64,000 nucleotides of DNA from positions 32,001 through 96,000 of IMG/VR virus record IMGVR_UViG_3300028827_000102. One strand, given 5' to 3'. The notes under the pieces are model-generated. The model worked only from the letters and a program-made list of their open reading frames with translations, searched no databases and was not told the origin of the DNA. The translations under genes were made by a program, and so were the position numbers. The DNA comes from a virus. Numbering within the stretch: position 1 is the first letter of the stretch; each line of letters opens with the position of its first letter. Positions 1 to 64,000 of this stretch are shown piece after piece.

Positions 1-1821
1 TATGTGGTCGTCTGTAGATATACCATTTTGTGCAGTAACCACATAACTGGGCCATTTTGACTCATCTTTTCCAAATTTGTCTAATAAAATATCGGTCACA
101 CTGGCTGTTTCATCAACTAATCCTATTCTTGTGTTACTGGTATAACTAAGAGCAAAAAATGGCTCACAACCGCTAGATGTATTTAATAAAGCCGCTACAG
201 AACCTGTAGGAGCTACGGTATTAACGGTTACATTTCTTATTCCGTATTTTCTTATTAGTGCCCTAATCTCTTCATCCTGTTTACGCAAAAAACCAGAATT
301 TACGTATTTTCTTGGTTTAAATAGCGGGAACGGTCCACGCAATTTCGCTAAGTTAATACTGGCTTTGTAACTTTCTTGCTTAAAGAATGATACAAGTTTT
401 TCTGTAAATTGTAAAGCAGCTTCTGAGCCATACCTAAGACCTAATCGCATGAGCGCATCGCCATAACCAAGAAAACCCAAACCTATACGTCTTTCGTTAG
501 TCTGTTGGTCTTCTACCACTTTTTCGTGGTATTTATTTAGATCTATAACATCGTCTAGAAAACGTATGCCATTATGAATACATGACTTAAAATCATCCCA
601 GTTAAATTCTAGATCAGCACTTTCAAATGTTCTTTCGTAGTTAGGGAACTGTCCTACAGGTTTTATGAATTTTGCTAGATTTAAATGACTGAGATTGCAT
701 ACCCCATTAGCAGGTAGCATTTGCTCTCCGCACGGATTACTAGCTATTAGTCTAGCATAATAATATGAATTTGACATATTATTAGCATGGTCCATAAATA
801 TAATACCAGGCTCGCCAGACTCCCATGCATTTTGTATTATCTCTTTCCACAAAAATCTTGCTTGTATAGTGTCGTATACTTTTACCGTTTTACCAGCAGA
901 CAACCAATCTTCTAATGAACCATTCCACAGATCATCGTATTCAGGATCATCCAAATCTGGAAATACCAGATCCCAGGTATCGTCGTTTTCTACAGCACGC
1001 ATAAATGAATCGCTTAATAATACTGATATATTTGTATTACTCAATAAATTTTCATTTACATATACGTTACCGTTTGGTGTTGATATACTTTTTCTTTTTG
1101 CTTTTACGGTAACAAAATCAAGTATGTCTGGATGCCAGCACCACATAGCCTGCAAGCCTGCTCCACGTCTACTTCCACCTTGTTCTACAGCTCCAGCTAT
1201 CTGAGAAAATTGTTCTGCCCACGACACTGCTCCACTAGATCTTCCATTTACTTTTTTTACTGTGGCGCCTTTAGGACGTAGGATAGACAAGTTCCACCCA
1301 ACCCCACCTCCTCTGGAATATGTTTCAAACAACCTCGCCCAATGATTTGAAATCCCAGATCTACTGTCAGATGATATAGGAAATACGTAACAATTGAATA
1401 ATGTCAAATCTTGGTCCAGTCCCATACCTGCTTGTATTCTTCCGGCAGGTATAAATTTCTCGTTTATCATATCCGCTATTATTTCTTCTTTAAATATCTC
1501 CGTATCATCATGATATTGTTCGCTTTCCGCCTTTACTACAGCTTCACCTACTCTGCGGCATATGTCATCGTACGTTTTTTCCACCACCACATCTACTGAT
1601 GAGTGTGGTAATGTAATTGTTTCGTCTGAATTCGCTATTTTTACCGTAGCGTTTTTTGAAGACGCTTTTTCTACAACACCTATTTCTCTAGAAATATATC
1701 TGCGCCCTCCAGACTCTCTTTCTACCGAAACCACAACTAAATCGCCTTGTTTAGGCGCAGAACTGTAATCTTTTTTTGCATAGCGGTCCAAGCGAATACG
1801 ATCTCTATATCGCATAAGCAT
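1..1821 (-). CDS. nrdJ: Class II (adenosylcobalamin-dependent) ribonucleotide reductase, 3'-truncated by the window edge
   Basis: Not in the ORF track; translated by hand from ATG at 1821 (AGGAG upstream): MLMRYRDRIRLDRYAKK...FIPAGRI...TLFNCYV...GGGVG...QGGSRRGA...SGEPG...ASNPCGEQ.LP..GVCNL...RRIGLG...VAPTGS...SSGCEP. Frame stays open to position 1. No ATP cone is apparent. Confidence 0.9.
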   Translation of the reverse strand, partial: MLMRYRDRIRLDRYAKKDYSSAPKQGDLVVVSVERESGGRRYISREIGVVEKASSKNATVKIANSDETITLPHSSVDVVVEKTYDDICRRVGEAVVKAESEQYHDDTEIFKEEIIADMINEKFIPAGRIQAGMGLDQDLTLFNCYVFPISSDSRSGISNHWARLFETYSRGGGVGWNLSILRPKGATVKKVNGRSSGAVSWAEQFSQIAGAVEQGGSRRGAGLQAMWCWHPDILDFVTVKAKRKSISTPNGNVYVNENLLSNTNISVLLSDSFMRAVENDDTWDLVFPDLDDPEYDDLWNGSLEDWLSAGKTVKVYDTIQARFLWKEIIQNAWESGEPGIIFMDHANNMSNSYYYARLIASNPCGEQMLPANGVCNLSHLNLAKFIKPVGQFPNYERTFESADLEFNWDDFKSCIHNGIRFLDDVIDLNKYHEKVVEDQQTNERRIGLGFLGYGDALMRLGLRYGSEAALQFTEKLVSFFKQESYKASINLAKLRGPFPLFKPRKYVNSGFLRKQDEEIRALIRKYGIRNVTVNTVAPTGSVAALLNTSSGCEPFFALSYTSNTRIGLVDETASVTDILLDKFGKDESKWPSYVVTAQNGISTDDHI

Positions 1822-1845
1822 TTACTCCTGTCCAGATTGTAAAAA

Positions 1846-2028
1846 TTATTTATTTACGTCATTATTAGGTACTTTAGGAGAGTCTTGCATGTAATTACAT
1901 ACATTACAAGCTAGTACCGTTTTTGTTGGTTGGGAAAGAGTATTGGTCCTAAAACTGGCTATGCGTAAAGCAGAGCCACATTTGGGGCATTTATTGCCCA
2001 TTTCATTTTTATGATTCATTTTTTCCAT
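1846..2028 (-). CDS. Small zinc-ribbon protein
   Basis: CPKC...CNVC; co-oriented with the flanking genes. Confidence 0.6.
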   Translation of the reverse strand: MEKMNHKNEMGNKCPKCGSALRIASFRTNTLSQPTKTVLACNVCNYMQDSPKVPNNDVNK

Positions 2029-2437
2029 TTTTTGCAGATTTTATTACTTGTACAAGATGATCTATTGTTAGCAATATTGCTAAATCTTGTACTTTTCCGT
2101 CTATGTCACAACAACATAATATTCTTGCTTGTTTTCCGCGTGTCTGCACCTTATCAACAGACAATACCTCAAATCGCTTGACCTGTCCACCCTTTTTTGC
2201 AGCCTGCATATATGATTTCACGGTAGAGGTCAGTGTTTCAACTTCCGCTTCTAACGCAGCGGTTTTTCTTTTCCACTCGTTACATTCGGCTTTTAGTGAA
2301 TCTATTATATCTTCTTTTTCGTCATGTTTTCCGTTCACTGTTACCTGTTTCTCTACAGCCACTCCATTTCTAATTTTGTATACAATTTTTTCGTGTTTGT
2401 TTTCAGTTGGTTTATCTACAACACGCACTGCCATCAC
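2009..2437 (-). CDS. Hypothetical protein with central coiled coil
   Basis: Overlaps the upstream stop; heptad-like middle segment. Confidence 0.6.
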   Translation of the reverse strand: MMAVRVVDKPTENKHEKIVYKIRNGVAVEKQVTVNGKHDEKEDIIDSLKAECNEWKRKTAALEAEVETLTSTVKSYMQAAKKGGQVKRFEVLSVDKVQTRGKQARILCCCDIDGKVQDLAILLTIDHLVQVIKSAKNGKNES

Positions 2438-2910
2438 TTTTCTCCTTCTTGTTTTATTGCCGCATATTTAGCAATGTTTGCCGCATCAGCTTCGTGTTCT
2501 GTTGATAAATGACACCATTGTTTACAAGTAAGTGTAGATATTTTTCCGTTTTTTCCTTTTATTGCTCCAAAATGTCTTTTAGCGTATGTTTTATGTACTG
2601 ATGGTGTGATCAATGATACTTGTATATTTCTATTATAACACTCTCCGGCCAAGATTCCAATCATTATATTCACTTTTTCCATATTTCCAATAAAACCTTT
2701 TCCTCTACGTAATTGATACCGCTCTATCGCACACACATCAGGAGAAAATGTATTCAGTATATTTGAGACTCTATAGGAAAAATAAAACAATCTGGTTACA
2801 TCTTTTCCAATGCCTTCAGTCACACCTGTAGCTTCTAGGCAATCTTCTTCAAAATTATAGACCGCCCAGGCACAGTTTACAATACCAGGATCCCAGCCGA
2901 TTACCAACAT
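2434..2910 (-). CDS. ruvC: RuvC-like Holliday junction resolvase
   Basis: IGWDPG at the N-terminus, AIERY, C-terminal HEADA: RNase H-fold acidic residues. Confidence 0.8.
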   Translation of the reverse strand: MLVIGWDPGIVNCAWAVYNFEEDCLEATGVTEGIGKDVTRLFYFSYRVSNILNTFSPDVCAIERYQLRRGKGFIGNMEKVNIMIGILAGECYNRNIQVSLITPSVHKTYAKRHFGAIKGKNGKISTLTCKQWCHLSTEHEADAANIAKYAAIKQEGEK

Positions 2911-2922
2911 ATATTAGTGTTT

Positions 2923-3243
2923 TTAGCCTTTCTTTTTATCAGGCTTTTTCTTTTTATCAGCTTTTTTCGCAGCCTTCGCAAGCTTGGCTTCTAATGTTTT
3001 TATAATGTCAGACATTTTATTGATTTCGTCTTCCTGCTCTTTTATTTTCTTTTGCAAGTCTGCGTTTATTTTACGTGTGTCTTTTAGTTCTTTATTTAAC
3101 TTATCCAATTTATCCTGCAAATCAGACTTGGCAGAGGCAATCAAGGCAGATATATCAGGCGCATAATCTTTATTTTCTCTTTCCTTAGCACTGCGTTGTA
3201 CAACCTGTTTTCCAGCTTTTGTTACTAAAAGTACTTTACCCAT
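2923..3243 (-). CDS. Lys-rich coiled-coil protein
   Basis: GGAG RBS; long heptad repeat; basic tail. Confidence 0.65.
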   Translation of the reverse strand: MGKVLLVTKAGKQVVQRSAKERENKDYAPDISALIASAKSDLQDKLDKLNKELKDTRKINADLQKKIKEQEDEINKMSDIIKTLEAKLAKAAKKADKKKKPDKKKG

Positions 3244-3252
3244 GGTTTACTC

Positions 3253-3909
3253 CTAATAGGTTAAAATTCCAGGTATGTCTACAGACACAGAACTTACTAT
3301 CCATGTAATATGGTTACTAAAAGCTCTGTGTAGTTCTTGCATGGCACTTACCGCTTGTAAAAGTGTAGATGGGGCTCCTGATGATAAAGTATTTTCTGAA
3401 TCTATATACGGATGAGCCGTCGCATCAGGACGATGTGCAGTATAGGCTGTTTGAGCAGAAGCGACCCAAGACAATAAAGTTGCTTCATCTGTAGGAGCAG
3501 ATCCAGATATTGCTGCTGTCGTTGCGTTATGCACTCCCATATTTCCGTAATGAAAATTCATAGCACTATGCATATCTTCAGCTACATCTAAAGCATGACT
3601 CAATATAAGACTATCGCTTCCTGTGTTTATCAAATAATCATAATCGTACTGTAAACTACTACCAGTATCTACATATTTATGAGTAGAATTTAATTCTTGC
3701 ACAGACAAGATTCCAGAAGAAACGTATTCAGCAACATGATCTTTTACGCTTGAATGCATATTACTGAAAGTATGTCTCGGCATATCTATATAATCCCCCG
3801 GACCGAGATTAAAAACCAGTTTGCTGCTAGAAGCACGCCCAAATTTACTTGTTATGCCTACTCTTGTTTCAGTGGATTTACCCTTTGAAATGTTTATTAT
3901 TCTAAGCAT
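3253..3909 (-). CDS. Putative virion protein
   Basis: AGGAG RBS; S/T/A-rich; downstream of the late-type motif; N-terminus resembles that of 10706..11122. Confidence 0.5.
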   Translation of the reverse strand: MLRIINISKGKSTETRVGITSKFGRASSSKLVFNLGPGDYIDMPRHTFSNMHSSVKDHVAEYVSSGILSVQELNSTHKYVDTGSSLQYDYDYLINTGSDSLILSHALDVAEDMHSAMNFHYGNMGVHNATTAAISGSAPTDEATLLSWVASAQTAYTAHRPDATAHPYIDSENTLSSGAPSTLLQAVSAMQELHRAFSNHITWIVSSVSVDIPGILTY

Positions 3910-3918
3910 TGTATGCTC

Positions 3919-4851
3919 CTACAATGGAAAATAAGCCATACTTTCATATGGCTGTATTATTCTTGCCGTTATGTCCCAGGACAATAATTTTCCCTCTGGT
4001 GCCATATCTTTTACAGATATAGCTTTCCATCTATTTGAATCATCAGTAGCAGCAAACCAGTCTTCTGTAGTAATTCTGCGGAGAGTGTTATCTAACCACA
4101 AGTCTTGGGAACTAAAGTCATCGGATACACCGAAATCTTGTAAAATTTCTGCTTCGTCTTTTCTCGGTATATTTGCGTATACCACCATGTTAGATTTTCG
4201 TATATATCTTACATATACCATCCCAAAACGGGGACTTTCTCCTATCGGAGACGACCTTTTCATGGCTATTTTAACGTAGATATAAGAATTATGTAACCGC
4301 TGCTCTAAATTTTCTTTCGAGAAGGAAACCCAATCTAAATCAGATGGGGCTTTAATGTAAGCATCTATTTCGCCGCCTTCTGGTACGTCGGCTAAAGAAT
4401 AAATGGTATCTATTTTACCTATATTTGTCTGTATTTGTATTTTAGTGATTAAATATCCTTCGCGTGCGCCAGGTATTAGTACAAATCTACGTGGACGTTC
4501 TCGTTCGGAATAGTCAGGTATAATATTTACTGTTGTTATATTTGGATGCGTTACGTCCAGTGAGAAAAAATTTGTTCCATACTTATCAAAGCCACCCACT
4601 ACGCCTGTGCCATAACAACACCTGCATTTTGTATTAGGCGATACTTCGATATCAGCACAACTGCACCGTCTTCCTGCTATTATTCTGGAATAAAAATATA
4701 ACGATATCCGTACCGTTTCTACTGCTACATGGTTTAGTTGCGCTATACGCGGCAGCAATTGGTCTATAGCCACACTTCTAGCTTTATGGCGTAAAGCGTC
4801 AGTACCCGCAGAAACACGTAAAGTTTGTGGTCTATATATCTTTGCCATCAT
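3919..4851 (-). CDS. Putative neck/head-closure protein with Cys cluster
   Basis: RRCSC...KCRCCYGTGVVGGF, a pattern recalled from large-phage neck proteins; divergent from another structural-looking gene. Confidence 0.5.
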   Translation of the reverse strand: MMAKIYRPQTLRVSAGTDALRHKARSVAIDQLLPRIAQLNHVAVETVRISLYFYSRIIAGRRCSCADIEVSPNTKCRCCYGTGVVGGFDKYGTNFFSLDVTHPNITTVNIIPDYSERERPRRFVLIPGAREGYLITKIQIQTNIGKIDTIYSLADVPEGGEIDAYIKAPSDLDWVSFSKENLEQRLHNSYIYVKIAMKRSSPIGESPRFGMVYVRYIRKSNMVVYANIPRKDEAEILQDFGVSDDFSSQDLWLDNTLRRITTEDWFAATDDSNRWKAISVKDMAPEGKLLSWDITARIIQPYESMAYFPL

Positions 4852-4856
4852 TCCAC

Positions 4857-4894
4857 CTACTAAAAACTAAGCCTAGTTGCTTAGTTTTTAGTAG
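4857..4894. promoter_or_regulatory. Perfect 16-bp inverted repeat holding two divergent copies of TTAnnnTTTAGTAG
   Basis: CTACTAAAAACTAAGC-ctagtt-GCTTAGTTTTTAGTAG between divergent genes starting at 4851 and 4932. Confidence 0.75.
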
Positions 4895-4931
4895 AGATTA
4901 AATTTCGGACCGATGTTGCCAAAAGTGATAC

Positions 4932-6098
4932 ATGGAAGTAGTAAGAGGAACACATACAAATTTTGAAGCTGAATTTGTCGATATAAATGGTACACCACTT
5001 GTACCGGCAAATCCCGAGACTTACCCAATAGTAACCGTTCGAGATCCTGATGGTGATATTATTTCTACAGGCACAGGAACGGTTCTGGGAGACGGTTTAT
5101 ATAGATTTGCTTGGTTTGTGCCAGAAGACGCAGAAATAAATACTAACGACACACATTGGTCTGTATCTTGGGTATTTGTTACATCCTCTGGACATACCAA
5201 ACAAGTTGAACAAGCATTCGATGTAGTCGATAGAATTGAAGATTCGCCAGAAGATCTGGAACAGACCGTTATAGTTGACAGTGGTGAGTCTGCTAGAGTA
5301 TCTGTCCGGTGGCCAATAAAACCATATAGTATATCTTTGGATTTTCGCGATTCCTCTGGTGCGGTCTTATGGTCTGTGGATGGTGTTTCTACTAACTCGA
5401 TGGAATCCGATCCAGAAAACCCAAATCGTCTTATTACAGAAGTCGTTATAAATGGCGAATATGTATATTATTATGACACAGGCCCATTAAATTATGGCGA
5501 ATATCAAGCAGCATGGAATATACGCGAATCAATAGTATCAAATGCCACAAAATACATTCAAATAATTAGAGCAGTTCCTGGTGTGTTTTGGCACTATGCG
5601 ACCGAGTTGCGTATTTTTATCGACAAAATGCAAAAAAGAAGCGGAGTCGTACAGGCATATACTGATTCCGATCTATATAGCCATGTAATGGGAGGATTGG
5701 ACATAATAAATTTTTATGCCCCTACTACTACCTGGACGCTTACAGATATTCCTTTACAGGGTTCGCGTGGTGTTCGCACAGCATTATTATATGCTTCGGC
5801 AGTAAAAGCAATACAAGCACAGCAAATTTTGGATGTTGACTTGGATTTCAATCATTCCGGACAGACTGTAACACTTACATATAGTCACGACTGGAGTAAT
5901 GTATTATCCGCCCTGCAAGGACAATTAGATAAATTTGCAGAGGCTAAACCACAACTATTCCGCTTGGCAAACGGTGCAGCATTTTCAGGTGGACGACCAA
6001 AGAACTACAGATTCACCGAAAGAGTGTTCCGTATGTCGCATAATATGCGCGGAGTAGCTTTACCGTTAGGAGGTCCATGGCAAGCAATAGGATTATAA
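4932..6098 (+). CDS. Putative head-tail adaptor/neck protein with Ig-like N-terminal domains
   Basis: Beta-rich N-terminus (GDGLYRFAW, GEYQAAW); helical C-terminal part (YTDSDLY...DFNHSGQTVTL). Confidence 0.5.
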   Translation: MEVVRGTHTNFEAEFVDINGTPLVPANPETYPIVTVRDPDGDIISTGTGTVLGDGLYRFAWFVPEDAEINTNDTHWSVSWVFVTSSGHTKQVEQAFDVVDRIEDSPEDLEQTVIVDSGESARVSVRWPIKPYSISLDFRDSSGAVLWSVDGVSTNSMESDPENPNRLITEVVINGEYVYYYDTGPLNYGEYQAAWNIRESIVSNATKYIQIIRAVPGVFWHYATELRIFIDKMQKRSGVVQAYTDSDLYSHVMGGLDIINFYAPTTTWTLTDIPLQGSRGVRTALLYASAVKAIQAQQILDVDLDFNHSGQTVTLTYSHDWSNVLSALQGQLDKFAEAKPQLFRLANGAAFSGGRPKNYRFTERVFRMSHNMRGVALPLGGPWQAIGL

Positions 6099-6166
6099 AC
6101 CAAACAACAAGTAACCAAACAACAAGTAACCAAACAACAAGTAACCAAACAACCAAACAACCAACT
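6098..6166 (+). repeat. Tandem repeat (AACCAAACAACAAGT)x3 followed by (AACCAAAC)x2 and AACCAACT
   Basis: Read directly; intergenic, just upstream of the GAGAGGTG RBS of 6181. Confidence 0.9.
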
Positions 6167-6180
6167 ATGAGAGGTGTAAC

Positions 6181-6921
6181 ATGTTAGACATCAACAGACT
6201 GATTGAAGAAGGGAAACCCGTATTTGTGTATAATAGAACAAATAGGATTCTTGACCATTATAGTCCATTTGTTCTTATACTAAAAGACGCACACGGTAAG
6301 CCGTTCCCAGTTCCAATCCCTGCTACAAAGTTTCCGTTTTTACTGTCAGGAACCGTCCCGCCTGATATTTTGGCAAATTCCATGGAATTACATGATGCCA
6401 TAAGAAAGGGCATACTAGAATTAGTAGACCCAGAAGAAGGCGAGCGAATCATGAATGATCCCATGGCACAGAAAGCCATGGAAAGAGCCATGCGCAGATT
6501 CCAATCCAGGCGTAAGCCTGATGGTAACGATAACGATACCAGCAGCAAACGTTCTGAATACGCAGAAAGATATATACCACCATATGTAGAGACAAGTACC
6601 GACTTTTCTCAGTCTGATGAAATAAACGCGGTTTTGGGTGAAAAGGCTAAAGAAGCTCCATTAAAAGTGGCAGGAAGCAAAACACCCGAGACTCTAAGTA
6701 CTGAAGCAGAAATTCGTCCCAAGATTTCCCAGATTATATGGGATGTAAATAAAGATCCTGATCTTGCCGGTGATGCTATTGTGGATCTTGCTGCCATGGA
6801 TCTAACAGTAGATGACCTTGGTTATATAATAAACGAAGCTGAAGTAAAATCAGTAGTCTCTTGGGCTAAAGCGGAGTTAGCAAAAATAACGCCCAAGAAA
6901 AAGCGTCGAGGACGTAAGTAG
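6181..6921 (+). CDS. Hypothetical protein (structural region)
   Basis: 246-aa ORF with strong RBS. Confidence 0.6.
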   Translation: MLDINRLIEEGKPVFVYNRTNRILDHYSPFVLILKDAHGKPFPVPIPATKFPFLLSGTVPPDILANSMELHDAIRKGILELVDPEEGERIMNDPMAQKAMERAMRRFQSRRKPDGNDNDTSSKRSEYAERYIPPYVETSTDFSQSDEINAVLGEKAKEAPLKVAGSKTPETLSTEAEIRPKISQIIWDVNKDPDLAGDAIVDLAAMDLTVDDLGYIINEAEVKSVVSWAKAELAKITPKKKRRGRK

Positions 6922-6927
6922 GTTAAT

Positions 6928-7983
6928 ATGGCCGTTGTAAAAAGCCTCTTTGCCGAAAGCACTGACTCCTTTGGCGGAATGCCTTCTACAGGTTCTTATG
7001 TACAAGGAGGAGCAGGACAAGTACTAACCAAAACTGGTGTGCCTCCAAGCAAAGGGGCTTCTTCTAATCGTGCTACTATAGAAGAAGTGGCACGTAAAGC
7101 CACTCAGAGAATAAGAGAAGCTGGTAATAATTCCAATGTAGAGGGTGGACGTCCGTTTATCTTTCCAAGGTCATCTACTGTGGTTACGTGCAGTGCTTGG
7201 GAATACAGAAAATTAAGTGGTATAAGGCTTTATGTAAATCCTTCAGAAGTTACTTGGAATATAAAACGTAGAGGAACTATAACAAAAACTGCTGCAGGTC
7301 ATGTAAGGAATACATGGAGAAATAGATTTAGGTACTACGGTAGACCGACATATTACGACGAGTTGGAGGTTTCTTTCACCTTTCAATCTGGAAATATAAT
7401 GCCATATGCTGGTATAGATATGTACGATCCTAACGCATCCCCAGCGCAAATGGCTGAATACTTAGCCAACATTCAACCGCCCCCAGGACTCCAGAATTTT
7501 TACGAATTTTTAAGCTTATTGGACCAGCCACAAGTTTTAGGTGCTTATGAAAATAGGCATATAGTAATTCATCATTCTAGAGTATTTCCAACTATAAGGC
7601 TAGAGGGATTTTTTATCGATTCTTCTCCGGTGACTTTTACCGAAAGCGCTGAAAATGGTAATGAAGTTATTTGGCGAGCAACTATGTTGGTTTATCGTAC
7701 ATATCCAATGTTACAATCTGCAACGCAATTGATTGATATGTACAATAAATGGGCATCTACAGAAGGAGCTGGCGAAGCTATTGGAGAGGATAATACTATT
7801 AAATACAAAGAATGGATAGCGGCTCAGCAGAAACGTACGGAAGTACCAACAGTATCGGTAGCGCCTAAAAGTACACCCAATGATTCACTTATAGATAGTG
7901 TTATTTATAAAGATGGAAAAGCGCCGAATTACAATAATCCTGTAGAATTGAGAAATGCTTTGAAGAAACTTGGTTTGCTTTGA
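6928..7983 (+). CDS. Putative tail tube-initiator/baseplate hub-like protein
   Basis: LYVNPSEVTW...TKTAAG...GFF...FTES pattern recalled from contractile-tail tube-like proteins. Confidence 0.4.
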   Translation: MAVVKSLFAESTDSFGGMPSTGSYVQGGAGQVLTKTGVPPSKGASSNRATIEEVARKATQRIREAGNNSNVEGGRPFIFPRSSTVVTCSAWEYRKLSGIRLYVNPSEVTWNIKRRGTITKTAAGHVRNTWRNRFRYYGRPTYYDELEVSFTFQSGNIMPYAGIDMYDPNASPAQMAEYLANIQPPPGLQNFYEFLSLLDQPQVLGAYENRHIVIHHSRVFPTIRLEGFFIDSSPVTFTESAENGNEVIWRATMLVYRTYPMLQSATQLIDMYNKWASTEGAGEAIGEDNTIKYKEWIAAQQKRTEVPTVSVAPKSTPNDSLIDSVIYKDGKAPNYNNPVELRNALKKLGLL

Positions 7984-8699
7984 TAAAACTTTTCTATCTC
8001 TGATATACTTTTAACCTTCCTGCAGTTTTTTAGTGGCTTCTCACCTGTAACTGCTCCATACATAAAACACATAACTCTCTTCCAATAATTGGCATAATAA
8101 AAACAACGTCCTCTTTTTCTATAACATTTACGTATACACTGTGATCTTTCTCTATACAAACGTTCGTCGGTGGGGCATTTTATAGTACACCGCCAACCGT
8201 ATCTATAATTACAAATTTCTCTGGTACGGTACTTTGGTCCTGCGTTGTACCTGTTCAACACACACCGTATAGTTGGTCTGTATTTTTTCAGGTGTGCGTG
8301 TTTTCCGCACCACTCAAAATGACGCATAAGTTCTTTTGCCGAAATAGTAGCTGTTTTACTAGGATGGCGCACCAGACGCCTGCAAGTACGCAAAACCCAT
8401 TTTGTGGGTCCAACTATATGATGTTGTGTTATACCACAATCAGCCCTACATCGCCTTGAATTAATATCTTTACATTCAGGCCATAAACGAAATGCCGGTA
8501 CAAAGTCAGATTCTACCCTCATTACAGCAACAAGTAAATATGGATCTATTCCTGTTATCTTGCTTGCGATTTTAACGGATTTCGTTATTTTTGACACATA
8601 ACGCACAGAAAACGTTGTTGGCGCTATAGATTGTATGGCCGTTTCTATGCTTGGTGTATTAGCCAATAGCACTGCTATAAATGCAGAAAGTACTTGCAT
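7929..8699 (-). CDS. SLT-family lytic transglycosylase, Cys-rich, with hydrophobic N-terminus
   Basis: GIDPYLLVAVMRVESDF (catalytic Glu), GITQ, RYNAG; AAGGAGG RBS. Confidence 0.75.
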   Translation of the reverse strand: MQVLSAFIAVLLANTPSIETAIQSIAPTTFSVRYVSKITKSVKIASKITGIDPYLLVAVMRVESDFVPAFRLWPECKDINSRRCRADCGITQHHIVGPTKWVLRTCRRLVRHPSKTATISAKELMRHFEWCGKHAHLKKYRPTIRCVLNRYNAGPKYRTREICNYRYGWRCTIKCPTDERLYRERSQCIRKCYRKRGRCFYYANYWKRVMCFMYGAVTGEKPLKNCRKVKSISEIEKFYQSKPSFFKAFLNSTGLL

Positions 8700-8757
8700 T
8701 TATACCCTCCTTAATCAATTATTTCGGATTATTTTACATACCAGAAAAGCTCGACTA

Positions 8758-9411
8758 TTAATTTGACGAGGTGATAACCTGTTCTACTTTTTCTGTAATA
8801 CCTTCATATGACTCGTCTTTGAGTCTTTCGGCAAAACGCGATAACATGTTATCAATCGCTGTTTTTATTCTACGTTGTAGTACTTCATCTCCACTTGTAA
8901 TAGTAAACAAATCATCACGCATTCTACTGGCTTCTTCTATTGCCATTATAGTGACTTGCTTTACAAGTGGATCTATTACTACTTCACGCAAACTGTCGAG
9001 CAACGCTTTGCTGGACTTGAGCTTACCGAGAGTGATAACACTTTCTCTCAGCTCTCTTTGGGTGGTGATAAAATTTGACAGGAGACTTCTTCCATCTATT
9101 CCGTCATCTTCATTTACTTCTAAATGTTTTCCCTCCTCTATATCACGTACAAGCATTCTAGCTATGTACGATAAATGTTGAACAGATCTATCTAATATAG
9201 CATAACCGTCAGAACTGTCTATCAGACAGTTATCTGCATGCCACAGCATATCTTCTTCTGATACTTTTACTTTTTTTGCTAGTTTAATAGGATCCGCACC
9301 ACGACGAAGAACAGAATCTATCTTACGGATCTGTTTATAAGTAAAAGTATCACATATTATACATGTTGTTGTCATGTATATATCTATACTACATATGAGG
9401 TGAGATGTCAA
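8758..9411 (-). CDS. Zn/HTH protein, possible small terminase subunit (true start probably the internal MTTTC)
   Basis: CIIC...HTH-like...HADNC followed by long helices. Confidence 0.35.
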   Translation of the reverse strand: MTSHLICSIDIYMTTTCIICDTFTYKQIRKIDSVLRRGADPIKLAKKVKVSEEDMLWHADNCLIDSSDGYAILDRSVQHLSYIARMLVRDIEEGKHLEVNEDDGIDGRSLLSNFITTQRELRESVITLGKLKSSKALLDSLREVVIDPLVKQVTIMAIEEASRMRDDLFTITSGDEVLQRRIKTAIDNMLSRFAERLKDESYEGITEKVEQVITSSN

Positions 9412-10705
9412 TACCGTGTGGAGGGATCATACCAATCGCAGAAAAATCCTCTGAATTTGCTAATTTGGGGGACAAGTCGGCAAGCATGTGGGCAGGCAAA
9501 GTCACTGGCATCTCTTTTCCGCCAGGACGGTGTAGAGACACATCATATAAACTGTTTCCTTCTTCGTCATGCCATATACGTTCAACAATCAGTACCGGAA
9601 ACACATCATCATTTATCGCGTACCACTTACCAGGAACAACATCTATATTGACATCATCATTGTTTTTATCACTTTTACTTTCTTCGCCTGTTTCGGCGTG
9701 AATGCGCATACTCCACTCTGGATTATATGTTATATTTAACCTATTATCATGTTCACTCACCAAAGACTTTAAATATTCAATATCACCGTCATATACATCA
9801 TACACCAACAATGAATTGGTGGAATTCTGTGTAGTATCGAAGCCAGCCGCTCTTAATTTAGAATTAAGAGTGTGTATAGATTTTTTTCCTCCTTCCACCA
9901 ACACTGCCGCAAACAAAGACACGGGTCTTTCTTCATTATCTAACATCATATTATGAATGTCCTCCAAATCCTCAAGTATAAGTATATACCTGATTTTATG
10001 TACTAACAGAGTGGCTATGCTAGTCGGTAGATTTTTCTCGTCTGGTACCTCTTCGTCCGAATACAACTTTTCTTCAAATATCTCTGCATACTGCATCACT
10101 TCTTTAGGTTGTTTAACTATTTTGCGGTGTATGCTTGCTTCCAGCACTGCTATTCTATTTTTAAATGCGTCTATTATATTCTGCCTTTCTCCGTCTTTCA
10201 GCTTTATAAAGGCTTCTTTAACGATTCTCCAATCCAAAAAATCCAGATTAGTGGTATATCTTTCTCTATATATTCTCCAGTGTATGTATTTTAAAAGTTC
10301 TTCAGGTTGTATTAACTCGGTCTGGTCAGATATAAATTTTCCGTACCATCTCTGTTTTACAACGGAAAACATTGCACCAAAATGACGTGACATTACATCC
10401 GGATTCAATGTAGATCTTATAACAAATATATGTATGGTATTTTCATACCCAGGTATAGAAGATACACCTTCTTCCGCTTTTCTCCTATAAGCACATAAAC
10501 ATTTTTCTGGTGCAAAGACAACTATATCAATCGGTGAGTCATGTTGCCAATAATGCGACACAGCATCACCGATGATACACAAATCCGTTAGCAAAGGAAA
10601 TTTGTTTATTATTTCCTTTACTTTTTCGGAGAATCTTTTTGTGAGGGTACCATCTTCCGACCAAACGGCCGGAAGAAGGTACTTAGCATGATAATCTAGT
10701 AGCAT
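9389..10705 (-). CDS. Pol-beta-superfamily nucleotidyltransferase-like protein with degenerate catalytic motif
   Basis: DLCIIGDAVSHYWQHDSPIDIVV versus canonical hGS...SDhD. Confidence 0.45.
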   Translation of the reverse strand: MLLDYHAKYLLPAVWSEDGTLTKRFSEKVKEIINKFPLLTDLCIIGDAVSHYWQHDSPIDIVVFAPEKCLCAYRRKAEEGVSSIPGYENTIHIFVIRSTLNPDVMSRHFGAMFSVVKQRWYGKFISDQTELIQPEELLKYIHWRIYRERYTTNLDFLDWRIVKEAFIKLKDGERQNIIDAFKNRIAVLEASIHRKIVKQPKEVMQYAEIFEEKLYSDEEVPDEKNLPTSIATLLVHKIRYILILEDLEDIHNMMLDNEERPVSLFAAVLVEGGKKSIHTLNSKLRAAGFDTTQNSTNSLLVYDVYDGDIEYLKSLVSEHDNRLNITYNPEWSMRIHAETGEESKSDKNNDDVNIDVVPGKWYAINDDVFPVLIVERIWHDEEGNSLYDVSLHRPGGKEMPVTLPAHMLADLSPKLANSEDFSAIGMIPPHGIDISPHM

Positions 10706-11122
10706 TTATGCGGCATATGCTACCAGGCTAACAACAGTGCTGGCTCCTGGATCCGCCGAGAAGCTGATGGTAACTGTATTAGCGGCTGTTCTCTTCACAC
10801 CGGTGAGATATACCGCATTGGTCGATGACATTAGTGTAGCTACTAGAATGTCGTCTGCTTCGACCCCATACACTGTAACAGTGGTAGAAGTACCCCCACC
10901 CGCATAGCTGACTGTACCAACAAAATAAGGATCTGGAGTTTGCTGACGAATACGAATGTATCCATTGTTAATCAGATCCTGTATACCAGAGCTTTCGATG
11001 AAAGCATCTACGTTTTCGACAGTCACCTCAACAGTTTCACCCGGCTTGACCGCTTTGACGTAGTAACCCCCTGGTAGTGTTATTGTTTTGCTCGAAAGGT
11101 TAGTGATAGGAATAACAGCCAT
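10706..11122 (-). CDS. Putative virion decoration protein
   Basis: GGAGG RBS; T/V/G-rich beta protein. Confidence 0.5.
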   Translation of the reverse strand: MAVIPITNLSSKTITLPGGYYVKAVKPGETVEVTVENVDAFIESSGIQDLINNGYIRIRQQTPDPYFVGTVSYAGGGTSTTVTVYGVEADDILVATLMSSTNAVYLTGVKRTAANTVTISFSADPGASTVVSLVAYAA

Positions 11123-11131
11123 TTTTTCCTC

Positions 11132-12208
11132 CTAAACTGCTGCCCTTATGGCAGAAATCAATTTATTATAATCTCCTGAGTTTTTATACTCAACTACACG
11201 TCCATTAAGGACGTCATTAATATTATATTTCCAATTATATTTTGCACTTCTGATGCATCCGAAATGTTTGTGATCAGACAGATGTACCGCTCTGTGTTCT
11301 GCTATACCGATCATACTTATCACACTCAATCTTATATCGCTATAGCCACCCAACTTTTTGAAATTTGCTGCCAACGAACAAATTTCATATGTAGCAAACT
11401 CTTCTTTTTCGTCTAATATGGCAAAACCATGGTATTGTACATAATCATCATCGTAGTTCACATAAAATACCCCACCGTTGTGGTTTTTCAGCCAATTTTC
11501 TATTGCTTGGGTATAGTACGATTCATTTTTTTCCGCTTGCCACCAAACACCAACAAACATACTCGTGGCAAAACGTTTACCTCTTACAATTGCAGGTTCT
11601 CTTGTATTTTTCCTCCCTACTCTAGCCAACACTCTTTTACCTGTTTCATCTACTCGCCAACGGTAACCAGGAGGAGGTTTATCAAGAGCATCATCAACAG
11701 CCGACATAAAAGCAACAAAATCCAAAGATTGTTCGCTTAATAAACCTATCACTTTTGACGCTAAATCGGCTGGTATTTTTAGGTTCTCGGTTTCCAATAT
11801 TGGTGTCGGGTCGTTCGATACTGCCGCATCCAACAATAAAATAAATTCTCCAAGCTCAATCTTTGCTTTAGATAGAAACTGTAAAATCGGTATAATTATA
11901 TCTTCTGGAAGTGTGTCCGCTTCCTTAGACCATCTGTTTTTCGCGAAGTTAGATATGGCGCGTTTTATTACGTTTAATGTTTCTGTGCGCCCTATCTTAT
12001 CAATCAGACCTTTTACTGCATTTAGTAAACTTTTCGGTATACGTGCTATTTTTTGTCCGATAGTAAACAAGCGGCTAAGTAATGATTCCACTTGTTCCCT
12101 AGATATACCTGATCGATATATCCAGTCCCACAGAAAAGATACTATCTGCTGAGCTATGTCTGAGGTAGATGCTTCGCGATACAAAAATCTCTTGTATCGT
12201 ACAAACAT
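11132..12208 (-). CDS. Hypothetical protein, possible internal head protein
   Basis: TAATG coupling to the upstream gene; N-terminal VRYKRFLYREA motif. Confidence 0.55.
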   Translation of the reverse strand: MFVRYKRFLYREASTSDIAQQIVSFLWDWIYRSGISREQVESLLSRLFTIGQKIARIPKSLLNAVKGLIDKIGRTETLNVIKRAISNFAKNRWSKEADTLPEDIIIPILQFLSKAKIELGEFILLLDAAVSNDPTPILETENLKIPADLASKVIGLLSEQSLDFVAFMSAVDDALDKPPPGYRWRVDETGKRVLARVGRKNTREPAIVRGKRFATSMFVGVWWQAEKNESYYTQAIENWLKNHNGGVFYVNYDDDYVQYHGFAILDEKEEFATYEICSLAANFKKLGGYSDIRLSVISMIGIAEHRAVHLSDHKHFGCIRSAKYNWKYNINDVLNGRVVEYKNSGDYNKLISAIRAAV

Positions 12209-12996
12209 TACTGTCCGGGTTTAACAGTCAAATCCTTACCTGGCCCCGTACCGGAAAATAGGTATTTGTCGAAAAATTCACTAAGGAATTTATTGTGCTT
12301 TTCCACAGCAGCAGGATTCTTTTCAAGAATATCAACAATATAGTCTTTTGGTATCGGATTACTTTGTCCTTTTATCTTTACAGAATCGCCGCTAATGCTA
12401 GAAACAACGCCATGCTTCTGCAGCATACCACCACCAGGAACGACATATATCACTTTATCTCCAACTTCTACATTCAACGTTCCTGCTGTACGTACCATTC
12501 CAAGATGTACACGAGCGTAACGTCCGTTTCTATTTCTATCTATACGCGATTCAAGTATCTCTTCCATTTCTTCTTGTCGTTCGCGTACCAGCACTTTTTC
12601 GCCGCCAATAGTCTGCATAGACCATGTGCTTCCATCGGTAGAAGCAAACCTACCGGCACCTACAGGAAGCATACTATTAGCCTTATATGCCGGAAGAGGA
12701 AGACGTACTTCTTCGCATATAGCTGTTATAGCATTTAGGTCCTTGTGGCTTCTAAAGGAGGCCACAAGTGGACGTAGGTTACCATTGAACGTGGTAGTAA
12801 CCCACTCCATCATTTGTGTTTGTGTGGGTGTGCCGCGCTCGGGAGAGTACTCCACCATGATACGGTATTCCGTGTCACCAATGCGTTCGTAGTCTGCCAA
12901 GCGCATATCAAGACGACCGCATCTAGTAAGCCTCTCATCACGCTCGATTTTTTCTTTGAGCTTTTTAGCTATTTTAGTTGCAATGATCTTATTCAT
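12208..12996 (-). CDS. Hypothetical late protein with C-terminal SH3/KOW-like segment
   Basis: GGAGAGG RBS; VEVGDKVIYV...GVVSSISGDSVKI; late-type motif upstream. Confidence 0.55.
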   Translation of the reverse strand: MNKIIATKIAKKLKEKIERDERLTRCGRLDMRLADYERIGDTEYRIMVEYSPERGTPTQTQMMEWVTTTFNGNLRPLVASFRSHKDLNAITAICEEVRLPLPAYKANSMLPVGAGRFASTDGSTWSMQTIGGEKVLVRERQEEMEEILESRIDRNRNGRYARVHLGMVRTAGTLNVEVGDKVIYVVPGGGMLQKHGVVSSISGDSVKIKGQSNPIPKDYIVDILEKNPAAVEKHNKFLSEFFDKYLFSGTGPGKDLTVKPGQ

Positions 12997-13033
12997 AACA
13001 CCTCTCCTTCTGCGGAGTAAAGAATAATCTGTC

Positions 13034-13047
13034 CTACTAAATGTTAA
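13034..13047 (-). promoter_or_regulatory. Late-type motif TTAACATTTAGTAG
   Basis: 37 nt upstream of the 12996 start. Confidence 0.65.
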
Positions 13048-13853
13048 GATGTAGAGCTAATAAAATCTGGAGGTGTTATGTTATGTTTTTCTAATAATGC
13101 GCGTAATTCTGCCGAATTCAGTCCTAAAGCATTATTCAGCTTTCGTTTCCCATGAAAGCTAGTTATTGCAATTTCAAGTAATTTCTTTGTAGGGATGCCG
13201 AATTCAGATTCTAATCTAAGCTCACTGGGACGTTTGTGTTTGAAACACGACTGACTGCAATAAACAAATCCGTCAGTAAGTTTATAGATATTACCTGTAT
13301 TTCCACAAACCGAACAACCTGTATCGTATATTTTTACCGTATCTGCAGCAGCATCTGAAGCGGCTTTGCGAAGAGCCAATTTTTGTAATTTTGTTATAGC
13401 GGAGTTTGTTATTCTTCTAAATTGCGCTTGTGTGATACCTAACAAAAAACGTATCTCATTTACATCTAAATCCTGTTTGTTTTGGCTATATATGTAACGT
13501 ATTATACAGTTTCCTGTCCATCTATTCATTGTATGAAACATGCACGACGAAACTGTACATGGTACATATATATCTAAATCTATTTCGGTACATTTAAATG
13601 GTTTTACATCTTCTAGACTGTAAACACCTGGGTCTGGGAGATATGCGCCTATGTATTCTAATACAGTTTCTACCGAAGCCGGGCTAATGGCTTCTCCTAT
13701 ATACTGCAATCTAGACAGCAACTCGAAGCACGGACCAGATTTTGTACACGTTTGAATAGTGTCATTTCTTTTGGATAGCTTTTCAACAAGTTTACTTACA
13801 CTTGTACATATGTCGGTAAACTCACAGCGCATATCTCCCAGACCACCTGACAT
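13044..13853 (-). CDS. Cys-rich DNA-binding protein with sigma70 region-4-like HTH and Zn finger
   Basis: NCII...LDVNEIRFLLGITQAQFRRITNSAITKLQK; CSVC...YCSQSC. Confidence 0.55.
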   Translation of the reverse strand: MSGGLGDMRCEFTDICTSVSKLVEKLSKRNDTIQTCTKSGPCFELLSRLQYIGEAISPASVETVLEYIGAYLPDPGVYSLEDVKPFKCTEIDLDIYVPCTVSSCMFHTMNRWTGNCIIRYIYSQNKQDLDVNEIRFLLGITQAQFRRITNSAITKLQKLALRKAASDAAADTVKIYDTGCSVCGNTGNIYKLTDGFVYCSQSCFKHKRPSELRLESEFGIPTKKLLEIAITSFHGKRKLNNALGLNSAELRALLEKHNITPPDFISSTS

Positions 13854-13860
13854 GGTTTAA

Positions 13861-14580
13861 CTATAGATCATCAAGATCTAGATCGTCGTCAGACCACGGT
13901 AAATCGTCCAGGTCGTCATCATTCTCGTCAGCATCATCAAGATCAAAGTCATCCAGGTCATTCAAATCGTCGTCATCTTCTGTATTATTGTCATCGGCAT
14001 CATCGAGATCAAGTTCATCTAGATCATCATTGTCTTCATCTAAGCCAAAATCGTCCGAGTCAGCAGCATCGCTTTCGTCTGCCTTGGTTTTTGCGTCCGA
14101 ATTACTACCCTGATCAGACACATCATTAAAATCCAAATCGTCCAAATCATCCAGATCATCTATGCCCAAACCATCATCGTCGTCCAATACCAAATTTGTC
14201 TGACTGTCCTTTTTGTTTACATTCTTTTCGTCGTCTTTCTTCTTTGCCTCTTCATCGTCCTTCTTCGCCTTACGCTTACGTCCACGCTTACCCTTGGTCT
14301 TCTTCTCCTGCTCTTCCTCATCCTTCTTCGCTTTACGCTTACGTCCACGCTTACCCTTGGTCTTCTTTTCGGTTTTCTCAGCCCTTTCTTCCTTTTTCTC
14401 TGTTTCTACCCTAACATTCTCCTCTACCAACGCAGGAGCAGGCGAAATAGGAAAAGTATATATCTTTACACCTTCTCCAATGTCACCAGAAATGGTAAAC
14501 ATTGCGTCTTTTACTGCTACTACCTTGCCTTTTGTAAGTAGTGTTTCTACCTGACTAGAAGACAAAACAATCATAGACAT
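13861..14580 (-). CDS. Charge-segregated protein: duplicated K/R block followed by a long Asp-rich tail
   Basis: KKTKGKRGRKRKAKKD x2; about 100 aa of D/L-rich C-terminus; GGAGG RBS. Confidence 0.7.
   Translation of the reverse strand: MSMIVLSSSQVETLLTKGKVVAVKDAMFTISGDIGEGVKIYTFPISPAPALVEENVRVETEKKEERAEKTEKKTKGKRGRKRKAKKDEEEQEKKTKGKRGRKRKAKKDDEEAKKKDDEKNVNKKDSQTNLVLDDDDGLGIDDLDDLDDLDFNDVSDQGSNSDAKTKADESDAADSDDFGLDEDNDDLDELDLDDADDNNTEDDDDLNDLDDFDLDDADENDDDLDDLPWSDDDLDLDDL
14258..14367. repeat. 47-bp direct repeat (1 mismatch, period 63 bp) encoding the basic block
   Basis: Copies at 14258-14304 and 14321-14367. Confidence 0.85.
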
Positions 14581-14592
14581 GAAATACCTCCA

Positions 14593-16119
14593 CTATAGAT
14601 CGTCTCGCAGACGAACAAATCTGTTGAAACGCCCAACAGCAACTTTATTTGGATCACTTTGACTTATGTAATCAATTTTCTTTCCCACTAATTTGGACCT
14701 GTTTTTCCATAATTGTTCCCTTTCTTTATCCTTTATCCCTCCTCCTATACGTATTTTGTCTCCATTAGAAGTTACAGCCATAAAATAACCTAGACGAGGA
14801 CCATATCTAAAATATATACGATTGTTTTTAACCGTTAGTCTCCTATCTGTGCTGTCACCAATAATTTTGCGTAGTTTCTTTGCCACTTGGACGCACTTAG
14901 AAGAGTCATTAAATTCGCATATTAAATATATATCTGTTTTCTTTACTTTGCCATACTTTTTAAGCGTTTGCAGTACGGTTTGTACCGTCTCCTTGTCTGC
15001 TTCTGCGTGCTTTCCTTTCCCGCATACAACTTCTACTATAGTAGCAGTGTCTTCGTCTTCTGGTTTTACTTTTAGTATATCTTTTGTCCTTTTTACTTCA
15101 TAACCTGCTTCCATGCTTTTTAGCATTATACCTTCAAAGCCATTATCAACCATCTTCTCATAATATAGCATCGCAGTTTTTTCGTCACGTAAGATACGAT
15201 GTCCTATTATTGCTATATTATCTGAAAACTTGATTGTTTTTGTGTGCTTATCAGCACCTATAGCTTTGAACAAAGACGTTTTCCTGTCTTTCCATGGTTT
15301 AGCGGATGAATTTACATAATCTTCATAAGGCAACCAATCCCACACATATAAACACACATCAGACAAAAATTTGTCTTCGTCGAAGTTTTTTGTTCTACGT
15401 ATTATTTTTGAAGTAGAATTCCAGTCTTTAGCTAAAAACTCTCCGTCTAAAAACACTTCGTTTTCCGGCAAAACACTAGCCAGTTGCAAAATTTGCTGTA
15501 CAAATCGTTTTGATTGTTCAATCGGATCTCTTCTTTTTCCGCTCCGAGTAAAAACATAAACATTATCACCAGAAACAAAAATTAATGCCCGTTCTCCGTC
15601 CAGTTTTGGTTCTCCAGCCATTGGCCAAGTTAATTTACTCGACTCTATGTCTGAATACTTCTTTGCTAAAGCACAACCACGAAATACTATATCACCCTCT
15701 GATCTTTTAAAAACATCAGGCCATATATTAGATATTGTTTGTGCTGCTACACCTACTCTAAGATCGTGTAGCATGATACGTACAAACCATTTTGCCATCT
15801 TCGGCTTTGTCACCGACAATAGCTTAGAGGTTTCTTCTTTTGCTTTTTTACCTGTTATTGTTCTAGTACGTAGTCTATCCAACAGCATTAAAAAAGCATT
15901 CCAAGCTTCTTGTGCTGTTAAAGACGGGGTAAAAGTTTCTGGTAATTTCGGTCGCACGTAATAACGAGTATCACCAAAAGATAATGAGAATATATCCTTT
16001 AAAACGTCATTATCCTTAAATTTATGTAATAATGCTTCTTTTTCTTTTCTTTTATCCAATGTTTCTAGCTTATTAAGTACTGCTATTGCTATGATTATTT
16101 TATCATCCATATCAATCAT
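14593..16119 (-). CDS. lig: ATP-dependent DNA ligase
   Basis: EPKLDGER (motif I), FLDGEF, EGIMLK, LKVKP, GRFNRFVRLRDD. Confidence 0.92.
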   Translation of the reverse strand: MIDMDDKIIIAIAVLNKLETLDKRKEKEALLHKFKDNDVLKDIFSLSFGDTRYYVRPKLPETFTPSLTAQEAWNAFLMLLDRLRTRTITGKKAKEETSKLLSVTKPKMAKWFVRIMLHDLRVGVAAQTISNIWPDVFKRSEGDIVFRGCALAKKYSDIESSKLTWPMAGEPKLDGERALIFVSGDNVYVFTRSGKRRDPIEQSKRFVQQILQLASVLPENEVFLDGEFLAKDWNSTSKIIRRTKNFDEDKFLSDVCLYVWDWLPYEDYVNSSAKPWKDRKTSLFKAIGADKHTKTIKFSDNIAIIGHRILRDEKTAMLYYEKMVDNGFEGIMLKSMEAGYEVKRTKDILKVKPEDEDTATIVEVVCGKGKHAEADKETVQTVLQTLKKYGKVKKTDIYLICEFNDSSKCVQVAKKLRKIIGDSTDRRLTVKNNRIYFRYGPRLGYFMAVTSNGDKIRIGGGIKDKEREQLWKNRSKLVGKKIDYISQSDPNKVAVGRFNRFVRLRDDL

Positions 16120-16858
16120 CCCTTGCTATAAGCTTAACGTTCATCTTATACAAATCCCTAAACCTGAACTTCTTTATCATCTTTGGGGTTGAATCGGGCG
16201 ATGCTTTTACAGCCTTATAATAGTAGTCTGGATCGAAAAATTCTAAGTCTTTGCCAACAATAAGCACTTTGATCCAGTGTGAATTTTTTGCCGTCTTTTT
16301 TACAATACCAGATATATATCTATCACCTTTTCTCCATTCTATCTCATCTCCAATACGTAGTCGTACCATATCTTTTTTCTTTAGTAATAGCAATCTATTT
16401 ATTATCGGGGTCAAAGATGCAGCAAGAAACCTCGCATCAGTTTTACTCATTTTTAGTGCTAACAGCAAAGCGTGCCGCATTTCGGTTTGCATGCGTACTC
16501 CACCCTGTCTTGTTCCCCAATTCCGAAGAACATCTAATGTATTTACTATCATCATCCATTTCCGTGACATAAACCTTATAGCGGTTAAAATTGGCACGGA
16601 TTCGTATTTTCCAGAAGGTAAAATTTCATTTATATCAAAATAATATGGAATATAACACTTCTTACAGCTCCATGTATTTTTATCCATAGGCTCATCTAGC
16701 TTAGACCCTAAAAATGTTTGCGCGCCTTGACAACATAACAACTTGCCATGTATTATTTTTTCCCACATGGCACAGGTGCTACATATTATAGGTATATCTT
16801 CTCCGGTTTTGGGGTGAGTGTAATATTTATTTTTAATACGAGGCAGCTGAGGCATCAT
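16112..16858 (-). CDS. Hypothetical protein with N-terminal Cys cluster
   Basis: CSTC..CC..CKKC; overlaps both neighbours. Confidence 0.6.
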   Translation of the reverse strand: MMPQLPRIKNKYYTHPKTGEDIPIICSTCAMWEKIIHGKLLCCQGAQTFLGSKLDEPMDKNTWSCKKCYIPYYFDINEILPSGKYESVPILTAIRFMSRKWMMIVNTLDVLRNWGTRQGGVRMQTEMRHALLLALKMSKTDARFLAASLTPIINRLLLLKKKDMVRLRIGDEIEWRKGDRYISGIVKKTAKNSHWIKVLIVGKDLEFFDPDYYYKAVKASPDSTPKMIKKFRFRDLYKMNVKLIARDD

Positions 16859-17619
16859 TCTACCTCCTTAGCTGTCGAATACAAAAGGATAAGATCATCT
16901 GGCTCTACATCGTATTTCTCTGCTATATCATAAATATCAGCTTCTGTATCAGCCATAAAAGATAAATAAGCTTTCGACAAGGACTTGCCATCATCACCTA
17001 TCAACCACTTAAAGAAATAAGTAGCAGCTTTTTTCGTTTTTTCGTTGTTTATGATGCGTTTTATATCTGCTTTTAAAGACTCTTTATCCGACAAAGCGGC
17101 TAAAAACATAAATGTAGGTATTTCAACAGTTTCTTGAAAATCTACATCTTTTGATACAAGTTTTTCCAACAATGACAACCAAGCATCATATGTTTCAGGC
17201 CATCCTTTGTTAGGAGATTTGACAGCGGAGTGTGTTTTTTCTCTGTCTACAAGCGTTAGATCAGATGACTTCTTTTCTATTAATTCTATATATTCTGCTG
17301 GGGTACGACTGTCCTTTAATTGTAATCTACCATCAACAATATCGGCATCTAATATTGGAATACCTAGTGTGCGCGCTTCTGATGCTTTTCCGTCTACATA
17401 CAACAATAAATACTTTATTTTGTCAGCATATTTATATAAACTATCTTTCTTCGACATATTTGGCAGTATAACTACATTATTCCCATCCGACACCAACATC
17501 AATGTTTTAGGATCACCGCTGTAGATAGATACACGGTATCCTCTGTTTGCCAATACAATGCGCAGCGCATCTGGACCTAAAAAAGCAAAGGCTGCCGCTT
17601 TAACCGTTTTCGTGTTCAT
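16855..17619 (-). CDS. Hypothetical protein
   Basis: Coupled ORF within the replication operon. Confidence 0.6.
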   Translation of the reverse strand: MNTKTVKAAAFAFLGPDALRIVLANRGYRVSIYSGDPKTLMLVSDGNNVVILPNMSKKDSLYKYADKIKYLLLYVDGKASEARTLGIPILDADIVDGRLQLKDSRTPAEYIELIEKKSSDLTLVDREKTHSAVKSPNKGWPETYDAWLSLLEKLVSKDVDFQETVEIPTFMFLAALSDKESLKADIKRIINNEKTKKAATYFFKWLIGDDGKSLSKAYLSFMADTEADIYDIAEKYDVEPDDLILLYSTAKEVE

Positions 17620-18115
17620 ACTCTACCTCTTTTTTTAACCGACGATACAGTATTGTATGTAGCCATTTACAAGGAGGCAATGCTACTAAAACATTGTCTC
17701 CTTTATCTACGAATTTTAGATTCTTTATCTTAATTCTATTAGGAAAGCTGTCCCATACCGATATAAATTTGTTTATCGAGCTATCGTAGAAAAACCTATT
17801 TACATACTTTGTCGGTATTTTTAATTTATTTGCCAGCATTGTGGCTACATAGTAGCCAGTATCATCATGTATGTCATAATCACAACATAAACACCACAAC
17901 AACACGCAAGACAGTCTTAAATGCTTTCCTTCAGTATGCTGCTTTAGTTTTTTCATAAACAATCCGGCACTCAAATACACTCGTTCATCGTGAATGTCAA
18001 GGACAATATTACCGTCTTTTATATGATATGAACGTACATCTCCATATGTATTTATCACCCAATCTTTAAGTGGTGTGTCTTCCATTCTATGATATAATCT
18101 ATGTATTAGCATCAC
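17600..18115 (-). CDS. Hypothetical protein
   Basis: Coupled ORF within the replication operon. Confidence 0.55.
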   Translation of the reverse strand: MMLIHRLYHRMEDTPLKDWVINTYGDVRSYHIKDGNIVLDIHDERVYLSAGLFMKKLKQHTEGKHLRLSCVLLWCLCCDYDIHDDTGYYVATMLANKLKIPTKYVNRFFYDSSINKFISVWDSFPNRIKIKNLKFVDKGDNVLVALPPCKWLHTILYRRLKKEVEYEHENG

Positions 18116-20562
18116 ACCAACATTGACTTGTCCAGATACGGTTTAAATTTTTCTGGTAGTCCTGTTTTGTACAATTCCGCTACATGTTCGTTTCGTACAG
18201 CCCACCATACCTGATCAAACATATCTTCGTGAACAAACACATCGCGTTGATTGCCAATAACTATTATTGTACCAATTCTTTTGCGTAGATCATGCAGTAT
18301 ACGTAAAAGACTACTGGTACCCTGCGGATCAAGGTTAGAGAACGGTTCATCTACGACTAATAGATTGGTACTTGTTCCTGTATATATTTCTTTTAAATCT
18401 CTGATACCAAATAGTAAAGCTAAACCGGCCTTGTTCCTTTCGCCACCACTAAACAACCTGCTTACTACTTCAGGACCACCGTCTTTTCGTCTAAGAGCCA
18501 CCTTTACGTCTGTACCCGACGCCACTAAATCAAGCACCACATTGCGCTTTGGCCACATTAATTCACTATAGCGAGGGACGGTTTTAGTCACAGCATCTGT
18601 AAGTATTCGCTCAAATCGTATACGTTTAAGACCTTTCGCACCAAAAGCCTTTTTTAGTGCTTCTAAACATTTATAACGTTTGCGCACCTCTGTCATTTTA
18701 GCAAGACCTGATACAATCTTTTCTTTACGCTTCATCATAGCATCGTATCTATCTACACTAGCACCTAAATTACCTACCATACGGTCAGCTTCTGTTTTGC
18801 TTTCACGTATACGGTCCAGCTTCAGTTTTGTGTTATGTATAACTTCTCTTAGCTGTTCTATATCACCTGAAGGTAAATCTTTAATCCTATTCCTTTTGGA
18901 AATCATTTCTGTGGCAGCTTCTATCAATGTTTTCTTTTCTTTTATTACTTTTTCATACCGTTTCTTATCTTTTGTTATTTTATGCTGATCGTTTCCAGAC
19001 GGAAGTTCTGCCAATTTTGCTTGTATAGTCATCCTAGAAGCCGCAGCTTCTAATTCTTCCACCAAATTTTGCTCTTTTACCATAAGAGAATTAAGCATTG
19101 TACGAAGAGCTGGCGCATTTTTAGGTGGTTTTGGTATATTCTGAAGTTTTTCTTTTAGCTTGGAATGCTTGTCTGCTGTTTTCAGCGCTTTTGATATTTC
19201 ATTTTCCTGGCGAACAAGCTTTTCTAAATATGCACGACGTTTAGCAAGCCTATGTTTCTTTACTGAAACTTCTTTGTCAGACATATTAAATGGACGATGA
19301 CACGTCGGGCACACATCACTCTTTAGGGCTCTATTAAGATCATCTATCTCTTTTTCAGTCTTTGCTATTTCGCCTGTTAAATCTTTCCATTGTGCCCTTA
19401 GTGCCGTTATATCCATGTCAGGAATAGGACCAAGAGCTTTAATTTCTTCAGCAATCTCTATTCTACGCTCTGCGTTGGGTATATAAACATCTTCTATTTT
19501 TTGTATTTTCTTTCTAACGCTTTTTAAATCATCTTCTATTTCGTCTTTATCTCTTGAATCGGGCAATGCTTCTAATCTTGTCTTCAGTGTAGCAACTCTT
19601 CCTATGGCATCTAAAGCAGCTTTGCATTGTTCTACTTGCTTTATTGCATTTTCATAGCTGACCGACAATTTTTCAACATATTCGTCATCTATATCATCTA
19701 CAGAACCTACACCAAAATCAACACTGCTCCATATTTCTTCTATTTCTTTTTGTATTTGATTATATTCTTTTACTTCACGTAATCTATGCTGTAAACGATT
19801 CAACCGTTTTGTTCCGACAGAAAATTCTTTATCTAGACGTTCTGCTTCTTTTCTATAGTAAGCCAGATCCTCTACCAGATCGTACATAGACTTCCCAAAG
19901 CTATCCAAGGCTGCATTAACATCTTCCAACTCTCGTTCGAGTTTTTCGGCATCCCTGAGTACTATTTTGTCGGTAACTAACATAGATTTAGTCTTCTCTA
20001 GTAAATCATCATATACATCTAGAGAAAACATTCTCATCAGACTTTGTTGTCTTTCACTATCTGTTCCTGACAGCAAAACATTATTATAATCTTGCGGTAA
20101 ATAAACAAGACTGAACAAAGATCTGTCATCTAATTTTGTAATGTTATCTACCAACCATTTGGTAGGGTGTTTTCTTGCAGAAGAAGGTAGTATATTATCG
20201 CCTGTGGCAAGATCTATTATACGAAAGGAATTTCCATATTTTCCGTGGTTTCTGTACTGAACAATTTCGTATTTATGTCCATCTACAGATAAATGTAAAT
20301 GTGCCTCATAGTTTCCGCCAGATTGTACATTTATCACATCAGATACAAATGTGCGTTCGCTTCTACCAGTACCTTTTCCGCTTTTTCCTACTAGTAAATG
20401 AGAAAAAATTTCAAATGGGCTGGTTTTACCGGCTCCTAGAAACCCACCATCATCTACATTCAATCCACGTAAAAGCACCAACCCCTGATTCTGCAGCGGA
20501 ATATCACATGTTTTGTACGCATAACCATTATTAAACCAAAGCTTTGTGTATTCTACTCTCAT
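18112..20562 (-). CDS. sbcC: SbcC/Rad50-like SMC ATPase
   Basis: Walker A GAGKT, Q-loop LPQ, coiled coils, CPTC hook, FSGGE signature, VVDEPF Walker B. Confidence 0.9.
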   Translation of the reverse strand: MRVEYTKLWFNNGYAYKTCDIPLQNQGLVLLRGLNVDDGGFLGAGKTSPFEIFSHLLVGKSGKGTGRSERTFVSDVINVQSGGNYEAHLHLSVDGHKYEIVQYRNHGKYGNSFRIIDLATGDNILPSSARKHPTKWLVDNITKLDDRSLFSLVYLPQDYNNVLLSGTDSERQQSLMRMFSLDVYDDLLEKTKSMLVTDKIVLRDAEKLERELEDVNAALDSFGKSMYDLVEDLAYYRKEAERLDKEFSVGTKRLNRLQHRLREVKEYNQIQKEIEEIWSSVDFGVGSVDDIDDEYVEKLSVSYENAIKQVEQCKAALDAIGRVATLKTRLEALPDSRDKDEIEDDLKSVRKKIQKIEDVYIPNAERRIEIAEEIKALGPIPDMDITALRAQWKDLTGEIAKTEKEIDDLNRALKSDVCPTCHRPFNMSDKEVSVKKHRLAKRRAYLEKLVRQENEISKALKTADKHSKLKEKLQNIPKPPKNAPALRTMLNSLMVKEQNLVEELEAAASRMTIQAKLAELPSGNDQHKITKDKKRYEKVIKEKKTLIEAATEMISKRNRIKDLPSGDIEQLREVIHNTKLKLDRIRESKTEADRMVGNLGASVDRYDAMMKRKEKIVSGLAKMTEVRKRYKCLEALKKAFGAKGLKRIRFERILTDAVTKTVPRYSELMWPKRNVVLDLVASGTDVKVALRRKDGGPEVVSRLFSGGERNKAGLALLFGIRDLKEIYTGTSTNLLVVDEPFSNLDPQGTSSLLRILHDLRKRIGTIIVIGNQRDVFVHEDMFDQVWWAVRNEHVAELYKTGLPEKFKPYLDKSMLV

Positions 20563-21671
20563 AGGTCTTTTGCCAAATTCGCCAGTTTAACCGCTAACAC
20601 TTCCAATATAACTTTATTGTTTGTGTAATATGTCTTTATTCTTTCCTGCTCTCTGGTACAAAGATCAAGCATTTCTGCTATTATACTGGCCTTAGTAGTA
20701 ATATTTCCGGATTTGCGGTCAGGTAGTGGGACATTTTTTAACATGAATTTCTTTGTCTCGTCCATTAAATTTGGTGAAATCAAATATAATAACAATTGTT
20801 CCAACACTACTATAATTTGTCCGATAAAGTAATCATGTGCAGTTACTTCAGTGCTATAAGCTATAGCTTTACCGAACTTTCCAGACAACACTGAAGCAAC
20901 ATAATGCTGTACAGCTACATAGGTTTTTGTAGCGTCAGATTGCTTGATTATAGCAGGTAGAGCCTTGACTAGATCTTCCCCTGTCTTACCTGCTGAAGCA
21001 ACCTGTGATAGCAAATTTAGAGCGTCTCTAGGATGTCCGTCAACAGCCCGGGCAATCTGTAAAGTTGCTTTAGGAGGTATAGCTATACCTTCCTTTTTTG
21101 CTACAGGCAACAGTAATTTTTTGGCCAAAACTTCTGGCTTAACTGTTTTCAGATAGTATATTAAAGCCCTACTACGTATTGTGGTGGGAAGTACCTCCGG
21201 ATTGGTGGTACATAATATAAATCTGGCTTGACTATGAGGTTTCTCAAAAAGACGCAAAGCTGCATCAAACGCCTGCCTGGTTAGATTATGTGCTTCATCG
21301 ATTATAAAAAACCGATATTTATGTGGAGATCGGTACTTGGCTTGTTGTTCTAAAGCCCGTATAGCATCTATCCCTCTTTCGGATACCTGTTTTTCTACTA
21401 CAGAAGTAGTATCACCACCATAACGAATAGCTTTTATGGTTTGTTTGCAAGAATCACACTTGCCACAAATTTCTCCGTCTGTCCTATTTGTACAGTTAGC
21501 ATATAACGCTATCAACCACGCCAATGTGGTTTTCCCTACACCATGAGGACCACACAACAAAATAGTTGGATTGATTTCATCTTCCAAAGACCCACGAAGA
21601 GACGATACTACGGCATCTTGCCCAACTACTTGAGAAAATTTTATAGGTCTATACTTTGCTGTAAAATTCAT
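20559..21671 (-). CDS. dnaX: Clamp loader, DNA polymerase III gamma/tau-like
   Basis: KYRP..F..VVGQ, GPHGVGKTT, CGKCDSC, IIDEAH, TIRSR. Confidence 0.9.
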   Translation of the reverse strand: MNFTAKYRPIKFSQVVGQDAVVSSLRGSLEDEINPTILLCGPHGVGKTTLAWLIALYANCTNRTDGEICGKCDSCKQTIKAIRYGGDTTSVVEKQVSERGIDAIRALEQQAKYRSPHKYRFFIIDEAHNLTRQAFDAALRLFEKPHSQARFILCTTNPEVLPTTIRSRALIYYLKTVKPEVLAKKLLLPVAKKEGIAIPPKATLQIARAVDGHPRDALNLLSQVASAGKTGEDLVKALPAIIKQSDATKTYVAVQHYVASVLSGKFGKAIAYSTEVTAHDYFIGQIIVVLEQLLLYLISPNLMDETKKFMLKNVPLPDRKSGNITTKASIIAEMLDLCTREQERIKTYYTNNKVILEVLAVKLANLAKDL

Positions 21672-22669
21672 TCATTCACCTCTATCAACATTTTTCTGGC
21701 TATTTTTTCTGCCATAATAATCATATCTTGTTGTAGGTTTTCTTTTTCTAAGAACTCGTGGAGGTGCATAAGCGGATCTTCAAAAGACGATTCATACTTG
21801 CCATGCACCTTAACTGGAGGTTCATAGATTATATTGTCAGGCAAGACTACATTAGGATCAAGCTCTTTTTGTGGCTTTAATTTTAAGAATTCAGGTAAAT
21901 CATCACCTTTAAATTCATCCCAAACAACTAGAGGATATGGATGGTTGATGCGAACAAATTTTGGTTTTGCTTTGCCTGTGTCTACGATAAGAACGCCTTT
22001 ATTTTCATCCTCACCAAAATTTACCTGATGTGGCGATCCTGGATAATAAGCGTTGTCAGATATCTTCTGCCTTTTGTGTATATCACCAAGAGCCCAGTAT
22101 ACTATATCTGGCACATGGGGTATTTTGATTTGATTTGATTTTATTACCTTTGTACCATTATCCGTCACGGCTCCTGTAACAGCTTCGTGCATAACCGCAA
22201 TTATAGGTTTATTGCTTCTTGTCCTTATCTTTTCCACCATAGATTTTACTACTATATCAAAGTCATATCCAGACCAACCATGAAAAGGTAACAATAAAAA
22301 CACAACATCATTTATTTCGACAAAATCAGGCAGACCGTCACATATAACATGTTTACCAATAGGTAAATGAGACAGATAATTAAGAGCCGTATCACCAAAC
22401 TTATGTGATACTCTTTGATCATGATTGCCAGAAATAGCTATAACCGGTATAGGACAAGAATGCAACCAACCAGAAAATAACAATCTTTCGCTGTTTGTTA
22501 AATCCGGTCTATCCCAAATATCGCCAGATATAACTATAGCTTCTGCTTTGTATCTATTTGCTATGGCTGTTATTTTGTTTAGTGTAAATTTGTGTCTTAT
22601 AAGGTATTTACCAGGAAACTTTGCCCTTAGACAGTTTAAATGTAAATCTGCAGTGTGTAAAAATCTCAT
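21668..22669 (-). CDS. sbcD: SbcD/Mre11 nuclease
   Basis: HTADLH, SGDIWD, SGNHD, ALGDIH, YPGS. Confidence 0.9.
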   Translation of the reverse strand: MRFLHTADLHLNCLRAKFPGKYLIRHKFTLNKITAIANRYKAEAIVISGDIWDRPDLTNSERLLFSGWLHSCPIPVIAISGNHDQRVSHKFGDTALNYLSHLPIGKHVICDGLPDFVEINDVVFLLLPFHGWSGYDFDIVVKSMVEKIRTRSNKPIIAVMHEAVTGAVTDNGTKVIKSNQIKIPHVPDIVYWALGDIHKRQKISDNAYYPGSPHQVNFGEDENKGVLIVDTGKAKPKFVRINHPYPLVVWDEFKGDDLPEFLKLKPQKELDPNVVLPDNIIYEPPVKVHGKYESSFEDPLMHLHEFLEKENLQQDMIIMAEKIARKMLIEVNE

Positions 22670-22923
22670 AGGTCATTTTTACGTATGGCTGTACGGTAGT
22701 TGTCAATACTACGCAAGGCCGCTTTTGTTATCAGTTTGTGTACTATTCTAGCCAATTCATCATAAAATTCGTCATCTAGTACCCTCATGCCCATACTATG
22801 CAACAAAGAGTTAACTTTACTTTTATTAATTAAACGTGATACATTTCCATCTTTGGCCCATTTTTTAGAATGGCGTTTTACGGTTACTCTGTCTTTTATT
22901 TTTTTCTGTTCTGAACCATTCAT
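22666..22923 (-). CDS. Histone-fold protein with basic N-terminal tail
   Basis: LINKSKVNSLL...GMRV.DEFYDELARIVHKLITKAALRS..NYRTAIRKNDL fits the bacterial/archaeal histone alpha1-L1-alpha2-L2 layout with R-x6-D. Confidence 0.75.
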   Translation of the reverse strand: MNGSEQKKIKDRVTVKRHSKKWAKDGNVSRLINKSKVNSLLHSMGMRVLDDEFYDELARIVHKLITKAALRSIDNYRTAIRKNDL

Positions 22924-23126
22924 TGTATTTTTTGCTTGAATTCTCTATACGTAGTTATAAGACTACGTATTTCATTTTCTTTAGATAAGACAAATGCTAG
23001 TGTTAATACCGAAGCGGCTACGGACATCAAACCAGTACGTACCTTATCAAACAACTCAAACGGAGATGGATTGTGGTACATATTTATTGCATAAGATGGA
23101 AATGTATGCGATTGTTTATCAGACAT
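22920..23126 (-). CDS. Small hypothetical protein
   Basis: Fills the gap between recA and the histone gene; ATGA overlap. Confidence 0.55.
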   Translation of the reverse strand: MSDKQSHTFPSYAINMYHNPSPFELFDKVRTGLMSVAASVLTLAFVLSKENEIRSLITTYREFKQKIQ

Positions 23127-23127
23127 G

Positions 23128-24282
23128 CTATTCTCCCTCTACTTCTACAGAATCATCTGTGCCGTCTAAAGCGTAGTTTTTATATCCTAGTAGCTTAAAA
23201 TGTCGTCTATATACAGCATCCTTTTTTAGTAGAGAAAAACAATAATTTCGGAATTCGTCGCTCTCAGCTACTTTTCTAAATGCATCCCAAGCTAGATATT
23301 TGTCTGTAAAAAACTTTTTAAGCAGTATTTTATTTTTTCCCTGTTTTCTTTCCACCATTCCTATTGCTTCTAGGAAATCTAGACCGTCTTGAGCTTTATC
23401 TATGCCCTTGCCCATTATAATGTCTAATTCAAACTCTTGAAAAGCGGGGAAAGTCTTGTTTTTTATTGTCCTTACCCATACATGTTGGCGATACATACCA
23501 ACTTTATCTTCTTCGGCTTTCTTTCTACCGTGTACTCTAATTGCATAATCAGGATAATACTTCCAAGCCTGCCCTCCTGTAGGTGCTTCCGGATTAGCAC
23601 CAGGCATACGCATATTTATATTCATACGTATCTGATTAGAAGCTATCATTATGGCGCCTTTGTGTGCCAGTAATGATTTAGTTACGCCAAGAAAACGAGA
23701 ATGCATTCTAGCTTCTAATCCAGCTGCACCTTCTCCCGTTTCCACATCTCTACTCTTAGAAAACATGGCAGCGACACTATCCAACAAAATCAAACAACTT
23801 GGTTTATTTATATCATGCAAATTCACATCCGGTAGACGTCTAAGAAATCTATGTAGATGTTTATATACCCCTTCACCTGTTTCTGGTTGAGCATAAAAAT
23901 ACGCAGGAACATTCTTTCCGTTTATTTCTATTGTTTTGTGTATATCTAATCCTTGTGTACGCATATAAACAGGATCGGCTGAATGTTCTGTATCATAATG
24001 AACAATCGGAATATCTAACTTTTGTCCAGATATCGCACAAGCTTGTAAAAATGTACTTTTTCCGGAAGCTTCTGGACCGTATATATGCACTAGCCTGCCA
24101 CACTGAAAACCTCCACCTAACTTCAGATCTGCTATGAGAGATCCAGTAGACAGGGCTTTATCTACACGATGTGCTTCTCCCAACGAAACGCAACGTATTT
24201 CATCTTTTGTATCATTAAATGCATCTACTATAGCTGTTACCGGATCGGTAAATTCTATATCAGACTTTTTCTTTCTCGGCAT
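23128..24282 (-). CDS. recA: RecA/UvsX recombinase
   Basis: STGS, GPEASGKST, ILLDSVA, EARM.S, NQIR, GG.A.KYY, KNK. Confidence 0.92.
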   Translation of the reverse strand: MPRKKKSDIEFTDPVTAIVDAFNDTKDEIRCVSLGEAHRVDKALSTGSLIADLKLGGGFQCGRLVHIYGPEASGKSTFLQACAISGQKLDIPIVHYDTEHSADPVYMRTQGLDIHKTIEINGKNVPAYFYAQPETGEGVYKHLHRFLRRLPDVNLHDINKPSCLILLDSVAAMFSKSRDVETGEGAAGLEARMHSRFLGVTKSLLAHKGAIMIASNQIRMNINMRMPGANPEAPTGGQAWKYYPDYAIRVHGRKKAEEDKVGMYRQHVWVRTIKNKTFPAFQEFELDIIMGKGIDKAQDGLDFLEAIGMVERKQGKNKILLKKFFTDKYLAWDAFRKVAESDEFRNYCFSLLKKDAVYRRHFKLLGYKNYALDGTDDSVEVEGE

Positions 24283-24386
24283 TACACTACCTTATCATTT
24301 TCTAGATCTATGCACATCGGTAGCCAGAAGCAATTGGCGCATACTTCTTCTTCTCTATACCTGCCATAACAAGCAGGTTTACCCCT
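24282..24386 (-). other. In-frame 34-codon Cys4 extension downstream of the SSB UGA (read-through candidate)
   Basis: TGA|RGKPACYGRYREEEVCANCFWLPMCIDLENDKVV|TAA, overlapping the recA ATG as TAATG; no in-frame start codon before the first three Cys. Confidence 0.55.
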
Positions 24387-25469
24387 TCAATCAAAAGTTA
24401 GATCGTCATCGTCATCGAAAGAAAAATCATCAAGGTCGTCAGAAGAATCGGAAGAATCATCGTCATCATCATCGAAAGAAAGGTCATCGTCATCATCATC
24501 GAAAGAAAGGTCATCGTCATCATTCTTATTTTTTGCCTTCTTTTTATTGCCCTTATTGCTTTTATTGCTCTTATTGCCTCTTTTTCTGCTGCTATTTTTC
24601 TTAGTATTTGTCTTCTCTTCGTCTACAGTATCTTCGTCATCAAAAGAAATGTCATCAAGATCATCATCATTGTCAGTATCAAATTCAATATCGTCAGAAG
24701 ACGTGCCAGACACAGATACAGACACAGGAGCCCCAGTAGCTTTAGCTAAAGCAGCGTAACACCCCAACGAGTGTAACTTCTGTTCCAACACATCTGAATC
24801 TATGGTTTCTATTGAATCAAGCAAATCTACTAGTACGCCTTTATGTACCTTCCCCCCTAGCTTACATACATAAGCATCCTTATTTTCAATGTATTTCACG
24901 GGGAGACGTTTTCCTGTGGATACGAATTTGTATTCTACTCCACTCATATATGGATTGCTGCTCTTTTGTGCTAGCCATGTGAGCACTACACCACGCTTGT
25001 CGTCGTCAACAGAAGAACCTATTGCTTCTGCTATTCCCTTAAGTTCCTTCCACTCCAATACGTTCATATTTACCAGGCCCCACTGCTCGTCCGCGTTTTT
25101 CTTTATATTTGTGATGTGGAAAGCATGAGCCAAGTATCTGAAACTCTGAGGCATACGCAACCACTCAAAATCATTTCTCACGTCTATATACTTGTGGAAA
25201 TTGGCGCATATGGGGCAACCATTATCGACACTGGTAGCCTCAGCTATATCCCAATTTGGACATAAAGTATAGAATCCCTTTAGATCGTTTGATCCCTTTG
25301 GAACAAACTTGACGTAGTGTGTAACTATGGTAGCAAATCCACCTACCAGCCTAATCTGTACCGGCTTTCCAATAGACGGTCTAGAAAGCAGAGGAAGCAT
25401 TTCATCCCAACGTGAATCCGACTGCTGCCCAGGAACCTCTCCCATAGAACGGAAACCCTTTTTTCTCAT
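24387..25469 (-). CDS. gp32-like single-stranded DNA-binding protein
   Basis: QIRLVG...H...C...CPIC N-domain; very acidic tail with DDDDLSF repeats (27-bp unit) ending LTFD; next to recA. Confidence 0.7.
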   Translation of the reverse strand: MRKKGFRSMGEVPGQQSDSRWDEMLPLLSRPSIGKPVQIRLVGGFATIVTHYVKFVPKGSNDLKGFYTLCPNWDIAEATSVDNGCPICANFHKYIDVRNDFEWLRMPQSFRYLAHAFHITNIKKNADEQWGLVNMNVLEWKELKGIAEAIGSSVDDDKRGVVLTWLAQKSSNPYMSGVEYKFVSTGKRLPVKYIENKDAYVCKLGGKVHKGVLVDLLDSIETIDSDVLEQKLHSLGCYAALAKATGAPVSVSVSGTSSDDIEFDTDNDDDLDDISFDDEDTVDEEKTNTKKNSSRKRGNKSNKSNKGNKKKAKNKNDDDDLSFDDDDDDLSFDDDDDDSSDSSDDLDDFSFDDDDDLTFD

Positions 25470-25487
25470 GTCTGACTCCTTGTTTGT

Positions 25488-26849
25488 TTAAATATTGTCG
25501 ATACGATTGGCCATTTCTTTTGCCACTTGTACCTTACACGCTAACTGTCGAAGTGTTTCTGAATATACTTCAGCCATATCTAATCCAGAATTATCTATGC
25601 CATCTAGAAGACCATTACGTAAACATAATACCCTACACTCATCTTTTGTCAAGTGCTTTAACATCTTTAGAATGAAATCCTTCGTTTCATCATTTACAGT
25701 AAAAGTATGCTCTTCATCTGGGACATATACAAGCTTATCTTTATCATATACAGAAACTTCTTTCCATTCTGCATCTTCCTTTTGATCTTGGTCATAACTT
25801 ACCACCTGCGAAGCTTGTACTTCTCTTAATGTATCTTCTATTTTCTGTACACTACACCCTACTTCCTCTGCCAGCATATCATTAGTTGGTTCAAAGATAT
25901 TTAGTTCTGAAGCTAACTTACCAGCAGCTGATTGAATCTTTTGGTACATTCTCCATGTAGATGATGGTATTTTTATTAGTGGACCTCCACTAGATTTTCT
26001 GTATGCTTGTATTCTCTGTACTACCCACTGACGGGCAAAAGTGGGAAAAGACATGCGTTGTCTATAATCATAGTCAGAAACAGCTCTCCATAAGCCAAAA
26101 GAACCAGCTTGTAGCATATCACTGGCATGTAGGTCAGAATAAGCATATTTACGTACTTCTACTACCACTAATTTCATGTATGATTGCACAATGCGATTCT
26201 GTATTGTAGAAATACGTTTCACTATATTATTCACTATGCCGACAACTCCGTATAAATAGTTTGGGTACATTATTCCAGCTCTCTGTTCAATAAGCCTTTT
26301 TTTATCCGTAAGTTTGCTTATTCTCTTCATTATTGACACAATCTCATCGTTGTCAGTAGACAACGAAACCTTTGTCTTTAAGGTTGCCAGTTCTAATTCT
26401 ATTTGCTGGTAGTTAGAAGTAATGGCATCAAATGTACGCAATATTGCTTCATATCTGCTATTACGTAAACGTAGCCTTTCTAAAACAGCCTTAGTTTCTT
26501 TTTCTGCTACATCTCTCGGAGATGCTGCTAGCCTGAATAGACTATAACCGGTACTTAGTATCTGCAAATTTCCTGTACCGATTTGTACATCGTTGATAGT
26601 AGTAAAACCTTTGCACGATTCATCGTATATACTATATTTTTCGTTTTTGACAGCACCTCCAGCAATCCTGTAAAGAATATAACATATATTGTCTTCCACA
26701 AATGTGGTGTATTTTACCAATTCTTGTATGCCGATACTTGTGTATATTTCTATATCTTTAAACAAGGAATCCAATGTATGGTAATCTATATCCGGGGCAG
26801 ATAATATTTGCTTTGCAATGCTATTGAACATTTCAAATTTATCGGACAT
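25488..26849 (-). CDS. Phage sigma70-family RNA polymerase sigma factor
   Basis: Region 2: MKLVV..VRKY...DMLQAGSFGLWRAVSDYDY...FPTFARQWV; region 3 EPT..LAEEVG; region 4.1 LTKDECRVLCLRNGL. Confidence 0.85.
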   Translation of the reverse strand: MSDKFEMFNSIAKQILSAPDIDYHTLDSLFKDIEIYTSIGIQELVKYTTFVEDNICYILYRIAGGAVKNEKYSIYDESCKGFTTINDVQIGTGNLQILSTGYSLFRLAASPRDVAEKETKAVLERLRLRNSRYEAILRTFDAITSNYQQIELELATLKTKVSLSTDNDEIVSIMKRISKLTDKKRLIEQRAGIMYPNYLYGVVGIVNNIVKRISTIQNRIVQSYMKLVVVEVRKYAYSDLHASDMLQAGSFGLWRAVSDYDYRQRMSFPTFARQWVVQRIQAYRKSSGGPLIKIPSSTWRMYQKIQSAAGKLASELNIFEPTNDMLAEEVGCSVQKIEDTLREVQASQVVSYDQDQKEDAEWKEVSVYDKDKLVYVPDEEHTFTVNDETKDFILKMLKHLTKDECRVLCLRNGLLDGIDNSGLDMAEVYSETLRQLACKVQVAKEMANRIDNI

Positions 26850-26860
26850 ACCAATGATCC

Positions 26861-26874
26861 TTATTTTTTAGTAG
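26861..26874 (+). promoter_or_regulatory. Late-type motif TTATTTTTTAGTAG
   Basis: 15 nt upstream of the 26890 start. Confidence 0.65.
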
Positions 26875-26889
26875 AATAGGATATATAAC

Positions 26890-27495
26890 ATGCCAATAAC
26901 AAAAAAATTTGATATACCGCAACTCACACTAAAACATATACTAAAATATTCAAATGTGAGTCCTGTTAAAAGTACAAGCGGACAGCGACTTAAATCGCCC
27001 GCGTCTAGAGTGTCTGAATGTACCTTGATATCTCATCAATATAGTACAGGTTCGCGCGATGGTTTCAGACGAACTAGACATAAATATCCTACCATGTACA
27101 ACGAATTTCGCGGTCTTGTACGTTGCAGCGGAAGCGGTAAGAAACGTTACACATATATCCGTTTCTATGGGCCTCCATCTCTAGACACTCCTGTTTGGGT
27201 GTGGTGTAGCTGTGAACATTTTGCTTACACCTATGAATGGGTTTTAGCAAAATATAAATCCAGTACTATTAGTGCGGGATACAATTCTGTAGGTGTGTCG
27301 ATACGCCCAGAACCGCCACAAATACGTAACCCAAATAAGTACCCAGGAGCGTGCAAGCATATATTGCTAAGTGCCAAATATGCTTTGACCAAAAAGGACC
27401 TTATAGAGCAAAGGGAAGCATATGTGGCGGATCTGAAGCGGGCACGCCGCAATAAGATTTTACAGCGTGCCCGCCCCATCAAGCTTATCCGTTAA
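26890..27495 (+). CDS. SWIM zinc-finger protein
   Basis: VWCSCEHF...RNP...GACKH. Confidence 0.7.
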   Translation: MPITKKFDIPQLTLKHILKYSNVSPVKSTSGQRLKSPASRVSECTLISHQYSTGSRDGFRRTRHKYPTMYNEFRGLVRCSGSGKKRYTYIRFYGPPSLDTPVWVWCSCEHFAYTYEWVLAKYKSSTISAGYNSVGVSIRPEPPQIRNPNKYPGACKHILLSAKYALTKKDLIEQREAYVADLKRARRNKILQRARPIKLIR

Positions 27496-27817
27496 CCGAC
27501 GTCATATCATCATTTGCCAAATCGATACGAATGGAGTGCGAACGGACAAGAGGACCGAGCATAGCCTTCACCACTGTTCGCAAAGAACGAATGGTTCTAC
27601 CGTCGCCACCAAGAAACGGACCCCTATCCTTTGGATGCAAATCAAACTCCAGAACCGTCACTCTGCTAGTGCGCATGATACGCACGGTAGCGTCCTCTGG
27701 ATGCTTGGCGATATGATATGCTAGCAACATTACGATCTTTGCAAGGCTAAGGTTGCGCATATCTTCAGTAACCATGTCCTCAAGTCGGTAAACACCATCA
27801 GTAATAGTATCAGTCAT
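27485..27817 (-). CDS. khpA: KH-domain RNA-binding protein, KhpA family
   Basis: IAKHPEDATV...VLEFDLHPKDRGPFLGGDGRTIRSLRTVV. Confidence 0.8.
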   Translation of the reverse strand: MTDTITDGVYRLEDMVTEDMRNLSLAKIVMLLAYHIAKHPEDATVRIMRTSRVTVLEFDLHPKDRGPFLGGDGRTIRSLRTVVKAMLGPLVRSHSIRIDLANDDMTSVNG

Positions 27818-28770
27818 TGTACCTCTCCTTCGTCTATTTTCTGAGAAGTTTCGATTTTCCGTTCCGCTGTCCTATCTTGCGGTCTCTTGTCTTCTGGATA
27901 CACCTCGTCGTGCAAAAGGGTTTCAAGCAAAGGGGAAAAGCACATCTGATTAACTTCACAATATCTCGCTGTTGGGTCTCCCTGACTAGTACATACACCT
28001 ATCGGAGCGTTTGGTTGTTTCAAACTGTCTTCCGCTGTTTTTATCAGGGCCATTGTCTCTCTGTAAACCCTACGAGATACCGGCATCTGTATCGGTACCC
28101 ACCCTTTCCAATTCCAAGGTGTACCTCTGTCAATATACACTATCACAACACTGTTTATTTTTTCTACTTTTCCTAGATCTTGACCTCCTATGTTTATTGC
28201 ATTGGCATAGCAATTAACTTGCACATAGTGCTTTGGGTACGCACTTCTACTATTACGTATCTCGGCTAGCTTGTCAAGGGAAGATCCCTTAAAATCGACC
28301 AGCACATTGTGTCGATAGCTGTCAAAACTAAGAATCATATCTATGTGTCCGGTGAAAGGAACTTTACGATTTTTTGTGATTGCATATTCATGGTACATCA
28401 TTTCTTTTCCACACACCGAACATTTTTGTATACCTAGTTTATGCTTTTTTATCTTCTTACATTTTCGACAGACCCAACAACCATAAGCATTGTTAGGCAA
28501 CATTATTCCGAACCATCGTTGTAGAGCTATGTGTAAAGCCGTGCCTTCTAATGTGGCTGCGTCGCTTATAAACGTATCCTCTGTTTTCGGTCTTTTACTT
28601 AATGGCAAATGTCTATAAATATAGTATTTACGCGGACAGATTGGTAAACTACTTGCTCTCTTTTCCACCCTAAAGGGTACATCGCTTTGCCGTCTTCCCT
28701 TTCTTACACGCTCTAGGGCTTGCGCTACCCTACCATCCAATGCTATACTACCCGGTAGTTGGATTTCCAT
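27814..28770 (-). CDS. Cas4-like PD-(D/E)XK exonuclease
   Basis: ASSL..CPR, GT..H, GHID, VDFK, QVNCY, three C-terminal Cys; inserted CxxC...CxxC. Confidence 0.8.
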   Translation of the reverse strand: MEIQLPGSIALDGRVAQALERVRKGRRQSDVPFRVEKRASSLPICPRKYYIYRHLPLSKRPKTEDTFISDAATLEGTALHIALQRWFGIMLPNNAYGCWVCRKCKKIKKHKLGIQKCSVCGKEMMYHEYAITKNRKVPFTGHIDMILSFDSYRHNVLVDFKGSSLDKLAEIRNSRSAYPKHYVQVNCYANAINIGGQDLGKVEKINSVVIVYIDRGTPWNWKGWVPIQMPVSRRVYRETMALIKTAEDSLKQPNAPIGVCTSQGDPTARYCEVNQMCFSPLLETLLHDEVYPEDKRPQDRTAERKIETSQKIDEGEVQ

Positions 28771-28795
28771 TTCTCACCTTTCAGGCAAAAATACA

Positions 28796-29677
28796 ATGAA
28801 CGATCTTACTACTATAATCCTTGCGGAACTGGCAAAACACGGAATAAAAGTAGCAAATATAAATGACAATTCTAGAAATATTCAAGCTTTCTGTTTCAAC
28901 GGACATGATCATGATACACCATCCCTATCAATACGCAAGAGCGATGGTGCTTTTTTCTGCTTTGGCTGTGGCACAAAAGGACCAAATTGGAATGTACTAG
29001 CTGAAAAAATAGGGGCAAAAACCATCGACGACGGTGAAATGCCAAATCCTTTTGGCATCATGTATGAATATATAGAAAAAGCTATGACTGACTCTGGTGA
29101 TGTTACCCTACCTATGGGAGCCATTCCTTGGGCGAAGGGAGCATGGCGATCATTACCAGAAAAATTTTTGAAAATGTTAGGTGCGTACTTTTGGTATGAT
29201 TCTGGAGTACATGCAGATAGAATTCTTTTTCCCATTATACAGCTAGGTTCATTAGCCGGTTGGGTAGCTAGACGGCTAGATGACGGGCGCATGAAATACA
29301 GGAATTCATCCGATCTAAGAAGCAGGGAAATATTGTATCCATATGACTTTGTGTATGATAGAGACCCGCGTACAATAGTATTGGTGGAAGGACCATTCGA
29401 TGCTTTACGATTATTACGTTTTCGTATACCGGCTTTAGCTTTTATGGGAACCAATAATTTTACAGAAGAAAATGCCATCATGCTTTCGTCTTTTGTATCG
29501 GAAGTTATAGTGTGTACGGATAATGATGATGCTGGCAACAAATGTAGAAAAAATATAGTAACACCAATATGCAAAGACTATGGATTAAAAGTAAGCCATT
29601 TCTTTCCCCCTAAAGGTTCTGACCCAGGAGACATGCCATTGCGTTATATACGAAAGCTAAAAGAGATTTGTTCTTAG
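28796..29677 (+). CDS. dnaG: DNA primase (Zn finger + TOPRIM)
   Basis: C..GH...TPS...CFGC, VEGPFDA, DNDDAG, DPG. Confidence 0.88.
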   Translation: MNDLTTIILAELAKHGIKVANINDNSRNIQAFCFNGHDHDTPSLSIRKSDGAFFCFGCGTKGPNWNVLAEKIGAKTIDDGEMPNPFGIMYEYIEKAMTDSGDVTLPMGAIPWAKGAWRSLPEKFLKMLGAYFWYDSGVHADRILFPIIQLGSLAGWVARRLDDGRMKYRNSSDLRSREILYPYDFVYDRDPRTIVLVEGPFDALRLLRFRIPALAFMGTNNFTEENAIMLSSFVSEVIVCTDNDDAGNKCRKNIVTPICKDYGLKVSHFFPPKGSDPGDMPLRYIRKLKEICS

Positions 29678-30468
29678 TTTGTATATTTTTCTTCCACGCC
29701 TTTTGACATAAACTGAAACATTTTTTCTACAGATGCCTGCGTCGTTTCAATATCAAAACCTTCCAAAATATCCAGCAACATCATTATTATACTAGATATA
29801 CGAATTATATCTTTACATGCCTGTTCCATGTAAAACAGTCGAATAGTAGTATTCGACGTTTCATAGGCTATCACGTTGGACTGTAAAGAATCCAATGCGT
29901 CATCAATACGTAAAATACTGAGTGAAGGTCTGAATAAACTTTGATATTCTTTTATGTCATCAAAGTTTTTATATCGAAAATCTTTGTCATCTAAAACAGC
30001 TTTATACAAAAAACGCACGAATTCGTCAACATACGTAGATATACTCTTCTTGTTACCGTTTATTGTAATATCAGAATAAATATACAACCAAAATAGACCT
30101 GACAAAGCCATATCTAAAACGGCCAATGCGGATAAACGTTCATGCTCTATAATTACATCCGTTGTTCTTTTACTATTTCCGTTTACTCCGAAAGATGGGT
30201 AATCTGTAGATAAAATTATACACGATTTACGCAAATCTTCTGCACGTAACAACGATGCTACAGATACATATAAAGTTGAAAAAGATCCTGTTGTTTTGTT
30301 TATATTGAAATCCTTATCTATTTTTTCTGCATACTTACCCATGTATGTATGCAGTTTTTTGGTTACTTCTTCCGCCCATCTCTGCATTGACACATTTTCT
30401 GGTCTACTTAGAAAGGCGTTCAACCGCGATACCAAAGTCTTTACCAAAATCAATTGTACACTCCACAC
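29674..30468 (-). CDS. Hypothetical helical protein (start uncertain)
   Basis: Long ORF continuing the minus-strand operon. Confidence 0.55.
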   Translation of the reverse strand: MWSVQLILVKTLVSRLNAFLSRPENVSMQRWAEEVTKKLHTYMGKYAEKIDKDFNINKTTGSFSTLYVSVASLLRAEDLRKSCIILSTDYPSFGVNGNSKRTTDVIIEHERLSALAVLDMALSGLFWLYIYSDITINGNKKSISTYVDEFVRFLYKAVLDDKDFRYKNFDDIKEYQSLFRPSLSILRIDDALDSLQSNVIAYETSNTTIRLFYMEQACKDIIRISSIIMMLLDILEGFDIETTQASVEKMFQFMSKGVEEKYTN

Positions 30469-30871
30469 TGATATTAAGGTTTCCTATATTAGCTGGAAGA
30501 TCAAACAATAAATCGAATCCTTCCAATTGCCTGCTAGATTTAGACGGTATCTTAGTCTTGGCTACATAAGGCGTACCTAGAACACCATCATCTACGGTGT
30601 ATATACATTTTATCGCTACATTTAATGATGATGTAGTTGGGTTATGTATTACTACCGTTGTTCCCGCCCAATAACTGCATAGATTATTGGTACACCCTCT
30701 ATCTCTAAGTGTCATGTCTTTTACTACCATATAAGGCTTATTGACATCAGGTTTACCTGTATAGGATGTAGGAGCCCGCGCGACAGTATCACACGAAGCT
30801 AAAGAACAACCATTGTCCCCACAAGAAATGGCAAATAGCAGACTTACTACCACAAACACAATTTTTCTCAT
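30404..30871 (-). CDS. Putative lipoprotein
   Basis: MRKIVFVVVSLLFAISC lipobox-like signal. Confidence 0.6.
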   Translation of the reverse strand: MRKIVFVVVSLLFAISCGDNGCSLASCDTVARAPTSYTGKPDVNKPYMVVKDMTLRDRGCTNNLCSYWAGTTVVIHNPTTSSLNVAIKCIYTVDDGVLGTPYVAKTKIPSKSSRQLEGFDLLFDLPANIGNLNISVECTIDFGKDFGIAVERLSK

Positions 30872-30878
30872 TTTTACC

Positions 30879-31544
30879 TCACTTTGATACCCTTGGCAAC
30901 ATCATTTCGGGTACCCATTGACGTTTCTTTGCCTCCATATCTAAAATCGGATCGTAGTTACCTGACAAATTTTGATATAATTCAGATTTGCTTGTAAGCA
31001 TAAAACTTATTTGAGCTATTCTTGCTCCTACCAACAATACAACTACATGATATTTACTAGTATTTGTTATCTCCATGGTCCATCTGTTGCAATATCCATG
31101 ATCTCCCCAACCACCGGAACCACACACATCCAAAAAATTACGTACAGTGGTAGACCTACTATGCATTTCTGGAATAATGGTATTACAAGCAGATCCGATG
31201 AATTCTTCGGTATGGGCAAGAATCATAGATCTAGGAGGAATAAAAATAACTTTATCTTCACCATCTAATCCATCTAAATATCTTTCATCAACTGTTGATA
31301 AAGATATTAGATCTTTTACTTTTGCTGCTTTTCCTTTGCGCCATACACTACCAATCGATTTAGCACTGTAAGGATTGTATATGTTCATCATCTTAGAATC
31401 TTTATCGGGTATTTGTTCATACCAAAAATGTTCTCCCAGGCGCACATCATAGCTAGCGCTGGTGACACAACTTTGGTCATAAGGTTCTATTATAATCATA
31501 CCCGCTTTATATGCTTCTATGATCTGATCATGTACTAATAGCAT
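30879..31544 (-). CDS. dcd: dCTP deaminase
   Basis: ASYDVRLG, ILAHTEE, SRST..R, GWGDHGY, TMEI, RIAQI. Confidence 0.85.
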   Translation of the reverse strand: MLLVHDQIIEAYKAGMIIIEPYDQSCVTSASYDVRLGEHFWYEQIPDKDSKMMNIYNPYSAKSIGSVWRKGKAAKVKDLISLSTVDERYLDGLDGEDKVIFIPPRSMILAHTEEFIGSACNTIIPEMHSRSTTVRNFLDVCGSGGWGDHGYCNRWTMEITNTSKYHVVVLLVGARIAQISFMLTSKSELYQNLSGNYDPILDMEAKKRQWVPEMMLPRVSK

Positions 31545-33714
31545 AATATACTTTTACTTCCTTTCTTTTTATTGCTGAGATTGTATCTGATAAGCTTAAT
31601 ACTTTTCTTTTTCCATCTAAAAATACCACAAAATTCTTATTTCCTGCGACTGACAAATTCTTTCTTGTGGTTATTGATAACTGTTCGACCCTTCTACCAT
31701 TATCGGATAATAACACATTTCCAGGAGAAAGTACAAGCACTTTCTTTACATCGGATCTACCGATCCTTTTAGGAAGAACATTTGGTCTCGTTACTTTTAG
31801 ATTAGAGACTTCCGTTTTTATTATTCTTCCATTCTTACATATTATTAATATAGTGTCTTCATCGTTTACACCCACAGCAAACAAAGGATTATCGTCTTTT
31901 TTGAACGCCTTAAATATTTTTCGTCGTTGGTCTGAAGGAAACAAAACATAATTGCGCGTTGACAACACTAAGCAATATTTTTTTGTACTAATACCAACTA
32001 TTGATCCAGGTTGCTTTTCATATCTGTCAGCATATGATGTGTCTAAAACAGACACTATATTAGTGTCGTACACAACAACGGCTCTTTCACTTGCCTTCTC
32101 AAAAGATGTATAAGACCATGCTGCTTTTGTGTTTGTAGGTATTTCTTTAAAAACAGATACTGTTTCTTGTCCTGCTCCCACCCAATACTGTATGTTTTCT
32201 ATGGTAGAAATAGACACAGGTTTAACGCATAGCTTGGTGCCGCGTTTCTTTCCTAAAGGTTTTATCTCAAGTAAGTGTCTCTTGATGACATCATCAATAT
32301 TAGCCAAATCTTCACGCAAAGCATTGATTTTTTGCTTTGTTTTCTTTATTTCACTTACTATTTTATCTATATCTGAACGCAGTAATGTAGAAATATTTGC
32401 ATTTAGTATTATATCGGCCTGTTGTTTTGTTACACCAAGGTTTGTACATAACGACTCAATTGCATCTGTTTTGCCCTCGGCTGTCTGTAATATTTTCACC
32501 ACTTCTTTAGCATGTTTAGCTGCTTTGTATTTAGCTATCTGTGTTGCTAGTAATTTACGTTGCGCCAAGATAGACCGTGTGAGTCTGCCAGACTCAATCT
32601 CACGCCTAAATACAATAAATTCTACAAGAAGGGAACGTAAATTATATTTTTTTGGTTTACCGTTTATATCTAAACAATACCATTTGTACGAAATTTTACT
32701 GTCCAGAAGAGGAAGTATCCTGTCTTTTACCGCTCTACCATCAGAAAATTTTATTGTAAATCTTTGTCCGTTTTCTAACGTGGTTTCGTCAGTAATCGGA
32801 CTATCTATTAATCCAGCCTTGAAGCAGCTTATTGATGTGTCTAACAACTTAGATCTGCGTCCACGCATTTCTGGCGCAAAAGCGGTTATCACCAATAGTT
32901 GCTCATCGTCATTAGTTTCTATATGATACTCAGACGAATAATGTAACGATCCCTCTCCTGTTTCATATAAACGTAACAGATCCCCTTCAGACGACAACAA
33001 TACGCCAGAACCGTAATCTGGTCCTTTTATAAATTTCAACAGATCTTTAGTAGTAGCATCGGGATTATCTATAAGATGACAACAAGCATCTATAACTTCA
33101 TGTAAATTATGTGGAGGTATGTTAGTAGATAAACCTACAGCTATACCGTCTGTCCCCTTTATAAGGGATAAAGGTATTCTGACAGGAAGGATAACGGGTT
33201 CATCTAACGTAGCGTCGTAGTTTTTTGTCTTCTGTACTATATCTATATCAATAAACAACGACTCTGCTAATTTTGATAATCTGCATTCAGTGTATCTGCT
33301 ACTAGCCGCCGGTCTCTTTTGATAAGACGAAAAATCTCCAAAATTGCCGTCTGGTATTATAAGCCGGTCTTTGTCATGAGCCAGTAACACCAAAGCTTGA
33401 TACACTGCTGCATCGCCGTGTGGATGATATTTACCTATCGTTTCTCCTACTATTCTTCCACTTTTTACAGGAGGCCGGGAAGACAGAGCATTTAGATTAT
33501 ACATAGCCCATAAAATACGTCGCACGCTGGGCTTTAATCCATCTCTGGCATCTGGAAGGGCTCTGTTTTCTATAGCATATTTACCATATTCTACAATACA
33601 GTCTTTTACTATTTCTTGAGTAGATTTAAACGTTACATTTCCATCCTTTCCAGCTGTTTTAGTTTTTCGTCCAAGTCTGCCAGTTGGCGTTCTATTTCTT
33701 TTTTTGGTACCCAT
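31528..33714 (-). CDS. gyrA: Type IIA topoisomerase subunit A (GyrA/ParC-like)
   Basis: RALPDARDGLKP, GKYHPHGD, AASSRYTE (catalytic Tyr), GIAVG..TNIPPHNL. Confidence 0.9.
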   Translation of the reverse strand: MGTKKRNRTPTGRLGRKTKTAGKDGNVTFKSTQEIVKDCIVEYGKYAIENRALPDARDGLKPSVRRILWAMYNLNALSSRPPVKSGRIVGETIGKYHPHGDAAVYQALVLLAHDKDRLIIPDGNFGDFSSYQKRPAASSRYTECRLSKLAESLFIDIDIVQKTKNYDATLDEPVILPVRIPLSLIKGTDGIAVGLSTNIPPHNLHEVIDACCHLIDNPDATTKDLLKFIKGPDYGSGVLLSSEGDLLRLYETGEGSLHYSSEYHIETNDDEQLLVITAFAPEMRGRRSKLLDTSISCFKAGLIDSPITDETTLENGQRFTIKFSDGRAVKDRILPLLDSKISYKWYCLDINGKPKKYNLRSLLVEFIVFRREIESGRLTRSILAQRKLLATQIAKYKAAKHAKEVVKILQTAEGKTDAIESLCTNLGVTKQQADIILNANISTLLRSDIDKIVSEIKKTKQKINALREDLANIDDVIKRHLLEIKPLGKKRGTKLCVKPVSISTIENIQYWVGAGQETVSVFKEIPTNTKAAWSYTSFEKASERAVVVYDTNIVSVLDTSYADRYEKQPGSIVGISTKKYCLVLSTRNYVLFPSDQRRKIFKAFKKDDNPLFAVGVNDEDTILIICKNGRIIKTEVSNLKVTRPNVLPKRIGRSDVKKVLVLSPGNVLLSDNGRRVEQLSITTRKNLSVAGNKNFVVFLDGKRKVLSLSDTISAIKRKEVKVYYAIST

Positions 33715-33875
33715 TTGCGCTTTATTGGACCACTACCTTTTACTATATGTTTTACTCTTGCGTTCAATCGTTCTTTTATCTTTTTTTCGTTTTCCTCTAA
33801 CTTTTTCAACTCTTTCTCTGTAAAATACACGCTGTCAATATCAGGAAAGACAAAATCATCTGGATTTACAGACAC
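33633..33875 (-). CDS. Small hypothetical protein
   Basis: Charged helical ORF between gyrB and gyrA; overlaps the annotated gyrA start. Confidence 0.45.
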   Translation of the reverse strand: MSVNPDDFVFPDIDSVYFTEKELKKLEENEKKIKERLNARVKHIVKGSGPIKRKWVPKKEIERQLADLDEKLKQLERMEM

Positions 33876-34114
33876 CGGTACCTCTCTCCTGCAGCCTGAA
33901 GAGCTGCGTTCTCTTTTAAACGTATATCGTCAAGCTGCCTATTATAGGCAGAATCCATACGTACAGGATAAGCCCAACGTCCCTTTTTTATATGCTCGTC
34001 AAAAGCTTTGTCGTATTTAGCACGATAGTACCTATACCATTTATCTATCTTTTGTTGTTCTTCTTGTGTGAATATAGGCAAATCCGCCATCATTTCTGGA
34101 GCCAATTTAAGCAT
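33866..34114 (-). CDS. Small hypothetical protein
   Basis: GAGGTG RBS. Confidence 0.55.
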   Translation of the reverse strand: MLKLAPEMMADLPIFTQEEQQKIDKWYRYYRAKYDKAFDEHIKKGRWAYPVRMDSAYNRQLDDIRLKENAALQAAGERYRCL

Positions 34115-34146
34115 ATTATCACCTCTTGTATCAGTTGTATCGACAT

Positions 34147-35976
34147 TTATACATTAAGCAATAACTTACGTACACCAACATCATCTCCCATGTACGAAAT
34201 AACCGCATCTTGCGTGCGATCATCCCAAACTACATCCAACACTTTTCTGGTTTTACTATTCATAGCATAGTCCTGCAATTCCTGTGGATTCGACTCACCC
34301 AAACCTTTAAATCTGCGTATCACCACCTTTTCTTTTGGAAGAAATGCTTTGTTCACTTCTTCTATAGAGTCTCCGTAAACACGTTTTTTACCAGAGACAC
34401 CCATAAACAATGGATTTTGTATCACTGCCACTTTTCCGGCTTTTATTATATCCGGAACATAAACGACAAACAAGGATAAAAGCAGCGCTACTATATGTCT
34501 TCCGTCTGGATCAGCGTCAGCAAGCAAGTATATCTTACTATACCTGCACTTGTCAAGAGAAAACGAGCGACCTACACCAGTACCTATCGCAGTAAACAAA
34601 TCACGTACCACCTCATTTTTTGTTACAATATCCATATTTGAACTACGTGCCGCATTAGGTAATTTTCCTCTTAATGGATACACTTCCTGAAAATGTACCA
34701 TTCTGTTGTTAACTTTTCTCATCAACCTAGCTTTAGTGACTATACCTTCAGCACTATCACCTTCACAAATAAACAGTTCTCTAAATTTATCTGGACAATC
34801 AGGTGCTTCAATCAATTTGCCAGGTAATATACCAGATGCACCCTTTTTTACTTTTACACTTTTTATTGCTGTACGTTCTGCCAAATATTTCTTTTTTGCT
34901 GATGCTACACTTTTCGCTATGGCTACGATTGATTCCAGATACTGTTTATTTTTTACCCAATATTTTACTAGAAAATCATTGGCCTGTTGGTAAATACTAT
35001 CATAGATATCTTTGTTCTCAAGCCTTGTCTTGGTTTGCCCTCTAAATTGTGGGTTTGTTACTCTTGCGTGTATGACAGCTATTATACCTGTACGTATATA
35101 ATTTCCTTTTATTTTTGTACCAGCAACAGTATTTATACTGTCTTGAATTGCTTTTTTAAGGCCAGATACATGAGTACCATGATCTGGTGTATTTACAACA
35201 TTAACAAAACTATTCCAATCTTCTCCCTCCCCAATAGTCCAGGCAAACACAGCCTCAAAATCATTAGATTTTATCTCTATATATTTATCATTTACTACAT
35301 CTACTTTTGGTAAAATATCACACAAGCTATTTTCAGAAAATGATTCGTGTTTATCATCTACTAATAAGTCTATTCTTAATCCTGGACATAGACAAGAAAT
35401 AGTATACAACCAATCTCTTATTCTGTTTATATCCCAACGGGCATCTCCGAATACATCAACATCAGGAACAAATCTAACCAATGTACCCTTTCGTAGTTTT
35501 TTCTTACTGTGATGTATTTTTCTGTGTACTTTACCCCGTACAAAAGATATATGCCACGTAGCAGATCTTCTATTTGTCCAAACATCAAAACTGGACGATA
35601 ACGCATTTACAGCCTTCACACCTATACCATGTAAACCTACAATAGCCCCCGTATATGCACCTTTGCCAAATTTGCCGCCAGCATGAAGTCTAGAAAACAC
35701 TGCCTCTAATGTTGACACACCTGCTTTTGGATGTTTAGATATAGGTATTCCACGTCCGTTGTCGTATATTTCTGCAGTATTGCTTCTTGTATCTATTTTT
35801 ATTTTTATTTTCGTTACATATTTATCAAGATATTCATCGATGGCATTATCAACCACTTCCCGTAAAAGATGGTGCATACCATCAATATCGGTGCTACCGA
35901 TATACATATGCGGTCTTTTGCGTATATGCTCAAGACCCTCCAGTATTTGTATATCTTTTGACGAGTAACTCATCAC
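34147..35976 (-). CDS. gyrB: Type IIA topoisomerase subunit B (GyrB/ParE-like)
   Basis: RKRPHMYIG, EVVDNAIDE, DNGRGIP, HAGGKF, EGDSA, PLRGK, DADPDG, RFKGLGE. Confidence 0.93.
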   Translation of the reverse strand: MMSYSSKDIQILEGLEHIRKRPHMYIGSTDIDGMHHLLREVVDNAIDEYLDKYVTKIKIKIDTRSNTAEIYDNGRGIPISKHPKAGVSTLEAVFSRLHAGGKFGKGAYTGAIVGLHGIGVKAVNALSSSFDVWTNRRSATWHISFVRGKVHRKIHHSKKKLRKGTLVRFVPDVDVFGDARWDINRIRDWLYTISCLCPGLRIDLLVDDKHESFSENSLCDILPKVDVVNDKYIEIKSNDFEAVFAWTIGEGEDWNSFVNVVNTPDHGTHVSGLKKAIQDSINTVAGTKIKGNYIRTGIIAVIHARVTNPQFRGQTKTRLENKDIYDSIYQQANDFLVKYWVKNKQYLESIVAIAKSVASAKKKYLAERTAIKSVKVKKGASGILPGKLIEAPDCPDKFRELFICEGDSAEGIVTKARLMRKVNNRMVHFQEVYPLRGKLPNAARSSNMDIVTKNEVVRDLFTAIGTGVGRSFSLDKCRYSKIYLLADADPDGRHIVALLLSLFVVYVPDIIKAGKVAVIQNPLFMGVSGKKRVYGDSIEEVNKAFLPKEKVVIRRFKGLGESNPQELQDYAMNSKTRKVLDVVWDDRTQDAVISYMGDDVGVRKLLLNV

Positions 35977-36164
35977 ACTCTCGTAAAAGAGCCTAAAATA
36001 TACACCATGAACAAAGATGTGATGACAATCAAGAGCACTGAGAACATGGTTTCTTTTACTGCATTATCCATCTCCCTGCATCTTTCAAGTCCCTTTTTAA
36101 TTGCCATATTAGCTTTTCTATCTTCCCTTCTACTATTTTTATCCGGACATCCTTGCTTCCGCAT
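35973..36164 (-). CDS. Small membrane protein (start probably internal)
   Basis: C-terminal hydrophobic helix; overlaps the 3' end of the polymerase gene. Confidence 0.35.
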   Translation of the reverse strand: MRKQGCPDKNSRREDRKANMAIKKGLERCREMDNAVKETMFSVLLIVITSLFMVYILGSFTRV

Positions 36165-38947
36165 GATTCACACCTCTTGTTATTTGGTTTTTCGCTTTCT
36201 GTCCGTGTAGAAGAACACTCATTACATTCTACTTTCCACGTCTCTTCGTGTTCTACTACGTCATATTGGTCGCCCCAATTTACACCAACAGAAAAATCTG
36301 CAGCAAAAGGCACCTTTGGTTTTATTCCAAACGGTTTGAACAGTTTTGGTGACTCCATTATTCTCCTAGCTATATTGATACATTCTTTTGTATCCTCATA
36401 TGGGACCTCAATCATGATAGAATCATATACAGTATTTATTAACTTCCATTTTTTATCTTTTGCTCTACAATATTCTATAATTTTTGCGCACGCTAACAAA
36501 TTTGTATCAGAAGCCACACCCTGAATGGGGGCATTTCTACAAACACGCGATTCGTAATTATAATGAGAACGTAGGCTTTTATATATATTGTCAGTGTTAT
36601 CCCCAACAAGCAGCCATGAACTGATAATCTTTCTTCTTCCGGTTGGACTTATCACCCTTCCTGTAACAAAGCCAGTTTCTTCGATATAATTTAGCCACTG
36701 TTCTGCTTTAGGGAAACGATCAAAAAATTTACGGATAAATTTCTCTGCCTCAGCGGGTTTTACATTCAACCGAGCGGCCAGACCGATGGTGCTCATTCCA
36801 TACACCAGACCAAAGACAATGGCTTTTGCGGCTTGTCTTTGCTCTGAAGTAACATCTACTATTTCCACACCATTCATCATAGAAGCAGTGTGCCTATGGA
36901 AATCCCCTTCGTATTTCAGCTTATAAGCATTTTCTTTGGATGGGTTTTTAGAATAGTTCACTCTAGCTTTATAAGTCAGATTAAATGCTTTGATAAGATT
37001 TGGATCACCAGTGATTTCTGCCAGCCAGCGCACTTCTGCCTGACTGTAGTCAGCAACTACCAATACATTACCAGGGTCACAGATAAACAACCGTTTTATC
37101 GCTTTTGCAGCTTCAGTCTTTTGTCTAGATGGTATATTTAACATGTTAGGATCACTGGATGACAATCTTCCAGTAATAGTACCAGTAGGATTAAACGACG
37201 GTCTGACCCTTCCATCTTGCATGTCAGGATGCTCATGTATAAATTTATATACAGGTTTTATATACGTACTATGTATTTTCGTAAGTTTTGACCATTCATC
37301 AAACAGCATCACTTCTTGTACATGAGAATACCTAGACTTAAATGCCGAGTCTACTGAAGGCTTGCCGGTCTTTTTGCTTGTATTAACCGGATCCAAACCG
37401 AGAACATCGAAAAACAAAGTTGCTTTACTGTCAGGTTTGTTTATATGGAACAATTTTGGTTTGCTGGCAGACGCAAACAAACTATTGGTGGGTATACCAG
37501 CTTTTTTCAAAAGAATATCATTTGCTTTTATTACAGAAGGCAAAGAATAAAATTCATCTTCCACTTCTTTCATTCTATTGGTTATGGGACTAGTGTCTCC
37601 CATTAAATGACGTATCTGGTCTACATCTACACGTAATCCGTTTACCTCCATAGTAGATAAAACATCTGTTATAGGTCCATGGAGATATAAACCAACAGAA
37701 CTTAGCTTATTGTAATCTTCAAGAGAGGCCCAGATTTTTTGAAATTCATATAGTCTATATGTAACATAACAATCTACAGCATTGTAACGTGCCAATTCAT
37801 GCAAAGGTACGTCTCTTAAACTCCCCTCACTTCTCGCCTCCAATGTATCACCCATCTGCTCGTAACCATAAAAACCAAGATATTCTTTTACAAGTGTTTT
37901 CAAACCATAAGCCTCAGATACAATTCCCTTTCTTTCTTCATTTAAAGCATGGGCTCTAAGCATTGTATCTTCTGTAGGCATACAGATAGGTACACCAAGT
38001 TGTGTGTACGTTATCATTCGCTCGAACTTTAAATTATGAGCAACCAAGGCTTTGAATGATGGGTTTTTTAAAGAAAAGAATTTTTTAAGAAGACGTACTA
38101 CTTCTTTTTTCTCTTTTCCTACCCAAGGTGTTTCATGATGTTCTAACGGAATCACATAACCTATATCACTACACCACGAAAAGCCTAAACACAGAATAGA
38201 ATTATGTACTCTACCAAGGCCGTCTGTTTCATAGTCAAACGCAACTATATCATTCTTTGTTAAACCATTTACCATCTTACCCAAAAGCTTTCTAAGCTTT
38301 GGTATGGTGTCTATCATTACCGCATCTTTGCCTAATTTACTATAATCCGGTAAAGCACCTGTAGCCCTACGTACAGTACGCAAAATATCGTCTTTCCAAA
38401 CAGAGGCGACCGTCGGTTTTCTGTGTACATAAGAAAAATGCCATGTTATTGTGGCGGGGATACCAAAAACAGTATAATCTTTGCCTCTAAGAAAATCTAT
38501 GGGAGCATTGGAATCAATGTCCGAACCGTCTATATTTTTTGCCAGAGACTTGGCAGGGGTGCTTCCTAACAATACGATTCTTTTAGGCTTGAGCTTTTTT
38601 ATATCTCTGGTCAGGTTCTGCCGACATGCAGATATTTCTTCGTTTGTCGGTTTTCTGTCTCTGTGAATATCATTCTTTCTGGTTGCTCTACATCTTATAG
38701 TGTTTCCGATAGCATAGCCTATATTAGGAGCGTACTTTTTTATTAGTCTGCGCAAAATCATGCCGGTCATCCCTACACAAGGACGACCAGAAACATTTTC
38801 TTGCTGTCCTGGGCCTTCAGCAATAAACATTACATCTATTTTTCCGTCTTTATTGGGCTTGTATTCAGTAGAAACTTGCCGAAGGACGGCTTTGTGTTGA
38901 TACAAAGGACAGTCGCAGTTTTTTGCCAGAGATGTTAGTTTTGCCAT
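36056..38947 (-). CDS. polA: Family A DNA polymerase with N-terminal family-4 uracil-DNA-glycosylase domain and 3'-5' exonuclease
   Basis: UDG: CDCPL, EGPGQQE...GRP.VG..G, NTIRCR; exo FDYET, HNLKFE, YNAVD; pol ADYSQAEVR, RQAAKAIVFGLVYG, TVYDS; C-terminal CNEC/CESC. Confidence 0.92.
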   Translation of the reverse strand: MAKLTSLAKNCDCPLYQHKAVLRQVSTEYKPNKDGKIDVMFIAEGPGQQENVSGRPCVGMTGMILRRLIKKYAPNIGYAIGNTIRCRATRKNDIHRDRKPTNEEISACRQNLTRDIKKLKPKRIVLLGSTPAKSLAKNIDGSDIDSNAPIDFLRGKDYTVFGIPATITWHFSYVHRKPTVASVWKDDILRTVRRATGALPDYSKLGKDAVMIDTIPKLRKLLGKMVNGLTKNDIVAFDYETDGLGRVHNSILCLGFSWCSDIGYVIPLEHHETPWVGKEKKEVVRLLKKFFSLKNPSFKALVAHNLKFERMITYTQLGVPICMPTEDTMLRAHALNEERKGIVSEAYGLKTLVKEYLGFYGYEQMGDTLEARSEGSLRDVPLHELARYNAVDCYVTYRLYEFQKIWASLEDYNKLSSVGLYLHGPITDVLSTMEVNGLRVDVDQIRHLMGDTSPITNRMKEVEDEFYSLPSVIKANDILLKKAGIPTNSLFASASKPKLFHINKPDSKATLFFDVLGLDPVNTSKKTGKPSVDSAFKSRYSHVQEVMLFDEWSKLTKIHSTYIKPVYKFIHEHPDMQDGRVRPSFNPTGTITGRLSSSDPNMLNIPSRQKTEAAKAIKRLFICDPGNVLVVADYSQAEVRWLAEITGDPNLIKAFNLTYKARVNYSKNPSKENAYKLKYEGDFHRHTASMMNGVEIVDVTSEQRQAAKAIVFGLVYGMSTIGLAARLNVKPAEAEKFIRKFFDRFPKAEQWLNYIEETGFVTGRVISPTGRRKIISSWLLVGDNTDNIYKSLRSHYNYESRVCRNAPIQGVASDTNLLACAKIIEYCRAKDKKWKLINTVYDSIMIEVPYEDTKECINIARRIMESPKLFKPFGIKPKVPFAADFSVGVNWGDQYDVVEHEETWKVECNECSSTRTESEKPNNKRCESCGSKDVRIKIVEGKIEKLIWQLKRDLKDAGRWIMQ

Positions 38948-39261
38948 TATTTTTTACTAAGCTGTAAAGCTTGTCCTATTGATATACCCGTTTTTGTATA
39001 TTTATTTAGTATACCTGGAGATATGTTTTCCAGAGATGATACATTTCTCGCCAAAAGGGACGTAACTGGACCGGTACAGCCAAATACAGATAAAAAAGAA
39101 GAGAGGGGCAAAAATCCTTGTGCATCTGTTTTTATAGCTAAAACAATTCCGGTGTTTGTCACCTTTGGCCAAAGAATATAGCTGGCACCAGCTCGCTCGA
39201 TTTTTTCGCATTCAGCTGGTTGGCGAGGTAGTTTTAAACTTCTTCCTCTACAACAACCCAT
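38947..39261 (-). CDS. Hypothetical protein
   Basis: TAATG coupling to the polymerase; first gene after a sigma70-type promoter. Confidence 0.55.
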   Translation of the reverse strand: MGCCRGRSLKLPRQPAECEKIERAGASYILWPKVTNTGIVLAIKTDAQGFLPLSSFLSVFGCTGPVTSLLARNVSSLENISPGILNKYTKTGISIGQALQLSKK

Positions 39262-39269
39262 AACTTATG

Positions 39270-39297
39270 ATACTACCAGATAATAATGAGATGTCAA
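39270..39297 (-). promoter_or_regulatory. Host sigma70-type promoter heading the pol-gyr-dcd operon
   Basis: TTGACA-16 nt-TAGTAT with TGn extended -10; ATG lies 8 nt after the -10. Confidence 0.6.
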
Positions 39298-39304
39298 GGA
39301 GTAA

Positions 39305-39745
39305 TCAGATGGAAGGTATACGCTGCCACGGAAAAATGCAATAATAATTGTCAAACCTTCGTTCTTTTACCGGATTGTCGCGTGTGACAGTATATGACTT
39401 ATAGTCACCTAAACCAAATCGAGCGATTACCATTTTTTCTGCTTTAGCAGTATCAAAAGGTTTGCATGAGAAAATATCCATCATTAACAGTTTACGCAAC
39501 GGCCAACAGTGCGCTGATATATGACTTGTAGTTATTGGTGCTATTATACTTATACCACCCTCGTCATTGTATGTATCAATTTCGCTCTGATCATACGGTA
39601 CAGTTTGTATGATAGGTTTACATAGATATTTCATACCTAAAGTAGTAACCAGATCGTCTATAATAGACAACAAACTCTCTTCTACAAACACTTGATCTGA
39701 CTTTACATAACCATCAATCATTAAATGTGTTCCTAGAGTTTTCAT
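39305..39745 (-). CDS. Pyruvoyl-dependent decarboxylase proenzyme of the SpeD fold (divergent)
   Basis: GTHLMIDGY...GGIS...ITTSHISAHCWP...DIFSCKPFD; TSH in place of ESH. Confidence 0.75.
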   Translation of the reverse strand: MKTLGTHLMIDGYVKSDQVFVEESLLSIIDDLVTTLGMKYLCKPIIQTVPYDQSEIDTYNDEGGISIIAPITTSHISAHCWPLRKLLMMDIFSCKPFDTAKAEKMVIARFGLGDYKSYTVTRDNPVKERRFDNYYCIFPWQRIPSI

Positions 39746-39746
39746 T

Positions 39747-40196
39747 TTAATAATCCTCTATCGGCCACTCACTAGTGCCTCCATGTACTACTATGATCGC
39801 ATTTAATGCGTACCTTCCTGACGTCTTATGTTTATTTATCAAATGCCTTTTTATCGGAGTTGGGCATACCCACGGATGCCCAGGTTTGTCTGGTAACATC
39901 ATTAGTACATTATTTCTTCTCACAATAGTAAACGAACCTGGAAACAAAAACAATATTTCTTGTCTTCCATTTTTATATGGTAAAGGTTTTAACGGATTAA
40001 GTACAAATACACCACGTTCAGTTCCATGACCCACTTCCTTTAGAATATCACAATACCACCATTCATTGTGTTTTGGTTGTACTTCTATCCCTTTAGGAAG
40101 TACACCAAGTTTTCCCAGTGTTCTACTAATAAGTTTATTTGAACTTGTCTCTTTATAGTTACGAATGAATTTTACCAGAGTTATCATTTTTATCAA
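39747..40196 (-). CDS. Hypothetical protein
   Basis: 149-aa ORF co-oriented with its neighbours. Confidence 0.55.
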   Translation of the reverse strand: MIKMITLVKFIRNYKETSSNKLISRTLGKLGVLPKGIEVQPKHNEWWYCDILKEVGHGTERGVFVLNPLKPLPYKNGRQEILFLFPGSFTIVRRNNVLMMLPDKPGHPWVCPTPIKRHLINKHKTSGRYALNAIIVVHGGTSEWPIEDY

Positions 40197-40198
40197 AA

Positions 40199-41125
40199 TT
40201 ATGGGTATGGCCAGAAGTTAGCTAACAATCTAGATAGTTTTATTTCTTGTCCTACATCTACACTAAATGTAAGCCTAAGCTCATACGGTTTTCCGCTATC
40301 AAATACTCCACTATTGCTATCAACGGTTATCTGAGCAGACGACCAACCACCAGTAGATGTTATGGGGCTACCACTAATGGTGGTAATATTTAAATCCGTG
40401 TCTCTAAGCTCGACTGACAAACTAGCACCAGATCCTACATCAACATAAAGATCATAAGACACAGGTCTTACGCCAGTGGAATAAAATTGAATATGCTGTA
40501 CAAATGTTTCTGCTCCTACAGGTCCAGCAGCCTTTTTTACAGACTGATATACAACAAAATTTGTAGTATCAAATTGCACATCGCTTGCTGTAATACCTTT
40601 TACCGTGATATTCGCTCCCATAGACGCTGTATCCGAATATGTTCGTGTAAATGGCGCTACGATCTCTACCGGAAGGGTTGATGTAACTTCTGACACATAC
40701 ACTTGTGTCTGCATTTTGGGAGCATTTTGTATATGATCAGAACTAAGGGCAACACCTCCTCCTGGATGTCTGATCCATCCAAGAATGACACCATTAGATA
40801 CATCTGTCAAGATGCCTGTGCTCACATGATACTCAACTGGAGCACCACCAAATATTTCTACATTATCGTGAGTAGCATAGACTGTATAATCAGTGGCTGT
40901 GCTAGGTGGAGTAAATGTACCACCAATTTCTCGCACATCTGTTTCGTACCATACTATACCATTATGCTGTACCCCGTAACCAGTAGACAGTTCTATATTT
41001 CCAGAAGCATTTACACCTAGATCAAAGCCACGATATACACCTTTTGATGCTATAGTGTATCTGGCTGCATTGTCTAACGTTGCTTCTACTACCGCTCCGT
41101 AGTTATATACACGTTGTTGTGCCAT
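40199..41125 (-). CDS. Putative tail/baseplate protein
   Basis: Beta-rich G/T/S/V composition; GVYRGF..V pattern of tail-fibre N-termini. Confidence 0.55.
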   Translation of the reverse strand: MAQQRVYNYGAVVEATLDNAARYTIASKGVYRGFDLGVNASGNIELSTGYGVQHNGIVWYETDVREIGGTFTPPSTATDYTVYATHDNVEIFGGAPVEYHVSTGILTDVSNGVILGWIRHPGGGVALSSDHIQNAPKMQTQVYVSEVTSTLPVEIVAPFTRTYSDTASMGANITVKGITASDVQFDTTNFVVYQSVKKAAGPVGAETFVQHIQFYSTGVRPVSYDLYVDVGSGASLSVELRDTDLNITTISGSPITSTGGWSSAQITVDSNSGVFDSGKPYELRLTFSVDVGQEIKLSRLLANFWPYP

Positions 41126-41134
41126 AATATCACC

Positions 41135-43348
41135 TTATCCATACAAAGCCATACCGTTGGCTCTTCCAGGATAAAAATATACACGTACTTTTTCAGGTAC
41201 GTATGTTATAGACGTTTCAAATGTTCTATTTACCCCAGACACAGCAAACATGTCGTGAGCATTCCAAGATGAACCATCATACGCCAACAGTTTTGGTACA
41301 TTCTTGTACCATGTATCTACAGTATCATTCTCCCCAAATAAACTTAATCGCCACACTTTTCCAGAACCAGAAAATACAGGGAATGTTATTGAACGATAGA
41401 AACCATGTACACCATGACGAAGTTTGGTCATACCTAAAGTAGAGAACTCTTTTGTATAGCTAACATATGTCTTTATATCGTTAGCTATTTCTTCATATGT
41501 TAACAAGCTATGGTACTTTGGAGCCCTAAAATCGTCTACAAATAATGTAGCATTGCCTCCAGCTGCCAGTTTAAACAAATACTTATAAGAATCTATTGTT
41601 AAATCAGAATTTATAAAATCTTTTATTGTTGTAGTTATGATCCTTTTATCGAATACTGTAGACATTCGCGTACCGTCCCAATCTACGGTAGCGATATGAG
41701 CCGCGTTTTTTAGTTTGCTGTATGGGTTATATGGCGTATTCGCCATCCATACCATAATAGCAGAATTGGGACCATCATCGGTACGCTGAAGAATAGATAT
41801 ATCTGTTAGAGTAGCAAATACCTTTGTGCCAAATCTAACAGAATCAGAAACAAGAGATGGTACCATGGGAACAGGAGAAGGATTAGTCCACTCAGATTGC
41901 TTAAAGTAAAATTCTTCTTCTATATTTGTACCACTAGTATCTGTTCCTCTTATCTTTATCTTTACTTCCATAGTGGAAGCAGAAGATGCTTCCACCAGAC
42001 CGACTATTAACCTAGCCTCACCATAAGGAGTTATAGAAAATGAATCTGTGGTACCAATATCGTCCAATTTTTTTCTACAATAAACTACTTGTGGTGTTTT
42101 TAATATATTCCCATCACCATCTATTAGTATATCATAGCGCATCGGAAACATTCCAGCATCAGAAAATGTTTCCTCTGTTACATTTAATTGTGTGTGTCCT
42201 TGTCCGCCTGCAATAACCAGCTCACCTTCTCCAGGACCTTCAATAGTGAAATTTATATTTCCAGACAATGGCGGTTCTGCTGCTTGTGCTCTTGTATATT
42301 TAACAGTTATTGTATCTCCAACTGGTGGTGTTTCAGTAGGGAAGACTATCCTATTTGTTTCTGGTACATGTAACCCCGCTAACTCAACACCCGAATTTGT
42401 CCATACTCTTCCCACACGTACTGGAAAATAAGGTAATTCTATGTACGATGCGTTTGCATAACCTGTAAGAGTGCCTATAGCATCATCCGTAAATACATCC
42501 GTAACAGCAGAAGTACAAAGAAAACCAGGAACCCTGGCAACATTTTTATCTTTTGATATTATTATTCCATGATCTAAATACAGATCAAACATGGTCAGAT
42601 CGCCAATAATCAAATCATCTGGACCTATACCATGCGGATTACTATCCGATACAGTACCGGTGCCTGTTTTATTTCTATGCTCTATATCAACAGAAGAGAA
42701 CCACGGTCTATTAAAATCATAACTGTTTCTAGTGTGATCTATTGATAATTCCGTACTAGTAGTACCTGTACCACTATCAACAACAGTCTGAGACGTAACT
42801 ATAGCCAAGGAACAGTATTCTTCTTTGGTAGAAGAAGACAGTGCGTTCCATGCGTCTACTGTCATGGAACCAACCAAAACAGTTTCAGAGGATACTGTAC
42901 CTTCATTATTTGGATCACCAAATCTATAAGTATAAGGCACAGAAATAGTTTGTTTGTAGTAATTTGGTACAGGATCACCACTAGCCAACAAAAATCTGAT
43001 ATAAATAACGTTTGGAATACCTATAGACGGATCTGACAGTTCTATTCCTCTTACTGTATCGTGTAGTTCTAAATATGATCCTGATTGAAACACAACAATA
43101 CCAGGATTGATATCAACTGTGGTGCTATCAACAAGATTAACTGACACAGCTAAAGGCGACGAACTTCCTGCAGAATGTCCAGATGGATCGTCTGATGACA
43201 CTATACCATATGATGAGCTTGTTATATTGGGATGACCAAACAACAGCTTTCTAGTAGTAATTATTTCGTCTTCGATATAGTCCTGTTGCCGCATCAGCCT
43301 ATCGGCAGAATGGGTTACTGTAAAACTTAATCCTGGTATCTTATTCAT
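41135..43348 (-). CDS. Putative baseplate/tail protein
   Basis: 737 aa, S/T/D/G-rich; DIEHR...GTGTVSDSNPHG motif. Confidence 0.55.
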   Translation of the reverse strand: MNKIPGLSFTVTHSADRLMRQQDYIEDEIITTRKLLFGHPNITSSSYGIVSSDDPSGHSAGSSSPLAVSVNLVDSTTVDINPGIVVFQSGSYLELHDTVRGIELSDPSIGIPNVIYIRFLLASGDPVPNYYKQTISVPYTYRFGDPNNEGTVSSETVLVGSMTVDAWNALSSSTKEEYCSLAIVTSQTVVDSGTGTTSTELSIDHTRNSYDFNRPWFSSVDIEHRNKTGTGTVSDSNPHGIGPDDLIIGDLTMFDLYLDHGIIISKDKNVARVPGFLCTSAVTDVFTDDAIGTLTGYANASYIELPYFPVRVGRVWTNSGVELAGLHVPETNRIVFPTETPPVGDTITVKYTRAQAAEPPLSGNINFTIEGPGEGELVIAGGQGHTQLNVTEETFSDAGMFPMRYDILIDGDGNILKTPQVVYCRKKLDDIGTTDSFSITPYGEARLIVGLVEASSASTMEVKIKIRGTDTSGTNIEEEFYFKQSEWTNPSPVPMVPSLVSDSVRFGTKVFATLTDISILQRTDDGPNSAIMVWMANTPYNPYSKLKNAAHIATVDWDGTRMSTVFDKRIITTTIKDFINSDLTIDSYKYLFKLAAGGNATLFVDDFRAPKYHSLLTYEEIANDIKTYVSYTKEFSTLGMTKLRHGVHGFYRSITFPVFSGSGKVWRLSLFGENDTVDTWYKNVPKLLAYDGSSWNAHDMFAVSGVNRTFETSITYVPEKVRVYFYPGRANGMALYG

Positions 43349-43351
43349 TTA

Positions 43352-45445
43352 TCATAACCTCATATGACCTGTATTCATACCTATTCCTTTGTCTAAATAG
43401 GTTTTCAGGTCGTCCAATGACGGAAACAACGGCTTTAGTATTAAAGTGCTAGAAGCAAAGTTTCTCTCGCCAAATACCCTGGCAACATATGAATGCTGTA
43501 TAGCAGACACTCTATCACCATTAATGGTCCAATCATACAGATACACTTTTGTATTAGGTGTACCATTTATCAAAATATCTATACGCTCTACATTACTGTC
43601 GGTTGGAGATAAAATCACTGGTATTGATACAGTAGAACCGCCGGATACAGTATAATCGCTGAAATCATTTGGAAACAGTCTAACTCTTATGGTTATATCT
43701 TGATCTGGAGAAACACGGAAATTCCACTGAGCGCCACCAGAACCGCCTGACATACCACTAACAACAAAGCCAGAATTCGCTACCGACTCTACTATTGGAA
43801 TGTTTCCAAGTGTTCCTTTATCGCCGCTCACCAGATTTACAGACGGTGCTATTCCAGGCCATTCAGCAGATATATTCAATTTACTGCTATTTATAGCAGC
43901 AGCCGTGAATTTCGCTACGTCCAAGTCAGAAGAAGAAGTACTTATATCAACAGTAATTACAGCTTCTGTTCCACCAATAAATTGTTGTGTTATTGATAAA
44001 GCGGAACTGGATACTATAATGGTTGTATTGCCTCTTTGACTTATATTGTCGTTAGTTAAACCTAGAACTGGCCCTACGTTATTTGCTGTTATCTGTAACG
44101 TAGATACAGCATTGATAGCTTGTTCCATTGCTATAGCCACATCTGTAGTCAATACTGATGTGGTTATATCTACCGTTTTATATGACACATCTGAAGGAGA
44201 GAAACTGCCAGTACGTTTAAACTCAAAAGTAACTACAGAACCAAAACCATCATCCAACGTAAATGTATCATTGTCTGATGGTATTCCTGTAACAGTTATT
44301 TCTCCGGTTGCTGCTGCAGAAGCTATAGGAGTATAACTAGCATCTACTTTGTAGTCAAAAATGATACTATCGTAAGCGTCTGACAACTTAAAATAATCGT
44401 TATTTACCATCAATGATGGGTCTATACATATTATATAGCCTTTAGCATATGTATAAGGAACTTCTACTTTTGGAATACATGTATATTTAAACCACCAATT
44501 TCCATCATCATCTAATTCAGCCACGGCTGCTTTTTTAGAATTGTCGTAATTTATAGTACCAGAAACTTTGTCCCAAAAAAGCAGCTGATCCGCTCTTATG
44601 GGTACATGCAAAACTTGATGGTTTTTATTTACTGTTATAGGAGTATTTACAGGCAACAATGCACTATTATACTCCTGAATTGTCTGCACTTCTGTTATAT
44701 CCAACCCAGCCAATAAATTTCCGGAGATCCAATCTACTAAAAACGGACCAACTAGAGGAAAGTCTGAACCGACTGTAGGTATATGTAGTATATTTGAAAA
44801 ATATGCTGGATACGCTATTAGTTGTATTTCTTCTTCGTCTTCCAAATCTCTGTGGATTGGATTATTAAGAGTGATCTGATACTGTATGGTGTTGCCAGAG
44901 GAACCTGTTTGTGTTATTTCTTCTACTATATATTCTACAAAAAACGTATCTAAATCTTCTGATGAGGATATACCTATTACATCACCCACTGTCATTTTAT
45001 ATGGTGTATCTACATTTATAATGGTTTTACCTGAAACATAATTCCCTTCTACTATTATAGAACTGCTATAATGATATACTAATTGTCCTTGTGGATGATC
45101 TGCCAACAATACATCACTAATTATGATTGTAGAATCGACTACATCTGTTACTTTATGCAGTTCTGTGTTTCCGACTTTTATGTAACCACCACTAGAAATC
45201 CATTGTGAATATCTATCCACTTCTATCTGATTGGTACCATACACCGCATCAGAAGCAAGCGTATACATATTATCTGGAGCTATTAATGGCATTATATAGC
45301 CGACTTTTTTGGCAAATCTAACAGTACCAGTAGCAAACTGATCGATGGGATGTATTGTCCCCCTTGGCATTATACGTACAGACGTACCAAGTGTTAATGT
45401 TTTGTTTACGATACGCTCTATACGAGTGAGTATATTATCTTTCAT
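43352..45445 (-). CDS. Putative tail-associated protein with nested duplicated domain
   Basis: 697 aa beta-rich; internal repeat described in findings. Confidence 0.55.
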   Translation of the reverse strand: MKDNILTRIERIVNKTLTLGTSVRIMPRGTIHPIDQFATGTVRFAKKVGYIMPLIAPDNMYTLASDAVYGTNQIEVDRYSQWISSGGYIKVGNTELHKVTDVVDSTIIISDVLLADHPQGQLVYHYSSSIIVEGNYVSGKTIINVDTPYKMTVGDVIGISSSEDLDTFFVEYIVEEITQTGSSGNTIQYQITLNNPIHRDLEDEEEIQLIAYPAYFSNILHIPTVGSDFPLVGPFLVDWISGNLLAGLDITEVQTIQEYNSALLPVNTPITVNKNHQVLHVPIRADQLLFWDKVSGTINYDNSKKAAVAELDDDGNWWFKYTCIPKVEVPYTYAKGYIICIDPSLMVNNDYFKLSDAYDSIIFDYKVDASYTPIASAAATGEITVTGIPSDNDTFTLDDGFGSVVTFEFKRTGSFSPSDVSYKTVDITTSVLTTDVAIAMEQAINAVSTLQITANNVGPVLGLTNDNISQRGNTTIIVSSSALSITQQFIGGTEAVITVDISTSSSDLDVAKFTAAAINSSKLNISAEWPGIAPSVNLVSGDKGTLGNIPIVESVANSGFVVSGMSGGSGGAQWNFRVSPDQDITIRVRLFPNDFSDYTVSGGSTVSIPVILSPTDSNVERIDILINGTPNTKVYLYDWTINGDRVSAIQHSYVARVFGERNFASSTLILKPLFPSLDDLKTYLDKGIGMNTGHMRL

Positions 45446-45884
45446 TATTTTCTAGCTTTATTAAAAGTAGATTAAATACATACACACAAGTTGCTACAAA
45501 TAAATCTACTACTAACACAAAAAGTGTTATCTCCCACCAAGCACGAAATATTATATTTCTAAGTACACCATTACCAGTAACGTCAAAAGCTATGTCTACT
45601 ATTAATATAGATATTACGCCTAACCATACAGATAAGCAAAAATAACACCCAAATAGCATACGTATATATTCATTTTGCAGCAGCTTCTGTCTGATTTTAA
45701 ATATTCCTGTTCTATCTCTTTTTAGGAATTCGTTCAAGGCTTTGTCATTTTCTCCAAAATATTTGGTAGTTAATGTATCAATACCAAATATGTGGGCGTC
45801 AGATACTAAAAAGCATAGAGCCCAACAAACTCCTATAGTTACCCCAACAAATAACACTAATGTTGTTAATGGCATATCTGACAC
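45435..45884 (-). CDS. Membrane protein, DUF1360-like
   Basis: Three hydrophobic helices; GCYFCLSVW. Confidence 0.5.
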   Translation of the reverse strand: MSDMPLTTLVLFVGVTIGVCWALCFLVSDAHIFGIDTLTTKYFGENDKALNEFLKRDRTGIFKIRQKLLQNEYIRMLFGCYFCLSVWLGVISILIVDIAFDVTGNGVLRNIIFRAWWEITLFVLVVDLFVATCVYVFNLLLIKLENNER

Positions 45885-46078
45885 TAATGAACAAAACCGG
45901 TATTGTTGTCGCTATTAGATGTTATTATATCATTTACTGTGTCAACCACAGCTGTAAATTGTTCTAATGACATTCGTACTATTACGCCATAATCGTCTTT
46001 TATTTCTATAGTGTTGTCGTTTATCCTAACTTCAGGACAAGCAGACGCCCTGCCTCTACAACAAGAAGTCCACATCAT
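45884..46078 (-). CDS. Small Cys-containing protein
   Basis: CC....CPEV...IKDDYG; tightly packed in the operon. Confidence 0.5.
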   Translation of the reverse strand: MMWTSCCRGRASACPEVRINDNTIEIKDDYGVIVRMSLEQFTAVVDTVNDIITSNSDNNTGFVH

Positions 46079-46079
46079 A

Positions 46080-46589
46080 TTACCTCGTTGTGGTGGAAGT
46101 ATTTAACGATTTCCCACCTGTAAGAATATACATTACACCAGTCACTATACCCATACCAACAACAGCTCCAATCGAAAAGAACAAAGCGGGCCCATGTTTA
46201 TCCATCCAACTACGTTTAGCCTTCTCTGCTAAATTTCTATAAGTAGCTTCTCTTATTATTCTATTAGTTTTGTTTCTTAATATCTCCGCATCTAACTCAT
46301 TTCTAAGTCTATCTCTTTCAGCTTCTATCGCCTTCAAACATGTGGCTCTGTCTGTAGTAAACAATAAACCAGTATATGGTACATTTGTACCCTTTTTCAA
46401 AACAATCGGCTTATCATCACATTTTAACCCAAGACGAACCTCTGCTTTAGGTTGAATAAATGGGGCCTCTTTAATAGCCTGTTTACGTGCTTCTTCGTAG
46501 GTAGGAATTTTATTTGTTTTTATGCCACCAGCACAACCAGCGCTAAAACATATCAGCAAGACGCTTAGCTCTCTCTTCTTCATCATCAA
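46080..46589 (-). CDS. Lipoprotein with C-terminal TM helix; spanin candidate
   Basis: LLICFSAGC lipobox, coiled coil, C-terminal hydrophobic helix; overlaps the upstream TM gene by 47 nt. Confidence 0.55.
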   Translation of the reverse strand: MMMKKRELSVLLICFSAGCAGGIKTNKIPTYEEARKQAIKEAPFIQPKAEVRLGLKCDDKPIVLKKGTNVPYTGLLFTTDRATCLKAIEAERDRLRNELDAEILRNKTNRIIREATYRNLAEKAKRSWMDKHGPALFFSIGAVVGMGIVTGVMYILTGGKSLNTSTTTR

Positions 46590-46866
46590 TCTCCTTTATT
46601 TCTTTCAATTTATCCAATACTTCTTTCTCTGCTATCAATGCTTCAGCTTTACGTATCTTTGCTTCTATGTCAGCTTTTGCAGATGCGTCTTTGGCCAGCC
46701 TCAACGTGGATGCTACTGCCTCAGATGGACCAGTCTTGCGTACTGCCATAATAATAGCAATACCCAATAATGTAATTATACCTAATATCGCTCCGCTCCA
46801 TATAAGGATCTTTTTCCATACAGGAGCTTTAGCTTTTTCGATACGTTGTTTAGTTTCTTTATCCAT
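46543..46866 (-). CDS. i-spanin-like membrane protein
   Basis: N-terminal TM helix followed by coiled coil. Confidence 0.5.
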   Translation of the reverse strand: MDKETKQRIEKAKAPVWKKILIWSGAILGIITLLGIAIIMAVRKTGPSEAVASTLRLAKDASAKADIEAKIRKAEALIAEKEVLDKLKEIKEIDDEEERAKRLADMF

Positions 46867-46871
46867 AACAA

Positions 46872-46909
46872 TAAAAAGCCGGGTGTGATAAAAACTACCA
46901 CACCCGGCT
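46872..46909 (-). terminator. Intrinsic terminator
   Basis: 11-bp stem AGCCGGGTGTG/CACACCCGGCT followed by a T run on the minus strand, just after the 46916 stop. Confidence 0.8.
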
Positions 46910-46915
46910 ATTCGT

Positions 46916-47425
46916 TTATTGGTCTTCCTCAGTGGTATCTGCTACCTTATCAGCAGAAGCATCTTCTGCTGGTTCATCCTTTTCCTCTTCATCCTCAGAA
47001 ACATCGTCTCCCAACAAGTCACGCTTGCGTACTTCCACAATCTTCTTCACCGTAGCCACTTCCTCATCACTCAAATCACCCAAACGAGCAGCAACTGCTT
47101 CCAAGATAGCGGCAACAATGTCGTCCCATTTAGCATCACTCTTCTGAGCATAATCCTTAAACCAGCTGATAGCATTGTCTGCTACCTTTAGCACCATCTT
47201 GAAGCGTTCGTTCTTGGCCCACTTGGTATAACCAAAAGCACCGAGGATTGTAAACACTAATCCCAGCACACCTGATCCTACCATGATCCAAAACGATGGA
47301 TCTTTATAAGTCGGTGTACCTGCTCCACCTACTGGAGTTGCATCGCTAGTAGAAGCCAACGCTAAGCCAGACGCTACAAGCAAAAAACACACGAAGGAAA
47401 CCATTGTTGCTACAACCTTTCTCAT
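46916..47425 (-). CDS. Membrane protein, holin candidate
   Basis: Signal-like helix plus TM helix, amphipathic helices, acidic tail; next to the spanin candidates; AAGGAG RBS. Confidence 0.45.
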   Translation of the reverse strand: MRKVVATMVSFVCFLLVASGLALASTSDATPVGGAGTPTYKDPSFWIMVGSGVLGLVFTILGAFGYTKWAKNERFKMVLKVADNAISWFKDYAQKSDAKWDDIVAAILEAVAARLGDLSDEEVATVKKIVEVRKRDLLGDDVSEDEEEKDEPAEDASADKVADTTEEDQ

Positions 47426-47445
47426 TTTTACTTCTCCTTGTTTGG

Positions 47446-48201
47446 TTATACGTGGTTATATGTACAAATCCACGTATCTGTTCCATTTATTGTTATTTTT
47501 ACCATCCGATGCAACGTCCATGAAGCATCAGTTGGGCCTATAACAGACCCAGCACCAAAGTCAACACTTTCTGTTGAGTTACTCAAAGACAAACTAGAAA
47601 ACGTTCCCTTTCCTCCTGCTTCTATATTACGTCCTATGTAAACATCTCTAGGACGCATTTTAGTAGAACCACCATCACTGCTACCTATATCATATTCAGA
47701 ATCTTTTTCATATTTAATGTGCGTCCCAAGAGATAATATACTTCCTTTTTCCAGAGAAAACAATACTCTTTCTGTAGTATCGGTATCTGTTGTGATTTTA
47801 AAATAGTCTATAGTCGTGTCGTCTAAGTAACTTATCTTTATCGGTCCAGATGAATGAGATAATGCTATCGAACTACCATCATTATATGCTGCCTGTAGAG
47901 GAAATACAAGACTTCCACTCGTATGAGTATGACCAACACCCCCATTCACCCCATCTTCGGTACTAAACTGAACATTTAAATAGTAAGTACGTAACATACC
48001 CACCATTCCAGTAGAAGTAAGCTCAGCACCAATATAATACATATTTTCGTCTAGGCCAGCTTTTGCTAAAATGTCCTTATAAACAACGGACGATCCTACG
48101 TATGCTACAGGATCAGAAATTGTATCGTAAGATGATAAACTTACCTTTACTTCATATGTAGACGTACCGGCAGAAGATATTGTAGATATGTTAATAGACA
48201 T
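47446..48201 (-). CDS. Putative tail fibre-related protein
   Basis: LQAAYNDG, YDIGS...RPRDVY, VKITINGT motifs. Confidence 0.5.
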   Translation of the reverse strand: MSINISTISSAGTSTYEVKVSLSSYDTISDPVAYVGSSVVYKDILAKAGLDENMYYIGAELTSTGMVGMLRTYYLNVQFSTEDGVNGGVGHTHTSGSLVFPLQAAYNDGSSIALSHSSGPIKISYLDDTTIDYFKITTDTDTTERVLFSLEKGSILSLGTHIKYEKDSEYDIGSSDGGSTKMRPRDVYIGRNIEAGGKGTFSSLSLSNSTESVDFGAGSVIGPTDASWTLHRMVKITINGTDTWICTYNHV

Positions 48202-48203
48202 AA

Positions 48204-48482
48204 TTAACTCACTGCTGCCTCTAAAACATATACATAATGATCTGTATATGTTTTTGTTTCAAGTAAGCCATACGATGATAAACTTACTTCTTCGTCCAGA
48301 CCGGCTATACTAATCACTTCGTGCTCTAAGCCATTATCTGTTATAAATGTTGTAGGACTAGAAAGCGAAGTTTTTGTTTTGATAAATATTTTCAGCTTTA
48401 TTACCTCACCCTCATCTAAAGATGAGGCTATCGCCATATCAATGGTACCACTAGCAACTGGGACGTAATCTATATATTCCAT
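48204..48482 (-). CDS. Small hypothetical (structural operon)
   Basis: Tightly packed ORF. Confidence 0.5.
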   Translation of the reverse strand: MEYIDYVPVASGTIDMAIASSLDEGEVIKLKIFIKTKTSLSSPTTFITDNGLEHEVISIAGLDEEVSLSSYGLLETKTYTDHYVYVLEAAVS

Positions 48483-48490
48483 GATTCTGC

Positions 48491-50020
48491 CTATGCCATT
48501 TTACCAAAAACAAGTAATTTATCGATAGACCAAGACTGATCTATCATTTTTACATCGCTTAATTTGCCTTGCAATCTAAACTGAAATGTCTTTGATTCTT
48601 CAGTCATACCTTCTTGTGGTAGGTTTTGAAATTGGTCTGTTTGAGAGGTACGGTATTGTACTGAAATTATATCAAGTGGTACGTTTCCATTAATTCCCCA
48701 CCCCGTTATAACTATTGGCACATCATAGCTAATCCAGTCAAAATTGACAAAATTGTTGTCTGTATATACATCTAGATTAAATCTATGTATCCTACCATTT
48801 TGATAATCTGTTACAACTAATACATTGGTATCTTGTTCATCAATAGTAACAGTATCTACTAACACACCATACGGTGAAGCAAGAGCCCCAAAAACGTATT
48901 GTGATGGTCTCGTGTACGAACCTATATTATCTTCAAGAGCACGGATACCGTATGTCTTTAAATGTTTAAATGTAACTCCATCAAACTCTTCTACTGTACC
49001 ATTTACCATATTAGCTATATATAAACGTTTGAACCCGCCCACAAGATCACGTATGTATATCTGCTGTGGTGTACGCAGAGTATAGTTTACACCACTTGGT
49101 TCTATATAACGCACGCACAAAGGCGAAGAGCCTGACATATCAAAAGCACCAACTTCGCTGCGTACAGAATTTACCACCCATAAATTATCACCATCATGAA
49201 ATACATCTACAGGAGTATTTACCTGATTATCTAGAACGGCTCCTGTTCCGCTGTAATATAATGGAATACTAGTAAATACGGGCGAATTAACTGTAGATAC
49301 ATCCCAAACAGCCACGAAACCATTTGAAGCTGTGGCTCCAGCAGGTTGACCATCCTCACAGGAAATATATAAAGTATTATTGTTAAATGCCAATCCATTT
49401 GGTTTGGACAAATGTGTTGCGTCAGCTCCAGCATTTCCTACTGTACCTATGGTAGCCTGATGTGTTCCATCATAGGTATATAATAATACAACATGATTGG
49501 TGTAATCTGCTATAGCTATATAATCAGAACCACCCACACTGAATAATATAGCAGCAGAGGGATCTGCATATTCCCCTCCGGCTACATTTGTACCAAAATT
49601 TGGAAACCTTCTCAAAATCTCCATGTCTTGGTTCAAAACCAAGACACCATTAGCTGTACCACCCAAACCTCCATCAGCTAAAAGGTACTTGGCGCCGTCA
49701 CTTTTGGCCGAGGACATATTAAACAGTCTACGCGGAGAATTTATGCTACCTTCTCTGTACTCTGATATAGGTATATCAAAACCTTTTGGCGCAAAAGAAA
49801 TGGTACGTTCTTGAATGTTTTGTGTAAGAAGACCTAAACTGCTTATGATGTCAGAATAGTCGTTGTAGATAATTATATCGCCAGTAAGCGCTTCCACTCT
49901 AGAAGTAACCAAAGACAAGTATGAACTATCTTGTAACAATGAATTTTTACGTATAAAATCTGTATCCTGAACTGCCTGAGACAGCAACAATTTAAAATGG
50001 TCAAACTGTGTTGTACTCAT
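48491..50020 (-). CDS. NHL-repeat beta-propeller protein
   Basis: IADYTNHVV, LSKPNGLA, LASPYGV, VTDYQNGRI. Confidence 0.75.
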   Translation of the reverse strand: MSTTQFDHFKLLLSQAVQDTDFIRKNSLLQDSSYLSLVTSRVEALTGDIIIYNDYSDIISSLGLLTQNIQERTISFAPKGFDIPISEYREGSINSPRRLFNMSSAKSDGAKYLLADGGLGGTANGVLVLNQDMEILRRFPNFGTNVAGGEYADPSAAILFSVGGSDYIAIADYTNHVVLLYTYDGTHQATIGTVGNAGADATHLSKPNGLAFNNNTLYISCEDGQPAGATASNGFVAVWDVSTVNSPVFTSIPLYYSGTGAVLDNQVNTPVDVFHDGDNLWVVNSVRSEVGAFDMSGSSPLCVRYIEPSGVNYTLRTPQQIYIRDLVGGFKRLYIANMVNGTVEEFDGVTFKHLKTYGIRALEDNIGSYTRPSQYVFGALASPYGVLVDTVTIDEQDTNVLVVTDYQNGRIHRFNLDVYTDNNFVNFDWISYDVPIVITGWGINGNVPLDIISVQYRTSQTDQFQNLPQEGMTEESKTFQFRLQGKLSDVKMIDQSWSIDKLLVFGKMA

Positions 50021-50104
50021 ATTTTCACTCGCTATTTCTGTTAAACTGTATTGTTTACAGTACCTTATTGTATATACGTTCTAACGCTTACAGGTACTGT
50101 GCTA

Positions 50105-50128
50105 CCATTAAACATTAAGGTTTAGTAG
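50105..50128. promoter_or_regulatory. Back-to-back late-type motifs sharing TTAA
   Basis: Plus strand TTAAGGTTTAGTAG (50115-50128) toward the TerL/portal operon; minus strand TTAATGTTTAATGG (50105-50118, 1 mismatch) toward the tail operon. Confidence 0.65.
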
Positions 50129-50155
50129 GGACCATCAAGGTTAAGAGGTATAGCT

Positions 50156-50380
50156 ATGCCAAGTTACACAATATTGTTGGACAACAAAGAAATAGAAGTT
50201 GGAGATATTTTTGATACTTTAGACGAAGCTATGATGCTAGCAGAAGAAACACAGAAAGAGATTACCATTCTTAAAAACGGAAAACCGTATTCTAAAGTAT
50301 CGCCACCTCAATACGAAGAATGCGATGACGGTACAATGTATTCTGTACACGATGTTGATAGTATAAATATGGAGCTTTAA
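50156..50380 (+). CDS. Small acidic hypothetical protein
   Basis: GAGG RBS; first gene after the motif. Confidence 0.55.
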   Translation: MPSYTILLDNKEIEVGDIFDTLDEAMMLAEETQKEITILKNGKPYSKVSPPQYEECDDGTMYSVHDVDSINMEL

Positions 50381-50381
50381 A

Positions 50382-50990
50382 ATGAATTTTATCGATGAAG
50401 TAAGAGATAGACTATTGTTACGTTTTCCTCGTACAGCTATAAAAGAAAGAATAAAAGGAACTGACACAATAATAGAATACATCGTGAAGATTCCTAAGAA
50501 TGACGAGTCCGTCATTACGGATGTTATACACGAGGTTGAACCTATATTTCCCTGGTTGAATATAAAAACTAAAAGAACTAAAAAGGGTGCAGTAAAAATA
50601 ACTGCTGAGCCAAAAACCGACGACATACCAAGAAGTACAGATCAGGTGAGACCCATCCCAATTACTTTTTACGTTGGAGATGATGTAATAAGTCTTGCAA
50701 TGGATGGCGATACATTTGCAATTCTCAAAAACGGAGATATTCTGGAAACCGATTTTCCCAGTCCGGGTTTTGCTTTAGGCGCAATGGTAAAATATGTAGC
50801 CGAAAGCATGATATCTCTGGAAAATGATGGATCTATACCTAGCAGCCCAAACAGTGATCTTGTTGCCGGTATGGCAGAACTGCTGGTAGATCTTCCTGAC
50901 GTAAGCAAAGAAGCGAAAAACCATTTCATAAAATTCTACGAAATGGTAACATTAAAAGATTTCGCATCTACCGTGAAAAATGAAGATTAG
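50382..50990 (+). CDS. Hypothetical protein
   Basis: Tightly packed ORF. Confidence 0.6.
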   Translation: MNFIDEVRDRLLLRFPRTAIKERIKGTDTIIEYIVKIPKNDESVITDVIHEVEPIFPWLNIKTKRTKKGAVKITAEPKTDDIPRSTDQVRPIPITFYVGDDVISLAMDGDTFAILKNGDILETDFPSPGFALGAMVKYVAESMISLENDGSIPSSPNSDLVAGMAELLVDLPDVSKEAKNHFIKFYEMVTLKDFASTVKNED

Positions 50991-51471
50991 TGCTGAGATA
51001 ATAGTTGCAGCAGTCAGTGCAATTACTGCATTGGTTAGCCTTTTCTTCTCTTTACGAAAAGAGTCCAGACAGGAGGCAAAAGAGAGAAAGGATAAAGAAG
51101 ATAAAGTACGCAACAAAGTACTAGATATACAAAATAAATTAAATAGAATGCGCGAGGATGTGGACAAGATAACATCTAAAACTAACACAATAAAAGCAAA
51201 TTGTAAAGCACATGAAGCACTATCAAATACGGCTGACATAGAAGAATTAAAAACTGAATTGAGGGAAGAGATAAGTAAAATAAATGCTACTATATCTCGC
51301 GTAGGAGATAACGCCCAAAATACGCGAGAAAAACTTATGGAACGTTATGTTACTAGAGAAGTACATGACAAAGACATGGATAATATAAAAGAATATATTA
51401 ATGCAATGGCCGAGCAGTGGAAATTGGCCGACAAGTTGGCCGAAGCGCTAAAGAGGCGCAACGGTGATTAG
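50980..51471 (+). CDS. N-terminal TM plus coiled-coil protein
   Basis: IIVAAVSAITALVSLFF followed by heptads. Confidence 0.6.
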   Translation: MKISAEIIVAAVSAITALVSLFFSLRKESRQEAKERKDKEDKVRNKVLDIQNKLNRMREDVDKITSKTNTIKANCKAHEALSNTADIEELKTELREEISKINATISRVGDNAQNTREKLMERYVTREVHDKDMDNIKEYINAMAEQWKLADKLAEALKRRNGD

Positions 51472-51675
51472 ATGGAGACCATGATGACAGTAACAAAACC
51501 TAGTAATGACTATGTAGATTATTCTACAGGCGGGCGCACCATTACAGACGTGATAGACATTTACGAAGCAGAGGGGGATAATGTCAGAGCGTCATTGTAT
51601 AAGGTTATGCGCCAAACACTTAAAGACATGCGAAAGACAATTAAAACGCTTCAAGAATTAGTAGAAGACATGTAG
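51472..51675 (+). CDS. Small hypothetical protein
   Basis: Abuts the upstream stop. Confidence 0.5.
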   Translation: METMMTVTKPSNDYVDYSTGGRTITDVIDIYEAEGDNVRASLYKVMRQTLKDMRKTIKTLQELVEDM

Positions 51676-51713
51676 TCTGCCCAGTACATACCACAAACCT
51701 GGCAGAGGAAAAT

Positions 51714-53678
51714 ATGGATAACGAAGAACTTGACCTTATCGCATTGGTCAACAAAGCTATTGATGCAGATTTAGACAGTTCAGTTTTCACTGAAAAAGAG
51801 TTCGATACGGCTCCAAATTCTATAGCATGGTGTCTTGAAAGAAAATACCTCAATGCTTCTGCGACTCCATGGCCCAGACAAATAGAAGTAATAGCAAGAT
51901 TCTTTGAAGATGTGTGTTATTTTTGTAGTGATGTAGAATACGTACATAATGTAAAAGTAGATGACTCAGTAGACGAGTGCTTAGACCGCTTTGTGTTATT
52001 ACAGCACGGAATCTGTCCAAAATGCAAACGAAATAGATTAGAAATGTTGGAAGAATGGATCAAAGATCCAAGATATGCGAAATACCACAATTGGGACAAC
52101 GATATAGTTGTCCGACCAGTACCTCCGAACGAGTTTACTGGTATATGGGGACAACGCTCAGGGAAATCCTTTACCACAGCCTCTTTCATTTGGACGTATG
52201 TACTACACCGATATTTGGCTTTGCCAAGCTTGCCTCGTTATTTCAGGATGCCGATGAACACGGTACTTGAGGCAGCTTTTGTTGCTCCTACTAAAGAGCA
52301 GGTTAATACATATATGTGGCAGCCTTTTTTCAACGCATATGATTCATCTCCATGGTTCAAGGAGATGGTCAGCTATTTGCAAGACGAAGGAAAACGATTA
52401 GGCATACCCACATATCACAGACAGACCACGTTTGTCGCTTTTCCGTACAAACGATTAGTTGTATATATGAAAGCAGCCAGTTCTACCAATCTACGAGGCG
52501 GGACACGTATATGGGCCTCTTTAGACGAATTAGGCTGGTTCAACGTATCTGACAAAGGTTCTAGAAAATCTTATGTAAAAGATGGAACGGAAGTATTTAC
52601 AGCATTAAATAGATCACTGAGAACTGTAAGAAGCAAAGCCAATAGACGTAGAAAACAGCTTGGTGATTTCAATGCTTTAGACGGTTACATGTGTTGCATT
52701 TCTTCGCCTTCTTCGATGACTGATCCCATAGAGCAGAGAGCGGCGATAGCTTCCAGGTCTCCGAGGATGTTTTTCACTAGGTACGCCACTTGGGAGGTAA
52801 ACCCAGACGAAGACGAAGACACAATAGTAGAAGAGGAAGGAGCCGATCCTATTAAACTGAAAAGGGATTACTATGCACAACCTCCAAGGGCGTCTGCTCC
52901 TTTTATCGAACCGTCTGAAAACATCAAAGAATTGATTTTAAAACAAGATAGACCATTATTTTCTTATAGTATCAAGACAGCGGAAGATTCTGATACCGGA
53001 ATACAACTATTACGTCCTGTATTAAACACTATTACGGCAGATAAAGTCACCCCAAGAGTACTTACTGTAGACAACGGAGAAAAGAACAATAGCTTTTCTG
53101 TCTGTTTGGCACGGTTTTTCCCAGAACAATCTGGTGTGGTTTTAGAAGAATTCATCGAAGTATCACCTTACCATGGTCATCATGTAGACATACAATGGGT
53201 ATATGATGAAGTAATAGTAAGGCTAGTAACAGCATACAATATAATACATGTAGTGTATGATAGATGGGAGTCTGCATATGCTATCAGAGACCTTCGTACA
53301 AACCATAATGTCAATGCCTTAAGATACACTTTAAAATGGAAAGAGTTTACTGATTTCAGGAATGCTATAAAAGACAGCAGAATTTATTTCCCACAACCAG
53401 AAGTGGATCCTGAAGATCTGTTAAAGATAAATCCACACGAACGAGCGAAGTATCCAAAAGCGAACTTTCAGGTGCAAATGACTACAGTAAACGAATTTCA
53501 CAAAAAAGTGACTAAACCTGATAACGGAGAGGATGACCTATTTCGTTGTGGTGTTTTAGCTTACTGGGCTATAACTAAACACTCAAAAGAATATCAATTC
53601 ACCAAAGCAAAGAAGAGGCGTCGAAGAGCAGGAGGTTTTTACGGCTCACGACGCTTTTCTTATTCCAGGAGACGGTAA
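51714..53678 (+). CDS. terL: Terminase large subunit
   Basis: GQRSGKS Walker A, APTKEQ, NLRG, LDELGWF Walker B, ISSP, nuclease VDNG...YDRW...EDDL. Confidence 0.88.
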   Translation: MDNEELDLIALVNKAIDADLDSSVFTEKEFDTAPNSIAWCLERKYLNASATPWPRQIEVIARFFEDVCYFCSDVEYVHNVKVDDSVDECLDRFVLLQHGICPKCKRNRLEMLEEWIKDPRYAKYHNWDNDIVVRPVPPNEFTGIWGQRSGKSFTTASFIWTYVLHRYLALPSLPRYFRMPMNTVLEAAFVAPTKEQVNTYMWQPFFNAYDSSPWFKEMVSYLQDEGKRLGIPTYHRQTTFVAFPYKRLVVYMKAASSTNLRGGTRIWASLDELGWFNVSDKGSRKSYVKDGTEVFTALNRSLRTVRSKANRRRKQLGDFNALDGYMCCISSPSSMTDPIEQRAAIASRSPRMFFTRYATWEVNPDEDEDTIVEEEGADPIKLKRDYYAQPPRASAPFIEPSENIKELILKQDRPLFSYSIKTAEDSDTGIQLLRPVLNTITADKVTPRVLTVDNGEKNNSFSVCLARFFPEQSGVVLEEFIEVSPYHGHHVDIQWVYDEVIVRLVTAYNIIHVVYDRWESAYAIRDLRTNHNVNALRYTLKWKEFTDFRNAIKDSRIYFPQPEVDPEDLLKINPHERAKYPKANFQVQMTTVNEFHKKVTKPDNGEDDLFRCGVLAYWAITKHSKEYQFTKAKKRRRRAGGFYGSRRFSYSRRR

Positions 53679-54028
53679 TGAATATAACAAAAACAGTAAG
53701 ACAGGCAGCTATTAAAAGCGGAAAAGATATACCTGAGACAGTTATACGCAAGATAGTATCTACTATTCGCACGGCTGGAGATCTACCTATCGACTTAATG
53801 CTGGATCTTATCAACGAAGAGATCAGCAAATATGGAAAACAGCAACAGAGAACGAATGAAGGAACACAAGAGCACAACGAAGAGACCTTCACCAAGGTGG
53901 ATGCTGCTCTAGAGAATGGTACATGTCCAATTTGCGGACAAAAAATGTCAGACGTAAAACTAGCTGACTATACTCCTGCCAAGTACTGCACTGGAGAGTG
54001 TAGGGTCACTCTATGGAGTAAAGATTAA
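53678..54028 (+). CDS. Zinc-ribbon protein between TerL and portal
   Basis: CPIC...YC..ECRV; TAATG coupling. Confidence 0.6.
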   Translation: MNITKTVRQAAIKSGKDIPETVIRKIVSTIRTAGDLPIDLMLDLINEEISKYGKQQQRTNEGTQEHNEETFTKVDAALENGTCPICGQKMSDVKLADYTPAKYCTGECRVTLWSKD

Positions 54029-54030
54029 TA

Positions 54031-56193
54031 ATGTTTTACCCAAAATACCGTTTCGGAAATTATAGTATGATCAGTCAAGGTAGAAGGCGCACGTCTATGT
54101 TGCATAAAAGAGACAACAAAAAACGTGTGGCTTTTAACGCAGGTACAGGAGGGTTTTTAGGTGCTGGTGGAGGTCATTTTATACCATACACTCCTGTATA
54201 TGAAAGAGCCGAAGCACCGACATTAATAGAAGATTTTCTTCCTACAGACAGGCAGACTCAAAACAAAATATTCCGTAATATTATGCTTTTCGATCCGATT
54301 GCAGGTCCTGCAGTAGATTACTATTGCGACATGACTTTCGGAAAATACGTCCATCTTTCTGGTTTGGAAGACTCTTCTATAATAAAGTTTTACAATGATG
54401 CTATAAAAGCTTCTGGCATCGAGTCTCTTTTTCCCCTTCTACTTAAATCATTTTTGGTATTTGGTAATTATACACTACATCAAAATTGGAATAGAAAATA
54501 CGGCTATTGGGATGGTACTGTTATACATGATCCAGATTATGTAGAGGTAAAGGTAGCGCCTTTTCCTGGAGAAGCACCTATTATAAATCTGCAGCCGAAT
54601 AACGAATGGAAGGAGTGGGCCTCTTCTCAAGATCCCAGGATAATGGAACAGCGCAAAAAATACGATCCTACTATGATTCAGCTTATGCAATCGGGATCGC
54701 CTTTTCCTTTACCCTCTGAGCATACGCTATTTGTACCTCGTATGGCTTTTCCCACAGACTATTACGGCACGTCTTTTCTCACCAGAATACTACCGATAAA
54801 GATATACGAAAAAGCCATCATGGATGCGTCTATTTCAGCTTCAAGAAGATTTGCCGGTCCTACCTGGATAGTTCAGGTACCTGAAGACTACGAAGCAGAA
54901 GAAATACAGGAAATAATAGACAATTTGTTTGCGGCAGAAGAAGACCCAATAGGCAGCAAGGTAGCAGTAAGAGAGGGGGTAACTATTAATCAATTGGGTG
55001 CAGGCGGCTCAAACAATTTTTGGAACATATCTTCTGAGTGGGAATTTATAAAGTCGGTAAAGCTAGCAGCTTTGGGAATTACAGAAGATTTTGTATCTGG
55101 CGGTGCTTCTTATAATTCAATGGACAAGAGTCTACAGATTTTCCTGGAACGTCTCCGGGCAATTAGGTATAAGTTTACGTATGACGTGATTATAAATCAT
55201 ATGATAAAACAGCTTGCTAAACAGCACAAGTTCTTTAAGAAGCCAAAGACAGAGGTTACTCATGGTTATAGAATAGCACGAAAGAACGTGCCAGATTCCG
55301 AATTGCTTATACCGAAGGTAGAGTGGGACAGACCTTTGGAGCCCACAGCCGACGTAGAGTATTTAGAATTGCTAGAACGACTGGAAGAAAAGGGTATACC
55401 CATTCCAAAGAGGAAGTACGCTCAGGTTGCAGGTTACGACATAAATGAAACCTTTGACACAGCGGAAGCGGAGATATTAGACAGAGAGCGTTTGTATTCT
55501 ATCAAGAGGGCTTTGATAGAGCAAGCAGAGCAACTTGGTTTTGATCCTAGCGGCAATTATGTAGGTGAAGATATCATGGCTTCTTCTTTAGGGGGAGGAT
55601 TAGAAACAACTTCACCGACCATGAATTTTTTAGAGGAGGAGCCAGGTTTTGGCAATGGACCGTCTTTGGAGGGTATAGAAAGACCGGAGATACCAGAGCT
55701 GCCAGAGTTACCGGAAGGAATGGGAGCAGCTTTAGAGCGTTCTCGTTTTCCGGCTCCCAAGCAACCTGCTATTTTACGCACAGCTAATTTGGACAATGTA
55801 GCTATTTTTGACGAGGATGGAAAAGCCTATGGGTTACATCGCAAGATGGTAGAGAGGCTAGTGGACATGATAGCCAACGCCAAATCTCTGCACAAGATCA
55901 ACGATATTCTTGTAGAGAACGGGCTTACGCGCACGCAAGCAGAGATAGTACAGTACTGCGCTGCAAGGTTAGGCAAGATCAAAAAGCCGGTCATTTCGTC
56001 CAATACTATTAAGTATATAGAGAAAGATTTACTAGCCAAGGCCGAGCGAAACGGACTACACAAAGATATTTTGACAGAGATGGAGGCTTTGGCCAATATA
56101 GACAGGACAAGAGACGCTAGGACGGTACCGGTTAAGGTACTTACAAAAGATGCCAGGATAGACGATACTCAGGTATTATCTGGCGTTCTTTAG
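54031..56193 (+). CDS. Portal protein
   Basis: 720 aa directly after TerL; DPIAG.AVD, YGTSFL.R, ALG....F.SG.ASY. Confidence 0.75.
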   Translation: MFYPKYRFGNYSMISQGRRRTSMLHKRDNKKRVAFNAGTGGFLGAGGGHFIPYTPVYERAEAPTLIEDFLPTDRQTQNKIFRNIMLFDPIAGPAVDYYCDMTFGKYVHLSGLEDSSIIKFYNDAIKASGIESLFPLLLKSFLVFGNYTLHQNWNRKYGYWDGTVIHDPDYVEVKVAPFPGEAPIINLQPNNEWKEWASSQDPRIMEQRKKYDPTMIQLMQSGSPFPLPSEHTLFVPRMAFPTDYYGTSFLTRILPIKIYEKAIMDASISASRRFAGPTWIVQVPEDYEAEEIQEIIDNLFAAEEDPIGSKVAVREGVTINQLGAGGSNNFWNISSEWEFIKSVKLAALGITEDFVSGGASYNSMDKSLQIFLERLRAIRYKFTYDVIINHMIKQLAKQHKFFKKPKTEVTHGYRIARKNVPDSELLIPKVEWDRPLEPTADVEYLELLERLEEKGIPIPKRKYAQVAGYDINETFDTAEAEILDRERLYSIKRALIEQAEQLGFDPSGNYVGEDIMASSLGGGLETTSPTMNFLEEEPGFGNGPSLEGIERPEIPELPELPEGMGAALERSRFPAPKQPAILRTANLDNVAIFDEDGKAYGLHRKMVERLVDMIANAKSLHKINDILVENGLTRTQAEIVQYCAARLGKIKKPVISSNTIKYIEKDLLAKAERNGLHKDILTEMEALANIDRTRDARTVPVKVLTKDARIDDTQVLSGVL

Positions 56194-56199
56194 GAGCTA

Positions 56200-56742
56200 T
56201 TACAGGACAGAAGACAGTCTTTGGTAGGTCGAGAGGAAGATATGTTCTGCCCATTTAGGGTTATGGCAGCTAATAATTACAATATCTTCATCGGTCATAT
56301 CATTCAGGTTAGGCAAGTCATAGGCCCAACTATGGGTTTGCATCAGGCTGATAGCTTCTATACGCAGGACCATATCATCGGCTAATACTATTTTCTTCGC
56401 GTCCGCATCGGACAATTTCTCCAACCCAAAGAATTCCAGCATACTTTCCCATATTTCTTTTTCTAGCTTTTTTATCTCTGGAAACATGGCTTTTACTGGT
56501 CTAGGCAAGTCACTAATGTAGGCTTCTGTCGCGTCGTGTAAGAGACCATAGTACGCCAAACGTTTGCCCCACAGGTGTTCACACACAGCACTTACGTTTA
56601 CCGAGTGCTCGGCCACGCTGTAAAATCTTTGGGTGTGTCCGTTGAAACGACAAATTTGGCTAAGAGAATGGGCTATGTCATTTAGTCTATAAACTGGATC
56701 GCTGAAGTCATACCATCCACTATATACGGCAATATCAGTCAT
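56200..56742 (-). CDS. HD-domain phosphohydrolase (YfbR/YfdR-like nucleotidase)
   Basis: IAHSLS..CRFNGH...YSVAEHS...LLHDATEAYISD. Confidence 0.85.
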   Translation of the reverse strand: MTDIAVYSGWYDFSDPVYRLNDIAHSLSQICRFNGHTQRFYSVAEHSVNVSAVCEHLWGKRLAYYGLLHDATEAYISDLPRPVKAMFPEIKKLEKEIWESMLEFFGLEKLSDADAKKIVLADDMVLRIEAISLMQTHSWAYDLPNLNDMTDEDIVIISCHNPKWAEHIFLSTYQRLSSVL

Positions 56743-56935
56743 TGTCTTCCAAGCTCCTTAGTACAAGACGATAGGTTCTGTCTTCTATTACTGTGTCTAC
56801 GTGTTCGTCGTCTACGTTTTCTCTAGACCATTCCAAGTCTCTCCCGGTGGCTTTCCACCCGTTTTCTGTTTCCTGAATTTGTATTCGTGTGCTTAGCCAC
56901 ACCTTTCCGCGTTTTACTTTTACTATTCCTTTCAT
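56735..56935 (-). CDS. Small hypothetical protein
   Basis: AAGGAG RBS. Confidence 0.55.
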   Translation of the reverse strand: MKGIVKVKRGKVWLSTRIQIQETENGWKATGRDLEWSRENVDDEHVDTVIEDRTYRLVLRSLEDND

Positions 56936-56970
56936 TTTTCAATCTCCTTCTAAAATTACAACGAAGCGGA

Positions 56971-56984
56971 TTAATTTTTAGTAG
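56971..56984 (+). promoter_or_regulatory. Late-type motif TTAATTTTTAGTAG
   Basis: 15 nt upstream of the 57000 start. Confidence 0.65.
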
Positions 56985-56999
56985 AAAGGGGAAAATTTC

Positions 57000-57533
57000 A
57001 TGTGTTATGTTATTCCAGTTTCTGTTTTGTGTATAGAAGATAATTCTGGCGTAGCAGAAGTCATCAAGCAGCTACTTATCTATTCTAAAGCCAGACTAAA
57101 GTACCGCAATGTACCAACACTAAAGATAGCTCTTCGGGAACTAAAGAAGCACAAGTTTGACATAATTTTGTTAGATCTGAAGCTACCTGATTCTGTTGGT
57201 ACAGACACGTATCGTGCAATAGCAGAGGCAACGGATTTGCCGGTAATAGTTATTACCGGAACAGCGTCAGAAGAAGAAAGACAAAAAATTTTAGAAATGG
57301 GGGCAAAGGATTGTATTCGTAAGGATGAAATTACTTCTGACAATTTATGGCGAGCCATTCGATACGTATTGATAGAAAAACTCCATGAGGAAGAGATAGC
57401 TAATGTAATGAAGGAAATAAAAGAGATAAAGGAACACGTACGTCTGGCCTTTGCCAAGATCCATGCAGTGACAGATCGGTTAGACAACATCATGCTACCT
57501 TTTTCTTCCAACGATGACGCCACGCAGAAATAG
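57000..57533 (+). CDS. Response regulator receiver domain plus C-terminal coiled coil
   Basis: IEDN, ILLDLKLPD (phospho-Asp), VITG, GA.D.I.K. Confidence 0.88.
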   Translation: MCYVIPVSVLCIEDNSGVAEVIKQLLIYSKARLKYRNVPTLKIALRELKKHKFDIILLDLKLPDSVGTDTYRAIAEATDLPVIVITGTASEEERQKILEMGAKDCIRKDEITSDNLWRAIRYVLIEKLHEEEIANVMKEIKEIKEHVRLAFAKIHAVTDRLDNIMLPFSSNDDATQK

Positions 57534-58731
57534 GTATGGGCGGTCCTCTAGACGGGCGGGAGCGCATTCTGTAGTCTAAAAAGGACTGTGGCGGCTCTGT
57601 TTCTTCCAAGTGTCGGTATCTGGTTAAAGGTCGGTCGTACAGACTGATACCTTGTCCACTTCTAGCATATTTTTGGATACTCTTCCATATTACCGGAAAA
57701 TAGCGGCTACCATCATAGCCAAATAGGTCACACAACCCAACGCTTAGTATTTTTCGCAAAGGTTCGGCCAATGGAGTACGGATGAACCACGTTTTAGCCA
57801 CTCTTCTAGCGCTGGCATAGTCGTAAGCTGGCTCCATTCCTTCTATTTTTGACAGTTTTTTATAGTAGTAGAAAGCCTTTTTGTACCTTGCATTGCTACG
57901 GAGCTTGTCTTCTCTGAAAGCTACGTGAAAGACCATGTAAAACGGGCTTTTGGCTGCGGTATTATTTATTATTTTCTTTAAGTCTGAGAAACGGACGCTT
58001 CTTGTTTGACCTAAGATAGCTTTCAGTCGTTTGTGTCGGCATACTACTTCAATTCGGCATACCATGTCTTCTGGGTTCATAAGGTCTGGGTCTACATAGT
58101 ATTCTCTTCTCTTTTTAAGTGTTTCTTCTTGCTTGTCGTAGATACGTACTGGGCCTTTACCCTTCAGTTTGCCATATCTCTTCCAGTTTCTATGTCTGGT
58201 ACCGGTATGAGTTCTTACAAAATGACGGTTAACTAGGGGAAGAAGGTCCGGACGGTTCTCTGGAGTAAGAAAATCAACAAAGAAATCACATCTTACCATT
58301 ATTAGTAGGTCCAAAGAAGGACACTTCACTACTCGGTTAATGGCCGCTAACAGTTCTTCCTGTGTTACATAACGTTCTGTTAATTTTCTTATTCTTATGT
58401 AGGCTCTGTCTAGAACACGGGAGTAGTATAATGTTAATGGTGCAAAGTCTTTGTCATACGTGTTCCATACACCCTTGTACATACCTTTCGGGTATATGTT
58501 ATATACACGGAATATGTCTACTTCCGGATGTAACTTCGTCTTCCGTACAACGTATCCCCCTTTTCTGTAAGAATTACGGTAAAGCATAGACTTATGGCGT
58601 AAAGGAAACCGGTTAAGGTTTACCTCAAAAAGTATGTCGTCTATGCCGGATAAGACTGGTTTCATCACTAAAATACTAAGCCCGTAGAAGGTACTGATGT
58701 AGAGTATACCGGGAGAGAAGGAGGATGTCAC
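57490..58731 (-). CDS. Rep_trans-like (rolling-circle type) replication initiator/nickase; start probably at MKPVL
   Basis: GIDDI, RCDFFVD, YG, RIYDKQEE, RIE in the order expected for Rep_trans; very basic. Confidence 0.55.
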   Translation of the reverse strand: MTSSFSPGILYISTFYGLSILVMKPVLSGIDDILFEVNLNRFPLRHKSMLYRNSYRKGGYVVRKTKLHPEVDIFRVYNIYPKGMYKGVWNTYDKDFAPLTLYYSRVLDRAYIRIRKLTERYVTQEELLAAINRVVKCPSLDLLIMVRCDFFVDFLTPENRPDLLPLVNRHFVRTHTGTRHRNWKRYGKLKGKGPVRIYDKQEETLKKRREYYVDPDLMNPEDMVCRIEVVCRHKRLKAILGQTRSVRFSDLKKIINNTAAKSPFYMVFHVAFREDKLRSNARYKKAFYYYKKLSKIEGMEPAYDYASARRVAKTWFIRTPLAEPLRKILSVGLCDLFGYDGSRYFPVIWKSIQKYARSGQGISLYDRPLTRYRHLEETEPPQSFLDYRMRSRPSRGPPIPISAWRHRWKKKVA

Positions 58732-58901
58732 TAAAAAACTATTCTAATAACTCTTACGCTTAATCTTAGTGCATAATTATGTTTATTATTGATTCCATTA
58801 ACTTAGTTAATTAAGTCACGGATACACTGAAGTAGGTAGTACGGCTAAATAACGGTGATTTAATAACTACGGATATACAGAAATACAAATGGAATACGTA
58901 G

Positions 58902-59073
58902 AAGGAAGTACGGAAGTAGGGAGTACTAGGAGTATGGAGTGAGGGAGTACTGGGAAAGGAAGTACGGAAGTAGGGAGTACAGGGAAGAGAGTTAGAAGGG
59001 TCCATGTTTCCGTAATTACACGGAAAGTTGTAAGGAAGTACGTAGGGAAGGTGACGGAGGGGGGAGGAGGGAA
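58902..59073 (+). repeat. Purine-rich direct repeats in the non-coding gap; putative origin
   Basis: AAGGAAGTACGGAAGTAGGGAGTAC at 58902-58926 and 58956-58980, partial at 59032-59042; strong G/A skew; AT-rich tract at about 58740-58870. Confidence 0.7.
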
Positions 59074-59081
59074 GCCCAGCC

Positions 59082-59095
59082 TTAATTTTTAGAGA
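59082..59095 (+). promoter_or_regulatory. Variant late-type motif TTAATTTTTAGAGA
   Basis: Merges with the GAGGTG RBS of 59105. Confidence 0.4.
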
Positions 59096-59104
59096 GGTGA
59101 CTAG

Positions 59105-59878
59105 ATGTCTAAACCAGAGAAAGAGCTTGAGCGTTTGTTGCGTGTTGTACTTCCTGGGACTGAATTTGAGCATCGTGTTTTTGCGGTGGGTGGATATGTT
59201 CGTGATGAGTTACTGGGCGAAGAGGCTCATGATTTAGATGTAGTGGTGGAGATGCAATACGGTGCTCAACGGTTTGGTGAATTTCTTGTAGACTTTTTTG
59301 GTGACGAAATTGTATTGGGGCCGATACCCCTTAGTTTACGGTATCCGGTATGGCGTGTCAAGTTTGCCGATGACGTATTAGTCGGTAATAATGTATATGG
59401 CACTAAGGGGGCTTATTTAGACATGGCGGACACTCAATCTGTAGTAGACGGTACATACTCTTTATTCGGTCCGCTGAGCGATGATTTTCGCAGGCGTGAT
59501 TTTACCGTAAATATGGTATTTAAGGATCTCACCGATGGTACATTGGTCGATCCTTCTGGTTTGGGTTTGGCTGATATAGAGCGAGGTATACTACGCACAT
59601 TACCAAGCTACAATGAGCATGAAGACCTTGTTGCGAACCCAAAGAAGATTCTCAGGGCTATACGTTTTGCACTTAAGTATGATTGGGGACTAGAGCCGTC
59701 TTTAGTGGAGACGATTAAACAGTCCGAGGACGTCATAAGTAGCATTGATGCTAAAGCGATCCGTAGAGAGCTACGAAAAATAAGGGACGATGGCAATTTG
59801 ACTAAAGCCGTCGGTATGTTTAAGGAGCTTGGTTTATGGGACGCTATACTAAAGACGTTAAGTGCAAGCGAGCACTAA
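59105..59878 (+). CDS. Class II tRNA nucleotidyltransferase/poly(A) polymerase family protein
   Basis: AVGGYVRD.LLG...DLD, RRDFTVN, DP.G.GL.D, ILRAIRF. Confidence 0.88.
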   Translation: MSKPEKELERLLRVVLPGTEFEHRVFAVGGYVRDELLGEEAHDLDVVVEMQYGAQRFGEFLVDFFGDEIVLGPIPLSLRYPVWRVKFADDVLVGNNVYGTKGAYLDMADTQSVVDGTYSLFGPLSDDFRRRDFTVNMVFKDLTDGTLVDPSGLGLADIERGILRTLPSYNEHEDLVANPKKILRAIRFALKYDWGLEPSLVETIKQSEDVISSIDAKAIRRELRKIRDDGNLTKAVGMFKELGLWDAILKTLSASEH

Positions 59879-60516
59879 AGCGGACGTTTCTCTTTAGTGG
59901 CACCAGACTAAAGGGACAACAGGCACTAAAGCGGACGTTTCTCTTTAGTGGCACCAGACTAAAGGGACAACAGGCACTAAAGCGGACGTTTCTCTTTAGT
60001 GGCTTCTTGTTGTCTTTAGTGGTCTCGTGTCCACCTAAGCGTTATCCGATATACTTCCTTAATGTCACTTCGTATAAGGTGTATACAGATCGTGTGACTA
60101 AAGACGGAATACGGTTTAGGGTACCATACAACGTAGATGCCGATAAGTTTGCTGTTGCTGTAGATCAAAAAGTACGGGAGCTGGAAACATGTTTGGGAAA
60201 AAAGATTCGTAGGGATTGGTTTGCGGTATTTGTTCCAGATGATTGGTATGTGTCTAAGTGCAGTGGTGAGCAGTTGGTTCCTAGCAAAGCAGACCCTAAA
60301 TTATGCAGAACGAAGGGATTGGTGCTGCCTCCGGAGTGTGAGTGGGTAATATATCCCAACGATAAGTGTCCTTGTGTGTGTAATTTTCGTGCGGTTACTC
60401 AGGACAATTATTATATAGTAACAGCGCCCAATCTAAAATTGTTTAAGAATGAGTTAGCTAGCATAGTATTGAATAACAGAAACTTGTGGGTGACAGAGTG
60501 GGCGAAGTGTTTATAA
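59836..60516 (+). CDS. Cys-rich putative lipoprotein (start uncertain; N-terminus expanded by the repeat)
   Basis: KRTFLFSGFLLSLVVSC lipobox-like segment; several Cys. Confidence 0.55.
   Translation: MGRYTKDVKCKRALKRTFLFSGTRLKGQQALKRTFLFSGTRLKGQQALKRTFLFSGFLLSLVVSCPPKRYPIYFLNVTSYKVYTDRVTKDGIRFRVPYNVDADKFAVAVDQKVRELETCLGKKIRRDWFAVFVPDDWYVSKCSGEQLVPSKADPKLCRTKGLVLPPECEWVIYPNDKCPCVCNFRAVTQDNYYIVTAPNLKLFKNELASIVLNNRNLWVTEWAKCL
59872..60003 (+). repeat. 51-bp tandem repeat (about 2.6 copies) with internal hairpin
   Basis: Unit GCACTAAAGCGGACGTTTCTCTTTAGTGGCACCAGACTAAAGGGACAACAG; stem CACTAAAG/CTTTAGTG. Confidence 0.92.
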
Positions 60517-60528
60517 ACGAGGCGAGCG

Positions 60529-60888
60529 ATGTTGGGATCACATGTACTGGTAGATATGTATGGAATATCTAATCATGATATGATTGATGACAACACCAAA
60601 TTATTTTCTCTTTTTAAAGAAGCAATAGATATAAGCGGAGCGACTTACGTGTCTCATAAATTTTCTCCGCAAGGTGTCAGCGGAGCTATAATTATATCAG
60701 AGTCACATTTGACTTGGCATACTTGGCCAGAGCTAAATTTCCTTAGTTTCGATTATTTTATGTGTGGCGATCATGTTCGGATCGATATAGCAGTGGATCA
60801 TATTACCGAAAAATTATGTCCTGAGAAGATAGATAAAAATATATATGTTAGGGGAGCATATTTTCCGTCTGCTGCTATTAGCGGATAA
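60529..60888 (+). CDS. speD: S-adenosylmethionine decarboxylase proenzyme
   Basis: GSHVLVDMYG, HKFSPQGVSG, SESHLTWHTWPE, DYFMCG. Confidence 0.85.
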   Translation: MLGSHVLVDMYGISNHDMIDDNTKLFSLFKEAIDISGATYVSHKFSPQGVSGAIIISESHLTWHTWPELNFLSFDYFMCGDHVRIDIAVDHITEKLCPEKIDKNIYVRGAYFPSAAISG

Positions 60889-61158
60889 TTGGAGGTGCAG
60901 ATGGACCATACACATAGAGTAGTTGCTATAAATAAGCTACGCGAGCTATTAGACAGTCTTGCGTCTGAAGCAGCTGCTCAATCTAGAGAAATACATACAC
61001 TTAAAGAAAAAATTACTGTTCTTACGAAGGATTTGGAAGAAAATTGGAAAGAGATACAGAAGATACGTAAACAGTTGGTGACAGAGATGGATACATTTTT
61101 GACTCCTGTTCCTTTGCCTAAAGAGGAGATACCAAATGCGGGAAATTATAAAGTATAG
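60889..61158 (+). CDS. Coiled-coil protein (start likely ATG 60901)
   Basis: GGAGG before 60901; heptads. Confidence 0.55.
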   Translation: MEVQMDHTHRVVAINKLRELLDSLASEAAAQSREIHTLKEKITVLTKDLEENWKEIQKIRKQLVTEMDTFLTPVPLPKEEIPNAGNYKV

Positions 61159-61501
61159 GGGACACACGTATATAGCAGCCGAAGAGAGTGTTGTGGAAAC
61201 AAAGGAGGACGTTTTTGAACGTTTGGAAAAATCTCCGAGTATAGACTGGGAAGATAAATATCTACACCCTATACTTGTTGTTTTGCGCGAAATGTTTGAT
61301 GTAGAACAGGAACAAATTTCTATCGATAATTACCGGAAAATAAGTCCATTCGGAGATGATAGATTTGGTTTTGCTATAGTGGGGACTGTAATATTCAAAG
61401 ATTTTCTTCCAGAAGATTATGGTAATCCTCCGTATATGTTTTTTGCACAGATTTCGCCTGATGGTGAACTTATGCTTCCGATAGAAGTAGAAGGGAATTA
61501 A
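61136..61501 (+). CDS. Hypothetical acidic protein, possible internal head protein
   Basis: GAGGAG RBS; N-terminal IKYRGHTYIAA. Confidence 0.6.
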   Translation: MREIIKYRGHTYIAAEESVVETKEDVFERLEKSPSIDWEDKYLHPILVVLREMFDVEQEQISIDNYRKISPFGDDRFGFAIVGTVIFKDFLPEDYGNPPYMFFAQISPDGELMLPIEVEGN

Positions 61502-61741
61502 TTGTCTAATTTAACCGAATCAAATAGGAATTTGTTATTATCAGAATTGCGTAGACTTAATTTACGCATGACTGAGCTAGAGATGCAGCTTACTTCGGTC
61601 CGTTCTGATATGGTATCTCTTGAATCTGCTTTTTGTGAACTTAAATCGGCCATGTCTGAAATAGAACAAATAGATGTAATAAAATTAGCAATTGCAGCTT
61701 TGGAGACAGAAATAAACAAGTTAGTCACCAAACTAACTTAA
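61502..61741 (+). CDS. Small coiled-coil protein
   Basis: Leu heptads; TTG start. Confidence 0.45.
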   Translation: MSNLTESNRNLLLSELRRLNLRMTELEMQLTSVRSDMVSLESAFCELKSAMSEIEQIDVIKLAIAALETEINKLVTKLT

Positions 61742-61751
61742 TATTTAGTGG
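61738..61751 (+). promoter_or_regulatory. Late-type motif TTAATATTTAGTGG
   Basis: 26 nt upstream of 61778, heading the scaffold/protease genes. Confidence 0.6.
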
Positions 61752-61777
61752 TGAAGATATATCTGGGTTGAGGTCTA

Positions 61778-62170
61778 ATGGCTAATTGGAATAGAGTATG
61801 GTCTTCTCAGTGCAATAATTCGTGTTCAACGGATTGTTTTAATATACGTGGACCATCTGATGTATCCAGCGGTAAGCCTACTGCTTTTGATGGTCTCACC
61901 ACTAATATAACTTCTTTGGCTGATGTGACGGCTTTTTATGCCGAGGAAATAAAAAAGAGAACCAGCGCTAGCAGATATGTAATAACAGGAACAACCAGCA
62001 CGTCATTTGTTGTTGTATTTAAGATACACAGACAAAATGACAAAATACTGACCATACAATATAGTAGTGCTGAAGGAACAATGCCGGTGGCTGTCACATT
62101 TTCCGGTGGTTATTCTGCTAATATTTATAGTATGACCCAGATGGTAGATTGGGTTGTCGATAAAATGTAG
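61778..62170 (+). CDS. Hypothetical protein
   Basis: GAGG RBS. Confidence 0.55.
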   Translation: MANWNRVWSSQCNNSCSTDCFNIRGPSDVSSGKPTAFDGLTTNITSLADVTAFYAEEIKKRTSASRYVITGTTSTSFVVVFKIHRQNDKILTIQYSSAEGTMPVAVTFSGGYSANIYSMTQMVDWVVDKM

Positions 62171-62218
62171 TGCGCTCTCACCGATAGACAAAACAGGCTG
62201 CACTTCATAGATTACCTA

Positions 62219-63451
62219 TTGGAGGAAAAAATGAAAGTTTCAAAGCGCAATGACAGGTTACATGCTATTCGTCGTTCTCGTGCTCGTGAGGCTGCACGTA
62301 TTCTGCGAGCCCGTAGAATACGAAGAGCTTTGGAAGATCTAGATATGGACATAAATCTAGATGAAATTTTGGATGAGGACGTTGAGGAGCTATCGGAAGA
62401 TGAGTTCGAGCCGGTAGAGTGCCCGGTAGGTTGTGTGCCGGAAGAGGAGAAAGAGGAAGAGAGGGAAGAGGAAAAGAAAGAAGAAGAGGCTGAAGAAGCA
62501 GAAGAGAAGGAAGAATCAGAAGAAGAGGAAAAGGAAGAAGTAGAGGCAAGCGTGTCTGATGTTTCTGAGGAGCAGGGAGAGACATCTGATACTACTGAAG
62601 ATGTGGTTACAGCTACAAACGCCGAGGAAGATGTAACCACAACAGACCGTGTGGCCACTATTGTTCCCAAGACAGCTCTTTCAGACGTGGATCCGAATAC
62701 TATCAATTTGGTTCTGCATAACACCGATAAGCCACACTATGTTATCATGGCTTCTGGTCATCCAGTAGGTGAAATTCATCTCGAAGATATGGATATTCCA
62801 GAAGACATGCAAGATCTATTTGCTTCCGATCAGTTTACTAATGGGTTGTTGGACAGCATTCAGCATTTTGGTGTGTCGGCTGCTCTACATGATATGCCTG
62901 TACGTTATTATGAGGATGCTGTTTCTGTTCCACAGGCAGAGGACAGGGGCCGCAAGGCAGCTTTGCAGGATCTAGAGGAAGCATACCAACGTAAGGTTGC
63001 TGCTATCAAAGACGAAATGTTCAACAAGGTTCATTTGGCGTTTGAGGCTTCTTTGAAAAACGTTCTTCTCAGTAACCCACTGCGTGATGCTTTCCGTCAG
63101 GCTGCCACAGCTTATGGTATGACTGATTCTGCTGCTGTTGAGGTGTTTGAGCAAGCTATGCAGACAGCTGGCGCAGACTATTTTGCCTCTTTGTTCCAGA
63201 AGGCCGATGAATGGTTGGGCTTCCAGCCTGAAGCAATGCAGCAAATTGAGGCTACTATACGAGAAGCAGAGTATAGTCATCCTGTAGATCGTGGGCTCGA
63301 AGTAGCTGAGGAAGAGGTACAACCCGAGCGTGTGGCATCTATTCCACGTACTATGATGCCAAAGCAGGCACCACAGGCGGAAAAGACAGCTGCTGTAAAT
63401 GGTGAGGAGATACTGCGCAATTACCTACGGGGGATAGGCTTCCGTAAGTAA
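62219..63451 (+). CDS. Putative capsid scaffold/core protein (start likely ATG 62231)
   Basis: GGAGG RBS; Glu-rich low-complexity region plus helical domain; precedes the protease candidate; followed by a terminator. Confidence 0.5.
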   Translation: MEEKMKVSKRNDRLHAIRRSRAREAARILRARRIRRALEDLDMDINLDEILDEDVEELSEDEFEPVECPVGCVPEEEKEEEREEEKKEEEAEEAEEKEESEEEEKEEVEASVSDVSEEQGETSDTTEDVVTATNAEEDVTTTDRVATIVPKTALSDVDPNTINLVLHNTDKPHYVIMASGHPVGEIHLEDMDIPEDMQDLFASDQFTNGLLDSIQHFGVSAALHDMPVRYYEDAVSVPQAEDRGRKAALQDLEEAYQRKVAAIKDEMFNKVHLAFEASLKNVLLSNPLRDAFRQAATAYGMTDSAAVEVFEQAMQTAGADYFASLFQKADEWLGFQPEAMQQIEATIREAEYSHPVDRGLEVAEEEVQPERVASIPRTMMPKQAPQAEKTAAVNGEEILRNYLRGIGFRK

Positions 63452-63461
63452 TACGTTAGTT

Positions 63462-63506
63462 AGTCTCTTGGGGAGATGTTTCCCCAAGAGACTCATTTTT
63501 CTTTTC
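63462..63506 (+). terminator. Intrinsic terminator
   Basis: 13-bp stem AGTCTCTTGGGGA/TCCCCAAGAGACT followed by CATTTTTCTTTT. Confidence 0.8.
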
Positions 63507-63520
63507 AAAGTGAATAAAAT

Positions 63521-64000
63521 ATGAAATCTGTTTCCTATGGTCCTGGTCTTCATTTAGGTACTCCGGTATTAGCCCATACGATAGATAAAGATAGGGTAGT
63601 GGAAAAGAAGCCCAAGGTAATAATGGGCCATAAATTGGACATTGTAACCCACAAAACTTTAGGCAAAATAGCCGTCGGAGATGCGTTAGATTCGTGTGCT
63701 TGCAATCAACTAAGAATCGACTGGTTGCCTTTTGCATCTGAATCGTATCATATATCTCCCAAAATAGAAGACTATGTTTTAGTGGAGGTGCCGATTGTAG
63801 TAGAAATGTATCCTAACAGAAATATGGATGCTTTTCCGTTTTCTGAGCTTACTGCTTGGCGACCAATGATTGGTCGTACAGCCTGGCAAACATTTATAGG
63901 AAAACCGGTACATCAGGACCACCAAAATGAAGATCCCACTAAGGCCAAGGGTGTAATATTCGACGCTTCTCTGTCCAAATTTCGGGGCAGGTGGCATGTT
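63521..64000 (+). CDS. Prohead protease candidate, truncated by the window edge
   Basis: Not in the ORF track; hand translation MKSVSYG...YPNRNMDAFP..EL...WQTFIGKPVHQDHQNEDPTKAKGVIFDA, a pattern recalled from large-phage head proteases. Confidence 0.65.
   Translation, partial: MKSVSYGPGLHLGTPVLAHTIDKDRVVEKKPKVIMGHKLDIVTHKTLGKIAVGDALDSCACNQLRIDWLPFASESYHISPKIEDYVLVEVPIVVEMYPNRNMDAFPFSELTAWRPMIGRTAWQTFIGKPVHQDHQNEDPTKAKGVIFDASLSKFRGRWHV

Follow-up and report, generated by a model that had tools for sequence, protein, structure and literature searches.

A predicted face-to-face histone with a basic N-terminal helix, encoded among the recombination and replication genes of an uncultured tailed phage

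Introduction

Do histones act on the replicating DNA of the phages that encode them, and what does a minimal histone gain from an N-terminal extension? Both questions are raised by a small basic open reading frame (ORF) in a viral metagenomic record, which a sequence-only reading had taken for a histone gene. Bacterial histones were demonstrated only in 2023–2025, and the histones of tailed phages so far come from computational surveys only. A 2026 review of jumbo-phage biology makes no mention of histones. Here we analyse the 64,000-nucleotide stretch of the record that carries this ORF, hereafter the window.

The record belongs to a tailed phage, with genes for a large terminase subunit (TerL, phrog_17415, 2.3e-99), a portal (phrog_16240, 1.2e-70) and a head-tail connector. 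TerL is 27–30% identical to that of jumbo myoviruses and, judged by these matches, the source is an uncultured tailed phage with distant TerL kinship to them. Four DNA sequencing runs, all from a single metagenome sample of 2015, contain part of the stretch; no RNA run is listed.

The gene and its neighbourhood

The ORF consists of 85 codons on the minus strand, starting with ATG and followed by a stop codon that is included in the coordinates of Table 1. It encodes a protein of 85 amino acids, hereafter P0001, with a mass of 9.9 kDa, a pI of 10.2 and a net charge of +10. Position, strand, length and the residues quoted in the sequence-only reading are all confirmed. The gene order is recA/uvsX–orf68–histone–sbcD–clamp loader–sbcC, all on the minus strand, and the same co-directional chain also holds a ligase, a primase, topoisomerase II/gyrase subunits and a DNA polymerase. 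The coupling of the ORF to both neighbours by ATGA overlaps, and its place inside a chain of recombination and replication genes, had been read from the sequence and are borne out by the coordinates, by the letters themselves and by Pfam and PHROG scans that name the neighbours. The TGA of orf68 overlaps the ATG of the histone gene by 4 nucleotides, the TGA of the histone gene overlaps the ATG of sbcD in the same way, and the coordinates give 4-nucleotide overlaps for sbcD with the clamp loader and for the clamp loader with sbcC as well. Given the coupling to sbcD and the co-directional chain of replication genes, the histone is most likely co-produced with the replisome and the enzymes of recombination.

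No minus-strand terminator was found between recA and sbcC. No Shine-Dalgarno sequence was found upstream of the ORF, and a scan for sigma-70 promoters gave 47 candidates where 49.5 are expected by chance. The 3′ end of orf68 contains a hairpin that stops 24 nucleotides 5′ of the histone start codon. One neighbour had been given a name that we could not confirm: the protein at 24387–25469, called an SSB, matches nothing in Pfam or PHROG and, by sequence, nothing meaningful in the PDB; an acidic C-terminal tail is its sole SSB-like trait. TerL and the portal are encoded approximately 29 kb from the histone gene.

Table 1 Features of the histone locus, in window coordinates
Feature	Position	Strand	Evidence
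Histone gene (P0001, face-to-face α3-truncated fold, predicted)	22666..22923	-	ORF, profile, AF2, Foldseek, VIA
Codons 1–31, basic N-terminal extension, predicted helix α0	22831..22923	-	AF2 helix 3–31, interface contacts, conservation
Codons 34–43, predicted α1, begins K34-S35-K36	22795..22824	-	AF2; near-invariant S35/K36
Codons 52–74, predicted α2, 23 residues, ends with R71 and D74	22702..22770	-	AF2, multimer contacts
Codons 75–85, N75-Y-R77-T-A-I-R81-K-N-D84-L: L2, R-x6-D clamp, α3, predicted tetramer interface	22669..22701	-	Alignment, multimer model
RecA/UvsX-type recombinase, upstream in the co-directional chain	23128..24282	-	PF00154 1.8e-35; phrog_97 9.6e-50
orf68, 68 amino acids, one hydrophobic segment	22920..23126	-	ORF; without Pfam or PHROG family
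SbcD/Mre11-type nuclease	21668..22669	-	PF00149 6.3e-11; phrog_100 9.3e-25
Clamp-loader (DnaX/gp44-like) AAA+ subunit	20559..21671	-	PF13177 9.8e-26; phrog_5846 1.9e-55
SbcC/Rad50-type ATPase	18112..20562	-	phrog_77 3e-60
mRNA hairpin, perfect 9-bp stem, 6-nucleotide loop	22947..22970	-	RNA fold -10.6 kcal/mol, z -2.7

Sequence relatives

As a single sequence, P0001 gives only a sub-threshold match to DUF2767 in Pfam and nothing in PHROG; a word-seeded protein search returned the query alone, and a Pfam scan of the seven closest relatives did not find a histone family. Relatives emerge with phmmer against 1.84 billion representatives, which retrieved the small proteins P0002 (1.4e-16), P0004 and P0006. 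A profile built from P0001 and these three, run against the PDB, matches the histones HLp (9qt0, E 2.8e-9), HTkC (9f2c, 5.8e-7) and, far more weakly, HBb (0.02). A seven-sequence profile gathers 1,171 proteins, many of them carrying PF09123, PF00808 or PF00125 or named 'histone H3/H4'. The family lies below Pfam's reach, and its relationship to histones was detected only by the profiles built in this analysis.

These matches bear on whether the ORF is a gene at all. The lack of a Shine-Dalgarno sequence, together with Pfam and PHROG scans that assign the single sequence to no family, would fit an ORF that arose by chance or was called in the wrong frame. P0001 is more than that because it has protein-level relatives and because its profile matches solved histones significantly; a confidently modelled fold and an exact fit in the chain of 4-nucleotide overlaps point the same way. 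The chance-ORF reading is effectively refuted by the relatives, the profile matches and the fold model.

Across 32 aligned sequences, N75, R77 and D84 are invariant, R71 is found in at least 90%, and S35 and K36 are near-invariant. R77 and D84 have the R-x6-D spacing of the RKTxxxxD end that the sequence-only reading had described; the spacing stands, whereas the threonine of R-x-T-x4-D, present in at least 90% of the aligned sequences, is Ala79 in P0001 and likewise alanine in P0002, with P0001 carrying a threonine (T78) one position earlier.

Searches for related loci were negative. Among GenBank phages, blastn of the operon found no match and tblastn with P0001 and P0020 as queries found none that was meaningful, and family alignments and members used as queries recovered no related locus in the viral, metagenome or genome contigs searched. 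RecA as a query brought up no close relative from phages in IMG/VR, and SbcD found only relatives of 22–36% identity. A profile search of NCTB, Motura and PaBG, the nearest cultured jumbo phages, and of two IMG/VR contigs detected no member of the family, indicating that replication modules of this type do not carry the gene as a conserved component.

Predicted fold

The AlphaFold2 (AF2) model from the single sequence was mediocre (pLDDT 72.9, non-significant Foldseek E-values) and was replaced by a model from the 32-sequence alignment, with pLDDT 94.7 and pTM 0.80. It places helix α0 at residues 3–31, α1 at 34–43, α2 at 52–74 and α3 at 82–84, with the chain ending at L85. Histones classed as α3-truncated (Schwab et al. 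2024) have an α3 of 3–4 residues and an α2 that is 4–5 residues shorter than in nucleosomal histones. In the model of P0001, α3 has 3 residues and α2, at 23 residues, is shorter than its nucleosomal counterpart, which places the protein in this group.

Structure comparison agrees with the profiles. The top nine Foldseek matches are all prokaryotic α3 histones, led by HLp (TM 0.92, rmsd 0.8 Å over 55 columns), with HTkC at TM 0.89–0.90 (rmsd 0.9 Å) and HBb at TM 0.77–0.83, although with E-values no better than 0.03, which is to be expected of a fold this short. VIA-align, searching 48,161 chains, ranks the same three at the top, with Z of 7.0 for HLp, 6.6 for HTkC and 6.4 for HBb. The best viral matches in BFVD have the core in common with P0001 (rmsd 1.0–1.1 Å over 54 columns). 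Atlas look-alikes, which serve as leads only at scores of 0.92 or lower, comprise bacterial α3-histone-like clusters and one cluster of 76-residue proteins that is 93% viral. On the evidence of profiles and models, P0001 is an α3-truncated histone-fold protein. The histone-fold call of the sequence-only reading is therefore upheld by the profile matches to HLp and HTkC and by the Foldseek and VIA fold matches; the search for a histone-fold hit proposed there, once run, returned HLp and HTkC at the E-values given above.

Predicted dimer and tetramer

A four-copy multimer model reaches an ipSAE of 0.87, against 0.02 for the best control, with runs agreeing on at least 93% of contacts and a partner pLDDT of at least 88. 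Among proteins solved as pairs, 20 of 30 reached the ipSAE mark, as did 1 of 23 solved as single chains, counts that are only rough here. The calibration used two copies whereas the model has four, and the high score may stem from the solved HLp and HTkC tetramers having been learned by the model. Within each predicted dimer, the chains form a handshake through α2–α2 contacts (61:61, 57:65 and 57:61), α1–α2 contacts (40:65 and 41:69) and L1–L2 contacts (46:72 and 80:53). The handshake dimer that the sequence-only reading had asked for is thus present in the model.

Between dimers (copy 1 to copy 4), the predicted contacts involve residues 70–71, 74–75, 81 and 83–84. The handshake and dimer–dimer contacts of the model correspond to R49/S52/N53/R59/T61/D62 of HLp (PMC12701072). 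Residues R48, N52 and R54 are the tetramer residues in the logo of face-to-face (FtF) histones (PMC11390915), and their HLp equivalents R49, N53 and R55 (PMC12701072) align to R71, N75 and R77 of P0001, with D62 of HLp at D84. P0001 is accordingly predicted to form a handshake dimer and, via the C terminus of α2, L2 and α3, an FtF-type tetramer.

The predicted N-terminal helix

The first 28 residues, which hold 9 lysines and arginines and a net charge of +6, extend P0001 by approximately 28 amino acids beyond minimal histones of 55–58 amino acids. In-frame starts occur at codon 1 and then only at codons 40–46, inside α1, so that codon 1 is the only one upstream of the conserved α1 and the extension must be translated. 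The sequence-only reading had described it as an N-terminal tail. A basic extension is present, but it is predicted to be a helix in the dimer interface instead of a floppy tail: AF2 models residues 3–31 as helical with a block pLDDT of 87–96, and residues 11, 14–15, 18–19, 21–22, 27 and 30–33 fall in the predicted dimer interface. The extension marks a clade of 14 members in which positions 15, 21, 22, 23 and 30, including hydrophobic and aromatic ones, are conserved. The confidently predicted helix, its predicted role in the interface and these conserved positions rule out a disordered tail of the eukaryotic kind. The helix carries a basic i+4 stripe (K8/R12/K16/K20/K24) and a conserved aromatic residue, W22.

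DNA-contact residues

DNA contacts of HLp include A13/S14/K15, the 'paired ends of helices' site, and R59 (PMC12701072); these are retained in P0001 as K34/S35/K36 and R81. Six other contacts are changed (K17 to N38, K21 to H42, T27 to V48, G29 to D50, K54 to Y76 and T57 to A79), and the L1 loop, acidic in P0001 (D50-D51-E52), exceeds that of HLp by one residue; through these changes, canonical wrapping may be weakened or altered. In the model, the N-terminal helices in the dimer interface could also mask some of the face that normally binds DNA. The net charge, the pI, the retained K34/S35/K36 and R81 and the basic stripe nevertheless all point to nucleic-acid binding.

Discussion

We consider it probable that P0001 is an FtF histone, made with the replisome and recombination enzymes, that has an architectural role on phage DNA undergoing replication or recombination. 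Its predicted tetramer, of approximately 40 kDa and with a charge of +40, would bind double-stranded DNA without sequence preference, gripping it through K34/S35/K36, through R81/K82 in L2 and through the exposed basic face of the N-terminal helix (K8/R12/K16/K20/K24), and would bend, wrap or bridge short stretches of DNA. A role in virion packaging is less likely.

Three other functions deserve weighing. MHF1/MHF2 (CENP-S/X) is a eukaryotic histone-fold tetramer, and by analogy P0001 might be a recombination accessory that sits on branched DNA or DNA ends and modulates strand exchange by UvsX/RecA or processing by SbcCD. The position of the gene between recA/uvsX and sbcD, its translational coupling to sbcD, the partial erosion of canonical wrapping contacts alongside the gain of a new basic helix, and the presence of MHF-type chains (4e44, 4drb) among the weaker fold matches would all suit such a role. 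We still regard it as rather unlikely: gene neighbourhood by itself is a weak guide, kinship to MHF goes no further than the common fold, and related jumbo phages that have RecA and SbcCD do without the gene. A scaffold role is more doubtful. A histone fold that has ceased to bind DNA and instead joins proteins, like TAFs or the DUF1931 pseudodimers without DNA-binding residues, would be in keeping with the six lost or changed HLp contact positions, the acidic L1 and an N-terminal helix that may occupy the DNA face; the charge of +10, the pI of 10.2, the retention of K34/S35/K36 and R81 and the exposed basic stripe speak against it.

The remaining alternative, that the histone acts early in infection to compact or silence the nucleoid of the host, or else shields phage DNA from restriction or CRISPR nucleases, appears similarly improbable. 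Its sequence suggests a basic, probably sequence-independent DNA binder, the gene lies in a non-structural block, and jumbo-type phages are known to protect their DNA by other means. That block, however, consists of replication and recombination genes, not of recognizable host-takeover or anti-defence genes, and nothing separates host from phage DNA as the target.

Returning to an architectural role on phage DNA, a bolder version is that the N-terminal helices make the FtF tetramer a DNA binder of a new kind, whose helical arms reach out from the histone-fold core to grip DNA. Produced alongside UvsX and SbcCD, it would coat, bridge or protect replicating and recombining DNA, possibly with the very acidic-tailed proteins at 13861–14580 and 24387–25469 as chaperones or partners. 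We hold this to be a long shot; if true, it would amount to a phage-made 'replication chromatin'. The broader 'phage chromatin system' of the sequence-only reading, which joined the histone with gyrase, SpeD-fold enzymes and the 13861 protein, finds no support: nothing was found that connects these genes with the histone, the gyrase/topoisomerase II subunits are ordinary replication genes and the 13861 protein matches no family. No HU-type gene was found in the record.

Comparison with known histones

From its sequence matches and models, P0001 is an FtF histone homologous to HLp and HTkC. The closest match in both sequence and structure is HLp of Leptospira perolatii (9QT0/9QT1/9QT2; PMC12701072), which has a single α3-truncated fold, as does P0001. 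HLp is a bacterial protein of 63 amino acids without an N-terminal extension and has the motif threonine (T57), whereas P0001 is phage-encoded in a recombination and replication operon, has alanine at that position and adds a basic helix of 28–31 residues. Tetramer formation and DNA wrapping were shown experimentally for HLp; in P0001 the tetramer is predicted, and wrapping would be one of several possible modes of binding. HTkC of Thermococcus kodakarensis (9F2C; PMC11390915) has the same α3 fold and belongs to a family of torus-shaped tetramers but, unlike P0001, is archaeal, has 59 amino acids and lacks an N-terminal helix.

Several other histone types were considered and set aside. The sequence-only reading had assigned P0001 to the Bd0055/DUF1931 type, a subtype that does not hold in view of R71/N75/R77, the weak HBb match and the missing PF09123 match. 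HBb, or Bd0055, of Bdellovibrio bacteriovorus (8FVX, 8CMP, 9EZZ) has the α3 histone fold in common with P0001 and bends DNA as a dimer. Bacterial dimer histones lack the tetramer residues R48/N52 (PMC11390915), which P0001 has as R71/N75, and HBb is matched at E 0.02 only, against 2.8e-9 for HLp. DUF1931 histones are pseudodimers with two histone folds per chain (PMC12701072); P0001 is a single fold of 85 amino acids, and neither it nor its six closest relatives match PF09123 at E up to 1. The title 'DUF1931 domain-containing protein' on the PDB entry of HLp is the depositor's name. The nucleosomal HMfA/B type, which forms hypernucleosomes and has an α3 of approximately 10 residues, is excluded by the 3-residue α3 of P0001 and by poor superposition (TM 0.56, rmsd 3.0–3.1 Å).

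Like P0001, the 'phage histones' of Schwab et al. 2024 (for example, A0A2E7QIQ9) and VTTHFPs are phage-encoded α3 folds. The Schwab proteins combine an N-terminal α3 fold with a C-terminal tetramerization helix and have no RxTxxxD motif. P0001, as opposed to these, ends one residue past α3, keeps R77...D84 and has its extra helix at the N terminus, and its end just past α3 together with R77...D84 rules out their architecture.

A survey that mined IMG/VR described viral FtF-like histones, predicted to be tetramers, with a lysine-rich N-terminal extension of 5–40 amino acids that cellular FtF histones lack (PMC13681535). P0001, also from IMG/VR, fits this class, with its Caudoviricetes genome and an extension of approximately 28 amino acids containing 9 lysines and arginines. 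The class was thus already described in 2025, by computation only, and the novelty claimed in the sequence-only reading was overstated. As P0001 is not a new kind of protein, it is valuable as a good starting point for experiments, not as the discovery of a principle: the locus offers a concrete candidate, a small protein with a high-confidence model and clear predictions in a recombinase/SbcCD setting. The survey calls the extension a tail; in P0001 it is predicted to be helical and to lie in the dimer interface, and its operon context is documented here.

Gene context

The phage histone is encoded by a gene that is single-copy in the record and embedded in a run of co-directional replication and recombination genes. 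Its coordinates, strand and 85-residue length are exactly as the sequence-only reading had quoted them, and Pfam and PHROG family scans bear out the recA, sbcD, clamp-loader and sbcC neighbours named there. The histone ATG overlaps the stop codon of orf68, the ORF upstream, in an ATGA tetranucleotide; a second ATGA joins the histone TGA to the sbcD start, and the next two downstream junctions, 21668–21671 and 20559–20562, are also 4-nt overlaps. No Shine–Dalgarno sequence was found upstream of the histone gene, and its translation is presumably coupled to that of orf68. Between codons 1 and 40 the ORF has no in-frame ATG, GTG or TTG, and codons 40–46 already belong to the fold's conserved first helix; the N-terminal extension is therefore part of the protein. 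The product has a mass of 9.9 kDa, a pI of 10.2 and a net charge of +10, with 9 Lys/Arg in residues 1–28.

The minus-strand gene chain runs from about 26849 to 13044, its sole sizeable gap being the 104 nt between the gene of a 360-residue protein and recA. From recA to sbcC, no terminator-like site was found on the minus strand except one within the clamp-loader gene. Around the histone gene lie genes for an ATP-dependent ligase, a sigma-70-like factor (first in the chain), a PD-(D/E)XK nuclease, a DnaG-type primase, GyrA-like and GyrB-like subunits and a family-A polymerase, in which a uracil-DNA-glycosylase (UDG)-like domain precedes the 3′–5′ exonuclease and polymerase domains. Within its 3′ end orf68 contains a perfect inverted repeat of 9 bp around a 6-nt loop, which stops 24 nt short of the histone start codon; its mRNA-strand fold (−10.6 kcal/mol, z −2.7) could influence mRNA processing or tune translational coupling.

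Features of the histone locus and other genes discussed (window positions)
Feature	Position	Strand	Description or best family match
Histone gene	22666–22923	−	ORF, 85 residues
orf68	22920–23126	−	68-aa ORF upstream of histone gene
Inverted repeat	22947–22970		Within orf68 3′ end
RecA/UvsX	23128–24282	−	PF00154 1.8e-35; phrog_97 9.6e-50
SbcD	21668–22669	−	phrog_100 9.3e-25
Clamp-loader subunit	20559–21671	−	phrog_5846 1.9e-55
SbcC	18112–20562	−	phrog_77 3e-60
360-aa protein	24387–25469	−	Upstream of recA
Sigma-70-family protein	25488–26849	−	453 aa; regions 2 and 3 detected
Basic/acidic protein	13861–14580	−	239 aa
Family-A DNA polymerase	36056–38947	−	963 aa; N-terminal UDG-superfamily domain, PF03167 4.8e-16

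Histone fold

With the single phage sequence as query, Pfam and PHROG scans returned no family and a word-seeded protein search returned only the query itself. An exhaustive phmmer search of 1.84 billion representatives found three small relatives, P0002 (82 aa, 1.4e-16), P0004 (84 aa) and P0006 (78 aa), two of which end in a clean R-x-T-x4-D motif. Run against solved structures, the profile of these four sequences matched Leptospira perolatii HLp, a face-to-face (FtF) histone, over its whole chain (9qt0, E 2.8e-9), as well as the FtF histone HTkC of Thermococcus kodakarensis (9f2c, 5.8e-7) and Bd0055 of Bdellovibrio, HBb (8fvx and 8cmp, about 0.02). A 7-sequence profile gathered 1,171 proteins at E ≤ 0.001, many of them carrying PF09123, PF00808 or PF00125, or the JGI name 'histone H3/H4'.

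AlphaFold2 on a 32-sequence alignment gave a model with a pLDDT of 94.7 and a pTM of 0.80, comprising α1 (34–43), α2 (52–74), loop L2 and a 3-residue α3 (82–84); as modelled, this is the 'α3-truncated' histone fold defined by Schwab et al. 2024 (PMC11390915). The nine best Foldseek matches in the PDB are all prokaryotic α3 histones, followed by dozens of H4, CENP-A and TAF chains; TM-scores are 0.92 for HLp (r.m.s.d. 0.8 Å over 55 columns), 0.89–0.90 for HTkC and 0.77–0.83 for HBb, with E-values of 0.03 or worse, as expected for so short a motif. VIA-align, which is independent of Foldseek, ranked HLp (Z 7.0), HTkC (6.6) and HBb (6.4) as the top three of 48,161 chains. Together, the profile matches, the confident model and the agreement of the two structure searches make the histone-fold call sound. 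In the sequence-only reading this call was right, whereas subtype, nature of the tail, novelty and 'chromatin system' require correction.

A large share of the profile matches, including P0014, P0016, P0022 and many others of 115–128 aa, are single chains with two α3 histone folds in tandem, both halves of which end in N-x-R-x-T-V-R-x-x-D. Such single-chain FtF-like pseudodimers are far commoner among the hits than N-extended proteins.

Subtype and predicted oligomer

Aligned to HLp, with residue roles from the HLp paper (PMC12701072), the tetramer-forming R49/N53/R55 correspond to phage R71/N75/R77, of which N75 and R77 are invariant in the 32 sequences and R71 is kept in at least 90%; the clamp aspartate, D62 in HLp and D84 here, is also invariant. 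Bacterial-dimer histones such as HBb are without equivalents of R48 and N52 (PMC11390915). A four-copy multimer prediction reached an ipSAE of 0.87 (highest of three controls, 0.02), with contacts agreeing by at least 93% between runs and a partner pLDDT of at least 88. Among proteins solved as pairs, 20 of 30 attained the ipSAE mark, as did 1 of 23 among those solved as single chains; these counts are only a rough guide here because four copies and a custom alignment were used. The predicted handshake dimer involves α2 crossing (61:61, 57:65), α1–α2 (40:65, 41:69) and L1–L2 (46:72, 80:53) contacts. A second, smaller predicted interface comprises residues 70–71, 74–75, 81 and 83–84, the HLp tetramer positions. 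As the HLp and HTkC tetramers are already solved, the multimer result may be memory of known structures, and it indicates likeness to them rather than proof of binding.

The mapped tetramer residues and the two predicted interfaces identify the protein as an FtF-type α3 histone. The Bd0055/DUF1931 type assigned earlier is rejected on both counts: R71/N75 are present, their equivalents being missing in HBb-type dimers, and the Pfam DUF1931 pseudodimer would carry PF09123, to which the protein has no hit.

A predicted helical N-terminal extension

Minimal histones of 55–58 aa lack some 28 residues found at the N-terminus of the phage protein, which the MSA-based AlphaFold2 prediction models as a confident helix (3–31). 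In the predicted dimer interface are residues 11, 14–15, 18–19, 21–22, 27 and 30–33. The sequence places K8, R12, K16, K20 and K24 at i+4 spacing, giving a basic stripe on the side that points roughly away from the dimer-contact face. Fourteen N-extended proteins of 70–85 aa form a well-supported clade (100/99) separate from the short histones, with P0002 as sister of the phage protein (100/97). Across the clade, position 15 is hydrophobic, 16–17 Lys/Arg, 21 mostly Lys, 22 aromatic (14/14) and 23 hydrophobic or aromatic, and position 30 is Lys/Arg where short histones have Glu/Asp; the strong Lys/Arg enrichment is particular to the phage protein. Given the predicted helix, its interface residues and the conserved positions, the extension looks like a structural element (α0). 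The basic extension noted earlier thus exists, but is predicted to be a conserved interface helix, not a floppy eukaryote-style tail.

Putative DNA contacts and proposed role

Homology, charge and the basic helix lead us to infer DNA binding. The HLp 'paired ends of helices' site (A13/S14/K15, here K34/S35/K36) and R59 (R81) are kept, but other contact positions are altered (K17→N38, K21→H42, T27→V48, G29→D50, K54→Y76, T57→A79), and L1 is acidic (D50-D51-E52) and one residue longer than in HLp. Only the phage protein and P0002 replace the motif Thr with Ala. The binding mode may differ from HLp wrapping.

The computed support covers homology, fold, predicted oligomer and gene coupling; DNA binding, expression timing and target DNA we infer. 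Most likely, an FtF tetramer would bind duplex DNA without sequence preference and, produced alongside the replisome and the enzymes of recombination, would bend, wrap or bridge replicating or recombining phage DNA. An MHF-like accessory role specific to recombination is less likely; a protective or host-directed role is unlikely, as is a scaffold function without DNA binding, and a chance ORF is very improbable.

The 360-residue protein upstream of recA, previously labelled SSB, has no meaningful Pfam, PHROG or PDB sequence match, so that label is unconfirmed. Its C-terminal third carries a lysine-rich block and then repeated acidic DDDDDLSFD-type units ending DDLTFD, much like the acidic tail of SSB or gp32 in exaggerated form. 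The 239-residue protein has similar D-L-x-F-D units; in it, an N-terminal domain (about 55 aa) is followed by two copies of a very basic, AT-hook-like repeat, KKTKGKRGRKRKAKKD, and an extremely acidic, D/L-rich stretch of about 120 residues (DDLDDLDDLDF...). This protein has no Pfam or PHROG match, and its striking composition is reminiscent, from sequence, of acidic histone chaperones or DNA mimics. A 'phage chromatin system' built on it, gyrase and SpeD-fold enzymes is unsupported: gyrase-type subunits belong to the standard replication gene set and the 239-residue protein matches no family.

Source phage and known viral histones

The whole record (IMG/VR, 108,580 bp, CheckV completeness 31%) encodes TerL (phrog_17415, 2.3e-99), portal and connector, marking a tailed phage; an identical histone protein is also found on a 163-kb contig. 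The TerL is 27–30% identical to those of the jumbo myoviruses NCTB, Motura and PaBG and nearest to jumbo phages of 190–260 kb; the source is probably a jumbo phage. No close relative was found in IMG/VR or GenBank, no tRNA genes in the window and no HU-family gene in the record. With the histone-bearing record itself as positive control, no member was detectable in NCTB, Motura, PaBG or two complete IMG/VR contigs that carry SbcD relatives, which makes this a sporadically acquired gene rather than part of the jumbo-phage core.

The operon setting and the predicted structured, basic N-helix make the protein a good experimental candidate. A 2026 jumbo-phage review makes no mention of histones. 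Schwab et al. 2024 (PMC11390915) defined the α3 histones, FtF histones among them; their 'phage histone' is of another type, which carries a C-terminal tetramerisation helix but no RxTxxxD motif. The best viral matches in BFVD share the core but are longer (99–139 aa). The novelty claimed earlier was too high: the protein fits a viral histone kind already published and computationally described.

Follow-up and report, generated by a model that had tools for sequence, protein, structure and literature searches.

A conserved Cys4 module behind the UGA stop of a gp32-like SSB gene in a DNA phage, most likely reached by translational recoding

The locus described here lies in a stretch of 64,000 nucleotides from a virus record (IMG/VR IMGVR_UViG_3300028827_000102, positions 32,001 to 96,000), which we refer to as the window, and consists of an SSB gene followed by a recA/UvsX-like recombinase gene (Table 1); all coordinates at the locus refer to the minus strand. 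The original prediction, made from the letters of the window, held that the 104 nt between the two genes are open in the SSB frame and end on the recA start. The coordinates bear this out: nucleotides 24386–24283 are open for 34 codons, and the final A of the TAA (24284–24282) is also the first base of the recA ATG (24282–24280), giving TAATG. Such overlaps had been described as recurrent, and nine overlaps of 1 nt (TAATG type) were counted between same-strand neighbours in the record, alongside nine of 4 nt (ATGA type). The cysteine pattern and the lack of a start codon before the first three cysteines were likewise found in the sequence, the single in-frame ATG, GTG or TTG of the extension being the Met codon immediately before Cys4. 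The antisense frames across the extension are closed, and an alternative ORF of 19–28 residues in another frame (24308–24394) was rejected as not conserved.

Table 1. Features of the SSB–recA junction in the window (position 1 is the first letter of the window).
Feature	Position	Strand	Description
gp32-like SSB gene	24387..25469	−	360-aa ORF, ends ..LTFD-TGA
SSB layout			Folded core, residues ~21–250; disordered acidic tail with DDLSFDDDD repeats, basic patch and tip ..DDLTFD
UGA stop of SSB	24387..24389	−	Next base A; proposed read-through site
Extension	24282..24386	−	34 sense codons + TAA in SSB frame; short basic lead-in, then Cys4 module
Spacer	24379..24386	−	8 nt, purine-rich, between SSB stop and hairpin 1
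Hairpin 1	24359..24378	−	7 bp, 6-nt loop, over K-P-A-C-Y-G-R codons; no U tract
Hairpin 2	24326..24348	−	7 bp, 9-nt loop, over codons around Cys2 and Cys3
Cys codons	24371–69, 24341–39, 24332–30, 24314–12	−	C-x9-C-x2-C-x5-C
recA/UvsX-like recombinase gene	23128..24282	−	Pfam RecA, 1.8e-35; phrog_97 UvsX-like, 9.6e-50

The upstream gene had been read as an SSB with an acidic tip, and Foldseek, the ESM Atlas and the alignment of homologues agree in making it gp32-type, with an acidic tail and an aromatic tip. The core is modelled with pLDDT >90 (AF2), and its best Foldseek matches are the gp32 cores of RB69 and T4 (2a1k, E 2.7e-6; 1gpc, 1.9e-5), with a probability of 1.0 against 2a1k, 1gpc and 8gme; the nearest clusters in the ESM Atlas belong to PF08804 (TM 0.68). 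H51, C70, C85 and C88 are invariant in 16 of 16 homologous sequences and correspond to the His-Cys3 metal site of the gp32 family, and the acidic tail is present in all of them. The SSB has no Pfam or PHROG HMM match (E up to 0.01 and 0.001, respectively), and a PDB profile search with the family alignment gave low-complexity noise alone and no gp32; the homology to gp32 is remote and visible by fold only. The same acidic-aromatic tip ends 13 of the 15 SSB homologues, with the aromatic residue at the C-terminus or at most two residues from it. A D-D-L-S-F-D motif also occurs internally in the SSB tail. A word-indexed protein search with the SSB returned the SSB itself as its sole match, and single-protein searches of viral contigs and GenBank phages found no relatives of the SSB or of recA.

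The Cys4 peptide was found in six other phage lineages (L002, L004, L005, L009, L011 and L014), where, as in the window, it lies 11–21 nt past the SSB stop. Over all seven lineages the SSBs are 26–40% identical and the GC content ranges from 38% to ~60%; the SSBs of the window and L014 give no BLASTP alignment, but the family profile matches the L014 SSB at 1e-77. Across the seven peptides the four cysteines, P, CYG and W-x-P-x-C are invariant, the cysteine spacing is identical and there are no indels over 26 codons. The pN/pS ratio over the seven lineages is 0.47 in the peptide frame versus 1.21 and 1.70 in the other two, differences at the three codon positions amount to 0.41, 0.34 and 0.59, and six different Leu codons are used at the conserved Leu positions; the peptides of the window and L005 are 59% identical. 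The extension is thus under purifying selection at the protein level. Before Cys1 there is no ATG, GTG or TTG in the window, L002, L005, L009, L011 or L014. A canonical start exists in L004 alone, a non-conserved GTG 15 codons upstream; L009 has a pair of stops at that place. Pro at −2 and basic residues at −3/−4 are conserved, and translation must therefore start within a few codons of the stop. The 34 codons past the SSB stop are, in short, a coding-like module which is conserved, lacks a conserved start and always adjoins the SSB stop.

Searches beyond these lineages were largely negative. No stand-alone or fused homologue of the peptide was found in two protein collections (5.8 billion clusters; 1.84 billion representatives), which is weak evidence, as the index matches exact words; the absence is also expected because gene callers cannot see such an ORF. 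GTDB genomes searched with the peptide gave chance matches only, and a profile-alignment scan of viral contigs gave no relative; L032, recovered from viral contigs in a later scan, is cut off by the end of its contig within the SSB tail. Loose DNA pattern matches in unrelated prophage (L012, L013, L016 and L017) and in junk sequence (L015) were rejected as chance. The phages carrying the SSB of Cluster 2 (L025–L029) have no Cys4 peptide and possess instead a different small ORF with ordinary starts. The four ligand positions are invariant at fixed spacing, as befits zinc finger or knuckle ligands, and the module is presumably zinc-binding, but it belongs to no described zinc-finger family that we could find: the Cys4 peptides matched nothing in Pfam up to E 10, and the peptide as modelled by AF2 (pLDDT 70) had no PDB match at Z ≥2. 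The original prediction had named two kinds of relatives that would support it. Those keeping both the stop and the four cysteines exist, with the peptide in frame behind a UGA in three lineages, the window among them, whereas the other kind, with the module fused to the SSB through a sense codon, is represented by none of ~30 SSB homologues.

The position of the peptide relative to the SSB frame differs between lineages. It lies in frame 0 in the window, L002 and L005, in all three behind a TGA followed by A, although a mere 20 of the 108 ORFs of the window phage end in TGA, and in the −1 frame in L004 (stop TGA), L009 (TGA), L011 (TAG) and L014 (TAA); the +1 frame was never seen among the seven. 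In L014 a canonical −1 heptamer, G_GGA_AAA, stands 30 nt ahead of the SSB stop, in register for a shift into the peptide frame, which argues for fusion to the SSB. No recognizable slippery heptamer is present in L004, L009 or L011, where only G_GAY_URR followed by 8 nt and a hairpin can be seen. Programmed −1 frameshifting does not describe the window itself, as the extension there lies in frame 0. Read-through, as proposed, would fit the three lineages with an in-frame UGA but not the four with the peptide in the −1 frame, and should therefore be regarded as one of several routes to the module rather than as its defining mechanism.

The 8-nt spacer and the 7-bp hairpin without a U tract were confirmed as predicted, and the structure is more stable than that of synonymous recodings. 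The distance from stop to hairpin is 8 nt in the window, L004, L009 and L011, 12 nt in L005 and 15 nt in L002; the hairpin of L014 begins 27 nt past the shift site. For the window, the 57–60 nt with both hairpins have a z of −2.0 against dinucleotide shuffles and of −2.25 against synonymous recodings (1.8% of recodings are as stable), so that its own hairpins are only marginally significant, at z of about −2. Over the seven sequences, z against 400 synonymous recodings is −2.25, −2.46, −4.21, −4.37, −6.31, −5.16 and −1.51, and against dinucleotide shuffles it ranges from −2.0 to −7.4 across lineages. In the GC-rich relatives a single long hairpin of ~22 bp extends over the same codons (z −2.9 to −7.4). 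RNA structure is hence selected beyond the coding requirement. No common covarying structure was found: RNAalifold gave 8 consensus pairs only and no compensatory change, the registers differ between lineages, pairwise comparison of lineages found 0–3 two-sided compensations per pair, and the loop sequences differ. No U tract follows the hairpin in any lineage, and Rfam returned nothing near threshold.

Several explanations other than recoding can be set against these data. We give a negligible probability to the reading in which the open frame arose by chance or the TGA, in what was a longer SSB, reflects either an error of sequencing or a recent nonsense mutation. Openness alone is not significant, because 24 of the 108 long ORFs of the phage have at least 34 open in-frame codons past their stop; significance comes only from conservation in the relatives. 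UGA had been taken to be an ordinary stop elsewhere, and TGA does close 20 of the 108 long ORFs in the 108.6-kb record. The recommended check of the TGA in raw data was made with an independent Logan contig from the same sample, which spans 24306–24479 and shows no difference, at a depth of only ~3. Among the sequencing runs, DNA contigs of this single sample were found to hold the locus, and no RNA run is listed. The SSB stop is ancestral, because it falls at the acidic-aromatic tip that forms the normal C-terminus of the family (13 of 15 homologues), and all relatives retain a stop while the peptide stays conserved. The comparative data already contradict this reading. Decoding of the UGA as selenocysteine, with the downstream hairpin as a bacterial SECIS element, is highly improbable. 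The layout is similar, with an in-frame UGA, then a hairpin with GU in its loop and the loop G ~16 nt past the UGA, at the lower edge of SECIS geometry. The analogy drawn in the original prediction nevertheless fails, since no relative has a Cys at the aligned position, which falls in a non-conserved linker and is a Leu codon or upstream of the ORF in the −1-frame lineages. The loops are not conserved, Rfam found nothing, the frame varies among relatives, and neither selC nor any other tRNA gene was found in the record (31% of the phage genome). We also consider it improbable, if less so, that the hairpin alone is functional as RNA or DNA (an mRNA 3′ stabilizer, a processing site or an SSB–recA attenuator), with no peptide made and its conservation a by-product. 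Strong hairpins selected beyond coding in all lineages, directly after a presumably highly expressed gene, would suit such an element. Amino-acid conservation, however, runs ~10 codons past the hairpin with synonymous change free, pN/pS is below 1 in the peptide frame only, and no indel has occurred in seven lineages; the AT-rich window lacks a long hairpin and yet keeps a peptide so similar to that of L005, and no hairpin has the U tract behind it.

A separate micro-protein is the alternative that deserves the most attention, although we think it rather unlikely. Ribosomes that had just finished the SSB would then re-initiate, or start de novo, at a non-canonical codon close to its stop, with the hairpin perhaps pausing or positioning them. 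The variable frame fits this reading, as does the lack of a plain in-frame fusion in any lineage, and stop–start overlaps are heavily used by the phage. Near-cognate codons are present at the junction in the window (AGG), L005 (ATA), L004 and L009 (CTG and ATT) and L011 (CTG), and L004 has the GTG in addition. Because L004, L009 and L011 reach the −1 frame without a heptamer, a route other than recoding is possible there and then also for the window. Against this, about one third of random junctions have a near-cognate codon by chance, L002 has none from the stop to Cys1, the window has only AGG, GGT and AAA before the conserved K-P, and the GTG of L004 is not shared by L009. No pair of Shine-Dalgarno sequence and start is common to the lineages. 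The SSB–peptide junction of the window is not of the stop–start type either: the TTG overlapping the SSB TGA opens a 3-codon ORF in another frame. The absence of the +1 frame is not accounted for by independent initiation, which also leaves the heptamer of L014 unexplained.

Recoding is the explanation that we prefer, and we give about an even chance to its specific form, in which a minority of the SSB molecules gain a Cys4 finger through recoding, in the window by UGA read-through. Ribosomes would reach the 34-codon module only from the SSB gene. Most of them would terminate at the UGA-A and release the normal SSB with a free acidic-aromatic tip, while a minority would decode the UGA, presumably by a near-cognate tRNA-Trp and probably aided by the hairpin that starts 8 nt downstream. 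A suppressor tRNA may also be encoded in the part of the phage genome that lies beyond the record. These ribosomes would add the short basic linker and the Cys4 knuckle, presumably zinc-binding, and terminate at the TAA that overlaps the recA start; sister lineages would reach the same module from the −1 frame. Read-through itself, its efficiency, the residue inserted, the binding of zinc and the function of the extended isoform are what we infer, as are two isoforms, one with its tip capped by a metal finger. The original prediction had further suggested that recA translation might be tied to read-through. This part was not upheld, as the arrangement is not conserved: in some relatives the peptide stop and the recA start overlap, by up to 20 nt, in others they are as much as 75 nt apart, and L014 has a further small ORF between peptide and recA.

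Several known systems resemble parts of this proposal. In the ssRNA coliphage Qbeta the leaky UGA of the coat gene gives minority read-through to A1, which places a functional C-terminal domain on an abundant protein. The locus resembles coat/A1 as a phage gene with a UGA and a proposed C-terminal extension. Qbeta is an RNA phage with a structural protein and an extension of ~200 residues, whereas the window belongs to a large dsDNA phage with a replication/recombination protein and a 34-residue Cys4 module, and relatives of the window phage, unlike Qbeta, use the −1 frame. Read-through of the MuLV gag-pol type in eukaryotic viruses has a stop, a spacer of ~8 nt and a downstream structure, and related viruses interchange read-through and −1 frameshifting. 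The window shows the same order, its stop being separated by 8 nt from a stable structure that lies within the extension ORF. It differs in its bacterial translation, in having a simple hairpin rather than a pseudoknot and in UGA-A instead of UAG-G, and the other two in-frame lineages, L005 and L002, have a spacer of 12–15 nt. To our knowledge, hairpin-stimulated read-through is established for eukaryotic viruses and not for bacteria, which counts against the proposal.

Among dsDNA phages, the tail chaperone G/GT of lambda, for which the −1 frameshift heptamer is G_GGA_AAG, and the 10A/10B pair of T7 provide a minor isoform that is C-terminally extended by recoding near the gene end, as proposed here. 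The heptamer of L014 is near-identical to that of lambda, whereas the window has no frameshift, three −1-frame relatives have no heptamer and the protein class is another. With the gp32 of T4 and RB69 the SSB shares the core fold, the His-Cys3 metal site and an acidic C-terminal tail that binds partners, at an identity of only ~12–17%, with no Pfam match, a much longer tail and a tip with the aromatic character of bacterial SSB; we know of no gp32 with a recoded extension. Bacterial SSB (..DDDIPF) also has a disordered acidic tail ending in an aromatic residue, in an unrelated OB-fold family.

A broader proposal, possible but on balance doubtful, is that a clade of jumbo phages keeps a Cys4 finger on a sub-population of its SSB, never as a plain fusion, and that the finger switches the partner-binding tip of the SSB. 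Lineages would differ in how they obtain it: some by reading through a UGA, some at a canonical −1 heptamer, and some by a −1 shift next to the stop, at G_GAY_URR followed 8 nt on by a hairpin. The stop-adjacent shift, if true, would be a type of shift site not yet described.

As far as sequence comparison can tell, the most likely account of the locus is translational recoding that has gone unannotated in this DNA phage. Beyond the classic frameshifts, recoding in large dsDNA phages has hardly been charted; stop-codon read-through on a protein of replication or recombination is not known to us, and a literature search found no report of it. The domain is conserved and yet invisible to every gene caller. 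If it is fused to the SSB, the phage would have two forms of this protein, in which the acidic tip is free or capped, and this, if true, would be a simple means to fix the ratio of species with different partners, such as at the fork and at recombination intermediates. Close relatives that have switched between frame 0 and −1 offer a natural comparative system for the behaviour of bacterial ribosomes at a stop codon followed by a hairpin.

The gene upstream of the four-cysteine peptide is a gp32-type SSB, and the TGA is its natural end. HMM libraries did not recognise the 360-aa product, and an exhaustive phmmer search returned 30 homologues (26–42% identity), in whose alignment His51, Cys70, Cys85 and Cys88 are invariant. 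Its AF2 model has a confident core (residues ~21–250) and a disordered tail, with the RB69 and T4 gp32 cores as best PDB matches and ESM Atlas in agreement. Thirteen of the 15 inspected homologues close on an acidic-aromatic tip that aligns with the ..LTFD end of the window protein, which excludes both a sequencing error and a nonsense mutation of recent origin; a Cys-rich extension was found in none of the 15. Four runs of a single sample gave contigs that concur on the TGA at a depth of ~3. In the SSB tail, nearly perfect direct repeats encode D-D-D-D-D-L-S-F-D-D-D, internal copies of the tip motif, and lie downstream of a Lys/Asn/Ser-rich basic patch; this acidic-basic-acidic plan is common to the window SSB and its homologues.

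The virus record (108,580 nt, GC 38.5%, estimated 31% complete) points to a jumbo phage genome near 350 kb. It uses the standard code with dense gene packing (nine neighbouring ORF pairs overlap by 4 nt, nine by 1 nt), and its minus-strand operon runs from the sigma factor through SSB, the recA/UvsX-like gene and small ORFs to an SbcD-like nuclease. The 108 long ORFs close on TAA (59), TAG (29) or TGA (20), and neither the window nor the whole record, 31% of the genome, yielded a tRNA gene, so TGA is an ordinary stop here, as had been proposed.

The stop, open frame, Cys pattern, spacer and hairpin described in the original prediction are all present. The 34 codons encode C-x9-C-x2-C-x5-C, with the Met codon immediately before Cys4 as sole canonical in-frame start, and the A of the recA ATG is also the last base of the closing TAA. 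Openness of this frame means little alone, since 24 of the record's 108 ORFs are followed by at least 34 open in-frame codons. A TTG overlapping the SSB stop (TTGA) begins an ORF of only 3 codons and a second TTG at 24394 begins one of 28 aa in the third frame; relatives conserve neither. At 24359 (+ strand) a single low-depth contig (run X3) has C for A, 31 nt from the contig end, a difference that is probably an error and would alter the final base of the hairpin 3' arm and change the conserved Tyr/Phe/His codon after CYG-x to Asp.

Coordinates of features in the window and in related contigs
Feature	Position	Strand	Remark
Sigma factor	25488-26849	minus	precedes SSB in operon
SSB (360-aa ORF)	24387-25469	minus	operon gene
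SSB tail repeats	24398-24523	minus	direct repeats
28-aa ORF	24291-24394	minus	third frame, TTG start
SSB TGA stop	24389-24387	minus	end of 360-aa ORF
Post-stop open frame	24386-24285	minus	34 codons, SSB frame
Spacer	between TGA and hairpin 1	minus	8 nt
Hairpin 1	24378-24359	minus	7 bp, after spacer
First three peptide Cys	24369-24341	minus	C-x9-C-x2-C
Hairpin 2	24348-24326	minus	7 bp
recA/UvsX-like gene	23128-24282	minus	operon gene
G_GAY_URR junction	L004:2630-2645		
G_GAY_URR junction	L009:2986-3000		
G_GAY_URR junction	L011, 20 nt before Cys1 codon	reverse	
SSB-recA small ORF	L025:3767-4140		
SSB-recA small ORF	L026:3680-3963		
SSB-recA small ORF	L029:3797-4176		

A metagenome scan recovered contigs in which sigma factor, SSB and recA follow in the window's order, each with a recognisable homologue of the peptide directly behind the SSB stop. 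Three further records, L009/L010, L011 and L014, came from pattern scans of viral contigs; the L014 SSB matches the family profile at 1e-77. Conservation of the Cys pattern, which the original prediction had named as a check, was borne out: across seven sequences from about six lineages the four Cys keep their spacing without indels between the invariant positions, namely Pro at -2, Cys-Tyr-Gly, Cys2, Cys3, Trp, Pro and Cys4. Window and L005 peptides are 59% identical, their SSBs about 36–39%, and their genomes lie ~20 GC points apart. Four near-identical prophage-like records (L012, L013, L016, L017), all fitting the loose C-Y-G...C-x2-C-x-W-x-P-x-C pattern, were rejected as chance matches in an out-of-frame stretch overlapping two ordinary ORFs.

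From its substitution pattern, the post-stop stretch is coding sequence in the peptide frame. Mean pairwise differences over 30 ungapped codons are 0.41, 0.34 and 0.59 at codon positions 1, 2 and 3, and pN/pS averages 0.47 in the peptide frame (pN 0.16–0.45; pS 0.4–1.0, near saturation) vs 1.21 and 1.70 for the remaining two; the antisense frames contain stops. A start is missing: between the preceding in-frame stop and Cys1, ATG, GTG and TTG are absent from the window, L002, L005, L009, L011 and L014, and L002 also lacks any near-cognate start codon there. In L004 a GTG lies 15 codons upstream, a place occupied by two stops in the closely related L009. SSB stop and Cys1 are always 11–21 nt apart.

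A selected RNA structure, as judged by folding statistics, lies across the 5' half of the peptide ORF. Six GC-rich sequences form a hairpin of ~22 bp that starts at the Pro codon preceding Cys1 and reaches the Trp codon following Cys3 (z vs dinucleotide shuffles -4.3, -5.1, -4.7, -7.4, -4.4 and -2.9); the window, which is AT-rich, instead forms a pair of 7-bp hairpins (z -2.0). The native RNAs were also compared with 400 recodings preserving each peptide and local codon usage. RNAalifold finds only eight invariant pairs because hairpin registers differ between lineages, and pairwise comparison gives 0–3 two-sided compensations. Stop and hairpin are 8 nt apart in the window, L004, L009 and L011, against 12 nt for L005 and 15 nt for L002, and no hairpin examined is followed by a U tract.

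Synonymous-recoding test and position of the peptide stop relative to the recA start
Sequence	z	Fraction of recodings as stable	Peptide stop
Window	-2.25	0.018	
L002	-2.46	0.007	overlaps recA start by 20 nt
L005	-4.21	0	12 nt upstream
L004	-4.37	0	about 75 nt upstream
L009	-6.31	0	15 nt upstream
L011	-5.16	0	5 nt upstream
L014	-1.51	0.08	overlaps start of a different small ORF preceding recA

The frame of the peptide relative to SSB is not uniform. In class A (window, L002/L003, L005–L008) it is frame 0, directly after TGA then A. In class B (L004, L009, L011) it is frame -1, with SSB ending ..W-D-stop (TGA, TGA and TAG, respectively); in L009 and L011 the -1 frame does not open until one to three codons ahead of that stop. 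An X_XXY_YYZ heptamer is absent from class B, where the junction reads G_GAY_URR and is followed by 8 nt and a strong hairpin while the conserved ORF goes on in the -1 frame. The independent record L009 has the same arrangement as L004, which rules out assembly error, and their pN/pS of 0.29 reflects purifying selection. In class C (L014), also frame -1, a canonical G_GGA_AAA heptamer sits in the correct register 30 nt ahead of the SSB stop.

A translated module that lacks a start, abuts the SSB stop and carries a selected hairpin across it bears the signature of a recoding cassette, and we rate at about even the chance that recoding fuses the module to SSB, in the window by UGA read-through. 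There, UGA-A read-through would be the sole route requiring no unknown mechanism, and the L014 heptamer argues independently for a module joined to SSB. That the UGA instead encodes selenocysteine, suggested by a layout likened to SECIS elements, is very improbable. An element acting only as RNA would account for the hairpin, and is improbable too: peptide conservation reaches about ten codons past it, with the six Leu codons freely used.

Class B is the main difficulty for the fusion model. There the -1 frame might be entered if the stop stimulated tRNA-Asp to slip in the P site from GAY to GGA, for which we know of no precedent, and G_GAY_URR may represent a kind of shift site, next to the stop, that is still undescribed; or translation might initiate or re-initiate at CTG or ATT, which would weaken fusion for all lineages. 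A separately made Cys4 micro-protein is the strongest competitor, if a doubtful one. No stand-alone (18–84 aa) or longer (85–2000 aa) protein matched the peptide profile in an exact-word index of a 5.8-billion-cluster collection, none of 30 hits of a read-through SSB query aligned past residue 366, and copies of the peptide were not found in GTDB genomes.

The suggestion that read-through is tied to recA translation did not hold up, as the distance from peptide stop to recA start varies among relatives. Small accessory proteins seem to occupy the interval separating SSB from recA. In a more distant SSB clade (L025–L029), a conserved small ORF with ordinary start codons and a common ..P-x-S-W-D..A-L motif stands in place of the Cys4 peptide. 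The L014 small ORF is homologous to this ORF of roughly 60–90 codons and is joined to the Cys4 peptide by TAATG; L030 (reverse strand) has it immediately after the peptide.

The module has a basic lead-in followed by the four invariant Cys, and its AF2 model is compact with little secondary structure (pLDDT 70), matching nothing in PDB; Pfam gave no match either. It may bind zinc and may cap the acidic-aromatic tip. The spacing of its first three Cys equals that of Cys77/87/90, the zinc ligands of T4 gp32; the SSB core of the window family itself has C-x14-C-x2-C. This agreement may be coincidence. Our literature search found no description of such a case, which does not prove that there is none.
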